64,000 bases of DNA, taken from positions 8,683-72,682 of the forward strand of contig JAYUQP010000022.1 in NCBI GenBank assembly GCA_043757265.1. The letters run 5' to 3'. Positions 1 through 64,000 of this stretch are shown in pieces. The notes under the pieces are model-generated. The model did not search any database. It saw only the letters and a list, made by a program, of their open reading frames with translations, and was not told the DNA's origin. How positions within the stretch are numbered: position 1 is the stretch's first letter; every line of letters starts with the position of its first letter. Made by a program: the position numbers and the translations under genes. Source of the stretch: Bdellovibrionales bacterium. GTDB lineage: Bacteria > Bdellovibrionota > Bdellovibrionia > Bdellovibrionales > JAGQZY01.

Positions 1-804
1 GATGGTACTGTTCACTCGAATATCAATATTTTTGTAATCCTCTGCTAGCTTGAAAAAATTCCTTGCGTTCTTTTCGACAACATTCCACTTTGAAGGAAAC
101 CGAATATATTCATTTAATCCTCGCAGACCATCAATACTCAGCCAAAGATAAATCTTTTTGTATGAGCGCCATGAATCGAGAATCTTTTCCGCAGGCCAGA
201 CCGTGACATTCGTATAGTATGTTAATTCAATATCAGAGGTCTTTCTCTGATTTAGAAATTTTAATATTTCAAGGTGAACTTTTGACAAGAACGGTTCTCC
301 GCCCACGAATTTGACTTCTGACAACATTGGTAGGCTCTGGAAAAGTTCAATAGAGTCAGTCAGACTCATCGTCTCTTTAACCTGATATGATTTGTTTAAC
401 TTTCTAAATTCGTTCTGAATGGCTGTACTTGATTGGGGGTCACACATTAGACACCGGAGATTACACTGATCTCCTAAAAAAAATTCTAACGATTCAATAT
501 CGTTAACCTTAACTATTTCAGAAGGCAATTCAGGTGGAGCATTCTTCAAATTAGAAACTGTTCGAAGACTTGGAAGGCTTACCGATTCTAATGTTTCACA
601 CTTTACACAACCTGCAATCTTTTTGCCTTCGAAAGAGTCCCGGCGCAGCTTTACTAATTTTTGATCGTTTAAACTATTAGTAAATGAGACTGTATCACTA
701 AGATTTATGAGCGTTATAGGCTCATAAGCGGTAAAGTTGCAACAAGGTACTAATTCTTTACCCGGACGGATGCATGCGTGCTTCCAAAAGTTTGAACATC
801 TCAT
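1..804 (-). CDS. radical SAM enzyme, twitch/SPASM-like family; C-terminus runs off the window start
   Basis: Not in the ORF track because it is open at the window edge. Hand translation of the reverse strand from ATG at 804 gives MRCSNFWKHACIRPGKELVPCCNF... and later LGDQCNLRCLMC, a CxxxCxxC radical-SAM cluster motif. The frame stays open to base 1. Confidence 0.7.
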   Translation of the reverse strand, partial: MRCSNFWKHACIRPGKELVPCCNFTAYEPITLINLSDTVSFTNSLNDQKLVKLRRDSFEGKKIAGCVKCETLESVSLPSLRTVSNLKNAPPELPSEIVKVNDIESLEFFLGDQCNLRCLMCDPQSSTAIQNEFRKLNKSYQVKETMSLTDSIELFQSLPMLSEVKFVGGEPFLSKVHLEILKFLNQRKTSDIELTYYTNVTVWPAEKILDSWRSYKKIYLWLSIDGLRGLNEYIRFPSKWNVVEKNARNFFKLAEDYKNIDIRVNSTI

Positions 805-959
805 ATTTCAACGACTCTACAAAGCAATCGCGCACCAGACTTCAACTGTTCTTTGCGCCAGTTCTTTTGATCTAAAATCTTTTGTAGGCGCAGGTGAATT
901 GGTTCTTGAAACCTAGTAATAGTTCGAAGCCTTCTATTCAAGCCTTTAAATTTGAACAT
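801..959 (-). CDS. 52-codon small ORF translationally coupled to the radical SAM gene (hypothetical)
   Basis: Hand translation gives MFKFKGLNRRLRTITRFQEPIHLRLQKILDQKNWRKEQLKSGARLLCRVVEI*. A GAGG lies 9 nt upstream of the ATG. The stop TGA shares bases with the rSAM ATG (ATATGA). It is below the ORF-track length cutoff. Confidence 0.3.
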   Translation of the reverse strand: MFKFKGLNRRLRTITRFQEPIHLRLQKILDQKNWRKEQLKSGARLLCRVVEI

Positions 960-992
960 TGGTGAAGGCCTCAGCGTAATTAAGTGCCATGC

Positions 993-2207
993 TTATTTCG
1001 TTTTCACTTCTTGCTTGGTTAATTTTGACTGTGTTTTAAAATCTAATGTTTCAAAGTTGTCTTTAGGAACTGCCATACTTTTTACATCTACAACAAACGC
1101 CTTTTCCATAACTCCAATGACAGGCGAAAAATAAATTAAACCATGATCATTCACTCTTTTTCTGAAAGACGTCACGTTTTCAAAGAAAAAGATTTTCTCT
1201 TTACTGGCAGCACTATTTTTGAGGAACTCAAGATCATATAACAACTGGTGAACCAAGTTTCTATTTTGAGTGATATACTGTGCAGCACTTTTCAAGAACT
1301 GGTTCGCCTTAACCATTTCACCTGTTTGTCGCTCAAGCCTGGCTGACTCAAGGGCATGAAAAAAGATCGCCAAATCGTACGTTACGATCTCCTTGAACTT
1401 TTGCAAACATTTTTTACTTTTGTCAGTCTCACCCCTCAAGCGTAAGGCCTGTGCCGCTAAAAAATGAAACCATGGCACATCCTTCACTTCAGTTGTGCAC
1501 TTTTCGATTTCTGCAGAATTGATTTGCTTTAGCAGCCCCAGTGACTTCTCCACATCCCCATCACCTAAGTAAACGACAGCTTTCACAAAAGATATCCATT
1601 GAGGGTTCATAAATTTAACAGAGTATTTATCGAGTTTTTCTATACAACGTCGATTTTCATTCAGATATCGAATTTCGCAATAGTACTCGAGCAAAGACCT
1701 GAATTTCAAATTGGGTAACTTTGCCAGACTTTCTTCATTTGCATCGAAAAAAACCATATAATCTTTAATCCGCCCTGATGAAACTATCTTTGAGACAAAA
1801 GAAACCAAATATATTTCCTGCTGGGCATTCGACCCTGCCATTATTATTTGAAGCGCGTCTGCTGCTGACTGTTTTGACGCAACTTCATCGAGCAAGTCCG
1901 AAAAAAGTTTTTGAGAGGCCGCATCAGCACCCTTGAAAAGGGCAGCATTGGGAATTTTTTTGATAAAAATGTCGTATTGAATTTTGTCCAGCTGAGCTAG
2001 CCGTCGAAGTCCGAGTGTAACGTTGGAGACACTAGTCTGCTTTTTTAAGGTCATCTCGATATTGAGACGGCGTTCGATAATTTTGACCTCTTTTTTCGGT
2101 TCGTTTTTTTGCCGGAGGCGCTCTAAAAATTCTCCAAAAGAATTGCTTTGTGCCTGGGCGTTCTGTGTAACTAATAAAAATGCGTACAGCAAAGTTAAGT
2201 ATTTCAT
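993..2207 (-). CDS. secreted helical-repeat (TPR-like) hypothetical protein
   Basis: 404-aa ORF with signal-peptide-like N-terminus MKYLTLLYAFLLVTQNAQA/Q. Helix-rich composition and no catalytic motif recognised. Confidence 0.5.
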   Translation of the reverse strand: MKYLTLLYAFLLVTQNAQAQSNSFGEFLERLRQKNEPKKEVKIIERRLNIEMTLKKQTSVSNVTLGLRRLAQLDKIQYDIFIKKIPNAALFKGADAASQKLFSDLLDEVASKQSAADALQIIMAGSNAQQEIYLVSFVSKIVSSGRIKDYMVFFDANEESLAKLPNLKFRSLLEYYCEIRYLNENRRCIEKLDKYSVKFMNPQWISFVKAVVYLGDGDVEKSLGLLKQINSAEIEKCTTEVKDVPWFHFLAAQALRLRGETDKSKKCLQKFKEIVTYDLAIFFHALESARLERQTGEMVKANQFLKSAAQYITQNRNLVHQLLYDLEFLKNSAASKEKIFFFENVTSFRKRVNDHGLIYFSPVIGVMEKAFVVDVKSMAVPKDNFETLDFKTQSKLTKQEVKTK

Positions 2208-2270
2208 TCCATCCCGACTCGTATTGAGACACCAATTGACAAGGTGTCGAATGCGTCATCTAATTATCTT

Positions 2271-2717
2271 ATGAACAACCGTCTTACAAAGAAAAAATCT
2301 GTTGTGCTTTTGCTGTCAATACTAACGATCACCCAACTCATTGTCATTGCCTTTCGGATCGATTTTTGGCCTTTTTCTTGCTATCCTATGTTTTCCAATT
2401 CCAAAACCGTTCCGACGACTGGGGCGTATCAACTCTTTGTGACAAAAGGTAACGGTATCCTTGAGCAGGTTCCCATGGAAGGACACAAACAAACATGGTT
2501 CGTGTTGAATCGGCTCGAAACCGACGTTAATGGCGAGGCTGAAAAATTAAAGGCAGAAAAGATCATGAAGGATAACTATAAGAGCTATCGAGAAAAAGTT
2601 GGGCGATCTGGAGACGACCATAAACAGCTGCAACTCTTTTTTACTAACGTAAGCAAAAGCCAAAACGCCGACAAATTCATCCAAGAGCGCAAACTTATTT
2701 ACTCAATAGAGCTATAA
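2271..2717 (+). CDS. small membrane-anchored hypothetical protein
   Basis: The ORF track starts at a GTG (2244). The first ATG at 2271 gives MNNRLTKKKSVVLLLSILTITQLIVIAF, one N-terminal TM helix. The stop codon abuts the next gene's ATG (1-nt spacer). Confidence 0.45.
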   Translation: MNNRLTKKKSVVLLLSILTITQLIVIAFRIDFWPFSCYPMFSNSKTVPTTGAYQLFVTKGNGILEQVPMEGHKQTWFVLNRLETDVNGEAEKLKAEKIMKDNYKSYREKVGRSGDDHKQLQLFFTNVSKSQNADKFIQERKLIYSIEL

Positions 2718-2718
2718 A

Positions 2719-3525
2719 ATGCTCAAGGTATTTGACGCAGAATCGTCGGATGTCAACCTTCGCGTTTTTAGGTTTTTGTACTGCTCTTTTCTGGCTTGCA
2801 TGCTCCCGAACAGAGCATTATTTTTTTTTTTCAACTCCGATCTTGGCCTTCATAGAGGAATTCTTTTTGCCCCTACCGGAATGCCTTTAAACGTAATAAT
2901 CCCTCTATTTATTTCACTCAACATAACGTTGGGCGTGTGTCTCCTTTTGGCGGCAGTTAATTACCGTCCCCGCTGGAACCTCACTGCGGCTACCATCATT
3001 TTTCTTTTGGTGAGCCAGCCAACCGAAGCCCACTTAAACCCCTATGATTCAAATATAGTTTTCTTTAACCTTCTTGTGCTCGCCCTGAGCTCTTCGCCCT
3101 ACTGGACTCTCCAAGCGTTAAAACTAAATTTAGCACTTGTCTACTTTTCAGCCTTCGTATCAAAGATGGTTAACGGAAATGGTTTGTTTTGGGCTAGCGG
3201 AACAACTCTGCAAGGCTACTTGCTGGAACGACATCTTATGACCGGAAATATTCTAGCTGGATGGCTTGCGGAAAATCTTTGGATCTGCTTCTTCCTAAGC
3301 TGTGTAACACTCGTTGCCGAAGGCACTTTTTGGACTGTACTTATCCCTTCTCGGCTCGCACCAGCCGTAGCCCTATCTGGATTCATGATGCACGTATCGA
3401 TCTATTTTATGATGAGTATAAATTTTCGATTCTTTATGCTTAGTTATCTTGTTTTTATGCCATATGAAAAAATCATTGAGTTTGCGAGGTCTCGGTTTTA
3501 CAGACAATCTCCTCATACATTTTAA
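2719..3525 (+). CDS. polytopic membrane protein, possibly HTTM-like
   Basis: 268 aa with about 7 hydrophobic segments. The N-terminal 'DVNLRVFRFLYCSFL' resembles the start of HTTM domains, but this resemblance is weak. Tightly coupled to the upstream small membrane protein. Confidence 0.45.
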   Translation: MLKVFDAESSDVNLRVFRFLYCSFLACMLPNRALFFFFNSDLGLHRGILFAPTGMPLNVIIPLFISLNITLGVCLLLAAVNYRPRWNLTAATIIFLLVSQPTEAHLNPYDSNIVFFNLLVLALSSSPYWTLQALKLNLALVYFSAFVSKMVNGNGLFWASGTTLQGYLLERHLMTGNILAGWLAENLWICFFLSCVTLVAEGTFWTVLIPSRLAPAVALSGFMMHVSIYFMMSINFRFFMLSYLVFMPYEKIIEFARSRFYRQSPHTF

Positions 3526-4090
3526 TGAGTGAGGCGGTAGGCACTTGGATATCGTTCACAAAAAATTTTAAAATAAAAAAGGCTTCAGTTTTTTTGCAGT
3601 AAATGCCGGCATAGATTAAACGCAGCTTAAAACTTTGGTAGTCGCAAACCCCAACCGATTTTCGCTCGTTGCTATATAATAAGACTCCCTTTTTCCACAA
3701 CATTTCATTTTGTATCGCAGCAAGCTCCTGCGGCCGGTATCTCGCGGGACACGACACATTTTGAGTAATACCTCCGCCATAAGGAGCTGGGTGATCCTTA
3801 TACAGGCCCACCAATTGCTCAAACTTTTGTGTCCACAGGCGACTGGCTTCTTTATCGTCTGTGGAAGTCCTTTCCATGTGAGCAGACCCATCAAGATTCA
3901 CTAAAGAAAAACGCGTCGTTTTTTGAGTTCTTTCTTCGCGAACAATTTCCATTTTGTCGAGGAACGCACTATTAAGAACTTGTTTCGAATTTGAAGAATC
4001 TTTTTTACAAGATATAATGAGTGTGAAGAAGGCGAGTAGAATGAACTGCCTCAACTTATAAACCCGAATTATTTTGAAAAAATTGCTCAA
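3473..4090 (-). CDS. lipoprotein, hypothetical
   Basis: 205 aa with lipobox-like FFTLIIS/CKKD. Overlaps the upstream gene by 35 nt on the same strand, consistent with an operon. Confidence 0.5.
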   Translation of the reverse strand: MSNFFKIIRVYKLRQFILLAFFTLIISCKKDSSNSKQVLNSAFLDKMEIVREERTQKTTRFSLVNLDGSAHMERTSTDDKEASRLWTQKFEQLVGLYKDHPAPYGGGITQNVSCPARYRPQELAAIQNEMLWKKGVLLYSNERKSVGVCDYQSFKLRLIYAGIYCKKTEAFFILKFFVNDIQVPTASLIKMYEEIVCKTETSQTQ

Positions 4091-5090
4091 GATTGACCTC
4101 CCTCACATTGAGAATTTTATACCCTAGATCCAAAATCGGAAAAGACATCACCTCTTTCCCATTGCGGGCGATACGCTTGATTTTATTTTTTGTCGTCGTG
4201 TCCGTAAAGAGCACATTTCCGTCACTTAAAACTTCTAACCCCCCGCAAACTTCCGAGGAAAAATTTTTTTTTGGGTTTGCTTGGTATCGCCACACTGTTC
4301 TTAAGCTTTGCGGATCTAATTCAACTAACGCCGAAAAAGATTCATTCCGGTCCTTTATTTGATTTACATACAGAGCTATATTTCCATTCTTCAAAACCTG
4401 AGCATCATGGTTAAAAGCAATTGTTTTCCCGTATTTGGGAAAATACCGTCCGGTCCACAGAATGTTTTGTAAATTCTTGTCTAAAATAAAAAAATTATCG
4501 AGACCTCCTGCATGCACGATAATATTCCCTGTCTGAAAGGCAGAGTTCTTTTTAGCAAATGCATTTTCTGGAATTTCATAGGCTGAATTTGCATGCGAAA
4601 ATTCGTATTTCACATTGGGGTAGAAGTCGTTCTCCCATGTCAGGGCAAAGCCATCGGTGATGGGTGGTTTCATTTTTCGTTTTATCTCTGTTATTTTTTC
4701 AAAAAAATCAAAGCTTGAGACTATTTTTCCATCGATACCAATTTTTACCACCAAATCAAAACGAGTCATTTTACCTTTGTAATTGTGCACCGTACTTGCA
4801 AGGGCTAAAAAGGTTCCGTCAGAAAGTTGGTTCAATGTATGGTGGAAGTGGCCTTTGATCCGCCACCGCTCATTGAACTGCGCGTCTTTTAAAAAGAGCT
4901 CCCGCGTCTTACGATCACGTCCTACCCAACTACCATCTTTTAGGAAGAGACATTGCCTGCCGTCGTACTGCCGAATGATTTTACCGCCGTAGTCGTAGAT
5001 GAGACATTCGGTGACAAGAAACTTGTTACCTGTTTTGCAGCCAGTGAGAGATACAAGGCAGGCTAGGAAAACAAGAATTGGAAGGCTCAT
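4056..5090 (-). CDS. lipoprotein, arylsulfotransferase (ASST)-like beta-propeller protein
   Basis: Canonical lipobox LVSLTG/CK. The motifs 'HHTLNQLSDGTFL', 'FSHANSAYEI', 'NHDAQVLKNGNIALYVN' and 'LEVLSDGNVLFTD' resemble the repeated HHD..NGN pattern of ASST-family propellers. Confidence 0.5.
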   Translation of the reverse strand: MSLPILVFLACLVSLTGCKTGNKFLVTECLIYDYGGKIIRQYDGRQCLFLKDGSWVGRDRKTRELFLKDAQFNERWRIKGHFHHTLNQLSDGTFLALASTVHNYKGKMTRFDLVVKIGIDGKIVSSFDFFEKITEIKRKMKPPITDGFALTWENDFYPNVKYEFSHANSAYEIPENAFAKKNSAFQTGNIIVHAGGLDNFFILDKNLQNILWTGRYFPKYGKTIAFNHDAQVLKNGNIALYVNQIKDRNESFSALVELDPQSLRTVWRYQANPKKNFSSEVCGGLEVLSDGNVLFTDTTTKNKIKRIARNGKEVMSFPILDLGYKILNVREVNLEQFFQNNSGL

Positions 5091-6376
5091 TTTCTTAATC
5101 TTTCCAATGAAGTGACGAAGTTTTGGGCTTCCACATACACGTGGTGTTTTGCTCCAAGGCTCTTCTTCAATGTCAAAAGCGGAGGGACCTTGAAGCTCGA
5201 TGAGAGGCTCGCGAACGCAGCGGGGATTTCTTTAAGAAAAGATAGCGATGGTAATTTTTCCAATTGCAGCAACAAGTTTTTGGCAATATCCGACGTATTT
5301 TCTTTGTCGCCAATGAGAGCGTAAATATAAAGTCTTTCAAGATCAAACCAGATCCAAGCTTGCAGATTGCCAACCATCAAGGATCCATACTCTCTTTTGA
5401 CTTCCTCTCCGTAGCTAACTGCTTCTTGAAAGTTGTTTTTTTTTCTTAGCAACTGCAAGCGCAACGTTTTTCCATAAAGTCGTTCCCAGGGGAAAGAGCT
5501 TGTTTGCAGACGCATTTTCACTTCGTGTTTGCCGAGAGCCTCCTCAGCCTTCACCAAATTGCCTGTCGAGAGAGTCATTTCCGCAACATACAGCTCGATC
5601 CATTGAATGAGCCCTGGGTCTGCCAGTTTTAATAATTTTTTATGAGCATTTTCGAACAAATCTGAAGCTTTTTTAAGATTTCCAGCATCGCGCAAATTCT
5701 TTGCTTTTTCTAGAGCCACCAATTGGCATAATATGGAGTCCGAATTATAGCTTTTTGAAAGAATATCCAGATAACGGTCGCATTCTTGGATTTTGTTCTG
5801 AAGACGCAGTGAAAAGCATGCGACCTTGGTTATCCACAACGCCACTTCCGGATTGTCTTTCGATACCTTTTCCAAAGGCAGCCGACGTACCCTCTCCAAA
5901 AAAATCCCGTTTTGTGCAAATGCGGGCGCTAGACGCGTTGCTTGGTTAAACCAGTTCTGGTTCCAAGCTTCTGGTCTCTGATCATTCTTAATCCATGAAT
6001 TAGAAATTAATAGGATTTCTTTAAGCCAATCAGCTCTCGCTGGCTTTTCTAAAGAAACTTTCACTAGGACTGCATCCAGCTGCGCAAAAATGGGAGCTTC
6101 GTGGCCGCTAAGCTTTGCCTCCTGATGCTTTAATTGCAACAAAATTTTATCTACGTTCGCTGAGTTACCTTGTTGGAGAGATTGGAGCAATGTTTTGAGA
6201 GTTTGAGAAACATCCAGAGGACTAAGTGAAAGTGGTGAGTTTTTTGTCAGACAGGCCTCAATGTGAGGGAGACCCACTTCATCGCAATTCATATTTGCCG
6301 CCAAGATATGGTTTACAGGGCTTACGAGAAATGAAGAACCTACAACAACTGCCAAAAGAGAAATAAAGCTTTTCAT
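5087..6376 (-). CDS. secreted helical-repeat (TPR-like) hypothetical protein
   Basis: 429 aa with signal peptide MKSFISLLAVVVGSSFLVSPVNHILA/A. There is a 4-nt overlap with the downstream ASST-like gene. Confidence 0.5.
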   Translation of the reverse strand: MKSFISLLAVVVGSSFLVSPVNHILAANMNCDEVGLPHIEACLTKNSPLSLSPLDVSQTLKTLLQSLQQGNSANVDKILLQLKHQEAKLSGHEAPIFAQLDAVLVKVSLEKPARADWLKEILLISNSWIKNDQRPEAWNQNWFNQATRLAPAFAQNGIFLERVRRLPLEKVSKDNPEVALWITKVACFSLRLQNKIQECDRYLDILSKSYNSDSILCQLVALEKAKNLRDAGNLKKASDLFENAHKKLLKLADPGLIQWIELYVAEMTLSTGNLVKAEEALGKHEVKMRLQTSSFPWERLYGKTLRLQLLRKKNNFQEAVSYGEEVKREYGSLMVGNLQAWIWFDLERLYIYALIGDKENTSDIAKNLLLQLEKLPSLSFLKEIPAAFASLSSSFKVPPLLTLKKSLGAKHHVYVEAQNFVTSLERLRK

Positions 6377-6508
6377 ATTTTACCGACCTGTAAGGAACCC
6401 GTTCAATTACATTGCACAACAATGCAAACTTTTTGTCTAGCTGGTAGGCATAAATCTAATTGCAGCAAAGTCATTACTAGATATACTGGTTCTATCTAGG
6501 GGGCTGCT

Positions 6509-8965
6509 ATGAGAGTTTTCTTTATCTTCGTATCCATTCTGATTATCTCTAAAAATACACTTGGCAAATCACCGTCGGACGCGAAGCTCGATTGGCTTGT
6601 TAAAAGCTTCAGCGCCGATCATGTTGCAAGAATCGATAAAGTTCAAAGTCCGTTTGCAAAGATTCCAAACACTTACTTAGACAAAAAAAAATGCTTGTTT
6701 GATGAGGCTGTTGCCCTGGAAATTGAGCAAAGACTTATACACTCGTGGGCTGCGTCTTGGAAAGATAAAAATATTGCGGCTTTTGGCTCTCTGTTGGGAG
6801 AAAACAGCCTCATAACAGATTGGAAAATTAAAAAAGCGAAGAGCGTTTCTCCACTCTACGACTCAACTAGCTGGACCGTGGGAGCTAAAGTCTCAACTCT
6901 GGCACCTGTCACCTCATTTTTAAAAGAATTCTTCACGATCGAGTCCGTACAGCTTGATTTTGTCGACATGGAAATTCCTGTAAGTTCACGCACGAAAAAT
7001 GGGACCAATTTCGCCAAAGCAAAGCTGCTTGTGCGTTTTGATATTCGCGGAATTGCAATGGACCAAAGCCGTAGAAACGATACAGGAACCTTTTTAGTAA
7101 ATATTTTTCGTAATAGTACGGAATGGAAAATTCAAGAGATTGAAGTCACTGCGGGTCAAACGATTGCTGCAAACAGAAAACTTTTTGAGGAAAATACGCT
7201 CAATGCAAAGCTGGATTCTATCCCTACACTTGTGAGAACGGAGGCCATTCGGCGGGGAGGATTTGCTCTCTCAGTCGCAGACTTCAATAACGATTTGATC
7301 GTTGATCTATTTGTTGGAACTGAAAAAAGCAGTTATTTATTAAAAGGTCGTGCCGATGGCACTTTTGCCCTTGATACTGATAACGATTTTTCTACAGAAA
7401 AATCTGTTAAAACTGCGATGTTTACCGACTTGGATAACGACGGGTGGCAAGATCTTGTGCTTGTTCATTTCGTCTACGATAAATTAAACACAATCTCACT
7501 CTACCGGAACACAAACGGACATTTTGTTAAATCAAAAAATAATCCCGAAAAGAATCCTCCCGACTACCCAATGCCTGCAGCCATTGGAGATTTTGATGCG
7601 GATGGTTTTATCGACATGTATGTGGGATTTCCAGGTGTAAAAGACTTCACAAATCTTGATTTTAAGTACAGTGCCAAGGCGACAATACCAACTACAAAGA
7701 GCCCTGAAGGGATTTATTTCAACAACAAACGTGGCGAGTTTTTACCCGCGGTTTGGGATTTTAAGAAAAAAACCAACGACGCAAGACTCAGCTCGCAAGA
7801 GGCTCGCGCAGCAGTCTTTCCGCATTCCGCTATTGCGGTCGATTATGACAACGATGGGCACCAAGACATCATAGTAATGGATGATCGCGGAGGTATAAGT
7901 CCAGTTTTTAAGAATATCGGAAATGGAAAATTTGAACAGGTTGCTGAGAAAATTGGGGTTTCCAACCATGGGTATGGAATGGGCGTAGCTGTAGCTGACT
8001 ACAACAACGACGGCGCACAAGACATAATAATGACAAACGTCGACTTTACCGCCGCTCATCGACTTTATAATAGCTGTCGGCAAAATCATGATATCGATGC
8101 CGCCGTCAATTTTAGTCAAGGACTCACAATCTACAAAAACACGGGCAAAGGACAATTTGTTAACGACACCCGCGCTGCGAATCTTTCATGGATTGGAGAA
8201 GGCGCCGGCGGCGCCGAATTTATTGATTTCGACAATGACGGTTGGCAGGATATCTACGTCGTCAACGGTCTGTGGTCAGGGACTACCCCAACTCAAGACC
8301 TTTCAAGCTATTTTGTTAGGGCGGTATTCACAACCATGGCTTGGGACCGCCCCGATCTAGATTATGGGAGATCGCATTTTATGAGCATTCTCTCGGATCA
8401 TAATGGTCCCCTCGACAAAAGTGGAAATGCAGTCGTCCCAATGCGCTTATCCATGGGTGGATTTCAAAGAAACCGGTTATTTCACAACAACCGGGATGGT
8501 ACGTTTTCTGAGATTGGATATATAGCTGGGGTTGACTCGTTGGCCGACGGCTACGTTGTTGCCAAAGCAGACCTGAACAAAGATGGATTTATGGACCTTA
8601 TTTTGAGAAATGCCGACCCAGGTACTAAAGACTACTTGTTTTCACCAGTGCAACTGTTTTTGAATAAAGGTGTTTCGTCGAAAAAAAGTATATTGATCAC
8701 ATTGCAAGGCCGAAGATCAAACCGTGACGGCATTGCTTCAAAAATCATCGCAAAAATTAAAGGGCAAAAGCAAAGCTACGAAGCCATAGGGAACAACGGC
8801 GCAGCTCAGAGCGAAAAAACCATCCACGTGGGACTTGGCGACGCAAAAAAAGCAGAAACATTAGAAATACATTGGCCTTCTGGAGAAAAAACTTTAATGA
8901 ATAATGTTCCCGCTGGAACTATAACGATCAAGGAGCCCACATCACAGCAAGTGAGTGGACTCTAG
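6509..8965 (+). CDS. CRTAC1-family protein (FG-GAP/VCBS repeats plus C-terminal ASPIC/UnbV domain)
   Basis: 818 aa with a signal peptide. Repeated Ca-binding FG-GAP cores are present: DLDNDGWQDL, DFDADGFIDMY, DYDNDGHQDII, DYNNDGAQDII, DFDNDGWQDIYVVNG and DLNKDGFMDLILRN. The C-terminus 'SNRDGIASKI...IHVGLGDAKKAETLEIHWPSGEKT' is typical of ASPIC/UnbV. Confidence 0.85.
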   Translation: MRVFFIFVSILIISKNTLGKSPSDAKLDWLVKSFSADHVARIDKVQSPFAKIPNTYLDKKKCLFDEAVALEIEQRLIHSWAASWKDKNIAAFGSLLGENSLITDWKIKKAKSVSPLYDSTSWTVGAKVSTLAPVTSFLKEFFTIESVQLDFVDMEIPVSSRTKNGTNFAKAKLLVRFDIRGIAMDQSRRNDTGTFLVNIFRNSTEWKIQEIEVTAGQTIAANRKLFEENTLNAKLDSIPTLVRTEAIRRGGFALSVADFNNDLIVDLFVGTEKSSYLLKGRADGTFALDTDNDFSTEKSVKTAMFTDLDNDGWQDLVLVHFVYDKLNTISLYRNTNGHFVKSKNNPEKNPPDYPMPAAIGDFDADGFIDMYVGFPGVKDFTNLDFKYSAKATIPTTKSPEGIYFNNKRGEFLPAVWDFKKKTNDARLSSQEARAAVFPHSAIAVDYDNDGHQDIIVMDDRGGISPVFKNIGNGKFEQVAEKIGVSNHGYGMGVAVADYNNDGAQDIIMTNVDFTAAHRLYNSCRQNHDIDAAVNFSQGLTIYKNTGKGQFVNDTRAANLSWIGEGAGGAEFIDFDNDGWQDIYVVNGLWSGTTPTQDLSSYFVRAVFTTMAWDRPDLDYGRSHFMSILSDHNGPLDKSGNAVVPMRLSMGGFQRNRLFHNNRDGTFSEIGYIAGVDSLADGYVVAKADLNKDGFMDLILRNADPGTKDYLFSPVQLFLNKGVSSKKSILITLQGRRSNRDGIASKIIAKIKGQKQSYEAIGNNGAAQSEKTIHVGLGDAKKAETLEIHWPSGEKTLMNNVPAGTITIKEPTSQQVSGL

Positions 8966-8977
8966 TTCCTTTTCATT

Positions 8978-9709
8978 ATGGACTCCTGTAATTATTGGCT
9001 TCATCATAGGGATGAGAGCGAAGAAGCTCAGGATTTTATTTCTTTTGTTGTGCCTAGTGATTCTAACGGAGTTTTTATGAACGAAAGTTCTCGTTTTGAA
9101 TTTAACCTCGATTATATATCTGATGTTTACGGTCCAGACTTACTTGTAAGGACGTATTTAGAGCACGAAGCCTTGCGGAGTATCCTTAAGGGTCTACCTG
9201 AAAATCTGAATAACACGGCCGAGCTCGGAGCGGGTTACGGACGCATGACTCTTGTACTCAAAGAATTCTCGCAGAATGTTTTTGCCTATGAACGGGAGAT
9301 GCAATTGGTCAAAATTGGCACGAGGCTTTCTCCTCAACTCCATTTTGTTCAAGTAGAAAGCCTCTCCAAACTGCCCGCAAAAACAGACTTTTTCGATTTG
9401 CTTATGACCTTTACGTGTCTTCAGCATCATTCCAATGAGGAGCTCGATCCAGTTCTTATCGAAGCCACTCGAGTTTTAAAACCTCATGGATATCTTTTAT
9501 TGTGCGAGGAGACAGACGGCTTTTTTAAGGATAATTTCAAACCTGGCGAGTTTGGAACAATAAGCCGATCGCCTGCCGAATATGCTTCGTTTTTATCCGA
9601 ATTCGAATTCTTAAAAAGCGTATCGCGCCCTCACGAGCCCTCTTACCCACGAAAAAACGTTGGTGCCTTTATGCTATTTAGGAAACGGGCCGCCTCTCTT
9701 GACTATTAA
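8978..9709 (+). CDS. class I SAM-dependent methyltransferase
   Basis: 243 aa with motif I 'ELGAGYGRMT' and post-I/II spacing typical of the Methyltransf_11/25 fold ('LLMTFTCLQH', 'LKPHGYLLL'). Confidence 0.75.
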   Translation: MDSCNYWLHHRDESEEAQDFISFVVPSDSNGVFMNESSRFEFNLDYISDVYGPDLLVRTYLEHEALRSILKGLPENLNNTAELGAGYGRMTLVLKEFSQNVFAYEREMQLVKIGTRLSPQLHFVQVESLSKLPAKTDFFDLLMTFTCLQHHSNEELDPVLIEATRVLKPHGYLLLCEETDGFFKDNFKPGEFGTISRSPAEYASFLSEFEFLKSVSRPHEPSYPRKNVGAFMLFRKRAASLDY

Positions 9710-9733
9710 TCGCCACACGCATATTTAACTTTA

Positions 9734-10465
9734 ATGGCGCCTACGTTGAGTACTGCTCGAAAAATCAAAATTTTAGTCTTCAGCCATCATTTATTTCTGA
9801 TTATGGGCCTTTTGTATCTTGATGTGACTCACATGGCAGTGGCTTTGGTGAGCTACCTTCTTTTTGGAAAAATTGGGGGAGAGATTGCTTTGCACAGGTA
9901 TTTTGCGCATAAATCTTTTAAGACCACATATTTAATGGATAGAGGCTTTGCTGTCCTTTCCATCGGGGCGGGTTTGGGCTCTCCACTTTCTTGGGCAGCC
10001 ACGCACCGCTTGCACCATCGTCACGAAGACCAGGACGGTGATCCGCATAGCCCCCGGTTTCAGCCACCTCTCCACGTATGGATGACTTATTGGAAACCAT
10101 TTATCGTTCCACAGAAATTGATCACAGATCTTTCAAGAGATTCCTTCCACCGCTTCATTCATAAGTATTATTTTCATCTCCATGTCGCAATGTGGACGCC
10201 TGCCATCATTTTGTGCCCCACTTACTTTCCTTTTATTTTTTCTTTTCCGTGCATTTATGGTTTTCATCTTGCGGGAGCTGTCAATGTGCTAGGCCATGCA
10301 CCAGCAGTCAGAAATATCTACTGGCTGAATTTTTTCGGCCTGGGCGACGCTCTCCACCTCAACCATCATATTCACCCAAACTCCCATTCCACCGCCGGGG
10401 CAACTTTATTGGAGTTTGATCTTTCTGGCTGGATCATCCGCACCTTTTGCCGGGTAAACAAATAA
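9734..10465 (+). CDS. membrane fatty-acid (delta-9 acyl-CoA/acyl-lipid type) desaturase, paralog A
   Basis: Three His boxes: HRYFAH, HRLHHRH(EDQDGDPHSP) and HLNHHIH. Hydrophobic segments flank box 1. Confidence 0.8.
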   Translation: MAPTLSTARKIKILVFSHHLFLIMGLLYLDVTHMAVALVSYLLFGKIGGEIALHRYFAHKSFKTTYLMDRGFAVLSIGAGLGSPLSWAATHRLHHRHEDQDGDPHSPRFQPPLHVWMTYWKPFIVPQKLITDLSRDSFHRFIHKYYFHLHVAMWTPAIILCPTYFPFIFSFPCIYGFHLAGAVNVLGHAPAVRNIYWLNFFGLGDALHLNHHIHPNSHSTAGATLLEFDLSGWIIRTFCRVNK

Positions 10466-12136
10466 ATTACACATGCTCATTTCGTCAGTGGTGTCCTCAC
10501 CCCAAGCCACAGCCCGGTTCGGATCTGGGTTGGATTTATTGGATGAGGAGTTGTCGAAAGTATTCTCACAAATGATTTTTTGACCTTTTTTTACCAAAAA
10601 AACATTTCGTCTTTCATAAGTAAACTGAAATTCAAAAAGATAAGGATCTACTTCAAACAGAGTTTCGGTTTTATCCTTCGACGTCTCAAGCAAAATTCGC
10701 GAACGCTTCCCTCGCAAATGCATATGAGTATTCATAGCCATAACATACGCGTCATAGGGAATGCTCTTTTCGATCCTGTTTACGAAATTTACGGCGTGCG
10801 GTGGTATCATCACTTTTTCATCCAATAAGGTCCATTCCTCCCGGACGTGCAAAGGTTTCTTCGAAAAGGTATAAAGTCCGATACGGGTCTTATCGTCGAT
10901 TGTCGCTTCCCCGTTCGCAGCATAGTGCAGAGTTAACGCAAGTTTAGACTTTTTTGGAATAAGCGCACCCACATTGGGTGGAAAGAATTGTGCACGCGCC
11001 CCGGGAGCCCATCCAAACCGTGAGATAAAGTTGACTGGAAATTTTTCTGGTCGCAACTCGTAGCTATCTTTTAAAACATGTACGACCGCGTGGTGAACGA
11101 CCTTCGGTAAAGTCTTAAACTCAAAACCCCGAATCCAAACATCTTCGGTAAATGGATTTTCGATAATAAAATGTTGATACTCCATTGGCCCGTCAGCGAG
11201 AATTTTTACCGGCCGCGGAATTTTGATGACTTTACTTGGTTCGCCCACGGACCAAGAATCATAAGCTACGGTAGGACTCGGTTGAAGCATCCCGCTTTGT
11301 TTGGGAACAGATTTTAGCCACGGAAGGATCAATTTTTTTTCCGCGTCGGTCAGAGAAAAATCGTCAAGCCACGGACCTCCCGTTTTTACATTCCACGGGG
11401 GCATTATATTTTTTTCGATCACATATTTGATGGTTTTTGCACGCGCTTTTACGCTATCGTAGGTTGATAAATCCATCACCCCGGTTTGCGAAGTGTGGCA
11501 GGGCAAACACTTCCTTTGAAAAATGGGCGAGATATGCTCCTCGTAATTGATGGTAGCAATGTTCGCCTCCTCTTTTTTCGGGTATGCTATTATACAGCCA
11601 TGGGCCGTAGTCTCGGAATATCGTTGGATTTTTCCACCCGCTATCTCTTGCAATTTTTGCTCTAAAAAGTCGTTTGAAGCTTGGTACTTTTGTACGCCGA
11701 TTTCAAACTGATCGTCGACAGCCCCGCGATACAAAATTTTGCCATGCTTATTGAAGACCACTGCTTCGGTCGTCGTTTTTAAGCCAAGACTTTTTGCCAC
11801 TTCGAGTTTTGGGTCAGTCAGATAGGCTCCACCAAATCCGTACTTCGTTTTGTCAGCAATTGCATTTTGTATTGAGTTTATTTGTCCCACATAAAGGTAA
11901 ACAAAAGAGAATCCAAGTGAACTGAATTTAGTCTCCATTTTTTTTAACCGCGGGCCCAACTTTTCGGATATGGGACAGCCACTTTCTCTAGCCAGAAGAA
12001 CGAGCCCCTGCTCTCCGACAAGGCGGTTGAGCGGCATCCTGGATCCGGAGATGGTCAAAGCATTTATTTCGGAAAGCTCAGAAGATCCTTGAGTCATATT
12101 AAGCGAGTAAAAAAGCAAATATAAAGAAAAAATCAT
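10406..12136 (-). CDS. secreted fusion: redoxin/thioredoxin-like domain, CxxCH heme motif and Cu-monooxygenase-like C-terminal domain
   Basis: 576 aa. The N-terminal AhpC/TSA-like block has 'ESGCPIS' (CxxS). The mid region 'ISPIFQRKCLPCHTSQTG...NIMPPW' resembles Planctomycete-type cytochrome c. The C-terminus has 'HHAVVHV' and 'MNTHMHLRGK', His/Met patterns like the type II Cu ascorbate-dependent monooxygenase fold. Confidence 0.55.
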   Translation of the reverse strand: MIFSLYLLFYSLNMTQGSSELSEINALTISGSRMPLNRLVGEQGLVLLARESGCPISEKLGPRLKKMETKFSSLGFSFVYLYVGQINSIQNAIADKTKYGFGGAYLTDPKLEVAKSLGLKTTTEAVVFNKHGKILYRGAVDDQFEIGVQKYQASNDFLEQKLQEIAGGKIQRYSETTAHGCIIAYPKKEEANIATINYEEHISPIFQRKCLPCHTSQTGVMDLSTYDSVKARAKTIKYVIEKNIMPPWNVKTGGPWLDDFSLTDAEKKLILPWLKSVPKQSGMLQPSPTVAYDSWSVGEPSKVIKIPRPVKILADGPMEYQHFIIENPFTEDVWIRGFEFKTLPKVVHHAVVHVLKDSYELRPEKFPVNFISRFGWAPGARAQFFPPNVGALIPKKSKLALTLHYAANGEATIDDKTRIGLYTFSKKPLHVREEWTLLDEKVMIPPHAVNFVNRIEKSIPYDAYVMAMNTHMHLRGKRSRILLETSKDKTETLFEVDPYLFEFQFTYERRNVFLVKKGQKIICENTFDNSSSNKSNPDPNRAVAWGEDTTDEMSMCNLFVYPAKGADDPARKIKLQ

Positions 12137-12160
12137 CGAAGCATCACCTTGCTATAATTA

Positions 12161-13057
12161 TCAAAGATTAAATTCGTCCAATGCTTTCCGATCCACGCTG
12201 CTGTCGTTCAATTTGATTTCCGAAAAAGGCATGGTCGCAATGTCGGCGTGAGAAAGCTTGCGCAATGGCTGCACCGGAACCATTTCCTTTAAATCGTCTT
12301 GACCGTTCACGCAGACCCGAATCTGAAATCGTGGATCTTTTCCAAAATTAATGGCGTAGTGTTCATATCCTGCATTGATAAAATATATGCCACCATCGGC
12401 TGGAAGATGAAATTCCTCCCAACCCTCTGGGCCCTTCACTCCAATTCGAGCATTAGTATTTGTAAATACTGGAATCTGCAGCCGCGTGATGTATTCGGCA
12501 CCAACATCAAAATGGGGAGATAAATACTCTTCGGGATACAGAACAACCAAAGCTGAACGACAAGATTCGCTTTTAAACATCTGCAAGATTTCCTGAACAT
12601 ACCCTTTGCAGTACTCCGTCATTTGCGAGTAATTTCTTTCGTCGTAAAACGGATGATACATTTTGTAGGCGGTGTTAGCCATACCGTGCAAGCGTTGAAG
12701 CGGGGTCAAATCCGAAACCTTATAAGGAAGATTTTGCGCGTATATTTTTGCCTCTTTACTCAGTTCTTGCAGCCCAATAACACTGTACTTTCGATACACT
12801 TCTTCGTAATTTTTTACGAACAGCTCGCCCTTCGTATTTCGTAAATTGTAGCTGTGTTCGGTGGAGGCTGGGTCTAGCGAAAAATTTTGCGCGTCAATCT
12901 TGCGCTGATGGGTCACTAAAAGCTCGGCAACTTGTGATTGCACCCGGTCAAGGTCTACCTTGGCTGCTATTCGACCTACAAGCGGAAGTTCTCTTTTGCT
13001 CTTTCGCTGCTTTATAATTTCTGAGTAATCAACACCAATTTTGTGTGTACTTTTCAT
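12161..13057 (-). CDS. Asp/Asn beta-hydroxylase-like (LpxO/OlsC-type cupin) oxygenase, paralog 1
   Basis: 298 aa. 'LSPHFDVGAEYITRLQIPVFT...GGIYFINAGYEHYAINFGKDPRFQIRV' gives an HxD...H pattern and a context like the Asp_Arg_Hydrox family. Confidence 0.55.
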   Translation of the reverse strand: MKSTHKIGVDYSEIIKQRKSKRELPLVGRIAAKVDLDRVQSQVAELLVTHQRKIDAQNFSLDPASTEHSYNLRNTKGELFVKNYEEVYRKYSVIGLQELSKEAKIYAQNLPYKVSDLTPLQRLHGMANTAYKMYHPFYDERNYSQMTEYCKGYVQEILQMFKSESCRSALVVLYPEEYLSPHFDVGAEYITRLQIPVFTNTNARIGVKGPEGWEEFHLPADGGIYFINAGYEHYAINFGKDPRFQIRVCVNGQDDLKEMVPVQPLRKLSHADIATMPFSEIKLNDSSVDRKALDEFNL

Positions 13058-14060
13058 ATTCTTTCCGAAGAATTGCTTTTGCCTCAGGGTCGATTGGCTT
13101 GCATGGCCGATCGAGAAAAAACTGTCCGTCTGGTGAGCTTATAATAACATACTGCCAAACCCCCCTTTCAAAAATCATTTTTTCGTAAGGTACGAGGCTT
13201 TTTCGAAAATGCGCTCCAATACCGGGCGCGTACTGATTTTTTCTGAAAAGATGACGCCTTTCGCCAATGCGACGAACCGTCCACTCTAGCGTGCGCAAAT
13301 CTCCCTCATTTACAGTCAGATAGATCCGTTCCACATTCTGTCTTTCGCACCAGTCAAAAAGAGCCGGTTCAAAAAACCGATCAATGGTTGAGTGTGGAAC
13401 GCCCTTCTTTAGGTGAAGCCGTCCATAAATTTTGGCGACTTTACACCCATTTTCGATCGTTAAAATAACCGACGCCATGGCTCCGATTTTGCAGGTTTCA
13501 TCAAGCCAAAGGAAAAGTTCGCCCTGCTTGCCGTCGTAACAATTCAACCTGATTTTTTGAGCGTCACGGTTATTAGGAGGCGGATCGTCTCGGAAGTAGT
13601 CTTGAAGAATCGGCAAGAACGTTGGCCTGTAACGAACCACAGCACCTTGCTTGAAACCCAAAAATAAAGGCCACCGTTTTGTCATTTGAAATTCAACGAT
13701 AGCTTCGGCAAGAGCTAAACCTTCAAAAGTGTATTTTGCTAAGGTCTGCCACCATGGTTCGGTCGGCAGCTGATTTTCGCGGTAAAACTGAACAATCAAA
13801 TTGTGAAATTCGTAAATACCTTTTTCGAAGTCCGATAAATCCACAAATTCTAATGGTTGCATAGATTCCACATGGACAGGTAAAATTGAATTAAGTTGAG
13901 TAAACGTTTTCGTTGAAGAAAATGGTTTATATGCAAGGATGCCATACGATTCCGGAAAGTTTTCTTTTACTTTTAAAAAGTAATCCTCTGTTATGACAGC
14001 AACACCGCTGTAATGCCCTGCAAGATGGGTTAGATAAAACTTTCTTTCTGTCACGACCAT
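13029..14060 (-). CDS. hypothetical protein, first gene of the minus-strand operon 14060->10406
   Basis: The track ORF starts at 14174 but would overlap the divergent desaturase by 97 nt. The internal ATG at 14060 (MVVTERKFYL...) removes the overlap. No motif was recognised, and a GNAT/Fem-like fold is only a guess. Confidence 0.45.
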   Translation of the reverse strand: MVVTERKFYLTHLAGHYSGVAVITEDYFLKVKENFPESYGILAYKPFSSTKTFTQLNSILPVHVESMQPLEFVDLSDFEKGIYEFHNLIVQFYRENQLPTEPWWQTLAKYTFEGLALAEAIVEFQMTKRWPLFLGFKQGAVVRYRPTFLPILQDYFRDDPPPNNRDAQKIRLNCYDGKQGELFLWLDETCKIGAMASVILTIENGCKVAKIYGRLHLKKGVPHSTIDRFFEPALFDWCERQNVERIYLTVNEGDLRTLEWTVRRIGERRHLFRKNQYAPGIGAHFRKSLVPYEKMIFERGVWQYVIISSPDGQFFLDRPCKPIDPEAKAILRKEYEKYTQNWC

Positions 14061-14077
14061 GGGATAACACACTGAAT

Positions 14078-14893
14078 ATGAAGAAGACAGTGCGTTCCGA
14101 ACAAAACTTGTTGTTTGCAGCCCAAACTGTCGCTCATCTTTCAATCGTGCCAATGTTCTTCTACGCAGGCGCAAAAGATTACATGTTTTCGGCGATTATC
14201 TACTCATTGTTTTTTTGTTTTGGAATTAGCATGACATACCACCGACTGGTCTCGCACAAATCATGGACCCCTCCCAAGTTTTTCGAGCTTGTTGGCTCTT
14301 GCTTAGGTGCGCTGTGCCTGCAAGGCAGTCCATTGGCCTGGGCCGCCATGCACAGGGAACATCATCGATTTTCTGATTCAAGCAAGGACCCCCATCCACC
14401 GCATGGAAACGTTTTGCGTGCTCATTTTTTAAGCATGTACCACGAGCCTAAACTCCGATACATCTTGGATTACAGATTTGATTTGTTCCAGCAATGGTTA
14501 CACAGGAGATATTGGACTGTGAATTTGTTTTACGCTGGCTCTCTTTTTATCATAATTGGCCCTTTCGCAGTGGTTTCGCTATACCTTTTTCCCGCCGTTC
14601 TCAGCTGGCATGGCGCAAGCTTTGTTAATACTTTCTGTCACCTGCTAGGGTACCGAAATTTTCGCACGAAGGACAACAGCACCAATTTGTGGTGGGTGGC
14701 TTTGTTTAACTTTGGGGAAGGCTGGCATAACAACCATCACTCCGATCCTCAGAACCCGTACTTTGGACGAAAGTATTGGGAAATCGACCCATCTGGAATT
14801 CTCATTCGTTTATTCAATAGGGATGAGAAAAAGCAAAAAACCCGAGAGCCTACAGCTATTTTAAAGCTCGAGTCTCAATCTTATAAGAGCTAG
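14078..14893 (+). CDS. membrane fatty-acid (delta-9 acyl-CoA type) desaturase, paralog B
   Basis: His boxes HRLVSHKSW, WAAMHREHHRFSDSSKDPHPP and GEGWHNNHHSDP closely follow the stearoyl-CoA desaturase family consensus. Confidence 0.85.
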   Translation: MKKTVRSEQNLLFAAQTVAHLSIVPMFFYAGAKDYMFSAIIYSLFFCFGISMTYHRLVSHKSWTPPKFFELVGSCLGALCLQGSPLAWAAMHREHHRFSDSSKDPHPPHGNVLRAHFLSMYHEPKLRYILDYRFDLFQQWLHRRYWTVNLFYAGSLFIIIGPFAVVSLYLFPAVLSWHGASFVNTFCHLLGYRNFRTKDNSTNLWWVALFNFGEGWHNNHHSDPQNPYFGRKYWEIDPSGILIRLFNRDEKKQKTREPTAILKLESQSYKS

Positions 14894-15242
14894 TAAGCGC
14901 TCTTCGGTTAAAAATCTTTAGAAGATCTTTTTGTAAAGTCCAATATGCAAATATGATAAGCGAACTAAATTCATACGTGTAAACAGCTTTATCACTCAAG
15001 TAAGTGTATTTTATATTCTTAATCCAGCCTTTTTTTACGAACTTTTTATTGAGGTCAACAAGACGATTCATATCCATCAGACTGTGTTCTAAGGTTGCCG
15101 CCTGACTGGGGCCCACCGATGGTGGATAATGCCAAACGAATTGAACAGGATAATTAGACGGTGATTCTTTCTGATTCAAAAGCGCAAAAGAAGGTGTAAA
15201 AAACAACAGTCCCTGAATCAACCTTCTACGCTTTGATTGCAT
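14856..15242 (-). CDS. small hypothetical protein
   Basis: 128-aa ORF with a hydrophobic N-terminus (LIQGLLFFTPSFALL). It overlaps the 3' end of desaturase B by 38 nt (convergent) and starts 21 nt from the divergent cupin gene. Confidence 0.35.
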   Translation of the reverse strand: MQSKRRRLIQGLLFFTPSFALLNQKESPSNYPVQFVWHYPPSVGPSQAATLEHSLMDMNRLVDLNKKFVKKGWIKNIKYTYLSDKAVYTYEFSSLIIFAYWTLQKDLLKIFNRRALTSSYKIETRALK

Positions 15243-15263
15243 GGTTAATTATAGGCGGTGAAA

Positions 15264-15923
15264 ATGGGAAACTCCAAGAAAAATCAAATAGACTTGAGAT
15301 CAATTCCAATCTACCGTAGAAATGTGGATCTGTTTGAGACTATAAGCCCGCCTAACAAAGCCGAATTCTTAGTTCAGCTAAAACACAACTCCATCATACC
15401 TTGGTCTCTAGCAGAAAATTTACTAGACCTGTCCCTGTCTGCAAGTGTGTCGTATTCTTTTGGAGTTGCGAAAGGCATAGACATCGGATTACATCCAATT
15501 TACTCGGAAATAGCCAACCAATTTAACCTCAAAACCCGTATTTTTGTGATCCACATGCCAGCTGAATTTCATGCTTTACCGATTCATATTGATGGACATG
15601 CTGATAAGAATAATGCTGCAAGTATCATCTGGCCTTTGTACGGATGCGACGAACGGTCTCCCACAAAATGGTTTGAGACAAAAACCCATGAATTTGAGTT
15701 TGTAAAAAACAATTATTTTCTAAAAAATGCAGAGGGGCTTAAAGTTTGCCATAGTCAATCGATGCACTCTTCGGAAAAATCACCCTACCTTTTCAGAAGC
15801 AATATTCTTCACTGCGGCTATAATTTTTCGGGAAAAGAAAAAATCATCGTTAAATGGGAAATGAATTCACCCAATTGGACTGAAGCAAATGAATTTTTTA
15901 GAACCTTGGATCTGATTGCTTAA
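15264..15923 (+). CDS. cupin / Asp-Asn beta-hydroxylase-like oxygenase, paralog 2 (divergent)
   Basis: The ATG at 15264 is 2 codons inside the GTG-started track ORF. 'LPIHIDGHADKNNAASIIWPLYGC...YLFRSNILHCGYNFSG' gives an HxD...H pattern in the same context as paralog 1. Confidence 0.4.
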   Translation: MGNSKKNQIDLRSIPIYRRNVDLFETISPPNKAEFLVQLKHNSIIPWSLAENLLDLSLSASVSYSFGVAKGIDIGLHPIYSEIANQFNLKTRIFVIHMPAEFHALPIHIDGHADKNNAASIIWPLYGCDERSPTKWFETKTHEFEFVKNNYFLKNAEGLKVCHSQSMHSSEKSPYLFRSNILHCGYNFSGKEKIIVKWEMNSPNWTEANEFFRTLDLIA

Positions 15924-17004
15924 TGGGGCCTTGTATTAGAGGTAGTATATTTTTGCTCACATCATCATCGCCGCTGCGATAGATGAGTCCGTCCACCAAA
16001 TAATGAGATATAGATAAGATGGGAATTAGCAAAGTTATTAATAAAAGTGGCGGATAAAAAGAAAGAAATTTTTCCACTTGCTCGCCTGTGTTTGCACTCA
16101 TCAGCTCGATAATGTTGTAGAATAATATAAAAGCCAAATACGCTGAGGCAACGCGCAAAAGACGACAGTATACATTGGGATGAGAGCGGAACATCATTTT
16201 ATGAATAAGAGCGATGTACTCATGTCCGTGAACGATACCGATCATCAGTTTAGCCACCCAGGAATACCCAGCCATGGGCCAAAAAAGCATTCTTGCCGAA
16301 AATTGGAGTTTATCTGTTCCGTCAAATGCCCGGGCTTTTTTAACTTCGAAAAATAGGCAAAAAGCACACACTGCTGGAATCGTAAAAAGTATTGGAATTA
16401 ATAAACTGGGGATGTGAAATTCCAGTTCCTGAATTCCTTGTACTACGAGGGCAACTAATGTCGAAATATAGAGAAACAAAAGAATTTTCCGCTCCTTCTG
16501 AGTAAACTTAGTAAGTTCTCTTTGGTCTTCCGTCGAAACGTTGGTGTAAATGGCTCTACTATAGAGAATTCCTAGACCTCCACTTTGTCTCAACCCGTGT
16601 ATGGTTGGTAAAAGAATCCAAACCCAAAAAAATATGGATTTTGTGTTTTTTTGAGCAAATGAAAAAATCCAACCCTTTTCAATAACCAGCATCAGCAATA
16701 TCAAAGACAAAATTGAAAATAAAATGAGTCTATTTCTCGTTGAATGTTTACCCCGCATTTTGGATGCGAGCAGCTGTCGAAACTCGGGCACAGTCGATAA
16801 CAAAACAAATGGAAAAATTAAATGTGTCGCGTTTAGAAAAACCAGATTATATACGAATCGCAGCTTGCTTGGCTCTAGCCCTTCAAGAAGATTCCGGAAA
16901 AAAAGAATTTCTATAGCGGCTCCGATGATCCCAATTACAGGCAACCAAAGGCAGAGAAACCAATCGCGCGGTAAAAAAAACGGTGCTGTTTTTATATTTT
17001 TCAT
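15898..17004 (-). CDS. polytopic membrane protein, hypothetical
   Basis: About 10 hydrophobic segments. The ATG at 17004 (MKNIKTAPFFLPRDWF...) is preferred over the track start at 17058, which abuts the divergent gene. Confidence 0.5.
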   Translation of the reverse strand: MKNIKTAPFFLPRDWFLCLWLPVIGIIGAAIEILFFRNLLEGLEPSKLRFVYNLVFLNATHLIFPFVLLSTVPEFRQLLASKMRGKHSTRNRLILFSILSLILLMLVIEKGWIFSFAQKNTKSIFFWVWILLPTIHGLRQSGGLGILYSRAIYTNVSTEDQRELTKFTQKERKILLFLYISTLVALVVQGIQELEFHIPSLLIPILFTIPAVCAFCLFFEVKKARAFDGTDKLQFSARMLFWPMAGYSWVAKLMIGIVHGHEYIALIHKMMFRSHPNVYCRLLRVASAYLAFILFYNIIELMSANTGEQVEKFLSFYPPLLLITLLIPILSISHYLVDGLIYRSGDDDVSKNILPLIQGPIKQSDPRF

Positions 17005-17060
17005 TTTTACAGTCCTATTATTTCCGACAAAAGTGACGACGTCACTGCTGCACAGCACTG

Positions 17061-17789
17061 GTGGTTTTTCGGTGCAGGTCGGAAAGCTTACTTGACAAAA
17101 AGTGGGCCCTTGAACATCCTTCTTTAGTGAATTCCCCAGACCTCCACAAAATTAATCTTGAACTTCAGTACAATTCTCTAGTCACACTCGGAAATTTTTA
17201 CGGGCTCGATATTTATTTCGATTGGCAGGCAATCAACGAGCAGTTACGTCCATTTGAAACTGATTGGAAACAGTACAACCCACGTAAAAGCCACATCCCG
17301 AGATTTGGCTTGAGTCTTACATCTTTGGACGGTGGACTCTCCGGTTACCCAGATTTAGATTCAATAACAGAATATAATAAGAAGAACGACACTTTGTTAA
17401 ACGAAGAATCTTTCACAACGGCGACCGAAGTCTTAAAGCAATGCGGAGCACTGAGAAGCCACATTGAACCGTTTCTTCCATACTTAGGGCGTTCTCATTT
17501 GATCCGCCTCAACGAAGGTGGATATTTCCCATTTCACCGTGACAGCCAAGCTTTTGGTGCCGGCACATTTCGTCTTATAAGCCCCTTAAATAATTGCAGC
17601 TCAAATTCGTTTTGTTTTCTATACAATCAGCAAAGAATTCAACTCAATGAACATCAGCTTTATTTTATGAATACAAAAATAGATCATGCTCTCTTTTCTT
17701 TTCGAGACGATGCTGTACTGCTTGTCTTAAATGTGATTGTTAGCGAAGAAAGTACGAATTGCGTACGAAGGTACTTAGCTGCTAATTAA
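17061..17789 (+). CDS. cupin / Asp-Asn beta-hydroxylase-like oxygenase, paralog 3 (divergent)
   Basis: GTG start, so the start is uncertain. 'LIRLNEGGYFPFHRDSQAFGAGTFRLISPLN...LYFMNTKIDHALFSF' gives an HxD...H pattern in a cupin-like context. Confidence 0.4.
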   Translation: MVFRCRSESLLDKKWALEHPSLVNSPDLHKINLELQYNSLVTLGNFYGLDIYFDWQAINEQLRPFETDWKQYNPRKSHIPRFGLSLTSLDGGLSGYPDLDSITEYNKKNDTLLNEESFTTATEVLKQCGALRSHIEPFLPYLGRSHLIRLNEGGYFPFHRDSQAFGAGTFRLISPLNNCSSNSFCFLYNQQRIQLNEHQLYFMNTKIDHALFSFRDDAVLLVLNVIVSEESTNCVRRYLAAN

Positions 17790-17826
17790 TAAATCTTTTT
17801 TGCGATGAAAAGCGTCTCCAATCGGT

Positions 17827-18186
17827 TTAGGCGTTCTCCCTGCTGCTTTTAGGGTCGGAGTCAGCCCAGGGACAATGACGACATCCGCTAAGGCAGCAGT
17901 GTCCGCGTTTCTGAAGGTAGCTTTTTGTAAAAACCATCAGATTTTTTTCGAAGTAAAAATTTTCACCCTCGACCAGTTCTGTTGAAATGCCTTCTTTAGA
18001 GTCGACTTTGCGAAAAGAATTTAAACATGGCGGGCAAAGACAGTCTACGTACCGAGAAGGAATGGATGATAGCGTTGGCATATCAAAACACCAGCAAGAT
18101 TTATCGGCTGATTCCATTCCGCATTCAAAGGGTCGTCCACACCGTTCGCACACGTTCATTATCTTGATCATCTCAGGAGGATTCAA
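17827..18186 (-). CDS. cysteine-rich protein (CWC-type N-terminal half plus DUF5522-like C-terminal half)
   Basis: 119 aa. The N-terminal half is '[11 protein letters not shown]...CWCFDMP...CLCPPCL' and the C-terminal half is '[31 protein letters not shown]'. There is a 4-nt overlap with the glnS stop. Confidence 0.55.
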
Positions 18187-19877
18187 CGTCCCGATGCAAG
18201 ATCTACAATGCGATTTAAAACAGGAAAATCGGGTCGCGAGTCCTGATCAAGGCAAAAATAGCCAACGCGCTCAAATTGATATCGAAGGTCGGGCTTCATG
18301 TCTTTCAAGCTCCACTCTAATCGAGCTGTTTTTATGACCTTAAGCGACTCATGATTGAGGTTGTCTTTAAAATCTTTTCCGGTGGGAACATTTTCTGGAT
18401 CCGCAACGCTAAACAGCCTTCCGTAGATACGAACCTGCGCAGGAATGGATTTAGTCGCCGATACCCAATGAATAACACCTTTGACTTTACGTCCGTCGGA
18501 GGTGGGCTTTCCACCCAGCGTAGCGATATCGTAATCACAGCGAAGTTCAGTTATATTGCCGGTCGCATCTTTTATGATTTCTTTACATTTAACCACATAC
18601 GCATTTCGCAATCGTACTTCTTTGCCAGGAGCCAGTCGAAAAAAATCGGCATCGGGATTTTCCATAAAGTCTGCACGATCGATGAGAACCTCTCGACTGA
18701 AATATAATTTACGAGTTCCCATCTCCGCGTTTTTTGGGTGCACGGGTGAGTCGATTTCCTCTTCGCTATTTTCGGGATAGTTTTCGATAACTACTTTGAT
18801 TGGATCAAGAACAGCCATAGCTCTATGAGCAACAGCATCAAGATCCTCACGCACACAATTTTCTAAGATGTCGTATTCGATCACGCCCTCCGCTTTGGAA
18901 ACTCCGATTCGTTTTGCAAATAATCGGATAGATTCTGGTGTGTAGCCACGACGACGAATTCCCGAAATGGTCGGCATTCGTGGATCATCCCACCCGCTAA
19001 CCAAGCCTTCTTTAACCAACTGCAAAAGCTTCCGCTTGCTCATCACCAGGAATGTCATGTTCATGCGTGCAAATTCGTACTGTCGTGGTTTTCCAGGCGT
19101 CGGGAGGTTTTCGATGCACCAGTCGTAAAATGGCCGATGATCCTGAAATTCGAGAGTGCATATAGAATGGGTGACTTGTTCGATGGCGTCTGAAAGCGGA
19201 TGAGCGTAATCGTACATCGGATAAATGTTCCACTCGTTGCCGGTGCGGTGATGCTTCACTTTTCGAATGCGGTACAAAAGAGGATCGCGCATATTCATGT
19301 TTGGTGACTGCATGTCAATTTTTGCGCGGAGCACATGCTGCCCTTCTTCAAACTCGCCCGCTTTCATACCACGAAAAAGCTTTAGACTTTCCGCTATAGT
19401 GCGCTGACGAAACGGACTGTCTTTACCCGGTCGTTTAAAGTCACCGCGATACTCGCGAAGTTCATCTTCGTTAAGACTGCAGACATAGGCTTTGCCGTCA
19501 TTGATCAAATACTCAGCCCAATCGTATAGCTGCTGAAAATAATCGGAGGCAAAATAGAGGTGTTCGTTCCAGTCAAAGCCCAACCATTTCACATCTGCTT
19601 TGATCGACTCGACGTATTCAGTCTCTTCTGTCTCCGGATTGGTGTCATCGAATCGTAAATGACATTTACCATGGTAATCCTTTGCCAGCCCAAAGTTTAA
19701 GCAAATTGATTTTGCATGTCCAAGATGAAGATACCCGTTAGGCTCGGGAGGAAAGCGCGTAACTACCTTTCCCCCGTTCTTTACTGCCGCAACGTCTGTT
19801 TCAATAATTTGTTTTAAAAAATTGGGAGCGTCTACCGGGTTCTTGTGCTGTGCTTTAGGATTTGTAGGTTGCGCCAT
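18183..19877 (-). CDS. glnS: glutamine--tRNA ligase
   Basis: 564 aa. '[17 protein letters not shown]' is the HIGH motif and 'LVMSKRKL' is the KMSKS motif. Full-length class I GlnRS-like sequence. Confidence 0.95.
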
Positions 19878-20149
19878 TACAGCCTCCTCCGAAGTTTCTC
19901 AAGTGGCTAATATCAGCAATGTTGCGACTGGTGTCAATGTGCCCCTGAGTTAACTACAAACAGGCTCATTCTCGGCTCGGCTGTAGCGTCTGGCAAAGTA
20001 TAAGTCGCATTTAATTAAGGTGCCGATTGCCGTAGTTAACCTACTGTTCCTTAGATATTTGGAATTGGCCGCAACGAAAGTCTGGGGTCGCGGGTCGTGT
20101 TCGTTGACGTCGCATTGACCAAATTGCTCAATCCTATCAATACTTGAGT

Positions 20150-20902
20150 ATGCGAAGAAATTTTTTACTTTCAAGCGCGTTTTGCTTGGGTTCACAACTT
20201 GTGAATGTGGTACCTTCTTATAGACCATTGAAGAACGTCTTTTATGCCTCTGAGAAGGATTACAGAGCTACTTTCTCAAAAGTTCAGTCTCTTCTCAAAA
20301 ACCCTAATAGCTGCCTCACTCAACTTCTTTGCATGCATACGAGCTTTCAAGCAAACGAAATTAGCAAAGCTCAACTATTTTATGACAAGCGAAAGATCAG
20401 CTGCAATTTAGATATCGTCCCGCAGCTTTTGGGAAAAATTGTTCAACAAAACATTGCTGATGGCCACGACACCTACTTACATTGCAATTCTATCAACTCA
20501 GTTTGGATGGATCAAAACAACCGTAAAGTTTTAGGTCAGGTTATTAGTTCGCAAGTCCGCGCAACACCGAAAGGCAGAATTTTTCCCCAAATTCGCATTT
20601 CTTACGACGGCACGAACATGCAGCATGGATTTTTTGCAAAGCAAATTATCGCTCGACTTCGATCGGCGGACATCCCTGGCTCCGAAAATCCGCTCGATAC
20701 AAAAACGTTTCTTCAACAGTCGAAGCACTTGGAATTTCCCATTCTTGATTGGGAAGCCATTGGGCTTGAGCCAAAATTGTTGGCTCAGTTAATGTTCGAT
20801 GAGAATTCGAGCTGGTCATTGAAAAATGCCCAAAAACTCGTAAGTAATTCTCGCTCAGAAGATGCGTCCGAGTTACACGATTTAGCTTTCAAGATTTCCT
20901 GA
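20150..20902 (+). CDS. hypothetical protein
   Basis: The first ATG is 2 codons inside the TTG-started track ORF. The N-terminus MRRNFLLSSAFCLGSQLV is weakly signal-like. No motif recognised. Confidence 0.4.
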   Translation: MRRNFLLSSAFCLGSQLVNVVPSYRPLKNVFYASEKDYRATFSKVQSLLKNPNSCLTQLLCMHTSFQANEISKAQLFYDKRKISCNLDIVPQLLGKIVQQNIADGHDTYLHCNSINSVWMDQNNRKVLGQVISSQVRATPKGRIFPQIRISYDGTNMQHGFFAKQIIARLRSADIPGSENPLDTKTFLQQSKHLEFPILDWEAIGLEPKLLAQLMFDENSSWSLKNAQKLVSNSRSEDASELHDLAFKIS

Positions 20903-20911
20903 TTGCGCCCT

Positions 20912-21820
20912 TCAAATATCAAAAAATAGATCCGTTGCCGGTTTTACACCTACGAACTGAAGACCCAGTCCCAACTTTTGGTTCAGGATATCGACAGCGA
21001 TGTTTGTCATATCGGGGCACAAAACATCATCGGGCTCGTGAATAAACAGGAACACCCGACGCAAACCGTGCTGCTGCAATTGTTTAATCTGATCTGCCCA
21101 CAGCTGCATTCGCAAGGTGTCACTTAAATGCAGGCTGTTGCCGATAAAACGAATCATGGTGAAATCGCTGGTCACTGTCGAATGCAGCACATCGCGGCGG
21201 CCTGCCACATCCGTAATCACAGTTCCAACTCCCCGCTGAAAAAGATACTCACTCAACAGTGGCAAAACAGAACCGTTTTCGAACCAGGTTGAATGACGAA
21301 ACTCTAAAGCGAGTTTGAACTCCCGAGGCCACTGCTTAAGAAACTGGTGCAGCTCAGATTTCTTTTTGTAATCAAAAGATGGAGGCAATTGCAAAAAACA
21401 TGGACCGCAATTTGTGCCTAGACGCTCGAGAAAAGACAGCCAGGATTTCAGGAGCACATCATCCTGCAGTCCATTTGAGCCGTGGGAAATTCCTTGGTAA
21501 ACCTTGGGACAGAACAAAAAATCGGCAGGAATTTTTTCGAGCCATTTTGTTGTTTGTTGAAGAGTGGGAATTTGATAGTGAGATGAATTAAATTCTAAGG
21601 TGCCATATTGCCGTGAATAGTGATGAAGGAATTCGGGTGGTTTGCTTCCTTGAGGATAGAGCTTCCCCACCCATTCGCGATGCGCCCAAGCGGGCGTGCC
21701 AATGCGCAGGTTAAACATTGGGCTTGAGGGCTGCTGATTTAAATAGTGTATTGTTTTCTCTGAGACAGCAGGCAAAGTCCAATCAACGTGCTCGAAGGCT
21801 TCAAGTTTTCCAAATTCCAT
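20912..21820 (-). CDS. DUF72 (UPF0759, YecE-like) family protein
   Basis: 'LRIGTPAWAHREWVGKLYP' and 'TLEFNSSHYQIP' match the characteristic DUF72 N-terminal motifs. 302 aa. Confidence 0.7.
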   Translation of the reverse strand: MEFGKLEAFEHVDWTLPAVSEKTIHYLNQQPSSPMFNLRIGTPAWAHREWVGKLYPQGSKPPEFLHHYSRQYGTLEFNSSHYQIPTLQQTTKWLEKIPADFLFCPKVYQGISHGSNGLQDDVLLKSWLSFLERLGTNCGPCFLQLPPSFDYKKKSELHQFLKQWPREFKLALEFRHSTWFENGSVLPLLSEYLFQRGVGTVITDVAGRRDVLHSTVTSDFTMIRFIGNSLHLSDTLRMQLWADQIKQLQQHGLRRVFLFIHEPDDVLCPDMTNIAVDILNQKLGLGLQFVGVKPATDLFFDI

Positions 21821-21867
21821 TCAAACTCTCTATCGCTGAAGGGAGTTCCCAGTCAACACTCACATTC

Positions 21868-22662
21868 CTACTCATAAGAGGCGTGATAGATGTAATAAAG
21901 AGAGCCATTTTTTGTCTTGGCCATAAAACTTTTTATATTTCCTTTAGATACAGCGGGACAACCCTGGCTTCGACCCATTTTGCTTAGCCCTGGATCGACG
22001 TACGAGGCGCCATGCACAACAATGGCCCGATCTCGCACGTTGCTATTGCGGCTTTCGAGGCCATCTAGTTTAAAAGATTCGCCATGTTTACCAAAGTAAG
22101 TTTCTGCGGTGAGCATAAAACCCAATGACGACATATTCGATCCGTTGGTATTTGAAAACCCGTTTGCCACGCCATCGTGATTCGCATCAGAGCCATTTCC
22201 GTGGGCCACGTGCATCGATTGCACAGCCCCTGAATTAAGATCAATCAAAAATAAGCGCCGTTGACCGGAGTGCTGTCCTATATCAAAGATACTCATATAT
22301 TTTTTGTTGCGGATAAAACTTTGCTTTTTATTATAGAAGGCGAAGGCTTTATCAAGAGCCCTCTGCGGCACCCCTGAGGCCATCAACACCTTGTCGCGAA
22401 GGCTCATCATTTGAGTTGGGTTTGTATTGTCTGGGCCTTGTGGCATAGTCCCCTGACTTGAAACGACAGGACTTTCGTCGGCTTCCACAAACATTTCACC
22501 ACCTGGTTCGTGGCTATCGAAAGAGGCCGAACCGGAATCAACTGGGACCATTTTTTCGTTTAAATCGACCGGAGATTCAAAAGAACCGCCGCACGCCGAC
22601 AGTGCAAATGCTAGAAATGCAAAAAGAAACGGATTGTTTGCTCGACCTAAAAACATAAACAC
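21868..22662 (-). CDS. lipoprotein with L,D-transpeptidase catalytic-domain-like (YkuD_2) fold
   Basis: Lipobox FALSA/CGGS. 'MHVAHGNGSD' and 'IVVHGASYV...GRSQGCPAV' give the His and Cys active-site context of L,D-transpeptidase-like proteins. Confidence 0.65.
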   Translation of the reverse strand: MFMFLGRANNPFLFAFLAFALSACGGSFESPVDLNEKMVPVDSGSASFDSHEPGGEMFVEADESPVVSSQGTMPQGPDNTNPTQMMSLRDKVLMASGVPQRALDKAFAFYNKKQSFIRNKKYMSIFDIGQHSGQRRLFLIDLNSGAVQSMHVAHGNGSDANHDGVANGFSNTNGSNMSSLGFMLTAETYFGKHGESFKLDGLESRNSNVRDRAIVVHGASYVDPGLSKMGRSQGCPAVSKGNIKSFMAKTKNGSLYYIYHASYE

Positions 22663-22742
22663 CTCTTAAGGAATTGTGGATAACTTTCATACATCGGCGT
22701 TTCGTAAAAAACGCCGAGGCTAGTTTTGTGATGAGCTAACCA

Positions 22743-22777
22743 TAAAAAAAAACGGCTGACTTTTTAGAGTCAGCCGT
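22743..22777 (-). terminator. rho-independent terminator downstream of the repeat-rich lipoprotein gene
   Basis: A 9-bp perfect stem, acggctgac (22752-22760) with gtcagccgt (22769-22777), and an 8-nt loop. On the minus strand it is followed by a run of 9 T (A-run 22744-22752 on plus). Confidence 0.6.
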
Positions 22778-22805
22778 CAATTTCCCCGCCAAACCTGCTT
22801 TCATA

Positions 22806-25154
22806 TTACTTTTTGTAATTAAACCAAAGATCGAAAATCAGATCCAACGAACCGTCCTGGTACTGAATGACCGATTTATAAACGGTTTCATTGCCATGAG
22901 CATCACGCTCATAAAAGCCCGGATCGTAATTTAAATCGATATTCTTCACACTCATTTGATCAAGGGACACGAGTTCATTCCGAGTTCCGATACCATCAAA
23001 GTTTTTATCTTTCCACAGTCGTAGCGACTTAAAAACGGAATCCTTACTATTGATAAGCCCATCTCCATTGCTATCAAATTTGGCAAGAGCTAAGAAGCCA
23101 TTAGCCGAAAAGTCTTTGTCTGGACCGCGAGTGTTGTCACCGAACATTTCGTCAACACCTTCAACGCGTCCTTTTTTATTCGGCTTTACAAGGAACATAT
23201 ACTGATCCGTGTTCAACCAACTGATCTGGTGCCGAGCATTCTTTCGTGGCTCCGCATTAAATCCTAGGATGTTAAATTGAATGCCATCGGCAATCGAGGA
23301 CAATTCTACGTAGCGTGCCACATCGTGCTTCGGATTCACGTGGACGATCAATGGCGATGCCTTCATATCGCATTTTTTCTTATCCACCTTCGAATTAAAA
23401 TCAGGATTATCGTCGATGATCACCTGAATTTTTTCCGACAACCTAGCAAAGCGTACATCGCGAGATCCATACATGATAAAGCTGATCTCTTCCTTGCCGC
23501 GCTTGTCTGAGTCCTTAGCAAAGAGGCGAACGTTTTCGTACTCGCTACTTTTAACCGGCAAGTCTCCACCCACCACTGGCGAGAACAGTGTCACGTAAAG
23601 TTCCGACTTTTTATGGCCAGAAATATCACAATCGGAAAGATCTAAGCGTTTTTTATTAATCACATCGTTTTTAATTTTATCGGTGTTGCGTGACTCACAA
23701 ATTGGTACCATGGAAACAACTTTTTTCTTTTCCATTTTGCAAACGACTTTTTTGTGCTCGTGTTTGCAACTCGCTTTGTGCGTGTGCGAGTCATTATCAT
23801 CATCGTCGTCATCGCCCGATCTTATCCAGCCAGTGCGTTGCGCCTTACAAACTTCAACCTCTTGGACAGTTTCTACGCGTTTAACAACTCGCATAACAAG
23901 CTCTAGACGGTCATTTAGTTTAAAGCGACCGCTGCTTGTGCGAATTCTTGAACAAACTCTGTCGACTGGAACATTCCAAGGTGCGCACTTTTTAAATTGC
24001 GCTTCCTTCTGCAGACCTGGAATCAAATTCATTTCGCAATCGTCAGGTGGACACTTTTGACCAGGAACACCGTCATCATCTGTTCCATCACCATTATTCG
24101 AGCGTCCTGGATTCGAAGAATCATTTCCATCCCTATCATTTCCATGACCATTGTTGCCCTTTTTGCATTCGCCACCGGTTGAACCACCCGACGTCGATCC
24201 ACCAGTTGAACCTCCAGTAGTCGACCCACCAGTGGTAGACCCACCTGAAGTGGAGCCGCCAGTATCGCTTCCTGTGGTTGATCCACCAGAGGTCGTTCCA
24301 CCTGATATTGTACCACCAGTATCACTGCCAGAAGTTGCTCCCGCAGTTGTGCTACCGCCAGTATCGCTTCCGGTAGTCGATCCACCTGACGTAGACCCAC
24401 CTGATATTGTACCACCAGTATCACTGCCAGAGGTTGCTCCCGCAGTTGTGCTACCGCCAGTATCGCTTCCCGTAGTCGACCCACCAGAGGTCGTTCCGCC
24501 AGTGTCACTGCCGGAAGTTGCTCCCGCAGTTGTGCTTCCACCAGTTTCGCTTCCTGTGGTTGATCCACCAGAAGTCGTTCCGCCAGTGTCACTGCCGGAA
24601 GTCGCTCCCGCAGTTGTGCTTCCACCAGTTTCGCTTCCCGTAGTCGACCCACCAGAAGTCGTTCCACCAGTGTCACTGCCGGAAGTTGCTCCCGCAGTTG
24701 TGCTTCCACCAGTTTCGCTTCCTGTGGTTGATCCACCTGTCGTGGTTGCTCCAGTGGTGCTTCCACCCGACCCGCCGCCAATAACTAAACAGTAGTCGCC
24801 GTTTGCATTGGGCACATAACCAACTGAGATCAAATAGGCAAGGTCGGTGTCATCAACAAAAATTTCGCGTATGCAATTGGATACAGTGCTATCCCCATCA
24901 TCTGTATCTATAGGTGGCAAACAGTACTCGTTGTTCGGAGACACTGTGTATCCTTGACGATCTAAAAGAGGAATGTCTTCTTCGTCCACAATTGCGAGTG
25001 GCAAACATTGTTGCTTGACGCTCGCGAGTATTACTGTGTTCGAAAGCAACTCTCTTTTAGCTGTGGCATCAATTTCCGAACCGCCGTTAGAACATGCGGA
25101 AACAGCAAACAGACAAAGGCCTAAAAACTTCTTGTTTATATTGAGTGCATCCAT
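22806..25154 (-). CDS. large surface/secreted lipoprotein with a Gly/Ser/Thr tandem-repeat region and an EF-hand-like Ca-binding C-terminal domain
   Basis: The ATG at 25154 is preceded by AAAGAAAGAGGTG and gives MDALNINKKFLGLCLFAVSA/CSNGG (lipobox). There is a ~200-aa GGSTTGSxTGGSTTAGATSGSDTGG repeat and a poly-Asp stretch (SGDDDDDDNDSH). The C-terminus carries 'FDSNGDGLINSKDSVFKSLRLWKDKNFDGIGTRNEL'. Confidence 0.8.
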   Translation of the reverse strand: MDALNINKKFLGLCLFAVSACSNGGSEIDATAKRELLSNTVILASVKQQCLPLAIVDEEDIPLLDRQGYTVSPNNEYCLPPIDTDDGDSTVSNCIREIFVDDTDLAYLISVGYVPNANGDYCLVIGGGSGGSTTGATTTGGSTTGSETGGSTTAGATSGSDTGGTTSGGSTTGSETGGSTTAGATSGSDTGGTTSGGSTTGSETGGSTTAGATSGSDTGGTTSGGSTTGSDTGGSTTAGATSGSDTGGTISGGSTSGGSTTGSDTGGSTTAGATSGSDTGGTISGGTTSGGSTTGSDTGGSTSGGSTTGGSTTGGSTGGSTSGGSTGGECKKGNNGHGNDRDGNDSSNPGRSNNGDGTDDDGVPGQKCPPDDCEMNLIPGLQKEAQFKKCAPWNVPVDRVCSRIRTSSGRFKLNDRLELVMRVVKRVETVQEVEVCKAQRTGWIRSGDDDDDDNDSHTHKASCKHEHKKVVCKMEKKKVVSMVPICESRNTDKIKNDVINKKRLDLSDCDISGHKKSELYVTLFSPVVGGDLPVKSSEYENVRLFAKDSDKRGKEEISFIMYGSRDVRFARLSEKIQVIIDDNPDFNSKVDKKKCDMKASPLIVHVNPKHDVARYVELSSIADGIQFNILGFNAEPRKNARHQISWLNTDQYMFLVKPNKKGRVEGVDEMFGDNTRGPDKDFSANGFLALAKFDSNGDGLINSKDSVFKSLRLWKDKNFDGIGTRNELVSLDQMSVKNIDLNYDPGFYERDAHGNETVYKSVIQYQDGSLDLIFDLWFNYKK
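24171..24780 (-). repeat. in-frame 84-bp (28-aa) tandem repeat tract, about 5 full units plus degenerate ends
   Basis: The unit GGSTTGS(E/D)TGGSTTAGATSGSDTGGT(T/I)S is repeated. Two units are separated by 15-bp GGSTS/GGTTS inserts. The DNA copies are near-identical with synonymous differences. Confidence 0.9.
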
Positions 25155-25621
25155 ACACACCTCTTTCTTTAAGATAGTATGGAAGAAAATGTTTGAATAC
25201 TCCATGGACATTCAAAATAAATCACAAAGTGTTCTGTATGAATGCGAAATAAGATCCATAATGACTGCCCGAAAGTTTTTCGTTTTTCCAACAATTATTT
25301 CCGTCAAAAAGTTACGCATTAAACGGCAATATTTTGATTGGGCAATTATTGATTTTTTACCGACTTTTTTTTGGTTTGATTTTCTCGGAAGCTCTTCGGA
25401 CAGGTAAAATGAAAAAAGATAGTTCGCTAAAAAACGACATTTTTTAATCTGTTCGCTAGGTCAGATCCGATAGTAAATGCAAACGAAAAAAACCAATGTC
25501 TCGTTTTGAAACACCAAATTTCTTACTTTTTTAACTTCCAATTAAGGATACAATTATTTCGTTATTTCTACTAAGGTCTTGGAATGAGATTTCCGATAAG
25601 AAATTATCAGGGGGCTGATGT

Positions 25622-27175
25622 ATGTACGCTGGTTTTAAGGTCTTCATAGTTGGAATCTTTATCACGCAGAATATTCTCGCCGAAGATGTTCAATATTTAA
25701 CTAACACCGAGCATTTTGCAAAATGCTACGCAAAACTCACCGACCACCCAGCCGATCCAACTTCCAATCTTTACATGCAAGTCCTGCAAGGCACTTTGAC
25801 TCCAGTGGACGCCTGCATGAGCGTTTTCGATAAAGCCATGTTCAGCCCTTCAAGCCGACGACTTAGGGATGCTAACGATCCTATCGCCAAAGCCATTGTA
25901 CAAAACTTTCATCGCTTTCATCTCAGCTGGTTAACGATTCCATTTAGTCAAAACATCGACGCTTCAATCTTTTCTCTGCTTGATAACGATGAGCCGGCCC
26001 TTTACATCACTGAAGCCTTATTTATGAATCGACATTACAAATACATAGTTACAGCTAACCAATCGCTTCGTGGTGTGCGCGAAACCTCGAATCCAGACAC
26101 TTACATGCTAAATAATATCAACTTCACCAACCGGCAACTTGTCGTCGGTCCTATGAAAACCACCGTTACCGAGCCTGACCCTTTGAAAAATTACTATGAA
26201 ATCAAAGGGACACGGGTTTCCGTTGGTCCTCTTATTGGCGTGCAAGATACACCGTCGCTCGTCTATCAGCTTCCACTCTCCCATCGCTCTGACATACCAT
26301 TGACTGAAGCAACGCTGCCTTCACGCCGACTTCCTGCCACCACGTACGATATCAGTTCACATCCAGGTGGCGGAGTCATCGGCAGTAGCACAACGTTTCT
26401 CAATGCCCGCGAAAGTGTATCAATGCCAGATGGTGGCTTGTATGTTCATCGACGGCTTTCTAATAACTTCTTTTACGACTTTATGTGCTCTAAACTGCCG
26501 ACATTTAAAGACTCCGATCCACAAGTGGTTGCAGAACTCAGTAAGTTTGCTAAATCTGATATCCCTTTTCGGAAGAGCGCAACCTGTGTTGCCTGTCACC
26601 TAACACTCGATAACTTTGCTCATACCGGCCGTAATATCATCTCAACAAGAGGTCTCAATCCTACATTTCGTCGACAACTAGCGGATGCTGGCCTTGTCGC
26701 TCCAACAAATTTGGAGATGGTTCACCACTATCCACCTGTGAAGGCGGCACTGGTTGACCCAATCGATAAAGATACCCTCTACCACCGTCGACAACCAGAC
26801 GGCCGCCTCATTTATCGCAATTACGCTGGCAATCTTGTAAATCAAGATGTGCGCGGCTTATCTGCTATGGGCGCAGCTGTTGCCGCGCAAGACGACATTT
26901 ATATGTGCGCCGCCAAGCGATACTACAATTTCCTAACCGGGGTAAGTATCCCACTCGATCCAATCCCTTTAGATACAATTACTAAAAAGCCTAAAGACCC
27001 ATCCAATAATTTTATATTTTATCACCGCCAAAAAATTGTGAGCTTAGGCGCTACGCTCAAAAAAGGGACTGACGTTGAGGGCAAGCCGTGGAATTTACGC
27101 AATCTAGTCCGTGAAATTATTAAATCTAACGCCTTTCGAGCTAAAAACCCGGCCGTTGTAGGAGATTCCTTATGA
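25622..27175 (+). CDS. secreted CxxCH-motif protein (DUF1588-like partner of the following gene)
   Basis: 517 aa with signal-like N-terminus MYAGFKVFIVGIFITQNILA/E. 'SATCVACHLTLDNFAHTGRN' parallels 'SACISCHSYINPYGFAIEAYD' in the canonical DUF1588-type protein at 55605. Confidence 0.55.
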   Translation: MYAGFKVFIVGIFITQNILAEDVQYLTNTEHFAKCYAKLTDHPADPTSNLYMQVLQGTLTPVDACMSVFDKAMFSPSSRRLRDANDPIAKAIVQNFHRFHLSWLTIPFSQNIDASIFSLLDNDEPALYITEALFMNRHYKYIVTANQSLRGVRETSNPDTYMLNNINFTNRQLVVGPMKTTVTEPDPLKNYYEIKGTRVSVGPLIGVQDTPSLVYQLPLSHRSDIPLTEATLPSRRLPATTYDISSHPGGGVIGSSTTFLNARESVSMPDGGLYVHRRLSNNFFYDFMCSKLPTFKDSDPQVVAELSKFAKSDIPFRKSATCVACHLTLDNFAHTGRNIISTRGLNPTFRRQLADAGLVAPTNLEMVHHYPPVKAALVDPIDKDTLYHRRQPDGRLIYRNYAGNLVNQDVRGLSAMGAAVAAQDDIYMCAAKRYYNFLTGVSIPLDPIPLDTITKKPKDPSNNFIFYHRQKIVSLGATLKKGTDVEGKPWNLRNLVREIIKSNAFRAKNPAVVGDSL

Positions 27176-28794
27176 GTTTGAAAAATAAATCTCGCAGAAA
27201 ATTTTTTAATGATGCTGGTAAATTCTCTGTCGCCACAACTGGATTTTATGGGCTAGAAAGCCTTTTACAAATTCTGTTTCAACAAGCTTACGCGCGCGCT
27301 GCTGACTCCAATACCTACGACTACAACTACGTTAGTTTGATGACGCCTTCAGCTCCGCCAAGATGGTACTTTGATCAACCATTAAATCCCGACAACCAGA
27401 GTGCTAACTTTATTCCGGGTAGTTTTGGTACGGAAATTAAAAAATCAGGAAACCTGTGGCTACCTGATTACAAAAACTATAAACAACGCTTTGGCGCCGG
27501 AGACGTTTATCTGCCGCCGGTATGGAATTTAAAATCTGCGGCTGGTGAAAACTTTTCTTCACTGCTTAAAGAAATGATCATGGTTCGGGGTGTCGATATG
27601 GAAATCAATTCACACTTTCTCAATCAAGAGCGCACCGTGCGCCCATTTTCAACCTCAGCTAGTATTTCTGGACTCGTAGGAAATGCATCTTCAGCACCAA
27701 CACCCTCCATTGGCTTTACCACTTCTCGTACAACAGAGGTCTTCCGCGGAGTAGGTTCTGCAGCCGGGATTGCAGTAGCTCCTGGGAATCCGATCCCTGG
27801 AATTACCACTCCCTTCAATGTTAGCAAAGTTGTTAAGCAAGACGATCTTAATTATTCAATCAAACAAGCTCTTTCCGAAATGGATAAATACGCAAAAAAT
27901 AACAATCTTCCTTCAATCGGCGCAGAGAACAATCTGAATAAAACATACGATATGTTTGAAAGAAACTTGGCAAGTTATCAAAGCAACTACACGGCTATTT
28001 TTAATAAGTATAAAACCATACTCACCCAAGAAACCGCACTTGAAATTCCTAATGTCAGCGATAGAAGTTTACTTAATACCATAAAGCCTGCAGGAGAAGC
28101 CGTATTCGGAACAGCTCCTTCCAAAAGGCTCAATGGCTCAAATTTTAAATCGATCTATGAGGCCGGCAGTGCACCAACGCAAATTGCATCAGCATTTGCG
28201 TTTTGTGAGTTTGCACTTTCCGAAAAATTAACATCGTCGCTCACTTTGGACCTCGGCACCACAACTTATATGAATGTTGATGGCGTGGCTATGCCCTGCG
28301 ATCAGCATTATGCCGGAGCAGTGGCCTCAATCGTTTTCACCAACACATTTTATCGTTGTATTCTTGCCTGCATGTTAGAGCTGCGCAAAGCTTTGAAAGC
28401 AAAAAATATGTACGACAAAACACTCTTTCATTTCTCATCGGAGTTCAGTCGTACTCCGCAAAAAGATATGGCCGGTAGCGACCACGGCTTCAACTCTGCC
28501 TCAACCTCGTTCATCAGTGGTCGAATCACACCTGCCGGCGCCGGCTTAGTGGGTAACATTCATAAAGAGTCAGACAATGCCAACGAAAAAAGCCTCTATC
28601 CTGGAACGTGGGGAAAAAGCGCGCCAACAAAATTCAACGATGGAAAATCACGTCGCATTATTAATGATGATATCGTGAGTACGATTTGCGAAATCATGCA
28701 AGTTCCTAAAATAGGAACCAAAGGTCAGTCGCTCGTTAAAAATGACAATGGCGTTGTGTCTTTGTTAGTTAAGGAGAAAAAAAATGTGGCCTAA
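27172..28794 (+). CDS. Tat-exported DUF1501-like (sulfatase/alkaline-phosphatase superfamily) protein
   Basis: ATGA overlap with the upstream gene. The twin-arginine N-terminus is 'KSRRKFFNDAGKFSVATTG'. The C-terminal 'FSSEFSRTPQKDMAGSDHGFNSAS' matches the DUF1501 'EFGRTP...G(T/R)DHG' signature. Confidence 0.6.
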   Translation: MSLKNKSRRKFFNDAGKFSVATTGFYGLESLLQILFQQAYARAADSNTYDYNYVSLMTPSAPPRWYFDQPLNPDNQSANFIPGSFGTEIKKSGNLWLPDYKNYKQRFGAGDVYLPPVWNLKSAAGENFSSLLKEMIMVRGVDMEINSHFLNQERTVRPFSTSASISGLVGNASSAPTPSIGFTTSRTTEVFRGVGSAAGIAVAPGNPIPGITTPFNVSKVVKQDDLNYSIKQALSEMDKYAKNNNLPSIGAENNLNKTYDMFERNLASYQSNYTAIFNKYKTILTQETALEIPNVSDRSLLNTIKPAGEAVFGTAPSKRLNGSNFKSIYEAGSAPTQIASAFAFCEFALSEKLTSSLTLDLGTTTYMNVDGVAMPCDQHYAGAVASIVFTNTFYRCILACMLELRKALKAKNMYDKTLFHFSSEFSRTPQKDMAGSDHGFNSASTSFISGRITPAGAGLVGNIHKESDNANEKSLYPGTWGKSAPTKFNDGKSRRIINDDIVSTICEIMQVPKIGTKGQSLVKNDNGVVSLLVKEKKNVA

Positions 28795-29491
28795 AAAATG
28801 GATATTTTTCTCGATAATTTTTAGCTTTTCGGCAAGTCTTTTCATCTTTCAGAACTGCGCACCGCCAAGCTCTGGTTTTGGCACCATGAATCAAGGGAGC
28901 CTAGACCTCCCCGACGAAGAGGATCCCGTAGACCCACCAAATAAAGTGGAGAAAGCCGAAGTTTCAGCGCAAAATGCCAACAAAGTTCTGACATCGAATA
29001 TCTTGCTCTCGGTGTTTGGTCCCACTGCAAAAAATATTATCATGACTTATATTTCTAACAACACGGCTGATTTTGGAGCCGCAAATTCGATTTACGATCG
29101 GAATATAAAAGCAGATTGCACCACCAATAGCGCTCCTGGCGTTGTGTGCAGCACATCCACTCCCCTCGCTTTACAAACATCCTCAAATGTGGGGCTCAAT
29201 ATTCGGCGCGAGGGCTGGCGCTTACAAGCCTGTCATGAGATCACTAAAAGAACAGATGCACTTCGAGCAGCATTTCAGAAAATAAATACGAATCAATCAA
29301 CTGCGACCCCGCAAGTTACGGCAGTGACGGTCAACAAAGCTTTTTCACTGTTTTACATCGGAAAAATAACCCCCCCCGGAGCGGTCACCGACTCTCTTCG
29401 CATTATCGCGCAAGATGAGAGTGCGACAATTGAGCAGTGGCGAGATATTCTTCTAACTCTTTGTTTGAGCCCTCACTGGCAGGTGCTTTGA
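28784..29491 (+). CDS. lipoprotein, hypothetical (FQNC lipobox)
   Basis: AAGGAG RBS at 28771. The N-terminus is MWPKKWIFFSIIFSFSASLFIFQN/CAPP. Overlaps the upstream gene by 11 nt. Confidence 0.5.
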   Translation: MWPKKWIFFSIIFSFSASLFIFQNCAPPSSGFGTMNQGSLDLPDEEDPVDPPNKVEKAEVSAQNANKVLTSNILLSVFGPTAKNIIMTYISNNTADFGAANSIYDRNIKADCTTNSAPGVVCSTSTPLALQTSSNVGLNIRREGWRLQACHEITKRTDALRAAFQKINTNQSTATPQVTAVTVNKAFSLFYIGKITPPGAVTDSLRIIAQDESATIEQWRDILLTLCLSPHWQVL

Positions 29492-30081
29492 TGCTGATAC
29501 TTCTATTGAGTTGCTTTTTCACTGCGATAGCTCACGGGCAAACCTCGCCTTACAAAATCATCTCGCTTTATCAAAAAGACGCACTTCTCACCGAAAGATT
29601 TTTGCCATTTCAGATTTTAAATCTCAATAACGAACCGGTGGTGATCGAATCCGTCAGTGCCGCAAGTCCCTGCTACGCCATGGTGGACCCGCATCGCGCG
29701 CACATCGCTCTTTTTTACTGCACAGAACAAACTTTGAGCTCTTTTTCTTTAAACGTTCGTGATCGCGGCCAACTTCAAATATTTAAAACACCCGAATTTA
29801 ACATTCAAAAACTTGCCATTTTGAGCTCCACTCCAGACCCCGATAAACCAAAAGAGCCGGATTCTCCAGGGAAGACTTTGTACAACACAAACTGCGCTAG
29901 TTGCCACAATTCTTCCAATCGAATGGTTGAGACCACAACAGTAACCCATTTAAAAAACCTCTTTGCTGGACGGGTAAATGATGATCAAGGGAACCCTATT
30001 GTTTCGATGACCAAATTTAATAATCTGTTCGGTGACAAACAGCTGAATGACCTCGTTAAATATATTAATGAGGAGCTGTAG
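29491..30081 (+). CDS. secreted protein with C-terminal mono-heme c-type cytochrome domain
   Basis: Start taken at the ATG overlapping the upstream TGA (TGATG), giving MLILLLSCFFTAIAHG/Q. 'GKTLYNTNCASCHNSSN...IVSMTKF...LNDLVKYINEEL' gives CxxCH plus a distal Met, a class I cytochrome c layout. Confidence 0.55.
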   Translation: MLILLLSCFFTAIAHGQTSPYKIISLYQKDALLTERFLPFQILNLNNEPVVIESVSAASPCYAMVDPHRAHIALFYCTEQTLSSFSLNVRDRGQLQIFKTPEFNIQKLAILSSTPDPDKPKEPDSPGKTLYNTNCASCHNSSNRMVETTTVTHLKNLFAGRVNDDQGNPIVSMTKFNNLFGDKQLNDLVKYINEEL

Positions 30082-30082
30082 A

Positions 30083-30544
30083 ATGAAAAAATTTATACCT
30101 CTTGTAATTCTCATTTGCGCGCTTTCGGCGATTCTTTTTTTCCAAAACTGTTCGGGATCTAAGCATTCAATAACATCAGGAGAAAAGGTTAGTTTGAGTA
30201 GTATTTATCCCTACTATGAACAAAAACCAGAATTTTTTGAAAATATTCAACTTACTACCGCCTTCGAAGATAACGGAATATGGAAGTATCAGTTTGTTGC
30301 AAGCGTGGTTTATGTGGACGTTCCAGGTGAGGAGATCGATGTTGAGATTCGTATTTACGATCAAAACCAGAATGTACTTTGCCCGCGAAGAACTGCCCGT
30401 GTCAAAAACACCAACAATCACATCTTGATTCCCGACTGCCAAAGCTCGCAAAAAGCAACCTTGGCACGAATAGAAATCTTTGCAAAATTAGCAGTGGCGA
30501 CGCCTCTTAAAAAAATCAGCAGCTACACTTTTGTTTTGAAATAA
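30083..30544 (+). CDS. lipoprotein, hypothetical (FQNC lipobox)
   Basis: AGGAG RBS at 30071. The ATG at 30083 gives MKKFIPLVILICALSAILFFQN/CSGSK. It starts 1 nt after the upstream stop. Confidence 0.5.
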   Translation: MKKFIPLVILICALSAILFFQNCSGSKHSITSGEKVSLSSIYPYYEQKPEFFENIQLTTAFEDNGIWKYQFVASVVYVDVPGEEIDVEIRIYDQNQNVLCPRRTARVKNTNNHILIPDCQSSQKATLARIEIFAKLAVATPLKKISSYTFVLK

Positions 30545-30574
30545 GGTGTCAGATCCCTTATAGTTTCGGCATCT

Positions 30575-31852
30575 ATGATCTTCTATTTTTTCCTCCCCAT
30601 ATGGTTCACAGTTTCTTGTGTTGCAGCACCACCGGTTGTTCCCCTGAAGCCCGAGATGAAATCGGTTTATCTAACGTGGAACTCGCCCGATACATCCTCT
30701 CATATAGCAATCAACGTACTTACGTTGCAAAAGGCCACATCTGTCGAAATTAAATTGGCTGACAAATTGGCTGACAAATTGGACGACCGATTGGACGACC
30801 GATTGGACGACCGATTGGCTGACCATTTGGCTGACAAAATCGAAAAACAACCTCGTCACAAAGATCTCAAAGGGACACCATTTCATCTCTACACTTTCGA
30901 ACTCAAAAACTTAGCACCCCAAACGCTTTATGCATTTGAAATCTTAATCGACGGGCAGTCAGTAAAAACGCCTTACAAATTTAAAACGCTGCCCAATGAC
31001 AACACGCCCATTGAATTTGTAAGCGGCGGTGACTTAAGCCCGCACGAAGATGTGGCAACGATCGCTAAGCAGGCTATAACAACGAATACAATGGCTCTTT
31101 TTTTAGGTGGTGATTTAGCCTACGAGGACGGCAATATTAAGCGCTTCGAATTATGGTTAAAACTTTGGGATTACCTCAATCAAGCAATGCTCTCACCCGA
31201 TGGGCGATTAGTTCCTCTGGTGGTAGCGATTGGCAATCATGAAACTAATAATTTGAAGACTGTTAATCTTGAAGAAAAAGCGCCGTTTTATTATTTATTT
31301 TTTGAACAAAACGAAAAACTCACCTACTTTCAACGAAATTTTGGGAAACACACCACACTTCTGACATTGGATTCCGGACATTTTGCTGAGCATGATAAAC
31401 AACAGGAAGAATGGCTTAAAACCGAACTGCAAAAGGAAGTGAACAAGCCGCACTTAATTGGTCTTTATCACGTTCCACTCTATCCATCGTTCCGTCCCTA
31501 TGACGACAAACGATCGGTAAAAGGTCGAAAGGCCTGGCTTTCGCATTTTGATAAGTTTCATCTCGATGTTGCTCTGGAAAATCATGATCATGCTCTAAAG
31601 CGCAGTCAGCTCCTAAAAGGCAATAAAGTGGTTTCAAAAGATGGTACAATCTACGTGGGCGATGGCGCATGGGGTGTGGCCCCTCGCCCCGCCGCGCCAG
31701 ATCGCTGGTACTTGCAGATTGTAAAGGTTGAAAAGCATCTTTGGCGAATAAACGCGTCACCGAAAAAATTAAGTTTTCAAGCGATCAATAAAATGGGACA
31801 AGTTCTCGATTCATTTACTCTTAAAAACGGAAGCGTACTCACCTATGAATAA
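30575..31852 (+). CDS. metallophosphoesterase (purple-acid-phosphatase-like), lipoprotein-type N-terminus
   Basis: Calcineurin-like motifs 'GGDLAYEDGN', 'AIGNHETN', 'YHVPLYPS' and 'LENHDHALKRS'. The N-terminal PAP-type beta-sandwich ('VYLTWNSPDTSSHIAINV') is interrupted by a LADK/LDDR repeat. Confidence 0.8.
   Translation: MIFYFFLPIWFTVSCVAAPPVVPLKPEMKSVYLTWNSPDTSSHIAINVLTLQKATSVEIKLADKLADKLDDRLDDRLDDRLADHLADKIEKQPRHKDLKGTPFHLYTFELKNLAPQTLYAFEILIDGQSVKTPYKFKTLPNDNTPIEFVSGGDLSPHEDVATIAKQAITTNTMALFLGGDLAYEDGNIKRFELWLKLWDYLNQAMLSPDGRLVPLVVAIGNHETNNLKTVNLEEKAPFYYLFFEQNEKLTYFQRNFGKHTTLLTLDSGHFAEHDKQQEEWLKTELQKEVNKPHLIGLYHVPLYPSFRPYDDKRSVKGRKAWLSHFDKFHLDVALENHDHALKRSQLLKGNKVVSKDGTIYVGDGAWGVAPRPAAPDRWYLQIVKVEKHLWRINASPKKLSFQAINKMGQVLDSFTLKNGSVLTYE
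30755..30838 (+). repeat. in-frame 12-bp tandem repeat, 7 units
   Basis: Units are ttggctgacaaa x2, ttggacgaccga x3, ttggctgaccat and ttggctgacaaa. They encode LADKLADKLDDRLDDRLDDRLADHLADK. Confidence 0.95.
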
Positions 31853-32891
31853 TATAATGACGAACAATAAAACGACTTTTATGCAGGCTTTTGGCTTTAC
31901 GTTCTTTTTGAGTTTTCTCGGTTTGCTCCTTGCCGGATACTTGGGATTCTTGGAAGGCCACAGTTATACAAATGCATTGCATTTTATGCTCATTGCCGGC
32001 GTTTTGGCTATTCTCGAAATTACCATTTCTTTTGATAACGCTGTCATCGACGCATCCATCGTAAAGCAGATGACTCCCCTGTGGCAAAAACGCTTCCTTA
32101 CTTGGGGAATATTTATCGCGGTGTTTGGAATGCGACTTGTGTTCCCTATCATCATTGTATCCGTCGCGGCTATGGTGACTCCCTGGGAGGCAATAAAGCT
32201 GGCGATCTTCGAGCAAAAGCAGTACGCGCAGATCATGCAGTCCATTCATCACCAGGTGGCGGCTTTTGGTGGAACCTTCCTTGCTTTAGTCAGTCTTAGT
32301 TATTTCATAAACCACGAGAAGGACACTCACTGGGTGGCTCCAGTGGAGAAATTTTTAAGTCGACTGGGTGCACTCAAGTCCACCGAAGTGGGTCTCATTT
32401 TGCTATTTTTATGGTGGTTTTCGGGAACGCTCCCGGTCGAAGAGGGATTCCCTGTTTTTAAAGCCGGCGTTGCGGGCGTACTTACATTTTTAGGTGTAAA
32501 ATTGATCGGCGATATCTTAAGTGTTCCAGAAGGTAACCAAGTGAATCTTGAACGTCACAGCTTGGGGCTATTTTTGTACGTTGAGGTGCTCGACGCTTCT
32601 TTCAGTTTCGATGGAGTGATCGCGGCTTTCGCCATCACCACAAATCCGTTTTTAATTGCAATTGGTCTTGGGACTGGGGCGCTGTTCATGCGGAGCTTTA
32701 TTATTCTTATGGTAAAACAAGGAACGCTTCAGGCTTATAAATATCTCGAACATGGTGCCTTTTGGGCCATTGGCTTATTAGCCGCCATGATGTTTATTGG
32801 TATTCACGTACACGTGTCCGAAGTCATCACTGGTGGGGCCGGCCTTTTAATCATAGGCTCGGCCTTTGTACACAGTCTTCGCAAAGCGTAA
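31845..32891 (+). CDS. DUF475 (TerC-related) integral membrane protein
   Basis: 348 aa and polytopic. 'LEITISFDNAVIDASIV' and 'LDASFSFDGVIAAFAITTNPFLIAIGLG' are characteristic DUF475 motifs. Overlaps the upstream gene by 8 nt. Confidence 0.75.
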   Translation: MNNIMTNNKTTFMQAFGFTFFLSFLGLLLAGYLGFLEGHSYTNALHFMLIAGVLAILEITISFDNAVIDASIVKQMTPLWQKRFLTWGIFIAVFGMRLVFPIIIVSVAAMVTPWEAIKLAIFEQKQYAQIMQSIHHQVAAFGGTFLALVSLSYFINHEKDTHWVAPVEKFLSRLGALKSTEVGLILLFLWWFSGTLPVEEGFPVFKAGVAGVLTFLGVKLIGDILSVPEGNQVNLERHSLGLFLYVEVLDASFSFDGVIAAFAITTNPFLIAIGLGTGALFMRSFIILMVKQGTLQAYKYLEHGAFWAIGLLAAMMFIGIHVHVSEVITGGAGLLIIGSAFVHSLRKA

Positions 32892-32896
32892 GCTGC

Positions 32897-32969
32897 CGGT
32901 TAATCTAGCTGACGCCTTTTACCGTCGGCCTTCTCCTCGGCTAATCTAGCTGACGCCTTTTACCTTCGG
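32897..32969. repeat. two 32-bp direct repeats (2 mismatches), 41-bp period, in a convergent intergenic region
   Basis: Copy 1 is cggttaatctagctgacgccttttaccgtcgg (32897-32928) and copy 2 is cggctaatctagctgacgccttttaccttcgg (32938-32969). Confidence 0.85.
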
Positions 32970-32993
32970 TTTTACCAATGAACGCCGCCTCGG

Positions 32994-33406
32994 CTACCCA
33001 ATGACGAAGGCTTGTGCGGCGGAATTTACTACGGCTGCTATGCGAATCGACGACTGGATAGTCTCCGAGGTCGCACCGGCTTTTCTCAACTCATGAACGT
33101 GGGCCACGATACACTTTCCACATCCTTCGATGGCCGAAATCGCCAGCGATAACAATTCAAAGTCAACTTTTGCAATTCCAGGTTTGCCAATAAAATTCAT
33201 ACGTAATCGCGCGGGCATTTTTGAAAACTCAGCCGCCGCAGCTTCGTCGTCTTCGAGCAGATTGCATAAGCGCTAGCCAAAGCAAGGGCTGTGATTTGCA
33301 TCTCCGATAAGCCAGGGGCTCCTTCTTCGGATAACACACTGTCCAGATTCAACCTTACATCTTTAGCGTAATCTTTTATTTGCGATTTTAAATTTTCTAA
33401 ATTCAT
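32994..33406 (-). pseudogene. ahpD: alkylhydroperoxidase AhpD (carboxymuconolactone decarboxylase family), frameshifted and apparently internally shortened
   Basis: Two abutting ORFs. The N-terminal part is 'MNLENLKSQIKDYAKDVRLNLDSVL...ALALASAYA'. The C-terminal part is 'MPARLRMNFIGKPGIAKVDFELLSLAISAIEGCGKCIVAHVHELRKAG', with the AhpD CxxC active site. The frames differ, and adding one A to 'gcaatc' near 33260 would fuse them. The fused length would be ~137 aa against ~175 aa typical. Confidence 0.6.
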
Positions 33407-33420
33407 ATTGGTCCTTTATT

Positions 33421-33456
33421 TAAAAAATTAAGTTTGATCGGTGTCACCGATCAAAC
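33421..33456 (-). terminator. stem-loop between ahpC and ahpD (terminator/attenuator-like)
   Basis: Near-perfect palindrome gtttgatcggtgtcaccgatcaaac (33432-33456). On the minus strand it is followed by TTAATTTTTT. Confidence 0.4.
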
Positions 33457-33530
33457 CATTTAAGTACAAACGTTTAAAAATTTGCGTTTACTGACTAAAC
33501 GATAAAAGAACGACCACTCTATATGGCTAT

Positions 33531-34067
33531 CTATGCGTTGATAGTCTCTTGACCCTTTTCCCAGTTGCATGGACAAAGCTCATCCGTTTGTAGACCATCT
33601 AAAATACGCAGCACCTCTTTTGGGTTACGTCCCACGCTCAAATCGGTCACGTAAACAAAACGAATTATTCCCTGTGGATCCACGATGAAAGTGGCTCTCT
33701 GTGCGACTCCCTCGTTTTCGTCAATGATACCGAGGGCTGTTGAAAGCTCTCGTTTGATATCCGACAACATTGGGAATGGAAGGTTGTTTAAATCCTTGTG
33801 GTTTTGTCGCCACGCCAAATGCACGAATTCCGAATCTACACTTGCGGTTAACACTTGCGCATCACGATCACGAAATTGACCGTTAAGGTCCCCAAAACCT
33901 TTAATTTCAGTGGGGCATACAAATGTAAAATCCTTGGGGTAAAAAAACAATACTAACCACTTTCCCTTGAACGTGTCTTGATTGATGTCCAAAAATGCAG
34001 TTTTGGCGTCGTTTGAAACCACTGCCTTAAGTTGGAATGGGGGTAATTTCTTTCCTACACTTAACAT
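33531..34067 (-). CDS. ahpC: peroxiredoxin (alkyl hydroperoxide reductase C, AhpC/TSA family)
   Basis: 178 aa. 'WLVLFFYPKDFTFVCPTEI' holds the peroxidatic Cys motif and the C-terminal 'ELCPCNW' the resolving Cys region. ahpD lies downstream and oxyR is divergent. Confidence 0.9.
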   Translation of the reverse strand: MLSVGKKLPPFQLKAVVSNDAKTAFLDINQDTFKGKWLVLFFYPKDFTFVCPTEIKGFGDLNGQFRDRDAQVLTASVDSEFVHLAWRQNHKDLNNLPFPMLSDIKRELSTALGIIDENEGVAQRATFIVDPQGIIRFVYVTDLSVGRNPKEVLRILDGLQTDELCPCNWEKGQETINA

Positions 34068-34159
34068 TAATATCTCCTTTGTGCTGATTGACTCTCATGA
34101 CTTAGCAGCAAATTACTTGATCTTGCGGACTATGGCCAAGACAACCTTTCGATAGAGCG

Positions 34160-34174
34160 ATAGGAAAAAACTAT
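34160..34174. promoter_or_regulatory. putative OxyR/LysR-type half-site (ATAG-N7-CTAT) in the ahpC-oxyR divergent intergenic region
   Basis: 'ATAGgaaaaaaCTAT' matches the ATAGnTnnnAnCTAT OxyR half-site spacing and the T-N11-A LTTR box. The second half-site is poor. Confidence 0.4.
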
Positions 34175-34206
34175 CATTTGGCGAGAAAATAAGCTATTTT
34201 TAGCAA

Positions 34207-35160
34207 ATGGCAACTATCACCCAAATTCACTACATCGTCACGGTCGAGCGACTCAAACATTTTGGCAAGGCTGCCGAGGCCTGTCATGTTTCGCAACCCA
34301 GCCTCAGTGCACAGATCCATAAAGTCGAAGAGGAGATTGGCTTTCCCATTTTCGACCGCAATAAAAAGCCCATAGCCGTCACCAGCCGTGGAGTGAGTTT
34401 TATCGAGCAGGCAAAAACCGTCCTGCGCGAGCATACCAAACTGCTAACGATCTCAAAACATTCACAAACCGAATTGATGGGCCCTATCAGTTTAGGAATT
34501 ATTCCTACCGTAAGCCCATACATAACTCCATATTTTCTTGGTCATTTCGCCAAAAAATATCCTAAAATTCAATTGCAAATTGAAGAGTTAAAAACCGAAA
34601 ATATTTTACGTGCATTAAAAAACAATGAGCTCGATGTAGGGCTTTTAGCAACTCCGTTAAAGGAACCGCAACTCATCGAGAAACCAATCTACTACGAAGA
34701 TTTTATGGTTTACATAAATGCCTCACACCCGCTGAGCAAAAAGAAAATCGTTAATGAACATGATCTTGACGGAAGCGATCTGTGGCTTCTTGAAGATGGA
34801 CATTGCTTTCGAAATCAAATTGTTAAGCTCTGCACCTTAAATAAGGAAGCTCCAGTTTTTAAAAATATCTTTTTTCAAAGTGGCAATCTCGACACACTTC
34901 GGCTGCTTGTAAAAAACAACGGCGGCTACACAATTTTGCCTTCTTCTTTGGTGAAGACTCTCTCCGCCGACGAAGTTCGCAAACATATTCGCCCTTTCAC
35001 CAATCCCGTACCAACCCGCGAAATAAGTTTAGTTTATTATAAGACTCAATGGAAAACAGACCTTATCTCAGCCCTAGCTCTATCAATTTTTGAAAACTTA
35101 CCAGAAAATTTACAACGCAAAATCACCGACAAAAAAAATAACGTTCTAGATCTGGAATAA
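34207..35160 (+). CDS. oxyR: LysR-family hydrogen-peroxide-sensing regulator OxyR
   Basis: N-terminal wHTH 'IHYIVTVERLKHFGKAAEACHVSQPSLSAQI'. 'LLEDGHCFRNQIVKLC' reproduces the OxyR redox pair (C199/C208-type spacing of 9). Divergent from ahpC. Confidence 0.85.
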   Translation: MATITQIHYIVTVERLKHFGKAAEACHVSQPSLSAQIHKVEEEIGFPIFDRNKKPIAVTSRGVSFIEQAKTVLREHTKLLTISKHSQTELMGPISLGIIPTVSPYITPYFLGHFAKKYPKIQLQIEELKTENILRALKNNELDVGLLATPLKEPQLIEKPIYYEDFMVYINASHPLSKKKIVNEHDLDGSDLWLLEDGHCFRNQIVKLCTLNKEAPVFKNIFFQSGNLDTLRLLVKNNGGYTILPSSLVKTLSADEVRKHIRPFTNPVPTREISLVYYKTQWKTDLISALALSIFENLPENLQRKITDKKNNVLDLE

Positions 35161-35240
35161 CGGTAAAAGTCAGGACCTCTGGCGAGGTTCTTTACGCGAG
35201 AACAATTGGATTCCCCGCCGAGCCTGGATATAATGTTCTT

Positions 35241-36230
35241 ATGGCGACAGCAAATAAAATGATCAAATTGGCTAAGGGCGATTACCTTTTTCGCGAAGGT
35301 GATCCGAGTGATTGCATGTACCTGATAAAATCGGGTCGCATGGCAATTACAAAAAAAACTTTCAACGAGGGCGACGAAATCGTCCTCGCTGAAAAAATCA
35401 ACGGGGAGCTCATCGGCGAGATGGCATTTTTTGACAGCAAACCCCGCTCGGCAGGTGCCCAAGGACTGAGTGTTTGCGAGCTGATCGAATTGCCGTTTGC
35501 ATCCTTACAAGAACAATTTAATTTGTTTCCAATGTGGATAAAAGTTTTGATGAAAACCACAGTGGGACAAGTTCGAGATGCAAATACGCGCATCAAAAAT
35601 CTCGAAAACATAACCTCCGATACCAAAGACAAGTTGGGTCCGCACATTCTGCTTCGCGTGTGTGCTATCATCGATCTTCTCAGGCACAAAGCCGAAGAGA
35701 CCGACGACGGCTTTGAATTTCCATACAAGGAATTGCATTTTTATTGCAATCAGGTGTTTCATCAAACCACTCCTAAAATTATCCGTTGCGTGAAGGTTTT
35801 GCAAAAGCTCGAGATCATCAAAGTTGACGAAACCGAGGGCGCTCAAAAGGTAACTTTGATGGAGCCCGATCTCCTTGCTGCTTTTACCGTTTGGTACAAC
35901 ACCTTTATCTCGACCAGCCAAAGCGATCAGGTGCAAATCGACGAAAAAGAATTATCGCCACTCGAAGTTCTTGCTCATTATGGCGGAGAGCTTCCTGCTA
36001 AAAACGGACTTGTAACCCTTCCCTTAAAACAAGCAGAGGAAAATGCTTTCGATGACATTGATATAGAGTTTAAAGCTGACAGTGTGGATTCATTGGTGAA
36101 AAAAGGGGTCATTAAAGACAAAACTGTCGAAAACGACAAGCTCGTTGTTAAGTACAACCCCGAAGAAGTCCAACGATTGGCAGCCTTTTGGAAAATCATC
36201 CACACCTACAATAAGCATACAACTATGTAA
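35241..36230 (+). CDS. cyclic-nucleotide-binding (CAP_ED) domain protein with an uncharacterised C-terminal domain
   Basis: 'GDYLFREGDPSDCMYLIKSGRMAI...GELIGEMAFFDSKPRSAGA' is a canonical cNMP-binding cassette. I recognised no Crp-type HTH in the ~200-aa C-terminal region. Confidence 0.7.
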   Translation: MATANKMIKLAKGDYLFREGDPSDCMYLIKSGRMAITKKTFNEGDEIVLAEKINGELIGEMAFFDSKPRSAGAQGLSVCELIELPFASLQEQFNLFPMWIKVLMKTTVGQVRDANTRIKNLENITSDTKDKLGPHILLRVCAIIDLLRHKAEETDDGFEFPYKELHFYCNQVFHQTTPKIIRCVKVLQKLEIIKVDETEGAQKVTLMEPDLLAAFTVWYNTFISTSQSDQVQIDEKELSPLEVLAHYGGELPAKNGLVTLPLKQAEENAFDDIDIEFKADSVDSLVKKGVIKDKTVENDKLVVKYNPEEVQRLAAFWKIIHTYNKHTTM

Positions 36231-36303
36231 GCTCTTTACACCCCCTTGTGAAACGAGGATGGTTCAAGTAGTGTGCCCCCTTCAAACCTAATTTGGGGGC
36301 CCC

Positions 36304-38265
36304 ATGCGAGTTTTGTTGTTCTTAGCTTTTACGGTTTCGGCAGGATCCGCGTTCGCAGATGTTTTACAAGGAATCACGGACCAAATCCAAGACGAGTGGG
36401 AAAACTCAACCCTCAAGGCTCACCCCACTCTAAAAACCGGCTGGAATGTGGGCAGTCTATCTTCTCTTACCGGCCAGATTGGCTATACGTTTTCTGTTTC
36501 GCCCGCCTATGTTCAAGATCGCCATCAACGCGTCGACGCCTATGCAATCAAGCTGGGCGCTCATATTGGCGATGCTCTCGGAGTCGGAAGATCGGCTGAG
36601 GCTCAAATTTCCTTTTCGCGGTTGTTCAATCGAAAAAACCAAGCACTGTTCGCCGCTCCCGTGTCCCCTCGCAGTTTTCCATTCACCGCCGAGACGGCTT
36701 TGCAAAGCCTCGAGCGCGGCTCGGCCGCCCGCCTCGAATTAGCAACCGACGGGCATATTGGCGCAAGCTTTTCTCACATCGCAAACACCGGTCTCGGTGT
36801 GTTCCCCGCACAGTTCAGCGCGGCCGTTCGCCGGGGCACGCGTTACATCATCGATGTTTATCGCTTGGATCAGTACCGCGTGCGTCTTCGCATGGTCGCC
36901 ACCCGCAACATGGGTACGCTCGGCGCAAAAACCAGCGTGACGCCTTTGACTTCGCTCAATTTCGGTTCGGGTTTTGTCGACACTATTTTAAATCAACTTT
37001 TTCGCTGCGACCTCATCTCGATCGAAGGCGAAAAAACAGCCACCAATAAACTTCCGGTGGACAGCATGATGGTGGACTATGTGCTTTATCTAGATGCCCC
37101 ACTTGGCGCCGACAGTTATAATCAATTTTTTGCCCAAATTTTGAATATGGATGTGGTTAATCACCTCCGACTTTTTCAAACACCCGAACAATTTCACAAT
37201 TCGGTTTGGAACTATGCGCAGGTTATCAACAATGCTTACGAGAAGGAAAAACTCGTAGCGGCACCACAGTATCGAATTGTACAGAGGGAATTTATCGGTC
37301 GGACGCTCACAGATTTTCGTAAAATTTCGGTGGGCTCTGGATGCTTTAAACTTTGGGATGTGGACCGCGAAGTGTATCATGGAACATCCGGTGTCCGTTC
37401 GGTGAACGATAATAATCAAATCGAAGATTATTTTTACCTGCGAACTCAGCAATTTCAGGAATTTAATTTTCTCTTTGGACTCTTCGACGAGGAGCATGCC
37501 CTCGAGGTGAACACTCTGTTTCGTGCTCAGCGGCTCGACGAAAAAAATCCCCTCTCGCTCAAACCAGTGGCGCTCTCAGATCTTGTACTGACTCGCTCGT
37601 TCAAGGATAAGAAGTTTTTAGGAAAAGGCACGCTGATCAACGAAATTCGCACGTACCGGAAAGACCTTGAATATCAGTATCCGCAGTTTTTTTCCAACAT
37701 CGACTGGACACAGTACACAAATACAAAACAGTTGGCCTATTCCAAAATCGAAATGATTTTTGACGCCCGCACGGTGACGTTGCTGCGCCAGCAAAACTTT
37801 TCCGAAGATCAGCTGAAACGACTTTTACAAAATTACATCACTCGTTACCCATATAAGAATCATCTTTCCACAACGGATGGCGGCACACACGATGATTCAA
37901 AAACCGGCTTTGAACGTTTTAAAAAAGACACAGCCGTTATTGCTCGTCGCCTCACCCTGATATTTACGCCAGGGACCACAGTTGAAGTGGCAGTAAAGGC
38001 ATTTAGTTCCCTGCGGAAGAATGCGTTGTTTCAAGATGTGGGCGCAGGCTTCGTTCTGACCTTGCTTCCGCAGAATCAAGTTCGAGATCTTGTAGAAGCG
38101 ACATTAACGATTGGTGCGAAAGACACACCCACAATCGAAATTGTAAGCCACTCGGCTGGCATGTCCCACCTCTACAAACAGGTGGAACATATCCTCAACA
38201 CCATCAACGACAGAAGCTTTGATCTACGCCTGCACAAAGAGATCGGCCCCGTTCAAGATCAATAA
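36304..38265 (+). CDS. secreted hypothetical protein
   Basis: 653 aa with signal peptide MRVLLFLAFTVSAGSAFA/D. No motif recognised. Confidence 0.5.
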   Translation: MRVLLFLAFTVSAGSAFADVLQGITDQIQDEWENSTLKAHPTLKTGWNVGSLSSLTGQIGYTFSVSPAYVQDRHQRVDAYAIKLGAHIGDALGVGRSAEAQISFSRLFNRKNQALFAAPVSPRSFPFTAETALQSLERGSAARLELATDGHIGASFSHIANTGLGVFPAQFSAAVRRGTRYIIDVYRLDQYRVRLRMVATRNMGTLGAKTSVTPLTSLNFGSGFVDTILNQLFRCDLISIEGEKTATNKLPVDSMMVDYVLYLDAPLGADSYNQFFAQILNMDVVNHLRLFQTPEQFHNSVWNYAQVINNAYEKEKLVAAPQYRIVQREFIGRTLTDFRKISVGSGCFKLWDVDREVYHGTSGVRSVNDNNQIEDYFYLRTQQFQEFNFLFGLFDEEHALEVNTLFRAQRLDEKNPLSLKPVALSDLVLTRSFKDKKFLGKGTLINEIRTYRKDLEYQYPQFFSNIDWTQYTNTKQLAYSKIEMIFDARTVTLLRQQNFSEDQLKRLLQNYITRYPYKNHLSTTDGGTHDDSKTGFERFKKDTAVIARRLTLIFTPGTTVEVAVKAFSSLRKNALFQDVGAGFVLTLLPQNQVRDLVEATLTIGAKDTPTIEIVSHSAGMSHLYKQVEHILNTINDRSFDLRLHKEIGPVQDQ

Positions 38266-38429
38266 AGCAAAAAGTACTTCGAATCTAATATAGCAAAAGG
38301 TACTTCGTACTTTTTGTGTTCGAGCAGAAGTTACGGCGCACTTTTTCAGGACGCGATTACTGGTTGTGCGTAAAGAGGAGTTGGTGCCGGAATAAACAGG
38401 ACCTGGCACCGGATTTCCCTGAATACCGA

Positions 38430-38912
38430 TTACCGGCCGATTGTGACCGGTTCGTCTAAGGCTGCTCCACCCGATGCAGGTGCAGTCGTTGTTGTGGTTC
38501 CGCCGTTTTCGCGTTCACACTGTCTTTGACCAGCGGCTTGACCGATGGCTCCGCCAATCATGCCGCCAAAAAGTAATAAAAAGAGAGGTGGTGGTACGGC
38601 GTGGGCGCGCGGAATAAAGATCGCTTCCAAGGCAGCCGATTTTTTCCCACCGGCTCTGTAAGCCATCTGTGTCTTGTCGTACACAGACTCAAGAGTGTCG
38701 GTGTTTTTAAAGATCACATCTTTGCCGTTCAACTTAAAATGAGTGCTACCAACTCTTTCGACGGTGAGGGTTTCGCCTTTGTAAACAAGCTCGGTCATTT
38801 TATTGTTGATACTGGTGATTGTAAAATCCTTCAGACCCATGGCTTGAATCGGCGCTGCCGACGCCACCGTTTGGCTTAAAAAAATCATCGTTACTAAAAT
38901 TGCCTTAATCAT
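38430..38912 (-). CDS. small exported protein with a C-terminal TM segment, hypothetical
   Basis: Signal peptide MIKAILVTMIFLSQTVASA/A. The C-terminal 'PPPLFLLLFGGMIGGAIGQAAG' is hydrophobic and is followed by a Thr-rich tail. Confidence 0.45.
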   Translation of the reverse strand: MIKAILVTMIFLSQTVASAAPIQAMGLKDFTITSINNKMTELVYKGETLTVERVGSTHFKLNGKDVIFKNTDTLESVYDKTQMAYRAGGKKSAALEAIFIPRAHAVPPPLFLLLFGGMIGGAIGQAAGQRQCERENGGTTTTTAPASGGAALDEPVTIGR

Positions 38913-38958
38913 TTTTGCTCCCTATCGTGCCACTTCAAGCTTTCGCTCACGGCCGTTA

Positions 38959-40335
38959 TTAAATGTCAAAAAACGTATACGTTTTATTCGCAATCAACTC
39001 GTGAATTTGCCCATCAAACGGTGTCGCAAGCGGCGTCGATACGCCATTCTGTAACTGAAAAAGATAGCCATCTTCTGTCAGCCCTAGTGTTACGCTACCA
39101 GATTTATAAATGCGTTTAAAGGCCTGGTCATACTGAAGGCTTGAAGTTTTCATGTAGGGGTTCTTCTTGGCGTCGCAACCGAACTCGACGATAGACCCGT
39201 TATCCATCTGCATATAGCCCACGAGGCTCAATTTGTCGTACCCATTCGGGTAAATGATCGAAGTCGGAGTGCCCGAAGTGATGCTTTGTTCTACTTTTGT
39301 TCCGCTGCCGTACGGATCGCAAACAAACCGCACCTTATCCAGGGTGACTTTCGCCGACCATAAACCACCGTAGTGAATGCCAACAAGCTTAGCTTTTTCC
39401 TCGGGAGTTTGGTTATTGTACTCAACAGCATCGGCTCCAGCCGGTTGGTTTAACTGCCCTTCGTCTTTGGTAAAAACGTAGGTCGCAGGAAGAGTTTTAT
39501 CATCTGGAAAGAGCACATAATAATCACGACGAATCGCGATCTGTCCAAGATGCGGCGAAGAACCCTGCCTGGTGATTTTCGGAGTGGCTTGATCGAAGAC
39601 TAATTTATGAAATCCTAGGTCTTTATTCAAAACCAAAAAGTCTGGCGAAAAACTAATGCTCACTGGAAATTCAAAAGCCTCAAATGCATACACCAACGCG
39701 GAAGCTTTTGAGTAGGCCTTCATCGCTGGATGCACGTTTTGCGAGTATCGCGCGATCTGTGCGTAGGTTTCCACCGTTACGGCATATGAACCCGAGTCAG
39801 TAATGCGCGTGTCACACGCCCCTTGGATTCCTTTTCGAGGACCGTTCGTACACGTAGTGTGCGGAAATCCATCGATGTGTCGCGCCTCGTGCATATAAAC
39901 GCTTGCACTATCTAATGCCGAAAACGCATCCGACAGCATCAGCGGACACACATACATAGTCTTACTACCAAAGGTCGGCATTACAAAAGCACCGGCGCCT
40001 TTAGGGCAGTTCGCCTGGATATTGAACTTGTTAATTCTACCGGTAAAATAGGTCCACCAGTTTGTGGCAAATTTTCCGGAGAACATTTGATCTTTGCTCA
40101 CTGGCATTGATGCGTCGAATTTTGTATCGCGCATAAACATAATTCCAGCCATCAAGCGTGAAATGTCTGTATTGTCATAGCAATATTCTTTACCCGCTAA
40201 ATTTTGAAACTGGGTAAATTTTTTGGCAATCTCGCTCATATCAGCTGCAGATATGCACTCGGCTGCTTGAACACTTGCTGTTAATATTTGAACACTAAAG
40301 AATAGTCCGAATAGGACGCGTTTTGAAAAATCCAT
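38959..40335 (-). CDS. secreted protein with HExxH motif (putative zinc metalloprotease)
   Basis: Signal peptide ...FFSVQILTASVQA/A. 'SVYMHEARHIDGFPH' gives HExxH plus a downstream His. The RBS is AGAGGGGGA. Confidence 0.45.
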   Translation of the reverse strand: MDFSKRVLFGLFFSVQILTASVQAAECISAADMSEIAKKFTQFQNLAGKEYCYDNTDISRLMAGIMFMRDTKFDASMPVSKDQMFSGKFATNWWTYFTGRINKFNIQANCPKGAGAFVMPTFGSKTMYVCPLMLSDAFSALDSASVYMHEARHIDGFPHTTCTNGPRKGIQGACDTRITDSGSYAVTVETYAQIARYSQNVHPAMKAYSKASALVYAFEAFEFPVSISFSPDFLVLNKDLGFHKLVFDQATPKITRQGSSPHLGQIAIRRDYYVLFPDDKTLPATYVFTKDEGQLNQPAGADAVEYNNQTPEEKAKLVGIHYGGLWSAKVTLDKVRFVCDPYGSGTKVEQSITSGTPTSIIYPNGYDKLSLVGYMQMDNGSIVEFGCDAKKNPYMKTSSLQYDQAFKRIYKSGSVTLGLTEDGYLFQLQNGVSTPLATPFDGQIHELIANKTYTFFDI

Positions 40336-40450
40336 TTAATCCCCCTCTTCTATCCATAGAAGACTTTAAATAAGGGTTACAGAAAACACGGCATAGGACA
40401 AGGAGTATTTTATTTGAGCAATTCAATTTGAATCAGCCAGAGGCTCTACT

Positions 40451-41140
40451 TCAGAGTTCTGATTGCAATTCGGACTGCTTACGCTGCGCGTAGTTTTTCA
40501 CTGTCATGTCGTCTTGTCGATTGATAATTTTGCGAAGCTCATCAATTCGCAAGCTCAACGGACGATCGCTTTCGGCAATGGCATCAATGGCGATGATGGC
40601 TTTAGCGCGCTCTTGATTATTTTGTAATTCTTGAATCGAATGTGGTTCTGCAGGCTCGCCATTCACCGGTCGCGAGGCCACTTCGCTCAAGCTACCAAAT
40701 GTTGCGTCTCCGCCGAGCGATAGCAAGTAGGTCGCAAGAATCCTTTCGTTATGGGACGCCGAAGAATTTGTTACTGCTCTTTTCAAAAACTCAATCTGTG
40801 GCGCCGTAAAAACCTTTGCTGCCTGACGAAGCTCAGCCTCCTTTAAATTAACATCAAGATGGATTGAACTCATCTGCTTGATCTCTTCGCGAAACCACCC
40901 ATTAAATTTTGCACCCACCCCGGCATCATTCAAATTTGCAGGGCTCCGATCTAAATTCGACTTTTGCTGTATTTGTGCTGACTCGTTTTCTTCAGACTCA
41001 TTTGTTTTAAAGTAGTCTGAGGTTTCGACGATAACTTCGCCGACTGTCTTCTTCTTATCGATCACGAACCGATTAAAGGATGTTGCCGCCACAACGATCA
41101 ACAAAACCACCGCAAAATAAAGCAAAAGACGCTTCATCAT
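40451..41140 (-). CDS. membrane-anchored hypothetical protein
   Basis: 229 aa with N-terminal TM MMKRLLLYFAVVLLIVVAATSF. It starts 2 nt after the rhodanese gene stop. Confidence 0.45.
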   Translation of the reverse strand: MMKRLLLYFAVVLLIVVAATSFNRFVIDKKKTVGEVIVETSDYFKTNESEENESAQIQQKSNLDRSPANLNDAGVGAKFNGWFREEIKQMSSIHLDVNLKEAELRQAAKVFTAPQIEFLKRAVTNSSASHNERILATYLLSLGGDATFGSLSEVASRPVNGEPAEPHSIQELQNNQERAKAIIAIDAIAESDRPLSLRIDELRKIINRQDDMTVKNYAQRKQSELQSEL

Positions 41141-41142
41141 GC

Positions 41143-41526
41143 TTAAGCGTCTTTCTGCGTCCAGCCTTTTATGCCGGGTTTAAAATGCTTAATGTTTTTG
41201 TAATTCAATTTACAGGCTGCTACGGCCGCTTTTTTCCAAGCTGTGCACATTGTTCCACCGCAATAAGCAACGATCACACCGTCTTTGCTCTTCGGCAGAA
41301 CCTCGGCAATATTTTTTTGCGACTCAAAATGAACAGCACCGGGAATACGTTGTTTGTCGAACGATGTTTTTGGGTTAACATCTAAAATGACTGCAGTTTT
41401 GTCATCGATCATTTTTTGCAATTCAGCTTTAGTAACTTCTGGGTAGTTCGCGTCTGAATCGCAATTGGTGTTTGCAGAGGCACTTGGTACGAGAACAGTG
41501 AGAACTAGGATCATGAGACTTTTCAT
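41143..41526 (-). CDS. periplasmic rhodanese-domain protein
   Basis: The ATG at 41526 is preceded by AAGGAG and gives MKSLMILVLTVLVPSASA/N. 'VILDVNPKTSFDKQRIPGAVHF' and active-site loop 'AYCGGTMCTAW' are present. Confidence 0.75.
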   Translation of the reverse strand: MKSLMILVLTVLVPSASANTNCDSDANYPEVTKAELQKMIDDKTAVILDVNPKTSFDKQRIPGAVHFESQKNIAEVLPKSKDGVIVAYCGGTMCTAWKKAAVAACKLNYKNIKHFKPGIKGWTQKDA

Positions 41527-41950
41527 TATCAACTCCTTGATGTTAAACGCTCCAACCTTTGAGCGGCGATAGAACCTATAATCGAATAGGTTACCGAAAC
41601 GTAAGCGTAGCAGAAGTTTAAAAAAAATCAAAGGGGTTATTAATTGGCGCATTTATCAGTTCGGACAGTCGCGCGCGTAGCGCCTTCTTCCCAATAACTT
41701 GATCAGTGAAAAAGTGGGCGCATAGCAGGATTTTCAAACTGGCTTGTATATTATGGTTTACCTCTTAAAATTTTTCGCACCGACAACATCTTTACTTTCT
41801 TTACAAATCAAAAAGTCACATTTCACCCGCTTAGACAAGTAGCCGAAAAACTCACGCTCCGCGCTCATTCCGCTAACCGTTTCCGATGTCAGAAAACCGT
41901 AAACCAGTTATCTGGTAACCGGTATCAAGATATCAGCTATCCGAATTTGT

Positions 41951-42463
41951 CTATTTGCCAATTGGAACGTACCCAAACTCAAATGAAAATTCTGGCGCTT
42001 GCTCTACCGGAGTCAACCGTAGGTGCAAAACTTTGCCTTTAATCGCCTCGGTTAAACATAGTGCCGACTCCACGTCATACAGGTGGTCTTTGTGGCCCTG
42101 CTTCAAGTCTCTAATAGATGCCACGGCCCTCTTCTTGGCCTCCGCTTCGCTGTCTGCCACCACAAAAACATTGCGGTGGATTTCGGTGAATTCTTGCGGC
42201 GAATAGGCGCCTAAATTTACAAAGTATAATTTTTTGGAATCAGCTGCAGGGGCTTCGACGAATTCAAGCTTGTGACCGTCGGCGTACTCGAGCGCCCCCC
42301 AGCAGTCCAAGTGCAGACTCTCAGGTGTTCCCCACCACGTTTTTTTTAACTCGCCGTAAGTTTCCTCAATCCGCGTTGCGACGACAAAGCGCATATCGTG
42401 AAGCTCGATCAAAGATTGGGTAGTCTTCCCACCGATATAAATCACAAATAGTTTGTTGTTCAC
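41951..42463 (-). CDS. DUF1543-like protein
   Basis: 'LFVIYIGGKTTQSLIELHDMRFVVA...LHLDCWG', with a second half 'LYFVNLGAY...EIHRNVFVVA', resembles the duplicated DUF1543 motif (GG...ElHD.rF). Confidence 0.5.
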   Translation of the reverse strand: MNNKLFVIYIGGKTTQSLIELHDMRFVVATRIEETYGELKKTWWGTPESLHLDCWGALEYADGHKLEFVEAPAADSKKLYFVNLGAYSPQEFTEIHRNVFVVADSEAEAKKRAVASIRDLKQGHKDHLYDVESALCLTEAIKGKVLHLRLTPVEQAPEFSFEFGYVPIGK

Positions 42464-42627
42464 ACGAAACCTCCGTTAATCCCCAGACCTATAAATTGAA
42501 TTATTTTCTCTGGATACCTAAAAACGCGGATTTCTAATTATTTTTCTTAAGACTATGGTACATCCGTTTTGGGCCAAAGAAGCATCGGGGATTCTAAAAA
42601 TTAAGGTATCTAAAACAGGGGGCTGTT

Positions 42628-43266
42628 TTGCTACAATTTTCATCACTCTTTTTATCGTTATCATTGTTGTGCACTCAAAGTTTTGCGGCCGACGGGATCG
42701 GGACGAATTCGCAAGGGACTGGAGCGAACGGAATCGACGCGCATATGACCGACGCGCACGGCACGGGCGCACAAACAACCAACGCGCACTGGACGGACGG
42801 GTATGAGCTCACCACCTTGCAAATCAACTTGCTCCTAAAATGGGAAGGCGAACAAAAGTTTGACCACGAAAAACTTGTGGGCTTCGCCAAAAGTTTCGAG
42901 AAGCACAATCTTAAAGCAGAACCCTATGTACCTCCTCACACGTTTGCCGAACTTATCGAAGTATCAGCATGGGCTGAGGGCGCAGCTTTCGCGACATTTG
43001 CTGAATATGCAGGTTACACGTTCGACAACGAGGCCTACAACGCCGCTTGCCCCAACCGTGTGCTGTTTAATTTCGGCTATGCCACAGGCAAGGAATACTT
43101 TCGGGTTGATGTTCTTGTTCAGTACATGAGTCTGTTTGATTCATTGCAAATTACCTATGCACTACATCCTTCGACCTTTCCGCAGAAGTATTTGGAGTTA
43201 GCCAAATCCCGCGGCTTCGACGTGTATTTGAGAACCGCCGTCGAGATGGCGCAAAACTCGTATTAG
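42628..43266 (+). CDS. secreted hypothetical protein (TTG start)
   Basis: AGGGGGCTG lies 2 nt upstream of the TTG. Signal peptide MLQFSSLFLSLSLLCTQSFA/A, followed by a degenerate T(D/N)AH repeat. Confidence 0.45.
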   Translation: MLQFSSLFLSLSLLCTQSFAADGIGTNSQGTGANGIDAHMTDAHGTGAQTTNAHWTDGYELTTLQINLLLKWEGEQKFDHEKLVGFAKSFEKHNLKAEPYVPPHTFAELIEVSAWAEGAAFATFAEYAGYTFDNEAYNAACPNRVLFNFGYATGKEYFRVDVLVQYMSLFDSLQITYALHPSTFPQKYLELAKSRGFDVYLRTAVEMAQNSY

Positions 43267-43583
43267 AGAGTGCGCTGTACTTTAAAGTTGGTTTTCGTCT
43301 GGTTTCAATTGAGAGATACTTTTGTTAACCACAGAGCCAAACGGCGAAAGTACTATATAACCCATCGCGTAGAATTGCCGAGCTAAACACACAGAATTTT
43401 CGAGCTGAAAAGCCAATTCCCCTCAGTTTCTTCAGATTGTAGTCAATTCTAAAAACATTAAAATATTTTCAATTCTCCGCATAGTTTTGAATCATTTGCA
43501 GAGGGTTGGTAACGCATTAACTTATCTAAAATAAGTCAATGTTCGGGGTTTGATTACGGCTTTTTTTATGTTGGGGAATTATC

Positions 43584-46500
43584 ATGAAAGTTCAAAAAAT
43601 ACGCTTTGCAGCCTGTTCGCAATTTCTTTTCTTATTTTTGTTTGCCCAATCATTTGCCGATATCAATGAATCGTCGGCGCTAAAAACCTACAAAGAACGG
43701 CTGCGAGTGATAGAAAACAGCCTTAATCCTGCCGAAATGTACGAGGCGACGAAAGATCTTGTACCAACCAACGAATCTTTCGAAATCCTAAAACAGACCC
43801 TGGCACATCTTCCCGACCGACACAATAACGGCGACTTCGAGAAAGCTTTCAATCCAGAAAATACGATTATGATTCTTCTGGAGGCTTTTGAAAAACATGC
43901 CTCTTCCGTAGACATCGAACTCCTTGCCGATCTCAATCGATGGGCAGATCTTTCCCACCTCGAAGAAGTTGTGCAGCAAAAGATAATTCAAACTGCTATT
44001 TACCTCAAAAATATAAGCTCGGCACGCAAGCTTGTTTCGATGAATACCCTATACCCCTCAAGCGGAATACGCCCTTCCCCGACCACACTTCGCCTTGCAG
44101 GACCAAGTCCACAAAAAATCAGTGATGCACACCAATCCGCATTGATTGAAATTGAGCGCTTTTACCGGAGCATGAAAGATCGCGTTGTTGGACAAGATGA
44201 TATTCTTAAATCCTTCCGCTCCCTTTACATCAGTGACCTTATTAGCGGAGGTCGCCGTATTGAGCCAGAAGTTTTTTATCTGATGGGTCTTCCTGGGAAT
44301 GGCAAAGACACCATCGCCGAGGCCTATATTGATGCTCTTTGGAATATGCGAGACGCTCACGTTTCGCATATGTATCGCATCAACATTCGCACTAAAGAAG
44401 AAGCGTGGAGTTTATTTGGTTCTAGCAAGGGATACGTCGGCTCAGCTGACCTCCCCAGTTTCTTAAAGTTCTTGGTTGAGCACTCGGGCGGTAAATACAT
44501 ATTGGGCAGCGAGGCGACACCTCAAGGGACCCGAACTATTGTCGAAAAAAATACGACATGGAAGGCTGACGAATTCACTTTAAGAGCCCCGTCCCATAAG
44601 GCTGTTATTTTTGTAAACGAAGCTCACAATATCCCTCGTGCAGTAAAGGACAATATTCTCAAACAAGCCATCGAACGTGGTATTTTTCCAATCACCAATC
44701 CAGGCTCCACTCCCAACGCTGTTTCGCAAATTCAACTGCCCGTAACTTTTATCTTCGCATCCAACGAGGGAATTGATCTGCTCGAACCGCGCGAAAAAAA
44801 CGGAGCGCGCCTTGGTAAACCTTTATCCTTTGATCGTTTGCTTGAAAATTATGAACGCGTCTTTAAAGATAAAGAACGCCTGAAACAAGCAATCATGAAG
44901 GGCAATGGCGAGCTCAATAATCCAAATCATCCGGATCAACCAGGAACCTCAGAAGAGTTTCTCAATCGTTTCCCTGACCATCGCGTTCACCTGTTACGTC
45001 CACTCAGCCCAGAAAACCTCCAGCGGATCGCTGAAATATTAATTAAAGCTGAAAGTAACAAACTTAAAAATGCGAGCGGACGCCTTGGACAATACACCGT
45101 CACATTGTCAGAGGAAGCCATTCGCTTTATCACTCAATATGATTCTATTCCTTCTGAAAACTCTCGTCCGATCAAGGCTCGACTGAAAAGTTTTGTCTTT
45201 GATGAAATTTTTCAGGCCATTGAAAGCAAAGAAATTAAACCATCTTCGCTTGTCCAAGATATTTACGTCGACATTCAACTCAATCCGGATGGCTCACGCT
45301 CCGCTCATTTTAAAATCACTGATTCAAATCCAACCTCTTATGAGTTTTGGAGCGTTATCGATCAAACCCTCAAAGATGTTCCCCAGGAACCCTTGTCACG
45401 AGACCGCATAGAGGCAATTTTAAAAATGCGTCAACAAATTCTCGATAATGTGTTCGGTGTTGAACACATCGTCGATAAGCTAATTGAGGCCGCGATTGTT
45501 TCCGAAAGCGAATCACGCAATGCCGGTGAGTCAAAAAGGCCTGCCACGGTGATGGCTTTTTTAGGTAAAACTTCCACTGGAAAAACAGAGACCGCAAAAC
45601 AGTACGTAAAAGCTCGCTATGGAACTCACGAACGGCTTGAAACAATCGACTTCAATGGGATCCGCGATCTCCAAGCGATGAACGCAAGAATTCTTGGCAC
45701 CTTTGATGCGCGAAATAATCCTATCGCCTCAGATTTCATGAAGGCCTACGACCGTGCTCCCGATGGAAATATTGCATTTATCTTTGATGAGGCCGCAAAT
45801 TCACCAAGGGAGTTGTTAAAAGGTCTGTATGAGATTTTGCGAGAACCGGTTGTTTCTGGTTTTTCTGACGGAAAGCCACGTCCCATGAAAAATGTAACTA
45901 TTATTTTGACGGGCAATGCCGGTGAACAAATCTACAACTTGATTCCAAAAGATCTTCCAACCGATGTTTACGAACGCGCCATGCGCGAGGTCTTTCGAAT
46001 TTTCCTGAATAACGCCGACCTCCAGCAACGAATTTTAGCAGAGACTTTCCCAGACGCGTTCATTGCGCGTCTGGGAAATAATGTTTATCATTTCGGCCCC
46101 TTGAAAGACTCAGGCAAGCGGCAAGTGGCGCAGTTGAAACTCCTCAAGGGACTTGAAGGACTAAAGCCTAAAAACAGTGAGCGTGGCTGGAATATGGTCT
46201 TTGCTAAAGAGTCCGATATTTTAGACCTCTTCGACCTTATCGAAAAAGAAGGGTTTAACAGTGCCCACCAGGGCGCCTCGATCGACTCCTTTGTTCGGCT
46301 TTCCATCATTGATAAAATCAAAGCCAAACTGCTGAGTGAAAATGTCGCTAATGGACAAGATGTCATGATTGAAGTTGCGAAAGAATCTATCGTACGGTCC
46401 GACCGCGACGTTTCAAATTCCTTTAGACACATGAAAATTATCACCGAAGCTGGTCAAGAATTTATCGTCGAAATCCCAATTTCGAAAAGAACGACTTCGA

Positions 46501-47624
46501 TGGCGGTTAGCGACGTGGATCGAATTTTAACGGCCTATCACGAAGTGGGCCATGAGATTGTTTCAGAAGTTTATTTTGGTGATCGCGTACGCCCGAAATA
46601 TATTTCGATCATCGAAGGCGTGACTCTTATTGGAGCTTCCTTTGTCCACTACGCAGGAATCCGCGTCGGGCAACCCCTTTCCGCCGGTCCGCGCACAAAA
46701 CAGGTTGTTCTTCGCGAAGCTGCTGTTTTGTATGGTGGCTATGTGGCCCAGCAGCTGGTTACGATAGGAGGTCGTCATGACTCTGGGAAAAAGAATGATT
46801 TCCATCGTGCCACACGACTTATTCAAAATGCCATTCTTCGCGATGGACTCTCGGACGAGTGGGGGAAAAGGTCCATTCCAGACAACGTAAAAACTGGCGA
46901 CTACATTGATCAAGAACTTTCTCCCGAGGAAAAAGCCAAACTCAATCACATCACAGATCGTTGGATGAGCTACGCTGAGCAATTTGCACGCGAAGCTTTA
47001 TATGTGAACATGGATCGACTTTTTGTGGTTCTCGGCAAGCGTCTTTCGGAAAAAGGTTTCCTAGATCAAAAAGCAATTTCTGAAATTCACGATCGATTTT
47101 CTCCGGTCACTGAAAGAACAGTAGACTTTGCCGGCAAATTAGATGAAGTGCGCAAAGTCATCGCACTTATTGAGCAGAGCGGGGCTAACGTAGGATCGGT
47201 TCTTGAAAACAAATTCCGCACAAGAGCCTACAGCGTTGATAACGCCCACGAGGCCTTTAACCTAGTAATGAAAGCGTCGAGGAAAGCAGGTTTATTTGAA
47301 AAAGTCCGTACGTACTTTTTTCCTCCCTGGGATAAATTGACGGAGCTTCAAAAAACTGTTGCGGCCTCTTACCTTGGAAACAAAATATCTGATTTGAGTC
47401 GTGATGCACGCATCGCCGGCGAATACTGGATGCCAGAATCTGTTGCCAACATTGATGAAATCATCAAAGAAGAGCGCCTTCGCGAAACTCGTCCCGTCAC
47501 TGATTTAGCTCGCTTTGAAATCTTAAAACAAGATTTAATGGTTTCGGAAGAGACCATCGAAGACATTCAAAGATCAGTCACCCAAAAATCAACAGCGGCG
47601 CTTTCTTGTAAAAACATTTTCTGA
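43584..47624 (+). CDS. fusion protein: export-type N-terminus, two Clp/Hsp100 D2-type AAA+ modules and a C-terminal FtsH-type M41 zinc peptidase
   Basis: 1346 aa. Module 1 has 'GLPGNGKD' and 'IFVNEAH' (degenerate Walker A/B). Module 2 has 'GKTSTGKT' and 'FIFDEA' (canonical). The C-terminus 'TAYHEVGHEIV...ISIIEGVTLIG...LYGGYVAQQLV...KKNDFHRATRLIQNAI' parallels FtsH M41. Confidence 0.8.
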   Translation: MKVQKIRFAACSQFLFLFLFAQSFADINESSALKTYKERLRVIENSLNPAEMYEATKDLVPTNESFEILKQTLAHLPDRHNNGDFEKAFNPENTIMILLEAFEKHASSVDIELLADLNRWADLSHLEEVVQQKIIQTAIYLKNISSARKLVSMNTLYPSSGIRPSPTTLRLAGPSPQKISDAHQSALIEIERFYRSMKDRVVGQDDILKSFRSLYISDLISGGRRIEPEVFYLMGLPGNGKDTIAEAYIDALWNMRDAHVSHMYRINIRTKEEAWSLFGSSKGYVGSADLPSFLKFLVEHSGGKYILGSEATPQGTRTIVEKNTTWKADEFTLRAPSHKAVIFVNEAHNIPRAVKDNILKQAIERGIFPITNPGSTPNAVSQIQLPVTFIFASNEGIDLLEPREKNGARLGKPLSFDRLLENYERVFKDKERLKQAIMKGNGELNNPNHPDQPGTSEEFLNRFPDHRVHLLRPLSPENLQRIAEILIKAESNKLKNASGRLGQYTVTLSEEAIRFITQYDSIPSENSRPIKARLKSFVFDEIFQAIESKEIKPSSLVQDIYVDIQLNPDGSRSAHFKITDSNPTSYEFWSVIDQTLKDVPQEPLSRDRIEAILKMRQQILDNVFGVEHIVDKLIEAAIVSESESRNAGESKRPATVMAFLGKTSTGKTETAKQYVKARYGTHERLETIDFNGIRDLQAMNARILGTFDARNNPIASDFMKAYDRAPDGNIAFIFDEAANSPRELLKGLYEILREPVVSGFSDGKPRPMKNVTIILTGNAGEQIYNLIPKDLPTDVYERAMREVFRIFLNNADLQQRILAETFPDAFIARLGNNVYHFGPLKDSGKRQVAQLKLLKGLEGLKPKNSERGWNMVFAKESDILDLFDLIEKEGFNSAHQGASIDSFVRLSIIDKIKAKLLSENVANGQDVMIEVAKESIVRSDRDVSNSFRHMKIITEAGQEFIVEIPISKRTTSMAVSDVDRILTAYHEVGHEIVSEVYFGDRVRPKYISIIEGVTLIGASFVHYAGIRVGQPLSAGPRTKQVVLREAAVLYGGYVAQQLVTIGGRHDSGKKNDFHRATRLIQNAILRDGLSDEWGKRSIPDNVKTGDYIDQELSPEEKAKLNHITDRWMSYAEQFAREALYVNMDRLFVVLGKRLSEKGFLDQKAISEIHDRFSPVTERTVDFAGKLDEVRKVIALIEQSGANVGSVLENKFRTRAYSVDNAHEAFNLVMKASRKAGLFEKVRTYFFPPWDKLTELQKTVAASYLGNKISDLSRDARIAGEYWMPESVANIDEIIKEERLRETRPVTDLARFEILKQDLMVSEETIEDIQRSVTQKSTAALSCKNIF

Positions 47625-47761
47625 GTTTGTGTGTTTTACGTTGCGCCTAGCTCATCATCCAAAATGAGCTAAATAAAAAATGGCACCGTTGCTACCTTGA
47701 GGACGGTACGACTCAACGACATTGGAACAAGGGGTGCGAAAACACACAATTCTTTGTTGCC

Positions 47762-49003
47762 TTAAGGTACGTAAGCTATGGTGTTTCTCGTGGTGTAACC
47801 TAAATCAGTGCATGCCGTGACATAAATTGAAGCCATAAAGCGATTTGTCGTCGGATTCCAACATCTGTACAAGGGTTTAGTCGCGAACAAAGTGGCAACG
47901 GTGGATGCGTATCCGATCAAGCTTGCCGTTTCCGTCGTTGAATTACAGCCCGTTGCAATCCGAGTATTTTTAGTTGTATTTATTTGACAGTTAAAAAGAG
48001 CCGTCGAATTTTGCGGTAGCGCCTGGTTGTAAGCTCGAAAGCTTATAGTCTCTGCTACATAAAGGACAGGAGTCGCCGCTCCGTCAGGCAAAAACAGATA
48101 AAATTTTGAAGCCGGGTTTTGAAACTTTCGGATGTTTCTTTGACCTGTGGGAGCAGCGCCGGCTATTTGGTAAGGCTTAGGTCCGTACATTTGATAGACG
48201 TATCGTTTGTCCTCAGAACTTAATGCTCCTCTCACTGTAACCGCTGTTCCGATAATATCATCGTATTGGCCACTGGGAGTAAATATCGTTTGCAAGCCCG
48301 GTTTAGAGCCACTGTTTTTAGTGTAATGCATAATTGAATAATAATCGTAGGGGCCCGACCGAGTTATTTCTATAGCGCTATAAATGTCGAATGCCGCAAT
48401 CGACTCGGTTCGAACATTGTTGAATTCAACTCGAATATAGCTATTGCGGTCTGGTCTTGCATGTTCGTGAATAAGGCCAAGTAAATGGCCGAATTCGTGT
48501 TGGATGATGCCACCATTAGGTGCCGTAAAACAACGGGCCGGATCTAAATTTATGTACGCAACGTTTGTTGTCGTTTTAAACCCATAGGTCGAACTGCAAC
48601 GACCGGTTTCACGAAAAATGTATACGATCGGTGTTGGTTCAGAGCTCTGCCATCCTGCTGACACGATACATTTTAAATTGGCCCACTTAGCCCATGCATT
48701 ACAGGCGGCAATAATCGTCGTTCGCTCAGCTGAAGTAAACTCACTGTGAATCCACATTCGTACTTCGCCGTTAGGCCACCTTGGTGCTGTGGCGAGTTTT
48801 GCTTTACCATCGAGGCCAGTTTGGTTTTCATCAAAGATGTACATATCGTCGCCGACAAGAGTCGTTCCTATTTGTTGCTCTGCAAGGCCCATCGAACCAG
48901 CAATCGACGAAGTCGTCGCATCTCTCCCACAATTGTTAAAGAGCGGAAAAAAAACGAAGCTGAAACCAGCCATCAGCATGACAAGTATGTTTTTCTTATG
49001 CAT
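47762..49003 (-). CDS. astacin-family (M12A) zinc metalloprotease lipoprotein with a C-terminal repeat domain
   Basis: Lipobox-like FPLFNN/CGRD. 'HEFGHLLGLIHEHARPDRNSYI' is the astacin HExxHxxGxxHE signature and 'YYSIMHY' is the Met-turn. The C-terminal ~150 aa has three 'YR.(W/Y)N...' repeats. Confidence 0.85.
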   Translation of the reverse strand: MHKKNILVMLMAGFSFVFFPLFNNCGRDATTSSIAGSMGLAEQQIGTTLVGDDMYIFDENQTGLDGKAKLATAPRWPNGEVRMWIHSEFTSAERTTIIAACNAWAKWANLKCIVSAGWQSSEPTPIVYIFRETGRCSSTYGFKTTTNVAYINLDPARCFTAPNGGIIQHEFGHLLGLIHEHARPDRNSYIRVEFNNVRTESIAAFDIYSAIEITRSGPYDYYSIMHYTKNSGSKPGLQTIFTPSGQYDDIIGTAVTVRGALSSEDKRYVYQMYGPKPYQIAGAAPTGQRNIRKFQNPASKFYLFLPDGAATPVLYVAETISFRAYNQALPQNSTALFNCQINTTKNTRIATGCNSTTETASLIGYASTVATLFATKPLYRCWNPTTNRFMASIYVTACTDLGYTTRNTIAYVP

Positions 49004-49266
49004 TTTGACTCCTCAAACCCTAGCGCACTAATCGGAGATTCCGCTGGGGAAATCAAGAGAATGAATCAAAATAAATTGAATATGGCATGCGACGTGAATG
49101 AATATGATGAGGACATATCAGGAAATAAATGGACTACAATTTTCTCAGATCGGGACACTCACAATGACACAAACTCATTTTTTCGATTTTAATTGGAAAC
49201 TGAGGCACTTCGTCAACCGCTGATGGCTCGCGTGTTCCAAACAATCGATGCCATTGCTAATACTGC

Positions 49267-50658
49267 TCAGACAAGCAAGACTTTCAATTTAGAACCTTTG
49301 ATTTTAGAAGAACCTAATTTCTTAAGTGCTTTTTCTACCTCAGAGGATTTGATCGCAACATAGCTAAACCGTTCATGGACTTCAATCTTACCCACGTCGG
49401 ATCCCTCTAAGGCGTCAGGCTCTGACGTCAGTGTCCCCAAAATATCACCAGGGCGCAGTTTGTGGCTTTTACCACCTGAAATATGCAGCGTGCGATTCAC
49501 TGATTTTTGCATTTCGGAAGAAAACGCCACATCGCCTTGCACTTCAAGCATGGGACGGATCATTTTGACGCCAGTTGTTTCTTCGATGTCAGCAACCATT
49601 GGGATCTCGTAGTCCGTGGCGATGGAGACTGCCGTGCCTTTTCGACCTGCGCGTCCCGTGCGACCAATGCGATGCACATAGATCTCGGTGCTTGATGGCA
49701 TATCCATATTGATCACAAGCTCCAACGTATCGATATCCAGTCCGCGAGCTGCCACGTCGGTGGCCACAAGAACTCGTAAACTTCCATTTCGAAACAGCGT
49801 GGTTACTTTATCGCGATCAAACTGCTCAAGATCCCCATGTAGAACTCCGCAGCTCACCTTGTGCTTAGCCAATTGCTGTCCGATTTGCGCCACCGTTGTT
49901 TTCATCCGGCAGAAGATCAAAGTGCACTGCGAGGGGTGGTTTTTGAGAATTTGCAAAAGTGTTTGTTCTTTTTGCGGATTTTCGCTTGCATATAAATACT
50001 GTTCGATCTGCGGAGAGGTTTTTAGATTTGTCTCAATCGTAATTCGTTCGGCGTTTTTTTGATAGCGGTCCGATAAAACCTCCACACCTTCAGGAAAGGT
50101 CGCCGAAAAAAATACGGTTTGTCGATCCACAGGTAGCAGTTCGATAATGGCCGTGAGCTCGTCGGTGAAGCCTTCTTCCAACATGCGATCGGCTTCGTCC
50201 AATACGAATATTTTTAGCCGATCCACCTGAGCATTTCGCTCTTTGAGGTGCTCTAGAGTTCGACCAGGAGTTCCTACAATCAACTGCGCACCTCGCTCCA
50301 GAGCTTGAGTTTGTGGAGGGTAAGGTTGTCCACCCACGAGGGCCACGGTTTGCAGCCCCGGAAAGGCTTTTGAAAACTTCCGGCACTCCCGCAACACCTG
50401 ATCGCTCAGCTCTCGCGTGGGGCAAAGAATTAGCGCCTGTGCGTGCATCTGGTTCACTTGGATTTTTTCAAGAATTGGAATTATAAATGCGGCAGTTTTT
50501 CCGCTTCCAGTTTGCGACTGCCCCACAAGATCTTTTCCCGCAAGCAGCAGCGGCAAACTTGCAGCCTGAATGGGTGTCATTTCCGAAAAGCCCATTTCGG
50601 CAATCAGTTTTAGAAGGGCTGGTGACAGCGGGAGCGAATTAAAGTTTTTAAAGCTCAT
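49267..50658 (-). CDS. dbpA: ATP-dependent DEAD-box RNA helicase DbpA
   Basis: Q-motif 'MTPIQAASLP', 'SQTGSGKT', 'VLDEADRML' and 'SAT' are all present. The C-terminal DbpA RNA-binding domain is 'GGKSHKLRPGDILGTL...IGKIEVHERFSYVAI'. Confidence 0.9.
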   Translation of the reverse strand: MSFKNFNSLPLSPALLKLIAEMGFSEMTPIQAASLPLLLAGKDLVGQSQTGSGKTAAFIIPILEKIQVNQMHAQALILCPTRELSDQVLRECRKFSKAFPGLQTVALVGGQPYPPQTQALERGAQLIVGTPGRTLEHLKERNAQVDRLKIFVLDEADRMLEEGFTDELTAIIELLPVDRQTVFFSATFPEGVEVLSDRYQKNAERITIETNLKTSPQIEQYLYASENPQKEQTLLQILKNHPSQCTLIFCRMKTTVAQIGQQLAKHKVSCGVLHGDLEQFDRDKVTTLFRNGSLRVLVATDVAARGLDIDTLELVINMDMPSSTEIYVHRIGRTGRAGRKGTAVSIATDYEIPMVADIEETTGVKMIRPMLEVQGDVAFSSEMQKSVNRTLHISGGKSHKLRPGDILGTLTSEPDALEGSDVGKIEVHERFSYVAIKSSEVEKALKKLGSSKIKGSKLKVLLV

Positions 50659-50700
50659 ATAATAAATCCTTAAATTAATCTTCGGCGAACAGTTAAGTCT

Positions 50701-51429
50701 TTAGGAGCACTTCATTTGTTCTCGACGGTACTGGCCCGTTTCGGACTTCGCATTCGATTCTATGATAAAGTGCAGTTGCCGTTCGACCATATACTCAAAG
50801 GCAGTCAAAAGTCGATCATGAAGGCGGCTTTTTACATCAAAGCCCCGCGATTCGCCCACAAGCTCTATAGTGTGATGAATGGCCTCAATCGTTGAGTAGC
50901 ATTGGGGATGGGGCTGTTTACGCACGCGGAAGTTGGAGGGTTTCGTTGGCGAAAAACAAACTCGCGGCAGATATTTTAGATTTTCACTTAGGCGCACCAT
51001 CTTCCGCGCGGTTGCCCAAGTTCCATCCACCACAAACACACGCAACTTTTTGTTTTTTGGAAACATTTGTGCTTTCTGTTCTTCTTGCAACAGCGAAAAA
51101 TTTTGCGACGTGGGCCCTGGGTATAACACAACGGAGTGATAATCTTTGTCGTCGATAAGCTTATTTACGATCGGGTCGTCGGAGTAGTTCTGGCCTTTGA
51201 TCAAAAAAGAGTTTTGCAGCGTAAGGTGTGACATTCTCCCCGTAGCGATTCGCCGTTTCACTTCAATGGGATGGATAAGTACGACAAAACTAATACGCGG
51301 ATCGAAGGTAGATATTTGCGCACAGTAACAACAAAAAACTGGCTGCGTGCAGGTTTCACATCGCTCACGGTGTTTGGGCTGCTGTAAAAGCAAGTTAGCC
51401 CGGTTTATTTTGTACTGCGCGAGATTCAT
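50701..51429 (-). CDS. DTW-domain protein (tRNA-uridine aminocarboxypropyltransferase family)
   Basis: The ATG at 51429 is preceded by AAGGTGATG. 'CETCTQPVFCCYCAQ' and 'VFVVDGTWATARKM' (DTW motif) are present. The track's longer start overlaps the upstream gene and reads through a repeat. Confidence 0.8.
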   Translation of the reverse strand: MNLAQYKINRANLLLQQPKHRERCETCTQPVFCCYCAQISTFDPRISFVVLIHPIEVKRRIATGRMSHLTLQNSFLIKGQNYSDDPIVNKLIDDKDYHSVVLYPGPTSQNFSLLQEEQKAQMFPKNKKLRVFVVDGTWATARKMVRLSENLKYLPRVCFSPTKPSNFRVRKQPHPQCYSTIEAIHHTIELVGESRGFDVKSRLHDRLLTAFEYMVERQLHFIIESNAKSETGQYRREQMKCS

Positions 51430-51528
51430 GACATCACCTTTTTTTCCAGCATAAGGGAAAATCACAAACTTCTCAATACAGCAAAAATTTAACTCTCTAA
51501 GACGATCATTGGTCAGGACGTTGAATTG

Positions 51529-51564
51529 AGTCGGACAGTTAGTCGGATGGTTAGTCGGATGGTT
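51529..51564. repeat. 12-bp tandem repeat, 3 units, intergenic
   Basis: Units are agtcggacagtt, agtcggatggtt and agtcggatggtt. They lie immediately 3' of the stop (51566) of the lipoprotein gene and upstream of the DTW gene. Confidence 0.85.
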
Positions 51565-51565
51565 A

Positions 51566-52771
51566 TTAGTACCGTGGACCCGTATTAGAACTTCCAGGCC
51601 GCTTCGGCGATGCGTTTTGTAACTGCGAAAGATCCTTGAATTTTGCAAGACTCGCTTTTACACGCTCTGCCATATCCGGAATAAGTTGTATATCGGGATG
51701 GGACGAAAGGGCCAAGTGCTCAAGTTGTGCATAGCACTTGATCGCCACGGGCGAATGCGGAGAGTTCTCGATACAAGTTTCTAAATAATGTTCTCCAAGT
51801 TTCCATACATCCACAGTCTTAAGCGCTTCGGCCGTGACTCCCGCAAAATACAAAGCCGACGAATATCCAGCCCCCTCTCGAGAACTTTCAAGCAACTCGT
51901 GCAAGATTCCGGATGCCCGTAAGTAAATCATAAATCCCGATTGATTTTGGGCATACTTTGGGGACCTTGCTTGGTCTAATAATCTTTTAACAAACTCTAA
52001 TTTTTTCGGGCTCTTAACGGATTGTTTATCTTCCATCTGCCAATCTTTTAGACTCGTAAGCCACGCCTTCATATCAACCATGAGATACGCTGGAAGGTTC
52101 TTCGCTGATAGAGCTAAGCTTACTAATTTTTGCGCCCGCGGAAGATCCTGTTGCACGCGGACCATCACTGCGAGATCTTTTTGAAGTGATAACATCCACA
52201 TGTTGGGATCGGCTAAAAGTATAGAATCATTTTGGATAATTTTTTCTGTTTCTAAGTGAGCCGTTTCGTACTGACGATTGGCAAGGTAGTAAGTAATTTT
52301 TTGCGTGGAGTTGAGGTGCGAAAGGTTGCTTGCCCACGGCAAAGGAAAATTTTTGCTCCCACGGTCGGCACGGCTATGGCAACTGATGCAATAGTTACCA
52401 AGATGCGAAAGCGTATAATGGGCCGGCCGCAGTTTAGCGCTATCCAGAGATTGACTCGCAGCTTTTAACTCGTTTGAAAACTCCTCTGCTGTAAATGCAA
52501 TTATTGGATCGGCGTTTGGTGCGGTGGTGTCTTTGGTCATTTCAACGGAGGCCTTCATCATTTCGTTGGTTTTTTCGCGAATAAAGGAAAGGTTTTTGGG
52601 ATCATAAAATTCTTTGGGATCCGCTAAGATTGGAGTGAGCGCCGAATGATTCACCGATAACCGGTGCATGGTTTCGTACCAACTGGCACCTCCAGTGGCA
52701 CTTTTTGACGAATTGTCCGTAGTGCATCCTAAGAAAAAACTGATTATGAGAGATAGACGTAAAACGCGCAT
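51566..52771 (-). CDS. lipoprotein with CxxCH heme-binding motif and helical-repeat C-terminal region
   Basis: Lipobox SFFLG/CTTD. 'LGNYCISCHSRADRG' carries the CxxCH motif, followed by a TPR-like helical region. Confidence 0.5.
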   Translation of the reverse strand: MRVLRLSLIISFFLGCTTDNSSKSATGGASWYETMHRLSVNHSALTPILADPKEFYDPKNLSFIREKTNEMMKASVEMTKDTTAPNADPIIAFTAEEFSNELKAASQSLDSAKLRPAHYTLSHLGNYCISCHSRADRGSKNFPLPWASNLSHLNSTQKITYYLANRQYETAHLETEKIIQNDSILLADPNMWMLSLQKDLAVMVRVQQDLPRAQKLVSLALSAKNLPAYLMVDMKAWLTSLKDWQMEDKQSVKSPKKLEFVKRLLDQARSPKYAQNQSGFMIYLRASGILHELLESSREGAGYSSALYFAGVTAEALKTVDVWKLGEHYLETCIENSPHSPVAIKCYAQLEHLALSSHPDIQLIPDMAERVKASLAKFKDLSQLQNASPKRPGSSNTGPRY

Positions 52772-52957
52772 AGGACCCCTTTTGTGAATCTGCTTTCAAC
52801 GTCTCTTTATATGCCATTTTTTTCGAAGTGCTATGAATAGTAATCCACATGGAGATTACTTATAGCGTTTTGACTGAATCTTTTACATCAGGTAACGAGG
52901 ATCAAGAAATTCTAAATACTTATTTACAAATTCGTTCGCTGTCGGCGCTGGCGAATC

Positions 52958-54628
52958 CTACGGCTGCACACATCGCCGCGCATTGGTCAGATATTGCATG
53001 GGTTGATCCAGAACTCGGTTATTGCAGTACACCTGATTGTTTGGCGCATCGGTCGATTCACGATGAAGGTAAATCAGCATTCGATCAGGACTGGTGTTGT
53101 TGAGCTCGCCAGTATTATTGTCGAAAATATTAAAATTTCCCTGCCCCGGAGTTAAAACGATCTGCTTAAAACCCCGCACAGGAGTGTTTCGACCCATGTT
53201 GTTTTTAATAACCCAATAGTTGCCTTTGATATTGACCCACGACTCGGCAGAGTTTACTTGCGAGATACCACGCCCATCAAACTGATTGCCTTCGATAAGA
53301 CCTCGCGACGTAAACTCTTTGATGTCGATGTGCTCAGCTGTGATTCCCGGTCCAAATTGATTATTTAAAATCTGATTGTAATCACTGGCGTCTTCGATGC
53401 CTTTGTTGAGAGAAGATCCGATGTAAACTCCCTCGCCAATACCTTCCGCACCCCGTTCAAGTCCGGTGTTGTAAAACCGGCTATTTTCGATCACGTTATG
53501 GTGACTCCACAGCATAAGATGGAGAGCTTCGTGTCCCACATCGTGGACCACGAGGCGTTCGAAGCGGCTGAAGTTTGTCCCCTCGGCCATGAGACCTTTC
53601 ATCCCTAGCGAAAAATCAATTTGTGAAACACGAACGTACTGACTATTTTTTAAAGTTAAAATTCTTTTTCCAGAAGTCGCACCGGGACCTACGATTTTTG
53701 CAGCGCCATCACCACACAAGGTGATCATTTTTGTACTTGTGCCGCGCAGATTTTCGAACACCACCGAATCTAGAAGATAAGTTCCTGCAGCAAGGACAAA
53801 TAAATCTCCAGCCACTGCACGTGTTGGGAGCGCCCGTAAATCTGCAACATTCGAGATGACAATTTTTCGATCATGCGGGTAACGATCGCAACTTGAGGAC
53901 GTGGGCGGAGGCGGAGGAGTTATCGGCGGTAGAGGCTGCTGCGGGAGGACCGTACAGGCTGCAAAAGAATGGGCCGTATTCCCACCGAGAACTCCGTTTG
54001 TGCAAGTGCGATTGCTGCTAACACAAGTAGCGCCAAAACTGACTGTGCCACTGGCATAGGCTACAACTGAGGAATTGTGCGCAACCGTTTGCCCATTGAA
54101 TGTACAGGCAAGGGGTGCATCTACGGAGCAGCTAGATCTGGTATAAGTGCCACTGAGAATTCCATCATTGCAACGTCTTTGCTCTTGCATGCAGACCTGC
54201 CCGTAGACCACTCGGCTCGAGAGATACGCACCCACAGTTGCATCATGTGCAATTGTTCTTGTGTTGAATAGACAGGAATTTTTACTTTCTGGAAGGGTGC
54301 TGCAGCTTGCGAAGCCAAAAGAGCCAGAGAGAACTCCACCAGAGCAGGTGCGAGTTTCTTTTTGCGCACAGCTAGCGGAAACGCTTACCTGGTACGCCTC
54401 GACCGATGCACCGTCTGCCAACACCGACCCATTGAATAAGCATTGCAGTACGGTTGGCTCCTTGATTACCGGCTCGGTAATGACAGGCATGCATGTTTCA
54501 CCCTCGCAGCTGTTCTGGCTCTCTGAAGAACTTGTGAAAGTCTCATAGCCTTGACCGCAGTTTTGGAAGGGTAAAAAACAAACCAGAACTAAGATGATGA
54601 TAAAGCTTTTTTTTCTGATTCTACGCAT
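52958..54628 (-). CDS. lipoprotein with three Cys-rich ~50-aa repeats, a Pro-rich linker and a right-handed parallel beta-helix domain
   Basis: FQNC lipobox (LPFQN/CGQG). Repeats follow 'C.FNG..(A/V).(D/H).(A/S).V.AY......C....R.C..G.LSG....SC'. The linker is 'PLPPITPPPPPT'. PbH1-like turns are 'NSRFYNTG', 'NNQFGPGITAEHIDI' and 'GNQFDGRG'. Confidence 0.65.
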   Translation of the reverse strand: MRRIRKKSFIIILVLVCFLPFQNCGQGYETFTSSSESQNSCEGETCMPVITEPVIKEPTVLQCLFNGSVLADGASVEAYQVSVSASCAQKETRTCSGGVLSGSFGFASCSTLPESKNSCLFNTRTIAHDATVGAYLSSRVVYGQVCMQEQRRCNDGILSGTYTRSSCSVDAPLACTFNGQTVAHNSSVVAYASGTVSFGATCVSSNRTCTNGVLGGNTAHSFAACTVLPQQPLPPITPPPPPTSSSCDRYPHDRKIVISNVADLRALPTRAVAGDLFVLAAGTYLLDSVVFENLRGTSTKMITLCGDGAAKIVGPGATSGKRILTLKNSQYVRVSQIDFSLGMKGLMAEGTNFSRFERLVVHDVGHEALHLMLWSHHNVIENSRFYNTGLERGAEGIGEGVYIGSSLNKGIEDASDYNQILNNQFGPGITAEHIDIKEFTSRGLIEGNQFDGRGISQVNSAESWVNIKGNYWVIKNNMGRNTPVRGFKQIVLTPGQGNFNIFDNNTGELNNTSPDRMLIYLHRESTDAPNNQVYCNNRVLDQPMQYLTNARRCVQP

Positions 54629-54763
54629 TGGACTTCCCCCTCAAATACCTATAACTTCTATTGAATCATATTTTCAGGTTTAAGAGCCGAAATTGTCGCG
54701 TTCTTTCTAATACTGAGACGGACGAAAGTGTGGCTCAAAATCATACAAAAAAGGAATTGAATA

Positions 54764-55426
54764 ATGCAAATTTTAACCTCCCTCCTGTTTTTGGTTTGTC
54801 TATCTCATGCGCAATCGCAGCCATCTTCTAAGGCCGCTCATCAAGGTCACCACCACCATGATATGGCTTTTAAAAATGCAGAAAAGTGGACGAAAAATTT
54901 TGATCATCCATCGCGCGACGAGTGGCAAAAACCTCAGGAGCTGATTAACGCGCTTAAGATTTCCGAAAGTGAAGTCGTTGGTGATCTCGGTGCGGGAACG
55001 GGTTACTTTAGTGTTCGTTTGGCAAAACAGTTTCCAAAAGCCACCGTCTACGCCATCGATAATGAAAAAGACATGACCGTTTTTTTGCGAAAACGCGCGG
55101 GTAAGGAAAAGCTAACAAATCTTATCCCGGTGCTCTCGCAAAATGACGGTTTCACCGTCGAGAGTCCTTTAGATCTGCTTCTCATTGTCGACACCTATCA
55201 TCATCTTCCCGACCGCGAAAAATATTTCCGAAATATTCTTTCGCAGCTAAAGCAGCAAGCAAGAATTGTCATCGTCGATTTTTTGCCCTCATCTCCCGTG
55301 GGACCGCCGATAAAATATCGCTTTCAGCCTCCACAAATCGAGGAAGAGTTAAAAGTTCTGGGCTTTCGTAGAGACCAACTTTTTGAACTCCCCAGACAAT
55401 TTGTTCTGGTTCTAAAACGTCAATAA
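54764..55426 (+). CDS. class I SAM-dependent methyltransferase with signal-like N-terminus
   Basis: N-terminus 'MQILTSLLFLVCLSHAQS' followed by 'GHHHH'. 'VVGDLGAGTGYFSVRLA' is motif I. Confidence 0.75.
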   Translation: MQILTSLLFLVCLSHAQSQPSSKAAHQGHHHHDMAFKNAEKWTKNFDHPSRDEWQKPQELINALKISESEVVGDLGAGTGYFSVRLAKQFPKATVYAIDNEKDMTVFLRKRAGKEKLTNLIPVLSQNDGFTVESPLDLLLIVDTYHHLPDREKYFRNILSQLKQQARIVIVDFLPSSPVGPPIKYRFQPPQIEEELKVLGFRRDQLFELPRQFVLVLKRQ

Positions 55427-55604
55427 CGAATAAATTCTCCGCAGCTAATGCTTCAAAATGAGAAATGGTTTTCACATCTAATACTTTATCTCTCCCATCT
55501 CATTTTGATGAACTTATTAAGTTAAATCAATTTTTTGCATGATTTTTGATAAACTAAAGCCGAAGAAGCCATGTGTGAAAACCACCTGGGGACGTCGGGG
55601 GATC

Positions 55605-57362
55605 ATGTTTAAAATTTTTTTAAAGTATTTATCATTGCTATCGGTAAGCGGAATTGTATTTCTGTATCAAGCATGCAGTCCCAGCCATGTGACCACATCT
55701 GAAAGCGCGCTTGCCACGAGTTCGGAAGCTCTTTTTAAGTGCCGCCCAAACCAAAGCGAACCCATCACGAATATGCATCGCCTGTCCAAATTTGAATATG
55801 CAAATACTTTACAGGACCTCTTAGCACCACTGACCGCAGCGGAAAAAACGTCCACCATAAATAAAATCAGAGTTGAGCTCGCGAACTTACCCGACGACAC
55901 CACAGGACAGTACGAAAAAATGGACACGCGTGTGAGCGACATCCATATTTCTAGCCAATACAAAATTGCATACTCTTTCGCCAACTCCGTAAACTCCGCG
56001 ACCAATCGATCTGTTTTTTTTGGCTCTTGCATGTCGGCAACCACGCCGACTCAAGCTTGCGTGCGAACGTTTATTTCTGATTTTGGCTTGAAGGCTTACC
56101 GGCGTCCATTAGATCAGGCAGAAATTGATAGCCTTTTTATTTTCTACAGCAATCGCGGAACAACGAAGACTGTGGATCTGGTAGCTCGATTATTAATGTC
56201 GCCCTATTTTCTTTACCATGTTGAAAATCGCGGCCAAGCAATTTCAGCTGATACGTATAAATTAACTAACTACGAAATGGCGTCTCGGTTGTCCTATCTT
56301 TATCTGGCCACTATGCCCAATCAACTTTTACTTGATGCTGCAGCAGCTGGAAAACTGAGTGCAATTTCCGACATCAAGGTTGTCATCAATAATCTTTTTC
56401 AACAAAATCAAACTCAGGTTAAAGCAGTGCTTGATAAATATATTTCAGAGTGGTTAGATTTTAAAAACAAACCCGATTTTTCATCAAATCCAGCTATTCG
56501 ATCTCTTGCAACTTTGCGCCCAGGCGTTGGCATACCTGACGCTCAGTTGAAAGCAGAAATGTTACAGGAACTCATAGATTTGGTTTCGCATTACACGTGG
56601 ACCAAACCTGATGGACAATTTAGCGAAGTGCTAACTTCCAATATTTCTTTTGCAAAAACGGATCGCCTGGCGGCTCTTTACAACATTCCAAAATGGTCCC
56701 CTGGGCTGCCTAATATCTTTTTTGCAGGAAGCGAAAGATCCGGACTTTACACGCGAGCCGGGACTCTCTATTCTGGAACAGAAAAAACTTCACCGATTAT
56801 TTATGGAGTTAATACGATCCGTAACACTCTTTGTGATTCCATTCCAGATCCCTTACAATCCATTATCGACGATCCAACACGACTTACTAACATCAATCAG
56901 GTGGCGCAGACTGAGCGTGAAATAGTCCATACAATGACATCGCAGTCTGCCTGTATATCGTGCCACAGCTATATCAACCCTTATGGATTTGCGATAGAGG
57001 CTTATGATTCCCTCGGCGGCTTTCGGGCGAACAAACTCGAATATAAATTTGATAACAGCGGAACTATCATCAACTCCCTGCCAATCAACTCACAGACAGA
57101 TGCTAGAATTTTTTCAACGCAAACAGTTTCTGTGAGTGGTGCCGTCGAACTGAACGAGAAAATGAGTGCGAGCGGTAAAGTTCATGCTTGTTTTGCCCGT
57201 AACTTTTTTAGGTTTACAAATCGCCGCCAAGAAAACCCAGCAACGGATGATTGTCAGATAGAACGTAATTATCAAGAGCTCATAAAGGCCGGTGGCGGGC
57301 TAAAAAATATGTTTCAATCGGGAGGCTCAGACCCAAGCTTCCTAATTCGAAGAATCAATTAG
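55605..57362 (+). CDS. DUF1587/DUF1592/DUF1588-type CxxCH lipoprotein
   Basis: The ATG at 55605 gives MFKIFLKYLSLLSVSGIVFLYQA/CSP. 'RLSKFEYANTLQDLL' is DUF1587-like, 'FISDFGLKAYRRPLDQAEIDSLF' is DUF1592-like and 'SACISCHSYINPYGFAIEAYDSLGGFR' is DUF1588-like. Confidence 0.75.
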   Translation: MFKIFLKYLSLLSVSGIVFLYQACSPSHVTTSESALATSSEALFKCRPNQSEPITNMHRLSKFEYANTLQDLLAPLTAAEKTSTINKIRVELANLPDDTTGQYEKMDTRVSDIHISSQYKIAYSFANSVNSATNRSVFFGSCMSATTPTQACVRTFISDFGLKAYRRPLDQAEIDSLFIFYSNRGTTKTVDLVARLLMSPYFLYHVENRGQAISADTYKLTNYEMASRLSYLYLATMPNQLLLDAAAAGKLSAISDIKVVINNLFQQNQTQVKAVLDKYISEWLDFKNKPDFSSNPAIRSLATLRPGVGIPDAQLKAEMLQELIDLVSHYTWTKPDGQFSEVLTSNISFAKTDRLAALYNIPKWSPGLPNIFFAGSERSGLYTRAGTLYSGTEKTSPIIYGVNTIRNTLCDSIPDPLQSIIDDPTRLTNINQVAQTEREIVHTMTSQSACISCHSYINPYGFAIEAYDSLGGFRANKLEYKFDNSGTIINSLPINSQTDARIFSTQTVSVSGAVELNEKMSASGKVHACFARNFFRFTNRRQENPATDDCQIERNYQELIKAGGGLKNMFQSGGSDPSFLIRRIN

Positions 57363-57378
57363 GATAGAGGATGCGGCA

Positions 57379-58944
57379 ATGAAATACGACAAATCAACGC
57401 GAAGAATGTTTCTAAATGGATGTGGAAAATCGATGCTGGCAATTCCGCTTTTGCCATCACTATTACCGCGCATTGCTCAGGCACAAGCATTAAATATTCC
57501 CCCAAGGTATATGTTCATGTTTCTTACCCATGGGCCGGTGAAAGATTATTGGTACCCAGCCGATCGATCGACGCTTAACAAGCAAGTTTTGTTCCCTGCG
57601 AATGGGCAGTCGCCAATTTACGAAATCGCCGCTGGTCCAATTTCATCAAACGCAACAACCGGGATGTCCTACCTATTTGATCAAAAGTTTCATGCGTACC
57701 GAGCAAAAATGACATTCCTGCAGGGTCTTGATACTCCCACTCTAGGAGGGCACCACTGGGCCTCAGGGGTGATTGGCAATTTAAACGGAGCTCACGCTAG
57801 TAACTCACAGTATAAGGCTATGCCAACAATAGATCATATTATGGCTTATGCTCCGGGATTTTATCCAAATGGTGGCAATGGCTTTGCTCGACAAATTTTA
57901 ACTGGGTTTCAAACTAAAAATGAGTTTGCGCCAATCAAGTACAATTATATGTCGCATGGTTTTCAAAATGCCTTGCAACGTTCCGGTGCCGTAACTCCTG
58001 TTGATTCAATTTACTATGAAAATCCGTTAAACCTTTTTAATTACATTTTTAGTGGGTTTGCACCACCTACTGGTCCGGCTCCGACCACGAGCACTCCCAT
58101 TGTTGACGAAGTGCTTGCAGATTATAGAAGTCTACGCAACGGGCGAGCTATTTCGAGTAGCGACAGACTTTTGCTCGACACGCATATCGACTTGCTTGCT
58201 CAGTTGGAACAAAAACTTACCACTCCGCCGCCTACACTTTCTTGCACCTTACCTCAGGCTCCTGCGAGCATGCCTGGTTTTAGTGATTCCACTGATCCCA
58301 ACGATCTTACGAGGCGCATCCCCATCATCAATGACATTATTTTTGCTGCCTTTCGTTGCGGAATCACCCGTCTAGCAAGTTTTCAATTGTCCGTTTTCAA
58401 TACTGTAGATAACGGCACTAGCCTCCATCGACATGCTGGATCCGTTGGTTACGACGACCTTCATACTCGTCAAAAAGTGGCGTCTGATCTTGCGGTCTAC
58501 GACATGGTTCGAAAACTAGATTCAGTTACAGAAAGCAATGGGAGAACAATGCTAGATAATTCGATTCTCCATTATGCAGCAGCTACTGGTCCTGCAGCCC
58601 ACATTGGAATGTCCCACCCTTGCGTTTTATTTGGCAGTGCTGGTGGGCGAATAAAGACCAATCAGTACATTGACTACCGAATGCAAAATCCCGTTAACCT
58701 GAACACTGGAATTTATGCCAATGGCTTATTACAAAATCAACTTTTGGTTACAATCATGCAACTGATGGGGCTTCCTCCCAGTGCATATAATATGTCGAAC
58801 CTTGGAATACTTCCAGCTGGCTACGACCCAGCGACCACAACCTACGGTGAATTTGCCGCTGACAACGACGCCACCATGCAAAGGCGCTATTACAAGTACA
58901 CCGATCCAATAAAGATCGCTGGAAACATTTTACCGTTGCTTTGA
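57379..58944 (+). CDS. DUF1552 family protein (Tat-type N-terminus)
   Basis: 'STRRMFLNGCGKSMLAIPLLPSLL' is the typical DUF1552 N-terminus. It is paired with the upstream DUF1588-type gene, the usual arrangement. Confidence 0.75.
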   Translation: MKYDKSTRRMFLNGCGKSMLAIPLLPSLLPRIAQAQALNIPPRYMFMFLTHGPVKDYWYPADRSTLNKQVLFPANGQSPIYEIAAGPISSNATTGMSYLFDQKFHAYRAKMTFLQGLDTPTLGGHHWASGVIGNLNGAHASNSQYKAMPTIDHIMAYAPGFYPNGGNGFARQILTGFQTKNEFAPIKYNYMSHGFQNALQRSGAVTPVDSIYYENPLNLFNYIFSGFAPPTGPAPTTSTPIVDEVLADYRSLRNGRAISSSDRLLLDTHIDLLAQLEQKLTTPPPTLSCTLPQAPASMPGFSDSTDPNDLTRRIPIINDIIFAAFRCGITRLASFQLSVFNTVDNGTSLHRHAGSVGYDDLHTRQKVASDLAVYDMVRKLDSVTESNGRTMLDNSILHYAAATGPAAHIGMSHPCVLFGSAGGRIKTNQYIDYRMQNPVNLNTGIYANGLLQNQLLVTIMQLMGLPPSAYNMSNLGILPAGYDPATTTYGEFAADNDATMQRRYYKYTDPIKIAGNILPLL

Positions 58945-59115
58945 GGTAAGGAATAGTTCCGCACGCAAGTAGTCAGTCAAACGGTCTGTAAGCTGATTGC
59001 AACTGACCCAATTACGATTTATCGACTCACGCAAGGCCACATACGTCGTAAGGTAAAAGCTCGTGAGTAAGAAGAAAAAAAATAACTTCATCGCAGTCTC
59101 CGCAATGGTGAGTAG

Positions 59116-59340
59116 CGCTTCCTGCGATTTTAATAAACCTACTGTTTTATGCTTACCTGAGAATCTTTGCGTACGCGATTTGGTCTGCCTGATAGGATTT
59201 CACTTCGGGCTCCTGCCCTCGCCCCTGCGGGGTGGCTTCGCCAGAGTTAAAATCGCTTCCTGCGATTTTAATGAACCTACTTTTTCATGCTTACTTGATA
59301 ATCTTGGCTTAATTTCTAATTGGTCTGCCTGATAGGATTT
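59116..59340. repeat. ~85-bp direct duplication that includes the 3' 20 nt of tRNA-Pro plus downstream flank
   Basis: Copy 1 (59116-59200) and copy 2 (59254-59340) are roughly 80% identical by eye. Both end in the identical 20-mer tggtctgcctgataggattt, which in copy 2 is the tRNA 3' end. Confidence 0.85.
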
Positions 59341-59397
59341 GAACCTACGACCTCAACCACCCCAAGGTTGCGCGCTACCAAGCTGCGCCACAGGCAG
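59321..59397 (-). tRNA. tRNA-Pro (anticodon GGG), CCA encoded
   Basis: I hand-folded the 77-nt sequence CTGCCTG-TG-GCGC-AGCTTGGTA-GCGC-G-CAACC-TTGGGGT-GGTTG-AGGTC-GTAGG-TTCAAAT-CCTAT-CAGGCAG-A-CCA. The features C1:G72, A73 and G37 are typical of bacterial tRNA-Pro. Confidence 0.9.
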
Positions 59398-59513
59398 AAA
59401 GAACATTCTTAAAGGTACGCCGATACTATTTGCGACTGCCTGCAGAATGCAACCATTACTCAAAACTGCGTTATTTTGCATGCAGTCGCAAAAAGGATCG
59501 GCGTACCTTTTTG

Positions 59514-60137
59514 TTAGATGGCGCGGGCAAGGCGTTTTTTGGCCTGTCGAATCTCTTCGATGAGATAATCCACCGATGACGACCAGTACTGGTGCAATTC
59601 GCGCTCGCGCTGTGCAACGGCCTTTTGTAGCTGATCGGCCGTTGGTAACGATGCTGATTTATTGAAGACCACTTCAGCGGCTGGTTGATGCGCTTCCACC
59701 ACTTGCTCTTGTGTGGTGCCCGCGGCGATGGGCTGCACTTGTGATTTTTGCGATTTCATTTTCTTCAGAACCGCGCGCGCGCCTTCGATAGAAAATCGGT
59801 CTTCATGTAAAAGTTTGCGGATGGTTAGTGCCATCTCGATGTCTTTTCGGGTGTAAAAACGCTGACCGTTGTTGGATTTTTTAGGATGTAGGGCCTCGAA
59901 TTCAGTTTCCCAGTAGCGAAGTACGTACTGCTTTACGCCAACATATTTTGCCACTTCGCCGATTTTAAAACCCATTTTATTTGGAATAGAACTGATTCGC
60001 TCTTTCAGCTCGCTTTGCGCAGCCTGCGCGGGAGTCGATTGAACAGATTGGTTACTCGTCTGATTATTCGTCTGATTATTTGTCGGACTACTCGTCGGAC
60101 TACTCGTCGGACTACTCATCGTCAAACTCATCGCCAC
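59514..60137 (-). CDS. MerR-family transcriptional regulator with a repeat-encoded low-complexity N-terminus
   Basis: '[45 protein letters not shown]' is a MerR HTH. The N-terminus is [23 protein letters not shown]. The start is uncertain (60137, 60131 or 60119). Confidence 0.8.
60049..60120 (-). repeat. in-frame 12-bp tandem repeat, 6 units
   Basis: Plus-strand units are tggttactcgtc, tgattattcgtc, tgattatttgtc, ggactactcgtc x2 and ggactactcatc. Confidence 0.9.
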
Positions 60138-60459
60138 CCGCTACACCAGCATCCTTACCGTTGAGCATGGCCTTGAGCACCTGACTCGGACTGAAGTTGA
60201 GAACTCGGCGTGCCGAGATGGTGATGCGATCGCCCGTCTGTGGGTTTCTTCCGACGCGTTCCTTTTTTTGTTTCACTTCGAATTTACCAAAGCCAGAAAT
60301 TTTGACTTTTTCACCGTTTACAAGAGTGCCGCGAAGAGCATCAAACACGATTTCAACAAGATCGGAGGCTTCCTTTTTTGAGAAGCCAATTTTCTCATAA
60401 ACCCGATCGACGATATCTGCTTTAGTGACCGTCGAGTTCGAAACGTTTTTACCAGCCAT
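60112..60459 (-). CDS. ihfA: integration host factor alpha subunit / HU-family DNA-binding protein
   Basis: The ATG at 60459 is preceded by AGGAGG. '[31 protein letters not shown]...[37 protein letters not shown]' is IHF/HU-like. Its position downstream of pheST is typical of ihfA. It has an acidic C-terminal tail. Confidence 0.8.
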
Positions 60460-60527
60460 GGCACCCTCCTGAGGGCACAAGAGTCCCTACCTTTAAATGC
60501 TAGCAAGTACTTGAAAACTTTCAACTT

Positions 60528-62954
60528 TTATCTAAGCTGTATCCCCAGTTTATGACTTACTGAGTCAATAACTTGCTGCATAAGCTTCAGAACGTCTTCA
60601 TCGGCCAGAGTGCGGTCGTTGCTTTGAAATTTAAGACGGAAGGCCAGCGATCGTTGATCAGCTCCTAAAGATTCGCCCTCGTAAAGATCCACTACATTTA
60701 CGTCGGTCAAAAGAACACCGCCGGTTTTTATAATTTCTTTTTGGATGTCGTGCGCACGCAGTGTTTTTGGAACCACAAACGCAAGATCTTTCTCTACTGC
60801 TGGATACGCGGACATCTCCCGGTAGCGTGGAACTTTCGGGCTTGTGAATAAAGCAGAAAGATTAAACTCTGCAAAAGCCACGTCTTCACGCCACTTCCAC
60901 TCTTTGGCTTTTTGTGGGTGCACTGACCCAATAAAACCAACGGGTTGCCCCTGTAAAACCAACTGCACCATTTGGCCTGGATGAATAAGCGCAAGCGGAA
61001 CCTCTAACCCTCGCCACTGCCACTTTCCTCCAGGAACAAAAACCTCAAGTAAGTTCTCAATGAACGATTTCAAACGATAGACAGCCGGAACTTTTTGCGC
61101 CCACAAAGCCTGCGGCGCGCCCCACATGGCAAAACCCAGGCGTTGATCTTCGGCGTAGTTTCCGTTGAGACGAAAATGCCCTTTGCCCACTTCAAAAAGC
61201 TGTCCGTGCAAATTTCCATGTCGAAGATTATGCGAAACATTTTGCACAAGGCTTGTAAGCGTTGACATCCTCATCACTGCGAAATCCTCGCTGATGGGAT
61301 TTCGCACTGCTATTTCTTCTGTATCGAGTAAGCCAAGCGCAGCGCGCTCTCCAGGCAGACCTAGCACGGCATTCTGCAACGACTTGTTCACGAAGGCATA
61401 GTTCACTGCCTGATAAAAACCCTGAGCAGATAAGTACGATGAAAGCTTACGGTGATTTAAATATTCAGGATTGTGCTTAGTTGGCTCTTCCACAAGTTTC
61501 GGCAACTTCTCAAGCAAATGCTCGTAGCCGTAAACGCGCGCGTATTCTTCGATGAGATCCTCAGGAATAGATAGGTCCCAGCGGTGCATGGGTGGCGTAA
61601 TTGTAACAAGATCCGGCACATTCCCAGCTCCGCTCACTGCGCAGCCCAAGCGTTTCATCACAGCCGAAAAATCTGCGTCTTTCACGGCGTACCCTAAGCG
61701 TGCTTCCACTTTGCGCACATCCACCGATATGGCAGTCTTGGTCAGCGGCTTTGGATACACATCGTAAAAATCGCTCGCAACTTCGCCGCCCGCCACCTGT
61801 TGGATCAATTCACAGGCGCGCTCCAGTGCCAAAACTGTTTGCTCAGGATTTACTCCGCGCGAAAATCGATAGCACGAGTCTGTATCAATTCCTAAGCAAC
61901 GAGAAGTGCGGCGCACCGTTTGCGAATTAAAAAAAGCAGCCTCTAGAAAGAGGTCTTTTGTTTCATCTGTTACGCCGGAGCTGAGTCCGCCGACCACGCC
62001 CGCCAGCGCCACGACTCTTTTTTGATCGGCAATGACAAGCTCTTCACCTGTCAAAATCAATTCGGTTCCGTCGAGAGTTTGAAACTTTTCACCTTTGTCA
62101 GAACCGCGAACGATAATTTCGCCGCCGTTGATTTGTGTCCAATCAAAGGCGTGCAAAGGCTGTCCGTAATCAAACATAACATAGTTTGTGACATCGACCA
62201 CGTTGTTGACCGAACGCAAACCCACGCTCTCTAAACGTTTTTTGAGCCACGTTGGTGATGACCCAATTTTCACTCCACGAATCATTCGCCCCGCATAGCG
62301 AGGACAGCGCTGCGGATCGCGCAGTGTCACTTTCGAAGAGTCTGTGGTTTTAAAGTTTCCAATTTTAAATTCTGCCTTTTTCTGCTTAAGCGGACGATCT
62401 AACAGGGCGCCCACTTCAAAAGCCAAACCTAGATGACTCAGGCAATCTGCGCGATTGGGCGTAACGTTGATTTCGATAACCACATCATCAAAACCATACA
62501 GCTCGCTCATCGGCTGGCCGGGTTTTCCAGATTGCATGGTGATAATTCCTTCGCCCTCAGCACTTAGCCCCAATTCTTTTTGCGAACAGAGCATTCCCAA
62601 AGAGTCCACGCCTCTGATTTTGGATTTTTTTATTGCAAAATCTCCTGGCAAGACGGCGCCAGGCAGGGCGGCGATCACATAGTCGCCGGCTTTATGGTTT
62701 TTAGCTCCACAAACAATTTGTCTTGGTGATCCATCGCCAGTGTCTAACTGACACAGAGTTAATTTATCGGCGTCGGGGTGTTTGTCTACGGACAAAAGTT
62801 TTCCCACAACGACGTGATCAAATTGTGCTTTTTGATCGGTGATGGCTTCCACTTCCAGTCCGGCCTGGGTGAGAATTTTGCCGAGCTCTTCAATTTTATT
62901 TTGATAATCTGAAAGGTCGATATAATCATTGAGCCATTTAAACGAAATCTTCAT
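60528..62954 (-). CDS. pheT: phenylalanine--tRNA ligase beta subunit
   Basis: 808 aa. The N-terminal tRNA-binding domain is 'VVVGKLLSVDKHPDADKLTLCQLDTG', and the B3/4, B5 and C-terminal FDX-ACB regions are present. There is a 4-nt overlap with pheS. Confidence 0.95.
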   Translation of the reverse strand: MKISFKWLNDYIDLSDYQNKIEELGKILTQAGLEVEAITDQKAQFDHVVVGKLLSVDKHPDADKLTLCQLDTGDGSPRQIVCGAKNHKAGDYVIAALPGAVLPGDFAIKKSKIRGVDSLGMLCSQKELGLSAEGEGIITMQSGKPGQPMSELYGFDDVVIEINVTPNRADCLSHLGLAFEVGALLDRPLKQKKAEFKIGNFKTTDSSKVTLRDPQRCPRYAGRMIRGVKIGSSPTWLKKRLESVGLRSVNNVVDVTNYVMFDYGQPLHAFDWTQINGGEIIVRGSDKGEKFQTLDGTELILTGEELVIADQKRVVALAGVVGGLSSGVTDETKDLFLEAAFFNSQTVRRTSRCLGIDTDSCYRFSRGVNPEQTVLALERACELIQQVAGGEVASDFYDVYPKPLTKTAISVDVRKVEARLGYAVKDADFSAVMKRLGCAVSGAGNVPDLVTITPPMHRWDLSIPEDLIEEYARVYGYEHLLEKLPKLVEEPTKHNPEYLNHRKLSSYLSAQGFYQAVNYAFVNKSLQNAVLGLPGERAALGLLDTEEIAVRNPISEDFAVMRMSTLTSLVQNVSHNLRHGNLHGQLFEVGKGHFRLNGNYAEDQRLGFAMWGAPQALWAQKVPAVYRLKSFIENLLEVFVPGGKWQWRGLEVPLALIHPGQMVQLVLQGQPVGFIGSVHPQKAKEWKWREDVAFAEFNLSALFTSPKVPRYREMSAYPAVEKDLAFVVPKTLRAHDIQKEIIKTGGVLLTDVNVVDLYEGESLGADQRSLAFRLKFQSNDRTLADEDVLKLMQQVIDSVSHKLGIQLR

Positions 62955-63973
62955 CGGAACTGCTCCAAGAAACGCACGTCATTTTCCATAAACAAACGAA
63001 TATCACTCACGCCGTATTTAATAATTGCCATGCGTTCAATTCCAAATCCAAAAGCAAAACCCTGCCACTCATCGGGATTGATACCCACAGCTTTCAACAC
63101 ATGAGGATGTACAAGACCACTCCCACCAATTTCAATCCATCCAGTGTGCTTGCACATCTTGCAACCTTTGGCTTCGCACAATGGACACGAACAGTCCACT
63201 TCGGCTGATGGCTCAGTAAATGGAAAAAAACTGGGGCGAAATCGAGTTTTAATGTTTTTGCCAAAAAACTCTTTGATAAAATACGAAATGGTTCCTTTGA
63301 GATCTGCCATGGAAACATTTTTATCCACGAGCAACGCTTCGATTTGGTGGAAGTGCGGCGAGTGCGAAGCATCGTAGTCGTGGCGAAAAACTCCGCCCGG
63401 CGCTAAAATGCGAATGGGCGGTTTCTCCGTTTCCATGGTGCGAATCTGAATGGGACTGGTGTGTGTGCGAAGCACATGGGTTTCGTCGATGTAAAACGTA
63501 TCCTGCATATCACGCGAGGGATGATCGGCCGGGATGTTTAACGCCGAGAAATTATGAAAATCATCTTCGATAAACGGACCTGTTCGTACTGAAAAACCAA
63601 TGCGCGATAAAATATCCACGATCTCGTCAATCACCACCGGAATCAGGTGCTTTGCCCCCACCGACATTTGCGGCCCGGGAAGCGTCAAATCCAAGGAGTC
63701 TTTGGCAAGCTTTGCGAGCATTTCTTTTTGTGAAAGCTCAACAAGTCGCGCATCGTGCAGCTTGGTTAAAGCGTCACGTACTAAATTTACCTCTTTACCA
63801 AACGTCGGACGTTCTTCTTTGGGGAGGTCCCCCATATCTTTCATGATCAGCGTGAGCTCACCCTGCTTGCCAAAATATTTCACTTTAATTTGGTAGAGTT
63901 CGTCGGACGTGAGAGCCTTTTGCAGCTCAATTTCTGCACTTTTATTAATATCTTGGAGCTTTTGTTTTGACAT
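62951..63973 (-). CDS. pheS: phenylalanine--tRNA ligase alpha subunit
   Basis: The ATG at 63973 lies inside the TTG-started track ORF. Class II motifs are 'FRPSFFPFTEPSAEVD' and 'GFAFGFGIERMAIIKYG'. Confidence 0.95.
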   Translation of the reverse strand: MSKQKLQDINKSAEIELQKALTSDELYQIKVKYFGKQGELTLIMKDMGDLPKEERPTFGKEVNLVRDALTKLHDARLVELSQKEMLAKLAKDSLDLTLPGPQMSVGAKHLIPVVIDEIVDILSRIGFSVRTGPFIEDDFHNFSALNIPADHPSRDMQDTFYIDETHVLRTHTSPIQIRTMETEKPPIRILAPGGVFRHDYDASHSPHFHQIEALLVDKNVSMADLKGTISYFIKEFFGKNIKTRFRPSFFPFTEPSAEVDCSCPLCEAKGCKMCKHTGWIEIGGSGLVHPHVLKAVGINPDEWQGFAFGFGIERMAIIKYGVSDIRLFMENDVRFLEQFR

Positions 63974-64000
63974 GAACAAAATATGATTGCCTCACGGGTT

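Follow-up and report, generated by a model that had tools for sequence, protein, structure and literature searches.

An open reading frame in the window, the whole stretch of 64,000 nucleotides that was analysed, encodes a 1346-residue protein (P0001) comprising, in order, a signal peptide, a helical N-domain, two AAA+ modules of the Clp/Hsp100 D2 type (HCLR clade), an M41 peptidase and a helical C-terminal domain. To our knowledge, no characterised family has an FtsH-type M41 protease fused in cis to Clp-D2-type AAA+ tiers. The protein is read here as a single-chain AAA+ unfoldase-protease that is exported and probably active in invaded prey on prey ATP, and we consider the chances of this reading to be about even.

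Gene, family and domain architecture

The reading frame starts with ATG and, as the preliminary description had stated, runs without an internal stop. An unbroken contig of an independent assembly spanned it without differences, an ortholog of 87% identity was present in an independent MAG labelled Bdellovibrionales, and the homolog search yielded about 60 independent sequences of full length (30-87% identity) that share this architecture. Since these homologs are spread across several orders, they represent a genuine, lineage-restricted family of genes rather than a product of assembly fusion; on the same evidence a chimera of two genes, which had been raised as a concern, was rejected as next to impossible. 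The search for shorter or split relatives of the AAA+ region returned only fragments on short contigs, and no split forms. The family was present in 32 of the 401 sampled Bdellovibrionota genomes (roughly 8%), and within this sample it seems to be confined to predatory Bdellovibrionota, a taxonomy that rests on one MAG label and on relative kinship in the genome search. The earlier impression of a predator-like genome is consistent with this distribution.

The gene is preceded by an AT-rich gap of 317 bp and a gene for a 212-residue protein with a signal peptide (P0002), for which the Pfam search returned no family, and is followed by a convergent astacin gene (P0003; Pfam PF01400, E 7e-32), all as previously described. 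Comparison of the neighbours in related genomes revealed no conserved neighbouring genes, and therefore the gene context gives no functional hint. All matches in the search of sequencing runs were DNA contigs of a single sediment-metagenome study, and no RNA holder was listed.

The architecture was derived from Pfam, NCBIfam and PDB sequence searches, two AlphaFold models and structure searches, and the features are collected in Table 1. In the Pfam search, Peptidase_M41 exceeded its gathering score at residues 974-1168, whereas AAA_2, AAA_22, ClpB_D2-small and Torsin matched residues 474-785, all under gathering. Among the Pfam matches that had been predicted, M41 was recovered above the gathering score, AAA_2 and ClpB_D2-small below it. 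The NCBIfam search placed ClpB (TIGR03346) at residues 598-936 (E 5e-18) and FtsH_fam at residues 966-1163 (E 1.7e-11). The whole-protein scores were far under every equivalog cutoff (64.7 bits against 1232 bits for ClpB TIGR03346, and 43.6 bits against 600 bits for FtsH TIGR01241). No NCBIfam equivalog spans the whole protein, and the best matches are domain-level only. This agrees with the earlier placement of the architecture outside characterised families. Searches of the PDB with phmmer matched residues 180-600 to the D2 and D2-small domains of Hsp104/ClpB, residues 590-970 to ClpB D2 (547-866) and residues 960-1346 to the FtsH protease domain. By sequence, both AAA+ modules are assigned to the D2 type. 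In the structure search, the two-tier AAA+ arrangement matched ClpC, ClpB and ClpA with Z~25 over ~530 residues. The literature search retrieved no paper on this type of architecture or on a secreted protease of the FtsH/ClpB type in Bdellovibrio, and FtsH, ClpA/B and M41 are unmentioned in a comparative-genomics paper on Bdellovibrionota (PMC11656739).

Table 1. Positions of the features of P0001 in the window
Feature	Residues	Position	Strand	Basis
Whole ORF (P0001)	1346 aa	43584..47624	+	ATG start; stop at 47622-47624
Sec-type signal peptide, predicted cleavage between AQSFA and D	1-25	43584..43658	+	K/R n-region, hydrophobic h-region; sequence
Helical N-terminal domain	26-190	43659..44153	+	no Pfam family; helical in AlphaFold model
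AAA+ module 1, Clp D2-like + D2-small subdomain, putative pseudo-ATPase tier	~190-560	44151..45263	+	Pfam, PDB phmmer, structure search
Module 1 Walker A, GLPGNGKDT	235-243	44286..44312	+	Asp at S/T position
Module 1 pore loop, SLFGSSKGYVGS	276-290	44409..44453	+	Tyr kept; aligns to ClpB D2 GYVGY loop
Module 1 Walker B, AVIFVNE	341-347	44604..44624	+	Asn replaces Asp; motif reads VIFVNEAHN
AAA+ module 2, Clp D2-type, canonical ATPase	~598-960	45377..46463	+	NCBIfam, PDB phmmer, structure search
Module 2 Walker A, FLGKTSTGKT	659-668	45558..45587	+	motif continues FLGKTSTGKTE
Module 2 Walker B, IAFIFDEAAN	730-739	45771..45800	+	canonical DE
M41 zinc metalloprotease domain	974-1178	46503..47117	+	Pfam PF01434 E 6.9e-14; FtsH protease-domain fold Z 17.9-19.4
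HExxH zinc-binding motif, HEVGH	986-990	46539..46553	+	invariant in homologs; sequence HEVGHE
Third zinc ligand, GKKND motif	Asp1072	46797..46799	+	invariant 60/60; position matches FtsH GASND
C-terminal helical domain	1179-1346	47118..47621	+	AlphaFold pLDDT mostly >85
C-terminal motif CKNIF (C-x-x-h-F/L)		47607..47621	+	Cys at -5, hydrophobic residues at -2/-1

Conservation of the AAA+ tiers and the protease

The best single-module structure match of module 1 was the nucleotide-binding domain of Skd3 (Z 26). Its altered Walker motifs were conserved in the family, with GKDT in 61/61 homologs and NE, with Asn for Asp, in 60/61, and the pore-loop residue was Tyr in 54 and Phe in 7 of the 61. 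Because both Walker motifs are broken but the Tyr pore loop is kept, module 1 likely binds substrate without hydrolysing ATP. Inactive tiers of this kind are known in NSF (D2) and Pex1/Pex6 (D1), in which the degenerate tier probably supports assembly or holds the substrate and ATP hydrolysis is left to the other tier; unlike P0001, these proteins are classic-clade AAA, cytosolic and not proteases. Module 2 matched ClpB D2 (4fcv) with Z 24, and its catalytic positions were those of a canonical motor: the Walker A Lys and Thr/Ser were both present in 61/61 homologs, the Walker B Asp in 59/61 and the Glu in 61/61. A degenerate first and a canonical second module, as well as an M41 domain with HExxH and a downstream Asp, had all been recognised in the preliminary description, and each was borne out.

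The resemblance of the Clp-D2-type modules to the disaggregases ClpB and Skd3 in the structure search raises the alternative of a role without proteolysis or without ATP, in which M41 and module 2 would have a disaggregating or holding function, or unfolded substrates would be cut ATP-free in an ATP-poor compartment. However, the catalytic residues of module 2 and M41 were invariant in about 60 homologs, which points to selection for ATP hydrolysis as well as proteolysis and makes such a role very improbable.

The C-terminal helical domain and its terminal C-x-x-h-F/L motif had been absent from the earlier account. The Cys of the motif was invariant (59/59 aligned homologs). The domain had no match in the Pfam search, and the structure search gave nothing above Z 4.6, a result that shows neither novelty nor absence of relatives.

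N-terminal export signal

The N-terminus reads MKVQKIRFAACSQFLFLFLFAQSFA, followed by D; its n-region is positively charged, its h-region is hydrophobic, and the putative cleavage site is of the AxA type. Nearly all homologs likewise carried a signal-like N-terminus with an AxA-type site, which in most of them lay right after the h-region, and no second hydrophobic or transmembrane segment was found in P0001 or any homolog. The preliminary description of an export-type leader, distinct from the two-TM anchor of FtsH, fits these data. The protein is accordingly predicted to be exported by Sec, although the N-terminal segment might alternatively be an uncleaved anchor.

In the latter case, the protein would be a membrane-tethered envelope protease of the predator, with a signal anchor on the inner membrane and the AAA+ and M41 domains in the predator periplasm, serving quality control of its own envelope proteins and powered only in intraperiplasmic growth by leaking prey ATP. 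The single N-terminal hydrophobic segment would permit this arrangement, and FtsH and YME1, both matched in the PDB, are membrane-anchored AAA+/M41 proteases. The position of the AxA-type sites directly after the h-region in most homologs favours cleavage, however, and the predator periplasm is normally ATP-poor, so we regard this explanation as unlikely. AAA+ proteases are normally cytoplasmic, and the NCBIfam and PDB phmmer matches show FtsH-like domain content; the catalytic domains might thus lie in the predator cytoplasm, the N-terminal helix being a single N-out anchor or no membrane segment at all. Against this, K/R residues ahead of the h-region indicate, by the positive-inside rule, an N-in/C-out orientation with the catalytic domains outside, the AxA sites are conserved and an FtsH-type second TM segment is lacking. 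A cytoplasmic FtsH-like protease is therefore improbable.

The helical N-domain following the predicted signal peptide had no Pfam match at E<=10 (residues 26-200), Clp_N included, and the ESM Atlas search with residues 26-195 gave no usable match.

Comparison with known systems and proposed function

As in FtsH and the m-AAA and i-AAA proteases (YME1; TIGR01241), one chain combines an AAA+ unfoldase with an M41 peptidase that has HExxH and Asp as its third zinc ligand, and the M41 fold is shared. Unlike FtsH, however, P0001 has two AAA+ modules, one of them degenerate, which are of the Clp-D2/HCLR type and not of the classic clade, FtsH_fam covering only the protease region; the two TMs that flank a periplasmic domain in FtsH are replaced by a Sec-type signal peptide, and helical domains are added at both ends, the C-terminal one bearing the conserved Cys motif. 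Assignment to an ordinary FtsH subfamily was rejected on the lack of a second TM, the Clp-D2 type of the AAA+ modules and the scores far under the FtsH and ClpB cutoffs.

With ClpB/Hsp104 and ClpA/ClpC the protein shares two stacked AAA+ tiers in a D1/D2 arrangement, D2-like module sequences, the D2-small subdomain and the Tyr pore loop of tier 1. In ClpB a classic-like D1 with a coiled-coil M-domain precedes D2, whereas both tiers of P0001 are D2-type and no M-domain coiled coil was identified in it. Further differences are that tier 1 is ATPase-dead by motif, intact Walker A/B motifs being confined to tier 2; that ClpA/ClpC use a separate ClpP where P0001 has a fused M41; and that P0001 is apparently exported. 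A Clp_N domain was not detected by Pfam in residues 26-200, a region that is helical in the AlphaFold model. Lon combines an HCLR-clade AAA+ motor and a protease in a single chain and is likely self-compartmentalising, as P0001 may be, but its protease is S16 and it has a Lon N-domain. P0001 instead carries M41, with no S16 match, has two AAA+ tiers and a predicted export signal, and lacks a Lon N-domain. Skd3 (human CLPB) is, like module 1, a Clp-D2-type AAA+ protein, and works outside the matrix in an ATP-receiving compartment, the mitochondrial intermembrane space; unlike P0001, it functions as a disaggregase, lacks a protease domain and contains ankyrin repeats and a single AAA+ module. 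YME1 likewise is an M41 protease that faces a topologically 'outside' compartment with ATP.

For the oligomer, activity, localisation and ATP source of P0001 we infer the following scheme. By analogy with FtsH and Lon, the protein would form a hexamer and carry out unfolding and proteolysis within one chain. The helical N-domain would probably recognise substrates, and the tier-2 motor would feed unfolded substrates via both AAA+ rings into the M41 chamber. Conservation of the module 2 ATPase and M41 sites under selection makes activity in an ATP-containing compartment probable. An intraperiplasmic predator would most plausibly find such a compartment in the invaded prey (bdelloplast), where prey ATP would drive the breakdown of prey proteins. 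A precedent for a prey-ATP source is the work of Ruby and McCabe (1986), which is cited in PMC13689555. During intraperiplasmic growth, Bdellovibrio reportedly imports ATP and NMPs of its prey. It is conceivable, if somewhat doubtful, that P0001 is a predator weapon exported into the bdelloplast, where it would spend ATP of the prey on unfolding and degrading the prey's proteins.

In summary, P0001 represents a new natural combination of an AAA+ clade with a protease module, which bears on the evolution of compartmentalising proteases. An ATPase-dead tier has apparently been retained over long evolutionary time, and the predicted export is unusual. Provided that the leader does direct export and that P0001 is active, this protein would represent an ATP-dependent machine outside its producer's cytoplasm, perhaps powered by prey ATP, and the long-standing question of how periplasmic predators digest prey protein would become directly testable. 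If the predator-weapon reading is true, P0001 would be a rare ATP-dependent protease acting outside its producer cell.

Domain architecture of P0001

The 1346-aa protein P0001 was found to be encoded by a single uninterrupted ORF, and all the motifs quoted from it in the preliminary description were located, including those of a degenerate first (module 1) and a canonical second (module 2) Clp-D2-type AAA+ tier and the HExxH and downstream Asp of the FtsH-type zinc protease domain (M41). The Pfam matches anticipated there were borne out in part, namely for Peptidase_M41, which matched residues 974-1168 above the gathering score. In NCBIfam, the best ClpB (TIGR03346) match was at residues 598-936, and the FtsH_fam match was restricted to residues 966-1163. 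Sequence searches of solved structures related module 1 (180-600) to the D2 and D2-small domains of Hsp104/ClpB, module 2 (590-970) to ClpB D2, and the C-terminal region to the FtsH protease domain.

Features of P0001 and its surroundings (window positions)
Feature	Position	Strand	Remarks
Upstream 212-aa gene	42628-43266	+	signal peptide; no Pfam family
P0001 gene	43584-47624	+	ATG start
Module 1 Walker A			GLPGNGKDT; Asp replaces Ser/Thr
Module 1 Walker B			VIFVNEAHN; Asn replaces Asp
Module 2 Walker A			FLGKTSTGKTE; canonical
Module 2 Walker B			IAFIFDEAAN; canonical
M41 motifs			HEVGHE and downstream GKKND Asp (counterpart of FtsH third zinc ligand)
C-terminal domain	47118-47621	+	aa 1179-1346; all-helical, confident prediction
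C-terminal motif	47607-47621	+	aa 1342-1346
Antisense ORF	44058-44369	-	within P0001 coding region
Antisense ORF	46088-46444	-	within P0001 coding region
Antisense ORF	46563-46982	-	within P0001 coding region
Astacin-family (M12A) metalloprotease gene	47762-49003	-	downstream, convergent; PF01400, E 7e-32

The AlphaFold model of residues 26-1200 (input alignment of 53 sequences; pLDDT 87, pTM 0.63) superposed over about 530 residues on the two-tier AAA+ rings of ClpC1, ClpB, ClpA, and Hsp104 (Foldseek; VIA Z about 25), and each module separately matched one D2-type AAA+ domain (Skd3 NBD, Z 26; ClpB C-terminal D2, Z 24). In the second model (residues 960-1346; pLDDT 89, pTM 0.86), M41 matched the protease domain of FtsH, YME1, and AFG3L2 (Foldseek; VIA-wide Z 17.9-19.4), and the all-helical fold of the last 170 or so residues had no structure match above Z 4.6 (VIA-wide) and no Pfam match. 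No match to the helical N-domain (26-190) was found in Pfam or the Atlas.

P0001 was rejected as an FtsH member, as it has neither the classic-clade AAA nor the two-TM anchor and its whole-protein NCBIfam score was 43.6 against a cutoff of 600. Membership of ClpB was likewise rejected: P0001 has two D2-type tiers, of which one is degenerate, carries a fused protease, and scored 64.7 against a cutoff of 1232. P0001 is not a Lon either, its protease being M41 and that of Lon S16. Parts of the design have precedents, Skd3 and YME1 for action in the mitochondrial intermembrane space, NSF and Pex1/Pex6 for a degenerate tier. To our knowledge, no characterised family combines all these features.

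Distribution and conservation of the family

The homology search yielded about 60 proteins, 1250-1400 aa long and 30-87% identical, in which the domains follow each other as in P0001. An ortholog with 87% identity is present in a MAG that bears the label Bdellovibrionales bacterium GFS_9251. The window genome, 2.98 Mb in 133 contigs and 96% complete, originates from a sediment metagenome, and Logan contigs of an independent run spanned the whole ORF with zero differences. An assembly fusion of separate genes, the artefact considered in the preliminary description, was rejected on these contigs, the MAG ortholog, and the similar homologs; P0001 represents a gene family.

Full-length members were present in 32 of the 401 Bdellovibrionota genomes sampled, in the window's own order and several families in other orders, and a search for shorter standalone relatives found none. 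Separate ordinary FtsH (about 660 aa) and ClpB (about 860 aa) genes co-occur with the fusion in the same genomes. The window genome itself carries a conventional FtsH (about 660 aa) and a ClpB-like protein (about 840 aa) on contigs C129 and C40, indicating that the fusion family is an addition and not a replacement.

In the alignment of 61 sequences, the module 1 Walker A Asp (D242) was present in all and the Walker B Asn (N345) in 60, and thus the defect is ancient and maintained rather than local decay. Module 1 retained sensor-1 and sensor-2-like motifs and a ClpB-D2-type pore loop, KGYVG, aligned with ClpB GYVGY (Tyr 54/61, Phe 7/61); the module 2 pore loop has no Tyr. The K/T and D/E of the module 2 Walker motifs were invariant or almost so, and the M41 HExxH and third-ligand Asp were invariant. 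This pattern suggests selection on module 2 ATP hydrolysis and Zn-dependent proteolysis; given these residues, a non-proteolytic or ATP-independent role is very unlikely.

At its N-terminus (MKVQKIRFAACSQFLFLFLFAQSFA/D), P0001 has what resembles a Sec/SPI signal peptide, in line with the export-type leader proposed previously. In nearly all members the N-terminus is signal-like, with a cleavage site of the AxA type, and the homolog sequences contain no further hydrophobic segment; the few members lacking such an N-terminus look like truncated gene calls. Given this near-universal leader, it is quite unlikely that the leader has been misread and the enzyme is cytoplasmic and FtsH-like.

A C-x-x-h-F/L motif, overlooked in the preliminary description, ends nearly all members (Cys in 59/59 aligned homologs). 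Cys1342 and Cys11, the latter in the signal peptide, are the only Cys in P0001, leaving the mature protein no other; the motif could form a disulfide or act as a signal for processing or sorting.

Neighbourhood and antisense ORFs

The AT-rich 317-bp gap 5' of the gene, the upstream gene for a putatively secreted protein, and the convergent astacin gene were all found as described. The astacin has a hydrophobic N-terminal leader and is likely another exported protease. The upstream gene was absent 5' of the 87%-identical ortholog, the astacin gene was not conserved beside family members in relatives, and comparison of related genomes revealed no conserved neighbourhood. The three antisense ORFs are almost certainly spurious; the one at 46088-46432 has a 73%-identical counterpart in the loci of the ortholog, which most likely just reflects conservation of the sense strand.

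Proposed activity and site of action

Within one chain, the export-type leader is followed by an N-domain, a Clp-D2-type pseudo-ATPase tier, a Clp-D2-type ATPase tier predicted to be active, M41, and a helical C-domain. FtsH, Lon, and ClpAP, in which an AAA+ unfoldase is coupled to a protease chamber, suggest by analogy that P0001 forms a hexamer, whose module 2 motor would draw substrates through the two AAA+ pores and on to the M41 chamber. Module 1 may be a gripping or assembly ring, comparable to the degenerate tiers of NSF and Pex1/Pex6.

The apparent selection for ATP hydrolysis and proteolysis fits poorly with simple residence in an ATP-free periplasm. That P0001 is held in the membrane as a protease of the predator's own envelope would agree with a hydrophobic leader, but is unlikely given the cleavage site and this poor fit. 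For an intraperiplasmic predator, the likeliest ATP-holding site would be the interior of the invaded prey (bdelloplast), and Bdellovibrio reportedly imports prey ATP and nucleoside monophosphates. There is about an even chance that P0001 is an exported ATP-dependent unfoldase-protease degrading proteins where prey ATP is available; that its action is directed at the prey is a more tentative proposal.

Follow-up and report, generated by a model that had tools for sequence, protein, structure and literature searches.

A 1346-residue protein of Bdellovibrionota with a predicted Sec-type signal peptide, two Clp/Hsp100 NBD2-type AAA+ modules and an FtsH-type M41 protease

FtsH unites a classic-clade AAA module with an M41 protease, and Clp D2-type modules usually use a separate ClpP. 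In a window of 64,000 nucleotides from a Bdellovibrionales bacterium (the whole stretch of DNA that was analyzed), the original prediction described one ORF that places two D2-type modules and an M41 domain behind an export-type leader. The locus raises the question of what this protein is and where it would work. The design is undescribed. Its interest is that an ATP-driven motor would not be looked for beyond the cytoplasm; neither the bacterial periplasm nor the extracellular space is known to contain an ATP pool. Literature searches found no AAA+ protease that bacteria export, and we know of none.

The ORF scan of the window returned this gene as a single unbroken frame of 1346 amino acid residues and a stop. 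It encodes, in this order, a Sec-type signal peptide, a HEAT-like N-domain, two Clp/Hsp100 NBD2-type AAA+ modules, an M41 protease and a C-terminal tail. This is the domain order that had been predicted, and all of the motifs quoted with it were located, at the residues given below. The features are as follows:
43267..43583, + strand: upstream intergenic region, 317 bp, 36.9 % GC
43573-43577, + strand: Shine-Dalgarno-like GGGGA, 6 nt 5' of the ATG
43584..47624, + strand: whole ORF, 1346 aa, stand-alone gene
43584..43658, + strand: predicted Sec-type signal peptide, residues 1-25
43659..44168, + strand: HEAT/ARM-like, all-helical N-domain, residues 26-195, poorly conserved
44169..45353, + strand: AAA+ module 1, Clp/Hsp100 NBD2 type, residues 196-590, atypical nucleotide site
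45354..46463, + strand: AAA+ module 2, Clp/Hsp100 NBD2 type, residues 591-960, canonical ATP site
46464..47093, + strand: M41 zinc-peptidase domain, FtsH-type, residues 961-1170, PF01434
47094..47531, + strand: C-terminal helical region, residues 1171-1316, weakly conserved, Ka/Ks 0.084
47532..47621, + strand: disordered tail, residues 1317-1346, ending S-C1342-K-N-I-F-COOH

The source assembly is fragmented (133 contigs, sediment metagenome), which would favor an artefact, be it a chimera made during assembly, a spurious leader produced by a wrongly called start, or a fusion in decay. The chance of this is negligible. In two runs, one contig of 17,122 bases at ∼28x spanned positions 43000-47910, and with them the whole gene, with zero variants. 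About 80 full-length homologues and 114 cluster representatives (E ≤ 1e-30, among 1.84 billion) were retrieved, the architecture is complete in some 100 sequence clusters and 32 of the sampled genomes, and an 87 %-identical orthologue was intact in three independent assemblies. Relative to this orthologue, Ka/Ks ranged from 0.02 to 0.14 across all regions, the leader included; all parts of the protein are under strong purifying selection, and the presence of a leader is retained across the family.

The upstream gap is AT-rich, as had been claimed (36.9 % GC versus 44.9 % within the gene). In a consensus promoter scan, the + strand of the gap showed no site of the sigma-70 type, and the total count did not exceed that of shuffled sequence. 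The neighbors named in the original prediction were both present, namely an upstream 212-aa ORF with a signal-like N-terminus and no Pfam match, and a convergent astacin gene downstream, but neither is conserved with the gene, be it at any of 17 other loci or next to the 87 %-identical orthologue. No other conserved neighbor was found. The gene stands alone, without a conserved partner gene.

To determine the identity of the domains, the protein was compared with Pfam and NCBIfam models, solved structures and its own AlphaFold2 model. Peptidase_M41 (PF01434) matched residues 974-1168 at 52.6 bits, above the cut-off of 29.9. Two AAA_2 matches and a ClpB_D2-small match had also been expected; AAA_2 was found only once and below threshold (residues 653-785, 18.4 bits versus 27), and ClpB_D2-small was likewise sub-threshold (residues 474-555, 16.5 bits versus 21.9). 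Assignment of both modules to the D2 type was nevertheless backed by a whole-protein sequence search of solved structures, which matched the D2 of ClpB at 598-947 (E 1e-9) and NBD2 of Hsp104 at 164-296 (E 4e-7), by a profile of module 1, which matched only NBD2 of ClpE, CLPB, Hsp104, ClpC and ClpB (E 2e-9 to 1e-5) and scored ≤5 bits against D1 stretches, and by alignment of the model. The model of residues 190-1346 (pLDDT 88.4, pTM 0.70) aligned in Foldseek over 750-850 columns with the two-tier protomers of ClpC, ClpB and ClpA (E 1e-18 to 1e-14; TM-score ∼0.55, normalized by target length).

These likenesses did not place the protein in a characterized family. As in FtsH, an AAA+ motor and an M41 zinc protease with a shared HExxH and Asp ligand lie within one polypeptide, and threading into a chamber is presumed for both. 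FtsH, however, has one classic-clade module where two NBD2-type modules stand here, and a periplasmic domain between two transmembrane helices where a cleavable-type signal peptide stands here; the 1346-aa protein also carries a C-terminal Cys tag. PF00004 gave no Pfam match to it, and the FtsH_fam model (TIGR01241) reached 43.6 bits against a cut-off of 600, covering 966-1163 only; membership in FtsH (TIGR01241/PRK10733) was rejected on these scores and on the lack of a two-helix anchor. With the class-I Clp/Hsp100 proteins (ClpA, ClpC, ClpB and Hsp104) it shares a two-tier protomer, superposable over ∼800 columns, and the D2 motifs, namely the VVGQ start, GYVG (module 1), the Arg finger in FLNR, the sensor-2 RP and D2-small. 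It differs from them in that neither tier is a classic D1 and each is of the NBD2 type, in that a metalloprotease is fused in cis instead of a separate serine protease ClpP, and in that GK-D-T and N-E replace the usual Walker motifs of module 1. No coiled-coil M-domain was seen between the Walker motifs in the secondary structure of the model. Clp_N gave no Pfam match, and the N-domain has only a HEAT/ARM-like fold (Z ∼9), with which a remote relation is still compatible. The ClpB (TIGR03346) and ClpA (TIGR02639) models scored 64.7 and 33.2 bits against cut-offs of 1232 and 993, and class-I membership was rejected: two tiers are present, but no D1-type module, and the scores fall below the family cut-offs. 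The claim that the architecture fits no characterized family thus agrees with the FtsH and Clp/Hsp100 scores (44-65 bits versus cut-offs of 600-1232); literature searches found neither a characterized family nor a paper on this one, and none of the homologue annotations was informative.

To our knowledge, no well-known NBD2-like AAA+ proteins other than torsins are made with a signal peptide and are active in a secretory compartment. Torsins are animal ER-lumenal proteins with a non-canonical Walker A (GKN), a single module and no protease, and the ER contains ATP. The Torsin model (PF06309) matched residues 612-679 only, at 19.7 bits versus a cut-off of 27; membership was rejected, and torsins serve as an analogy only.

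In the family alignment, with the register of the catalytic residues verified on ClpB D2 and FtsH from the same genome, K241, D242, N394, K667, E736, N778, R829, H986, E987, H990 and D1072 were invariant, and N345, E346, R462 and D735 were near-invariant (at least 90 % of members). Module 1 has the Walker A GLPGNGKDT (residues 235-243), the Walker B IFVNEAH (342-348), a GYVG pore loop with Y284, sensor-1 N394, Arg finger R462, a family-specific hairpin insert at ∼296-340 and a D2-small domain (474-555) carrying sensor-2 R528. It had been called degenerate, a pseudo-ATPase, and this was overstated: the GK-D-T and N-E changes are paired, K241, E346, N394, R462, R528 and Y284 are kept, and Ka/Ks (0.029) is equally low in module 2. 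The nucleotide site of module 1 seems to be atypical but conserved rather than decayed. Module 2 has the Walker A GKTSTGKTE (661-669, K667-T668), the Walker B FIFDEAA (732-738, D735-E736), sensor-1 N778 and Arg finger R829. Its description as canonical holds for this ATP site but not beyond it, since NPIxSDFMK takes the place of GYVG in the pore loop, and the sensor-2 motif reads GAS, not GAR. The M41 assignment stood in full, with HEVGH at 986-990 and KKNDFHRAT at 1069-1077, in which H986, E987, H990 and the third ligand D1072 aligned with the genome's own FtsH.

These residues bear on whether the AAA+ rings, if exported, would use ATP at all. They might instead act passively, as the scaffold, holdase or gate of a zinc protease in the periplasm or outside the cell, a reading that accommodates a periplasm without known ATP, the non-canonical Walker motifs of module 1, and the missing GYVG tyrosine and sensor-2 Arg of module 2. 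It is improbable, given that in sequences of only 27-30 % identity both modules keep the Walker A Lys, Walker B Glu, sensor-1 Asn and Arg finger without exception or nearly so, with Ka/Ks of 0.02-0.03, a pattern hardly expected unless nucleotide is bound and hydrolyzed.

The leader has an n-region with K2, K5 and R7, a hydrophobic core, and S-F-A before D26. Residues 8-25 form the only hydrophobic stretch, with a signal-peptide layout, and a soluble helical domain comes next. Signal peptides were called with an in-house heuristic rather than SignalP, based on charge layout, an uncharged stretch and a small-x-small site. By this measure, 64 of 79 family members show positive charges, then 15-22 uncharged residues that end in a small-x-small site, and then acidic residues; the remainder are mostly 5'-truncated calls. 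The predicted signal peptide is a family trait, and the original view of an export-type leader, as opposed to a two-helix FtsH anchor, was borne out across the family. In the relatives P0056 and P0247, apparent lipobox-type leaders are found instead.

The same stretch could serve as an uncleaved N-out/C-in anchor of a cytoplasmic quality-control protease at the inner membrane, which would match FtsH in function but have a single helix and a stronger motor of two rings. Conserved ATPase residues need ATP, which is available only in the cytoplasm; FtsH, the sole other type of M41 protease, is tethered to the membrane and has its domains in the cytoplasm; and the genome has just one ordinary FtsH. 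This placement is still considered unlikely. The positive-inside rule opposes it: in most members the N-terminal flank is net positive, and the first 12 residues behind the hydrophobic stretch are acidic or neutral. At a median of ∼18 residues, with the polar c-region counted in, the uncharged stretch would make a short membrane span, most members have the small-x-small cleavage motif, and some relatives have apparent lipoboxes. Moreover, a Cys-free body and a tag common to typical extracytoplasmic enzymes fit export.

As for this tag, C1342 is the sole Cys of the mature protein and an invariant column, in a tail with pLDDT <50. Exactly one Cys was found in the last 25 residues of 76/76 full-length members, as C-x-x-x-L/F, followed by 4-12 residues across members, while the body lacked any Cys in 58/76 (Cys frequency 0.024 % in family bodies versus 1.06 % in the genome's ORFs). 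The tag ends 11 of the 995 signal-peptide ORFs of the genome, against 28 of 18,953 internal windows (p 4e-7). A motif-free test gave 27 observed versus 12 expected among signal-peptide ORFs (p 5e-5), and no excess of C-terminal Cys among ORFs without a signal peptide. The carriers, all of them signal-peptide ORFs, include a 5'-nucleotidase-like protein, a trypsin-like protein and a predicted amidoligase; the first two types are typically periplasmic or secreted, and the amidoligase family is ATP-dependent. The tag is also conserved in an unrelated Amidoligase_2 family at 37-77 % identity. It may be a sorting, attachment or modification signal common to a few exported enzymes. It resembles MYXO-CTERM and kindred signals in placing an invariant Cys near the C-terminus of signal-peptide proteins of many unrelated families in one lineage. 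CTERM sorting signals are tripartite, with a motif, a transmembrane helix and an Arg-rich cluster (Haft, 2023), whereas neither helix nor basic cluster follows the Cys here. It also differs from CaaX, which has three residues after the Cys and not at least four. Because signal peptide, Cys depletion and shared tag coincide, we infer that the protein is exported out of the producer's cytoplasm.

AAA+ and protease pairs occur in anti-phage defence systems, and the gene might belong to such a system or to a mobile element. As a lead only, look-alikes of 581-722 aa with M41 and ClpB_D2-small in the ESM Atlas are mostly labeled Uroviricota, and the AAA domains of DolB and PDC-M37B gave weak PADLOC matches. 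These PADLOC-DB 2.0 matches are partial and of a generic AAA nature (DolB 31.7 bits over 600-677, PDC-M37B 16.8 bits), and no partner genes are conserved beside this gene. We know of no defence system that features signal peptides and Cys tags. A defence role is accordingly a very remote prospect.

With middling confidence, we favor an ATP-dependent protease that is exported and self-compartmentalized and that probably acts at a place supplied with prey ATP. By analogy with Clp/Hsp100 unfoldases and FtsH, it would assemble as a hexamer. The N-domain (pLDDT 89, Ka/Ks 0.055) had zero Foldseek matches at E ≤ 0.001, and VIA-align returned generic alpha-solenoids only; it is presumed to bind substrate or adaptor and would select substrates. 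ATP hydrolysis would be carried out by module 2, with its canonical Walker A/B, sensor 1 and Arg finger, while module 1, with its atypical conserved site and GYVG tyrosine, would grip and thread the polypeptide; given that module 2 lacks the pore-loop tyrosine and the sensor-2 Arg, this division of labor is a guess. The unfolded chain would enter the fused M41 chamber directly, so that a separate ClpP would not be needed. Since a conserved ATPase requires ATP, the protein would act in a compartment beyond the producer cell that contains ATP, and both the conserved full catalytic set of module 2 and the tagged predicted amidoligase point to such a destination. In a Bdellovibrio-like predator it might be the prey cytoplasm or a leaky bdelloplast, where prey proteins would be unfolded and digested; this prey site is the most speculative part of the proposal.

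Among the sampled genomes, the family occurred in Bdellovibrionota only, in 32 of 401 genomes of the phylum, and it was not found in any of the 26 genomes (3.3-4.0 Mb) of one well-sampled genus. The distribution is patchy, and a core function in predation is therefore rejected. The source itself is an uncultured sediment genome, and its predatory lifestyle is assumed from relatives. Three-AAA + M41 relatives from the same phylum (among them P0083, 1469 aa, and P0084, 1251 aa) match module 2 and M41 (E 1e-17 to 1e-28) and also have a signal peptide, a Clp-type stack, D2-small, M41 and the Cys tag. They differ in an extra D1-like (PF00004) module, which has canonical Walker motifs, and they are a separate, equally uncharacterized family.

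The reading frame at 43584-47624 on the forward strand of the window is a single open frame of 1346 codons, and every motif quoted in the original prediction was found where it had been placed. The features around the frame are as follows:

Upstream gap, 317 bp, 36.9 % GC, immediately 5' of the frame
GGGGA element, 6 nt 5' of the ATG
42628-43266, ORF of 212 aa with a signal-like start and no Pfam match
47762-49003, minus strand, convergent astacin gene (PF01400, E 7e-32), 3' of the frame

The window derives from a sediment metagenome, and region 43000-47910 was covered by one 17,122-base contig at ∼28x with zero variants in two sequencing runs; the gene was also present as identical pieces in two more runs, and no RNA data set was among the runs listed. 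Ka/Ks values of 0.02-0.14 were obtained in every segment against the orthologue P0002 (87 % identity), which is intact in three assemblies (L113-L115). P0002 has an Asp/Glu racemase on one side and a gene of the histone-deacetylase family on the other, a neighbourhood wholly unlike that of the window, so either the gene has changed place or the DNA around it has been reshuffled. No conserved neighbours were found, the surroundings differing in all 18 loci compared. The 1346-aa ORF is a stand-alone gene, and the operon-based inference was dropped because of this lack of conserved neighbours: the 212-aa and astacin genes, which had been offered as context, are not conserved beside family members. 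The leader of the astacin resembles a signal peptide or that of a lipoprotein; the protein contains many cysteines and ends without the lone-cysteine tail of the 1346-aa protein. In the phylum scan, a family member with an in-frame TAA inside the match was seen at G375:C19:228753-232292; the TAA may stem from an error in sequencing, or the copy may be broken.

Of the Pfam domains expected in the product, Peptidase_M41 (974-1168, 52.6 bits) was the only one above the cut-off, while AAA_2 (653-785) and ClpB_D2-small (474-555) were recovered as sub-threshold matches. In NCBIfam, the D2 domains of ClpB, ClpV and ClpA aligned to residues ∼598-936 and the FtsH model to 966-1163, all far under the family cut-offs. 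When the sequences of solved structures were searched, residues 598-947 resembled ClpB D2 and residues 164-296 resembled Hsp104 NBD2. A profile of module 1 (residues 196-590) built from 37 family members matched solely second nucleotide-binding domains, namely those of ClpE, CLPB/Skd3, Hsp104, ClpC and ClpB. Based on these matches, both AAA+ modules are of the D2/NBD2 type, in agreement with the original prediction. The AlphaFold2 model of residues 190-1346 was confident (pLDDT 88.4, pTM 0.70) and superposed on two-tier ClpC, ClpB and ClpA protomers over ∼800 columns. Residues 26-205 were predicted, also confidently, as an all-helical repeat fold, for which fold searches returned generic HEAT/ARM-like alpha-solenoid likeness only.

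The two modules were aligned to the ClpB D2 of the same genome, and conservation was read from the family alignment:

Walker A: module 1, K241 retained and D242 at the Thr/Ser position; module 2, canonical GKT with K667 and T668
Walker B: module 1, E346 retained and N345 in place of Asp; module 2, canonical D735 and E736
Sensor 1: module 1, N394; module 2, N778
Arg finger: module 1, R462; module 2, R829
Sensor 2: module 1, R528 retained; module 2, GAS instead of the GAR arginine
Pore loop: module 1, GYVG tyrosine Y284 retained; module 2, NPIxSDFMK
44307-44309, codon of D242, an invariant Asp at the Walker A Thr/Ser position
44616-44618, codon of N345, Asn in place of the Walker B Asp, retained by at least 90 % of members

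In module 1 an acidic side chain appears, from the alignment, to have left the Walker B motif for Walker A, and looks like a metal-binding carboxylate that has changed position. Since this D242/N345 change looks paired and selected, and not like decay, the label of pseudo-ATPase that had been given to module 1 is not established; the swap would be a natural experiment on P-loop magnesium coordination. The two rings look specialised; ATP hydrolysis would fall mainly to module 2, and gripping of the substrate mainly to module 1. In the M41 domain, the HEAGH motif and the Asp of ND..RAT are invariant in the family and align with FtsH; where FtsH has the Glu of its AEE motif, the query has Gln and other members retain Glu. 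By analogy with the established mechanisms of Clp and FtsH, the protein would form a hexamer in which substrates are threaded through both rings and on into a built-in chamber of the zinc protease.

A word-indexed search retrieved ∼80 full-length homologues of 1250-1430 aa with identities from 87 % to 30 %, which are named, where at all, 'hypothetical' or 'ClpA', and whose hosts are Bdellovibrionales or Bdellovibrionota. An exhaustive HMMER search of 1.84 billion cluster representatives gave 114 at E <= 1e-30, and nearly all non-truncated matches equalled the query in length and aligned end to end. The distribution is patchy: the full-length gene was found in 32 of the 401 genomes of the phylum and only a more distant relative in 18 others, with none in the 26 genomes of one well-sampled genus. 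None was found at E <= 1e-30 in the 301 genomes searched of Myxococcota, the phylum of a Polyangiaceae genome. An HExxH scan of genome contigs returned mostly ordinary FtsH and, among the matches listed, one true relative (L004), which belongs to the same phylum sample. In the ESM Atlas the query falls in a 68-member cluster labelled Bdellovibrionota, and PADLOC and PHROGs gave generic AAA or protease matches only. The genome of the window carries a single copy; it also has an ordinary FtsH gene and one that resembles ClpB. The gene, which is intact, under selection and restricted to one lineage, fuses two AAA+ modules of the NBD2 type to an M41 peptidase, with a signal-peptide-like leader and a lone-cysteine tail. 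The view that this architecture lies outside characterised families held, as no describing paper or curated family was found in NCBIfam or in literature with few subscription journals. The parts are known; the combination of two NBD2-type rings with an M41 chamber, and its predicted location, are to our knowledge undescribed, and we place the family among the single-chain AAA+ proteases as a further variety.

The export-type leader proposed for the query proved to be a family feature: by an in-house heuristic, 64 of 79 members have a positive n-region, 15-22 uncharged residues, a small-x-small site and then acidic residues, and the other 15 are mostly truncated gene calls. In the relatives P0056 and P0247 a lipobox-like sequence (L-I-S-C and V-G-A-C) appears to take the place of the signal-peptidase-I site in the leader, which suggests that some members are lipoproteins. 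Under the positive-inside rule, the charge layout of the leader would leave most of the protein on the far side of the inner membrane from the cytoplasm. All bacterial AAA+ proteases known to us (ClpXP, ClpAP, Lon, HslUV, FtsH) act in the cytoplasm. The main rival reading is a membrane-anchored FtsH analogue that faces the cytoplasm, where the ATP requirement would be satisfied; the charge layout, length and cleavage motif of the leader speak against it, as do the kinds of protein that share the cysteine tag.

This tag (S-C-K-N-I-F in the query, 47604-47621, forward strand) contains C1342, an invariant column of the family alignment. In each of the 76 full-length members the final 25 residues contain a single Cys, set in C-x-x-x-L/F, and the body of ∼1250 residues has none in 58 of them (body frequency 0.024 %, against 1.06 % in the ORFs of the genome). 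Across the genome of the window, the motif C-x-x-[ILVMF]-F occurred in the last 14 residues of 11/995 signal-peptide-like ORFs, in 28/18,953 internal windows (excess at ORF ends, p 4e-7) and at the end of 4/1656 ORFs without a signal peptide. In a motif-free test, a single mature Cys in the last 16 residues was observed in 27 signal-peptide ORFs against 12 expected (p 5e-5), and ORFs without a signal peptide had no excess of C-terminal lone Cys. A lone Cys followed by x-x-[ILV]-F closes some 10-15 signal-peptide proteins of the genome that are unrelated to one another, including 5'-nucleotidase-like, FAD-oxidoreductase, trypsin-like, Amidoligase_2 and DUF7790 proteins. The tag-carrier loci (L118-L127) in the window's own genome, G000, are:

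G000 C15:201-1850
G000 C31:23311-24714
G000 C35:12685-14169
G000 C53:19915-20778
G000 C67:53508-54635
G000 C88:2-673
G000 C89:55213-56382
G000 C91:91753-92898
G000 C119:1491-2522
G000 C124:40792-41973, minus strand, Amidoligase_2 protein (L127)

In Bdellovibrionales, the signal peptide and lone-Cys tag of the Amidoligase_2 protein were kept in 26 homologues (P0256-P0281, 37-77 % identity), and the sole Cys of the L127 family always lies within the C-terminal C-x-x-[ILV]-[FL] motif; L127 is predicted to be an ATP-using enzyme. A 'cysteine switch', in which the tail Cys caps the M41 zinc, was rejected as the principal account, since enzymes that are not metalloproteases end in this tag too. The CTERM signals with a Cys that are known have three parts, among them a transmembrane helix and an Arg cluster (Haft 2023), whereas the lone-Cys tag has neither. 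Judged from its sequence pattern, the tag is a candidate C-terminal sorting or modification signal; no describing paper or curated family was found in a literature search that was thin on subscription journals. It may represent a new signal for protein sorting and thereby provide a list of candidate effectors of predation.

Given the leader, the cysteine depletion and the cohort of tagged proteins, we infer that the protein is exported and then sorted or modified via its C-terminal Cys. As the ATPase residues are conserved, the exported protein might, speculatively, act where ATP exists outside the producer; in the case of a predator, this site would lie in the cytoplasm of the prey or in a leaky bdelloplast. 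It is possible, if rather unlikely, that a Bdellovibrio-like clade secretes a complete ATP-dependent unfoldase-protease together with other tagged cofactor-dependent enzymes, that the tag labels them as cargo for an undescribed route of sorting or delivery into prey (e.g., by a thiol-linked tether or lipid modification), and that prey ATP drives the dismantling of the prey proteome. If the export marks are real, then either proteins are degraded with ATP beyond the cell that makes the enzyme, or prey cells receive a motorised protease by injection from the predator; both outcomes would be relevant to how Bdellovibrio-like predators gain access to the prey cytoplasm and digest it. The significance would be much greater if the protein were confirmed to be exported or to act in prey.

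Relatives with three AAA modules and M41 share the signal peptide and the C-terminal Cys tag with the query family. They were seen in a second family of larger proteins in the same phylum (1250-2330 aa; P0083, P0084, P0223-P0255; for example, G208:C6:324199-326331 and G172:C5:717089-719233), composed of a signal peptide, a D1-like AAA, Clp D2-type AAA modules, M41 and a Cys tail; its matches to the query cover module 2 plus M41, with E values from 1e-17 to 1e-62. Clusters of the ESM Atlas with M41, ClpB_D2-small and AAA (581-722 aa, mostly labelled Uroviricota), or with AAA and M41, some also with AAA_2 (787-902 aa; Campylobacterota, Pseudomonadota), may be single-ring Clp-type M41 fusions elsewhere.

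Follow-up and report, generated by a model that had tools for sequence, protein, structure and literature searches.

A predicted Sec-exported AAA+ metalloprotease with two Clp D2-type modules and an FtsH-type peptidase in Bdellovibrionota

The 1346-aa product of a single gene in a Bdellovibrionales genome appears to be a self-contained AAA+ metalloprotease of previously undescribed architecture, which is predicted to be exported by the Sec pathway. We give a probability of roughly one half to this reading, in which the protein is an ATP-dependent unfoldase-protease that takes a post-export route common to a set of tagged enzymes and acts where ATP is available. The chain runs from a Sec-type signal peptide through a HEAT-like N-domain, two D2-type AAA+ modules and a Peptidase_M41 domain to a helical domain and a disordered tail, and this layout is kept throughout a Bdellovibrionota family. 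The first-pass annotation of the window (the whole stretch of DNA analysed, 64,000 nucleotides) had proposed a leader, two Clp D2-type modules and M41 in one chain, an arrangement that is confirmed and conserved. It had also failed to place the protein in a characterised family; this still holds, the two-TM anchor of FtsH, a classic-clade AAA module and the D1 and N-domains of class I Clp proteins all being absent, and a search of the literature found no paper describing this architecture.

The gene, its domains and its family

The features of the locus are as follows.

43267..43583 (+), AT-rich spacer of 317 bp, read from the sequence, with a GGGGA site near its 3′ end
43584..43658 (+), residues 1-25, signal-peptide-like N-terminus (heuristic, 71 homologues)
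43659..44048 (+), residues 26-155, N-domain, HEAT/ARM-like all-alpha repeat (AlphaFold)
44154..45368 (+), residues 191-595, AAA+ module 1, Clp/Hsp100 D2-type large and small domain
44286..44309 (+), residues 235-242, module 1 Walker A, G-L-P-G-N-G-K-D, Asp for Thr/Ser
44418..44444 (+), residues 279-287, module 1 pore loop, G-S-x-x-G-Y-V-G-S, aligning to 'GYVGYEE' of ClpB D2
44604..44621 (+), residues 341-346, module 1 Walker B, V-I-F-V-N-E, Asn for Asp, catalytic Glu retained
45369..46478 (+), residues 596-965, AAA+ module 2, Clp/Hsp100 D2-type large and small domain
45564..45587 (+), residues 661-668, module 2 Walker A, G-K-T-S-T-G-K-T, canonical
45774..45791 (+), residues 731-736, module 2 Walker B, A-F-I-F-D-E, canonical
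46479..47093 (+), residues 966-1170, Peptidase_M41 (Pfam PF01434)
46539-46553 (+), HExxH, H986-E987-x-x-H990, within the M41 domain
46797-46799 (+), D1072, third zinc ligand, within the M41 domain
47094..47513 (+), residues 1171-1310, extra C-terminal helical domain packed on M41 (AlphaFold)
47514..47621 (+), residues 1311-1346, disordered tail ending S-C-K-N-I-F, pLDDT about 50
47607-47609 (+), codon of Cys1342, verified by translation

Read directly from the sequence, 43584-47624 (+) is a single intact ORF of 1346 aa, uninterrupted as first annotated. A Shine-Dalgarno-like GGGGA lies 9 nt 5′ of its ATG, and the frame extends only 10 codons upstream of this start. The spacer has a GC content of ~35%, compared with ~45% elsewhere (0.35 for 43400-43699), and a consensus scan for promoters within it made no call exceeding chance. 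Upstream lies a 212-aa ORF with a signal-like N-terminus and zero Pfam matches, and downstream a convergent astacin gene (47762-49003); ORF and GC readings agree with the context first described, namely an AT-rich spacer of 317 bp, a secreted 212-aa protein and a convergent astacin. Neither neighbour is a conserved partner: no conserved neighbours of the protease gene were found among the loci of 14 relatives, and the neighbourhood of an 87%-identical relative differs as well. Because conserved neighbours are lacking and the same genome retains an ordinary FtsH and an ordinary ClpB, the protein is best regarded as a stand-alone machine.

Peptidase_M41 is the sole Pfam match above threshold (residues 974-1168, 52.6 bits, cutoff 29.9). 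Among the Pfam assignments expected from the first reading, M41 was obtained, but AAA_2 (653-785, 18.4 bits) and ClpB_D2-small (474-555, 16.5 bits) fall under threshold in this protein. These weak scores, and a source genome that is a fragmented MAG of 133 contigs, would suit an assembly or annotation artefact joining separate Clp-like and FtsH-like genes. Such an artefact has next to no chance of being real and is, for practical purposes, already refuted: more than 140 independent clusters or assemblies contain full-length collinear homologues, the gene is present without internal stops in 32 of 401 genomes from the phylum, and profile search matches continue unbroken from module 2 into M41. 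Two sequencing runs, which may be the source, each span the stretch in one contig, and most of it is also covered by short contigs from two more sediment runs belonging to that study. The contigs of all four runs are free of differences, indels and joints, and an assembly fusion was rejected on these grounds.

The family comprises at least 250 sequence clusters. Where source names are given, these are only Bdellovibrionales or Bdellovibrionota, which suggests a protease found so far only in Bdellovibrio-type bacteria. The gene was found in none of 26 genomes of one genus (g10) and in only 2 of 53 of one family (f2), a patchy spread that argues against a core predation function; the predatory lifestyle of the source sediment MAG is itself assumed from its phylum.

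AAA+ modules, N-domain and peptidase

Motif counts and module profiles are drawn from 71 homologues, down to 27% identity, and an alignment of homologues places all the motifs quoted in the first-pass annotation where it had put them. In both modules the Walker A Lys is present in 71/71, the Walker B Glu in 70-71/71, sensor 1 in 71/71 and the Arg finger in 70-71/71. Such conservation over this divergence suggests that the Walker, sensor 1 and Arg finger residues of both modules are under selection.

The profile of module 1 (71 sequences) finds only the D2 modules of ClpB, Hsp104, ClpC and Skd3 in the PDB (E=3e-18). The match falls into two blocks, one with the P-loop and pore loop, the other with the Arg finger and small domain, and hhalign aligns module 1 to module 2 over 311 columns at 98.8% probability. 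Its nucleotide site had been called degenerate. GK-D and N-E are indeed non-canonical, but they are not decayed: G235, G240, K241 and D242 are invariant in Walker A (71/71), N345 and E346 of Walker B are found in 69/71 and 70/71, and the GK-D P-loop recurs in 55/72 further full-length representatives (regex). The label of pseudo-ATPase is not supported, as the module retains the catalytic Glu, sensor 1 (N394, 71/71), the Arg finger (R462, 70/71), sensor 2 (R528, 70/71) and the GYVG loop, where G279, S280 and G283 are invariant and Y284 is present in 68/71, with F in 3. In an ordinary AAA+ site, the D-for-T and N-for-D substitutions would abolish activity. The pattern seen here is better explained by a non-canonical nucleotide site that has been conserved than by decay; it seems that Walker A (T to D) has taken over from Walker B (D to N) the carboxylate that coordinates Mg. 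Among distant relatives that have kept GK[TS], the corresponding module often has an N-E Walker B too.

No part of the protein is better conserved than module 2, which has a column conservation of 0.59 in its large domain and 0.50 in its small domain. Its profile (71 homologues) likewise matches only Clp/Hsp100 D2 modules in the PDB (ClpB D2, 4lj8 residues 24-324, E=8e-28), and NCBIfam ClpB matches residues 598-936 (E=5e-18). The description of this module as canonical is accurate for Walker A (G661, G666 and K667 invariant; T668 in 67/71, S in 4), Walker B (D735 in 69/71, E736 in 71/71), sensor 1 (N778, 71/71) and the Arg finger (R829, 71/71). It fails elsewhere: in the 71 homologues no aromatic residue is conserved at the pore-loop position, and the sensor-2 position is a Ser within an invariant 'QGASID' block, so that there is no sensor-2 Arg. 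Together with the substitutions in module 1, these absences make any division of labour conjectural; in the one proposed here, the GYVG pore loops of module 1 would grip the substrate and module 2, with its canonical Walker A/B, would supply ATP hydrolysis.

The assignment of an FtsH-type M41 peptidase with HExxH and a downstream Asp is upheld by the PF01434 match, by residues (H986, E987, H990 and D1072 are invariant in the 71 homologues) and by fold. The AlphaFold model of 945-1346 has a mean pLDDT of 90.7 and a pTM of 0.86, with the M41 part above 90, and Foldseek retrieves the protease domains of YME1, FtsH and AFG3L2 (TM 0.80 normalised to 2di4). The helical domain that follows consists of 6-7 helices at a pLDDT of about 90 or higher; its sequence conservation is low (0.19), and it has no match in Pfam or NCBIfam.

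At the other end of the chain, the N-domain is modelled as eight helices (mean pLDDT 85.3, 37-sequence alignment), followed by a low-confidence linker up to residue 190. It is the least conserved folded part of the protein. Foldseek returns no match in the PDB at E<=0.001; the best VIA-align scores are to HEAT/ARM solenoids (Z 9.4-8.1, a range common for helical repeats), and its atlas neighbours are HEAT_2 clusters (TM 0.58). The model supports a HEAT-like assignment at the level of fold class only. By analogy with FtsH and ClpB/ClpA, six subunits would stack as three rings (module 1, module 2 and M41), with the N-domain selecting substrates or adaptors and the unfolded polypeptide then being fed into the M41 chamber.

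Leader, cysteine tail and site of action

The leader has a K/K/R n-region, an uncharged core (F8-A25) and an S-F-A/D cleavage-type site. By heuristic, a hydrophobic N-terminal core is found in 69/71 homologues, a net-positive n-region in 64/71, a neutral or acidic segment after the core in 59/71 and a later TM-like stretch in 1/71; a signal-like N-terminus is also found in 60/72 further representatives and 25/27 distant relatives. The leader was rightly distinguished at first from the two-TM anchor of FtsH, since a second TM segment is absent. We infer from these features that the protein is exported by Sec and its leader cleaved. The leader could instead be an uncleaved anchor, leaving the bulk of the protein in the predator cytoplasm as a one-TM analogue of FtsH in membrane or cytoplasmic protein quality control. 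The presence of ATP in the cytoplasm would then explain the conserved ATPase motifs, a membrane tether is normal for FtsH-type proteases, and the uncharged stretch of 18 residues is long for a signal-peptide core. We consider this improbable, because under the positive-inside rule the charge pattern about the core places the C-terminal bulk outside, most members have a small-x-small cleavage-type site behind the core, a standard FtsH is already encoded in the genome, and the C-terminal tail is common to enzymes of typically exported kinds.

One Cys of this tail, which lies 4-15 residues before the C-terminal end, is invariant; it belongs to the motif C-x-x-hydrophobic-hydrophobic and follows a variable linker rich in S/A/P/T. 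C1342 is conserved in 71/71, and in 51/71 members no other Cys lies beyond residue 40, leaving the mature protein almost Cys-free; a paucity of Cys is partly inherited, as the genome's cytoplasmic ClpB contains a single Cys among 837 residues and its FtsH three among 657. A Cys lies within the last 20 residues of 67/72 further representatives and 25/27 distant relatives. Scanning the same genome with a PSSM of the tail yields 10 C-terminal sites where 1.3 are expected, and the simpler motif C..[LIV]F finds 20 where 8.9 are expected (P about 9e-4). The carriers are mutually unrelated proteins with signal peptides: an Amidoligase_2, an FAD oxidoreductase (DAO), a DUF7790 protein, a 5′-nucleotidase/metallophosphoesterase-like protein and a trypsin-like protein. 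Conservation in orthologues was followed for three of these families, where the tail and a single mature-protein Cys are found together in 31/31 Amidoligase_2 homologues, 8/9 for DUF7790 and 5/5 readable DAO orthologues.

One invariant Cys on a flexible linker of variable length, adjoining a zinc protease, recalls the cysteine switch, an established latency mechanism of other zinc metalloproteases, seen in the pro-domains of matrix metalloproteases; the tail would fold back and Cys1342 would cap the M41 zinc until displaced. This is very unlikely here. The tail is also conserved on the Amidoligase_2, FAD oxidoreductase and DUF7790 proteins, which are not zinc proteases, and its function should therefore be independent of the M41 site. 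Moreover, known M41 active sites are already sequestered in a hexameric chamber, and the AlphaFold monomer leaves the tail disordered, with neither a confident position nor a sign of a binding partner. We favour a role for the Cys tail as the handle for a post-export step common to the tagged enzymes, which may be covalent attachment, escort or hand-over.

With this tail present on unrelated exported enzymes, one has to ask from where a protease that is exported and driven by ATP would draw its ATP, as the periplasm contains none. One answer is that it uses none: the protein may be an envelope-resident protease-chaperone of the predator, in the periplasm, outer membrane or at the surface, where its Cys tail might hold it. 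The AAA+ modules would then act as a scaffold for oligomerisation or as a nucleotide-independent holdase without ATP turnover, comparable to the ATP-free periplasmic DegP. Signal-peptide features with no further TM segment, a tail common to typical periplasmic or secreted hydrolases (5′-nucleotidase-like, trypsin-like), the non-canonical P-loop and Walker B of module 1 and the missing aromatic pore loop and sensor-2 Arg of module 2 all accord with this possibility. We nevertheless judge it unlikely, as ATPase residues that are near-invariant in both modules are hard to explain without nucleotide binding and hydrolysis, and conservation is highest in the canonical ATPase module. In addition, Amidoligase_2, presumably also an ATP-dependent enzyme family, has the same leader and tail, which would make two ATP users with both. 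An exported ATP-dependent protease would cross the predator's inner membrane and, given its need for ATP, act in an ATP-containing compartment reached after export, most likely the prey cytoplasm or the permeabilised bdelloplast, where the ATP would probably be prey-derived. The suggestion of the first-pass annotation, that the protein could be anchored in the envelope or delivered into prey, gains some indirect support from the occurrence of the Cys tail on other exported enzymes, the putatively ATP-dependent Amidoligase_2 among them. We know of no route from the periplasm into prey for so large a protein.

Comparison with known systems

The protein resembles FtsH, YME1 and AFG3L2 in its C-terminal M41 domain, with HExxH, an Asp in 'G-K-x-N-D-x-x-R-A-T' and a matching predicted fold, and in the AAA+ unfoldase fused in cis, N-terminal to the protease. 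Where FtsH has a two-TM anchor and a periplasmic loop, this protein has a signal-peptide-like leader; in place of a classic-clade AAA module (PF00004 has no match) it has two Clp D2-type modules of the HCLR clade; and its M41 domain is followed by an additional 140-residue helical domain and a Cys tail. From ClpB/Hsp104 and ClpA/ClpC come the closest likenesses of the modules, both of which align to the large and small domains of D2; module 1 shares the GYVG pore loop, sensor 1, Arg finger and 'ARP' sensor 2, and module 2 the canonical Walker A/B, sensor 1 and Arg finger. Unlike class I Clp/Hsp100 proteins, however, it has no Clp_N, D1 or middle domain, both rings being D2-type; the ClpP-docking [LIV]-G-[FL] loop is absent, the protease being fused rather than separate; the GK-D/N-E site of module 1 is non-canonical; and a signal peptide is present.

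Skd3 (human CLPB) is a disaggregase of the mitochondrial intermembrane space, taken out of the cytosol by its targeting sequence. It too has a helical-repeat N-terminal domain followed by a ClpB-D2-type AAA+ module, and its chains are among the PDB matches of both module profiles. The repeats of Skd3 are of the ankyrin type, however, its AAA+ module is single and it lacks a protease domain, in contrast to the HEAT-like repeat, two modules and M41 found here. Torsins, AAA+ ATPases of the ER lumen, are to our knowledge alone among well-known AAA+ proteins in having a cleavable signal sequence. Their lineage is Clp-D2-like and their Walker A is non-canonical (GK-N in torsinA). The present protein, with its predicted signal sequence, resembles them on these points, and has a weak Pfam Torsin match at 612-679 (19.7 bits, below the threshold of 27). 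Torsins, though, have one module, no protease and no Arg finger, need activator partners and reside in a compartment that imports ATP, whereas Arg fingers are conserved in both modules here. Distant relatives (P0083, P0084, P0251 and P0257, for example) share the signal-like N-terminus, two D2-like modules in tandem, M41, a scarcity of Cys and the Cys tail at the C-terminus, and their penultimate module often has an N-E Walker B. Most of them differ by a longer N-region and one more AAA module, of PF00004 type, at the N-terminal side. GK[TS] is retained in their penultimate module, and the GK-D P-loop and HEAT-like N-domain belong to the 1346-aa protein's own family.

Gene, domains and family

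The twin-Clp M41 gene (43584-47624, + strand) forms one open frame of 1346 codons, as the first-pass annotation had read it; just ten more in-frame codons lie upstream of its ATG, and a GGGGA motif lies nine bases 5′ of that codon. The other contextual claims also held on re-examination: the 317-bp upstream spacer is AT-rich by composition, the 212-aa ORF upstream has a signal-like N-terminus (no family was found for it), and the astacin gene downstream is convergent. The gene is flanked by two further genes, and ORFs with signal-like N-termini are dense around it.

36304-38265, + strand: signal-like ORF
38430-38912, - strand: signal-like ORF
38959-40335, - strand: signal-like ORF
40451-41140, - strand: signal-like ORF
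41951-42463, - strand: DUF1543 protein, flanking gene
49267-50658, - strand: DbpA-type DEAD-box RNA helicase, flanking gene
52958-54628, - strand: signal-like ORF

Two of the window's signal-like ORFs, of 653 and 458 aa, were scanned and match no Pfam family; the 458-aa ORF bears an H-E-A-R-H motif. Neither the DUF1543 nor the helicase gene is kept beside the twin-Clp M41 gene in relatives, and no conserved neighbour was found around 14 relatives, nor around the homologues P0002 (87% identical) and P0037. The gene stands alone, with neighbours that differ even at the 87%-identical relative. A promoter and terminator scan gave counts at or below the shuffled expectation and was not used. It flagged as terminator-like a perfect 14-bp inverted repeat with a 5-nt loop inside the ORF, at the Arg-finger region of module 2 (46046-46078, + strand), the regional total of such sites being not above chance.

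The protein is divided into the following parts.

Residues 1-25: signal-like leader, with a basic n-region (K2, K5, R7), an 18-residue uncharged core (F8-A25) and S-F-A followed by D
Residues 26-155: N-domain, eight helices in a HEAT/ARM-like model (pLDDT 85), the most variable folded part
Residues 191-595: module 1, with PDB profile matches only to Clp/Hsp100 D2, including Skd3 (E=3e-18)
Residues 596-965: module 2, with profile matches only to Clp/Hsp100 D2 (E=8e-28) over large and small domains, the most conserved region
Residues 966-1170: M41 domain, with invariant H986, E987, H990 and D1072 and a predicted fold at pLDDT >90
Residues 1171-1310: extra helical domain, modelled confidently against the M41 domain (pTM 0.86), no family match
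Residues 1311-1346: tail, disordered in the model (pLDDT ~50)

The fusion of two Clp/Hsp100 D2-type modules to M41 is borne out by these profile matches, and NCBIfam likewise assigns residues 598-936 to the ClpB/ClpV/ClpA D2 (E=5e-18). Modules 1 and 2 are also homologues of one another, with an hhalign probability of 98.8% over 311 columns. An FtsH-type M41 C-terminus with HExxH and a downstream Asp had been proposed, and the Pfam score, the invariant residues and the predicted fold, which matches YME1, FtsH and AFG3L2, all agree; the NCBIfam FtsH_fam match is restricted to the protease part (966-1163). The Pfam matches that had been expected were recovered in part: Peptidase_M41 (PF01434) scores 52.6 bits at 974-1168 against a cutoff of 29.9, whereas AAA_2 (653-785), expected twice, and ClpB_D2-small (474-555) each give one sub-threshold match, as does Torsin. 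Precomputed AAA_2 and ClpB_D2-small matches are present on many family members. The N-domain model has no Foldseek PDB match at E<=0.001, and its VIA-align/Atlas neighbours are generic HEAT/ARM/TPR solenoids at Z values that helical repeats usually reach, and none is put forward as a specific relative; protein atlas searches with the N-domain and with residues 1170-1346 gave no usable matches.

A word-indexed search recovers about 80 full-length homologues of 1250-1430 aa, whose source names, where given, are Bdellovibrionales or Bdellovibrionota only. With the region from module 2 to the C-terminus as query, an exhaustive profile search returns 254 cluster representatives (E<=1e-30), whose matches pass from the ATPase module into M41 without a break. 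The gene occurs, free of internal stops, in 32 of 401 genomes of the window's phylum. Its spread is patchy: some families, for example, have it in 10/27, 9/20 or 3/3 genomes, others in 2/53 or 1/100, and one large genus in 0/26. A back-translated HExxH pattern search of genome contigs gave, among the matches listed, only ordinary FtsH from many phyla and no family member. The window's own genome (2.98 Mb, 133 contigs) also encodes ordinary FtsH and ClpB, and searching the whole of it gave no further copy of the AAA-M41 gene. Two sediment runs, possibly the source, each contain the stretch in one contig with no differences, and most of it is also covered, again with no differences, by short contigs from another two runs of that study. 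An assembly artefact joining separate genes, which the first-pass annotation had named as a possible undoing, is excluded by the collinear family and the lack of internal stops. The architecture can be regarded with high confidence as real and conserved.

The two ATPase modules

Residue counts are drawn from an alignment of 71 full-length members, which are 27-87% identical to the query. Module 1 departs from the Walker A consensus GK[TS] and the Walker B consensus hhhhDE: its P-loop is G-x-P-G-x-G-K-D, with D242 in 71/71, and its Walker B is hhhh-N-E, with N345 in 69/71 and E346 in 70/71. The remaining site residues are conserved, namely sensor 1 N394 (71/71), the Arg finger R462 (70/71) and sensor 2 R528 (70/71), and the ClpB-like pore loop G-S-x-x-G-Y-V-G-S is kept. 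The earlier view of module 1 as a degenerate pseudo-ATPase is therefore not upheld, since GK-D and N-E are near-invariant and pore loop, sensors and Arg finger are retained. Module 2, which had been called canonical, proves so for Walker A (G-x4-G-K-T; K667 and T/S668 both 71/71), Walker B (D735 69/71, E736 71/71), sensor 1 (N778, 71/71) and the Arg finger (R829, 71/71). At its pore-loop position no aromatic residue is conserved, and its sensor-2 position is Ser rather than Arg, inside an invariant Q-G-A-S-I-D block. To judge from these patterns, the two modules appear complementary rather than 'dead plus live'.

More distant (tier-2) relatives, of which 27 were examined and those from the profile search scored E of about 1e-50 to 1e-67, bear on the unusual site of module 1. 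Many of them have a penultimate (middle) module with an N-E Walker B yet a GK[TS] P-loop, so the Walker B Asn preceded the P-loop Asp; the latter is specific to the window's family. The Mg-coordinating carboxylate may have been relocated from Walker B to Walker A, and strictly conserved GK-D with N-E would offer a natural experiment in AAA+ Mg-ATP coordination. In this more distant clade (P0083, P0084, P0245-P0283) the core is again M41 behind two D2-like modules, and the N-terminus is signal-like and a Cys lies at the C-terminus; most of its members carry an additional PF00004-type AAA module in front, giving three P-loops.

Leader, cysteine tail and the proteins that share it

The leader has the features of a Sec/SPase I substrate by a home-made heuristic: a positive n-region, an h-region and small residues before D. 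By the same heuristic, a hydrophobic N-terminal core is found in 69/71 members and a net-positive n-region in 64/71, while the segment after the core is neutral or acidic in 59/71. The claim that this is not the two-TM anchor of FtsH stands on the same footing, with signal-peptide charge bias and no later TM-like window in 70/71 (one is present in 1/71). Export of the protein is proposed with moderate confidence from these features. Cysteine depletion was rejected as stand-alone proof of export, because the cytoplasmic ClpB and FtsH of the same genome are also Cys-poor.

The protein ends S-C-K-N-I-F, with the tail cysteine at position 1342. Across the alignment the tail follows [S/T]-C-x-x-[L/I/F]-[L/F] after a variable-length S/A/P/T-rich linker; its Cys lies 4-15 residues from the C-terminus in 71/71 (most commonly 4-7) and is the sole Cys beyond residue 40 in 51/71. 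Of the further representatives, 67/72 likewise have a Cys among their last 20 residues, as do 25/27 of the tier-2 relatives. Sortase-type CTERM signals (PEP-CTERM, GlyGly-CTERM, MYXO-CTERM, LPXTG) do not fit, because no TM helix follows the Cys and few residues remain; NCBIfam gives no match on the tail, of a CTERM domain or any other model, and no TM-like window lies near the C-terminus. Nor is the tail a CaaX prenylation box, because the spacing is wrong: 4 to 15 residues follow the Cys, never 3, and the hydrophobic pair stands at +3/+4.

The same tail, C-x-x-[LIV]-F, ends about ten other signal-like ORFs of the genome, most of which have no other Cys beyond residue 35. It is on none of the five signal-like ORFs listed for the window.

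Tagged ORFs within loci L121-L129 (contig:positions, strand)
C15:201-1850, - strand: tagged ORF
C31:23311-24714, - strand: tagged ORF
C35:12685-14169, + strand: tagged ORF
C53:19915-20778, + strand: tagged ORF
C67:53508-54635, - strand: tagged ORF
C88:2-673, + strand: tagged ORF (L126), partial, at the start of a 3.2-kb contig
C91:91753-92898, + strand: tagged ORF
C119:1491-2522, + strand: tagged ORF
C124:40792-41973, - strand: tagged ORF

By Pfam, the tagged ORFs include a 5'-nucleotidase/metallophosphoesterase-like protein, an FAD oxidoreductase (DAO), a trypsin-like protein, DUF7790 and Amidoligase_2, while four match no Pfam family. The ten tagged genes are scattered and have no recurrent neighbour. 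L126, without a Pfam match, has the best-scoring tail in the genome and ends L-S-C-K-E-L-F, the last seven residues of P0002. Among signal-like ORFs genome-wide, generic C-x-x-hydrophobic-hydrophobic is not clearly enriched at C-termini (19 vs 14 expected), so the argument for a tag rests on the sharper pattern, on a tail-trained PSSM, which at score >=6 picks out 10 sites at C-termini where 1.3 would be expected from the internal Cys positions, and on conservation in orthologues. The tail is kept in 31/31 amidoligase homologues (38-77% identity), in 8/9 DUF7790 homologues and in 5/5 readable DAO orthologues, and each tag-family orthologue has a signal-like N-terminus or an upstream-extending open frame and one Cys in its mature part. 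The tail looks like an undescribed C-terminal tag, and the exported enzymes that bear it may be a co-routed set.

A cysteine switch, in which the tail Cys thiolate would sit on the M41 zinc, is attractive for the twin-Clp M41 protein alone, whose tail is disordered in the monomer model. As a primary role it is very improbable: the same tail is carried by non-metalloenzymes. Docking of residues 1311-1346 on the M41 and helical domains with zinc scored 0.22 against a mark of 0.32, which weighs neither way on binding.

Proposed working and relation to known AAA+ proteases

By analogy with FtsH and ClpB/ClpA, six chains would form stacked rings in which the GYVG loops of module 1 would engage the polypeptide, module 2 would hydrolyse ATP and the substrate would be threaded into the M41 chamber, with the HEAT-like N-domain selecting substrates or adaptors. 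A shared step after export would use the Cys tail as its handle. The ATPase residues are under strong purifying selection, which points to nucleotide use, while the leader points to export to a compartment without ATP (to our knowledge, the periplasm has none); together they favour action in an ATP-containing place after export. This place might, with low confidence, be a leaky bdelloplast or the cytoplasm of the prey; that this sediment MAG is a predator is assumed from its lineage. The best, though indirect, support for a post-export site with ATP is the tagged, leader-bearing amidoligase, whose family presumably also uses ATP.

Two other placements bear on the ATP problem. A cytoplasm-facing, singly anchored FtsH analogue would solve it, but the charge bias, the cleavage-type sites and the other proteins that bear the tail all speak against this, and it seems distinctly doubtful. 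An ATP-independent envelope protease-chaperone, which fits both the topology and the odd motifs, is in conflict with the conservation pattern; we regard it as unlikely. The boldest reading, at a probability of roughly one in five, is that Bdellovibrionota may hold an unrecognised class of Sec-exported, Cys-poor effectors with a Cys-x-x-hydrophobic-hydrophobic tag for covalent hand-over to a route into prey (for instance by a carrier disulfide reduced on arrival, a lipid or a thioester). The twin-Clp M41 protein would be their largest cargo, running on the victim's ATP and dismantling prey proteins from inside. If true, the protein would be the first AAA+ protease known to be secreted, and the tag a sorting signal new to bacteria.

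With the shared Cys tag as an unexpected by-product, the protein poses two puzzles, namely the GK-D/N-E site and the apparent export of an ATPase. If it is exported and ATP-dependent, where the exported enzymes of predators work and how they arrive becomes a testable question, and the tail is a concrete mutable handle that lists candidate co-travelling effectors from sequence alone. If it is instead cytoplasmic or ATP-independent, it still represents a new, widely conserved M41 domain architecture. Full-text searches of the open literature, and PMC12622784 itself, turned up no account of such an architecture. Nor did they mention a Walker A reading GK-D in Clp-type modules, or Bdellovibrio-type bacteria with a C-terminal Cys tag.

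FtsH, Lon, ClpXP/AP, HslUV and the proteasome are the textbook cytoplasmic or membrane-tethered AAA+ proteases, each of them combining a single unfoldase lineage with a single protease. Here several rules are broken together: two Clp D2-type rings are grafted on an FtsH protease in one chain, a secretion signal is present despite the ATP-free periplasm, and a non-canonical nucleotide site is conserved. With FtsH the protein shares Peptidase_M41, with its HExxH and third zinc-ligand Asp. FtsH, however, has a single classic-clade PF00004 module with SRH before M41, whereas PF00004 gives no match here even at E<=1 and the preceding module is ClpB D2-type (E=8e-28); in place of the two-TM anchor, periplasmic domain and cytoplasmic body of FtsH, the heuristic finds one N-terminal hydrophobic segment. 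It would work like an FtsH-type fused AAA+ protease, yet without two of the three defining features of FtsH. With class I Clp/Hsp100 proteins it has in common the D2-type AAA+ module with its ClpB_D2-small domain; these have Clp_N and a distinct D1, whereas here neither Clp_N nor PF00004 matches, the N-domain is HEAT-like and module 1 is D2-like. ClpA, ClpC and ClpX dock to ClpP by an [LIV]-G-[FL] surface loop that is absent here, the sole similar tripeptide, M-G-L, lying within the module-1 P-loop strand. The claim that the architecture could not be placed in a characterised family accordingly survives. Skd3/CLPB also joins a repeat domain to a D2-type module outside the cytosol, and torsins, of the same lineage, combine a signal sequence with a non-canonical P-loop, but both are without a protease and without two modules. 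The twin-Clp M41 architecture, undescribed as far as the searched literature goes, is a variation on the AAA+ protease theme.
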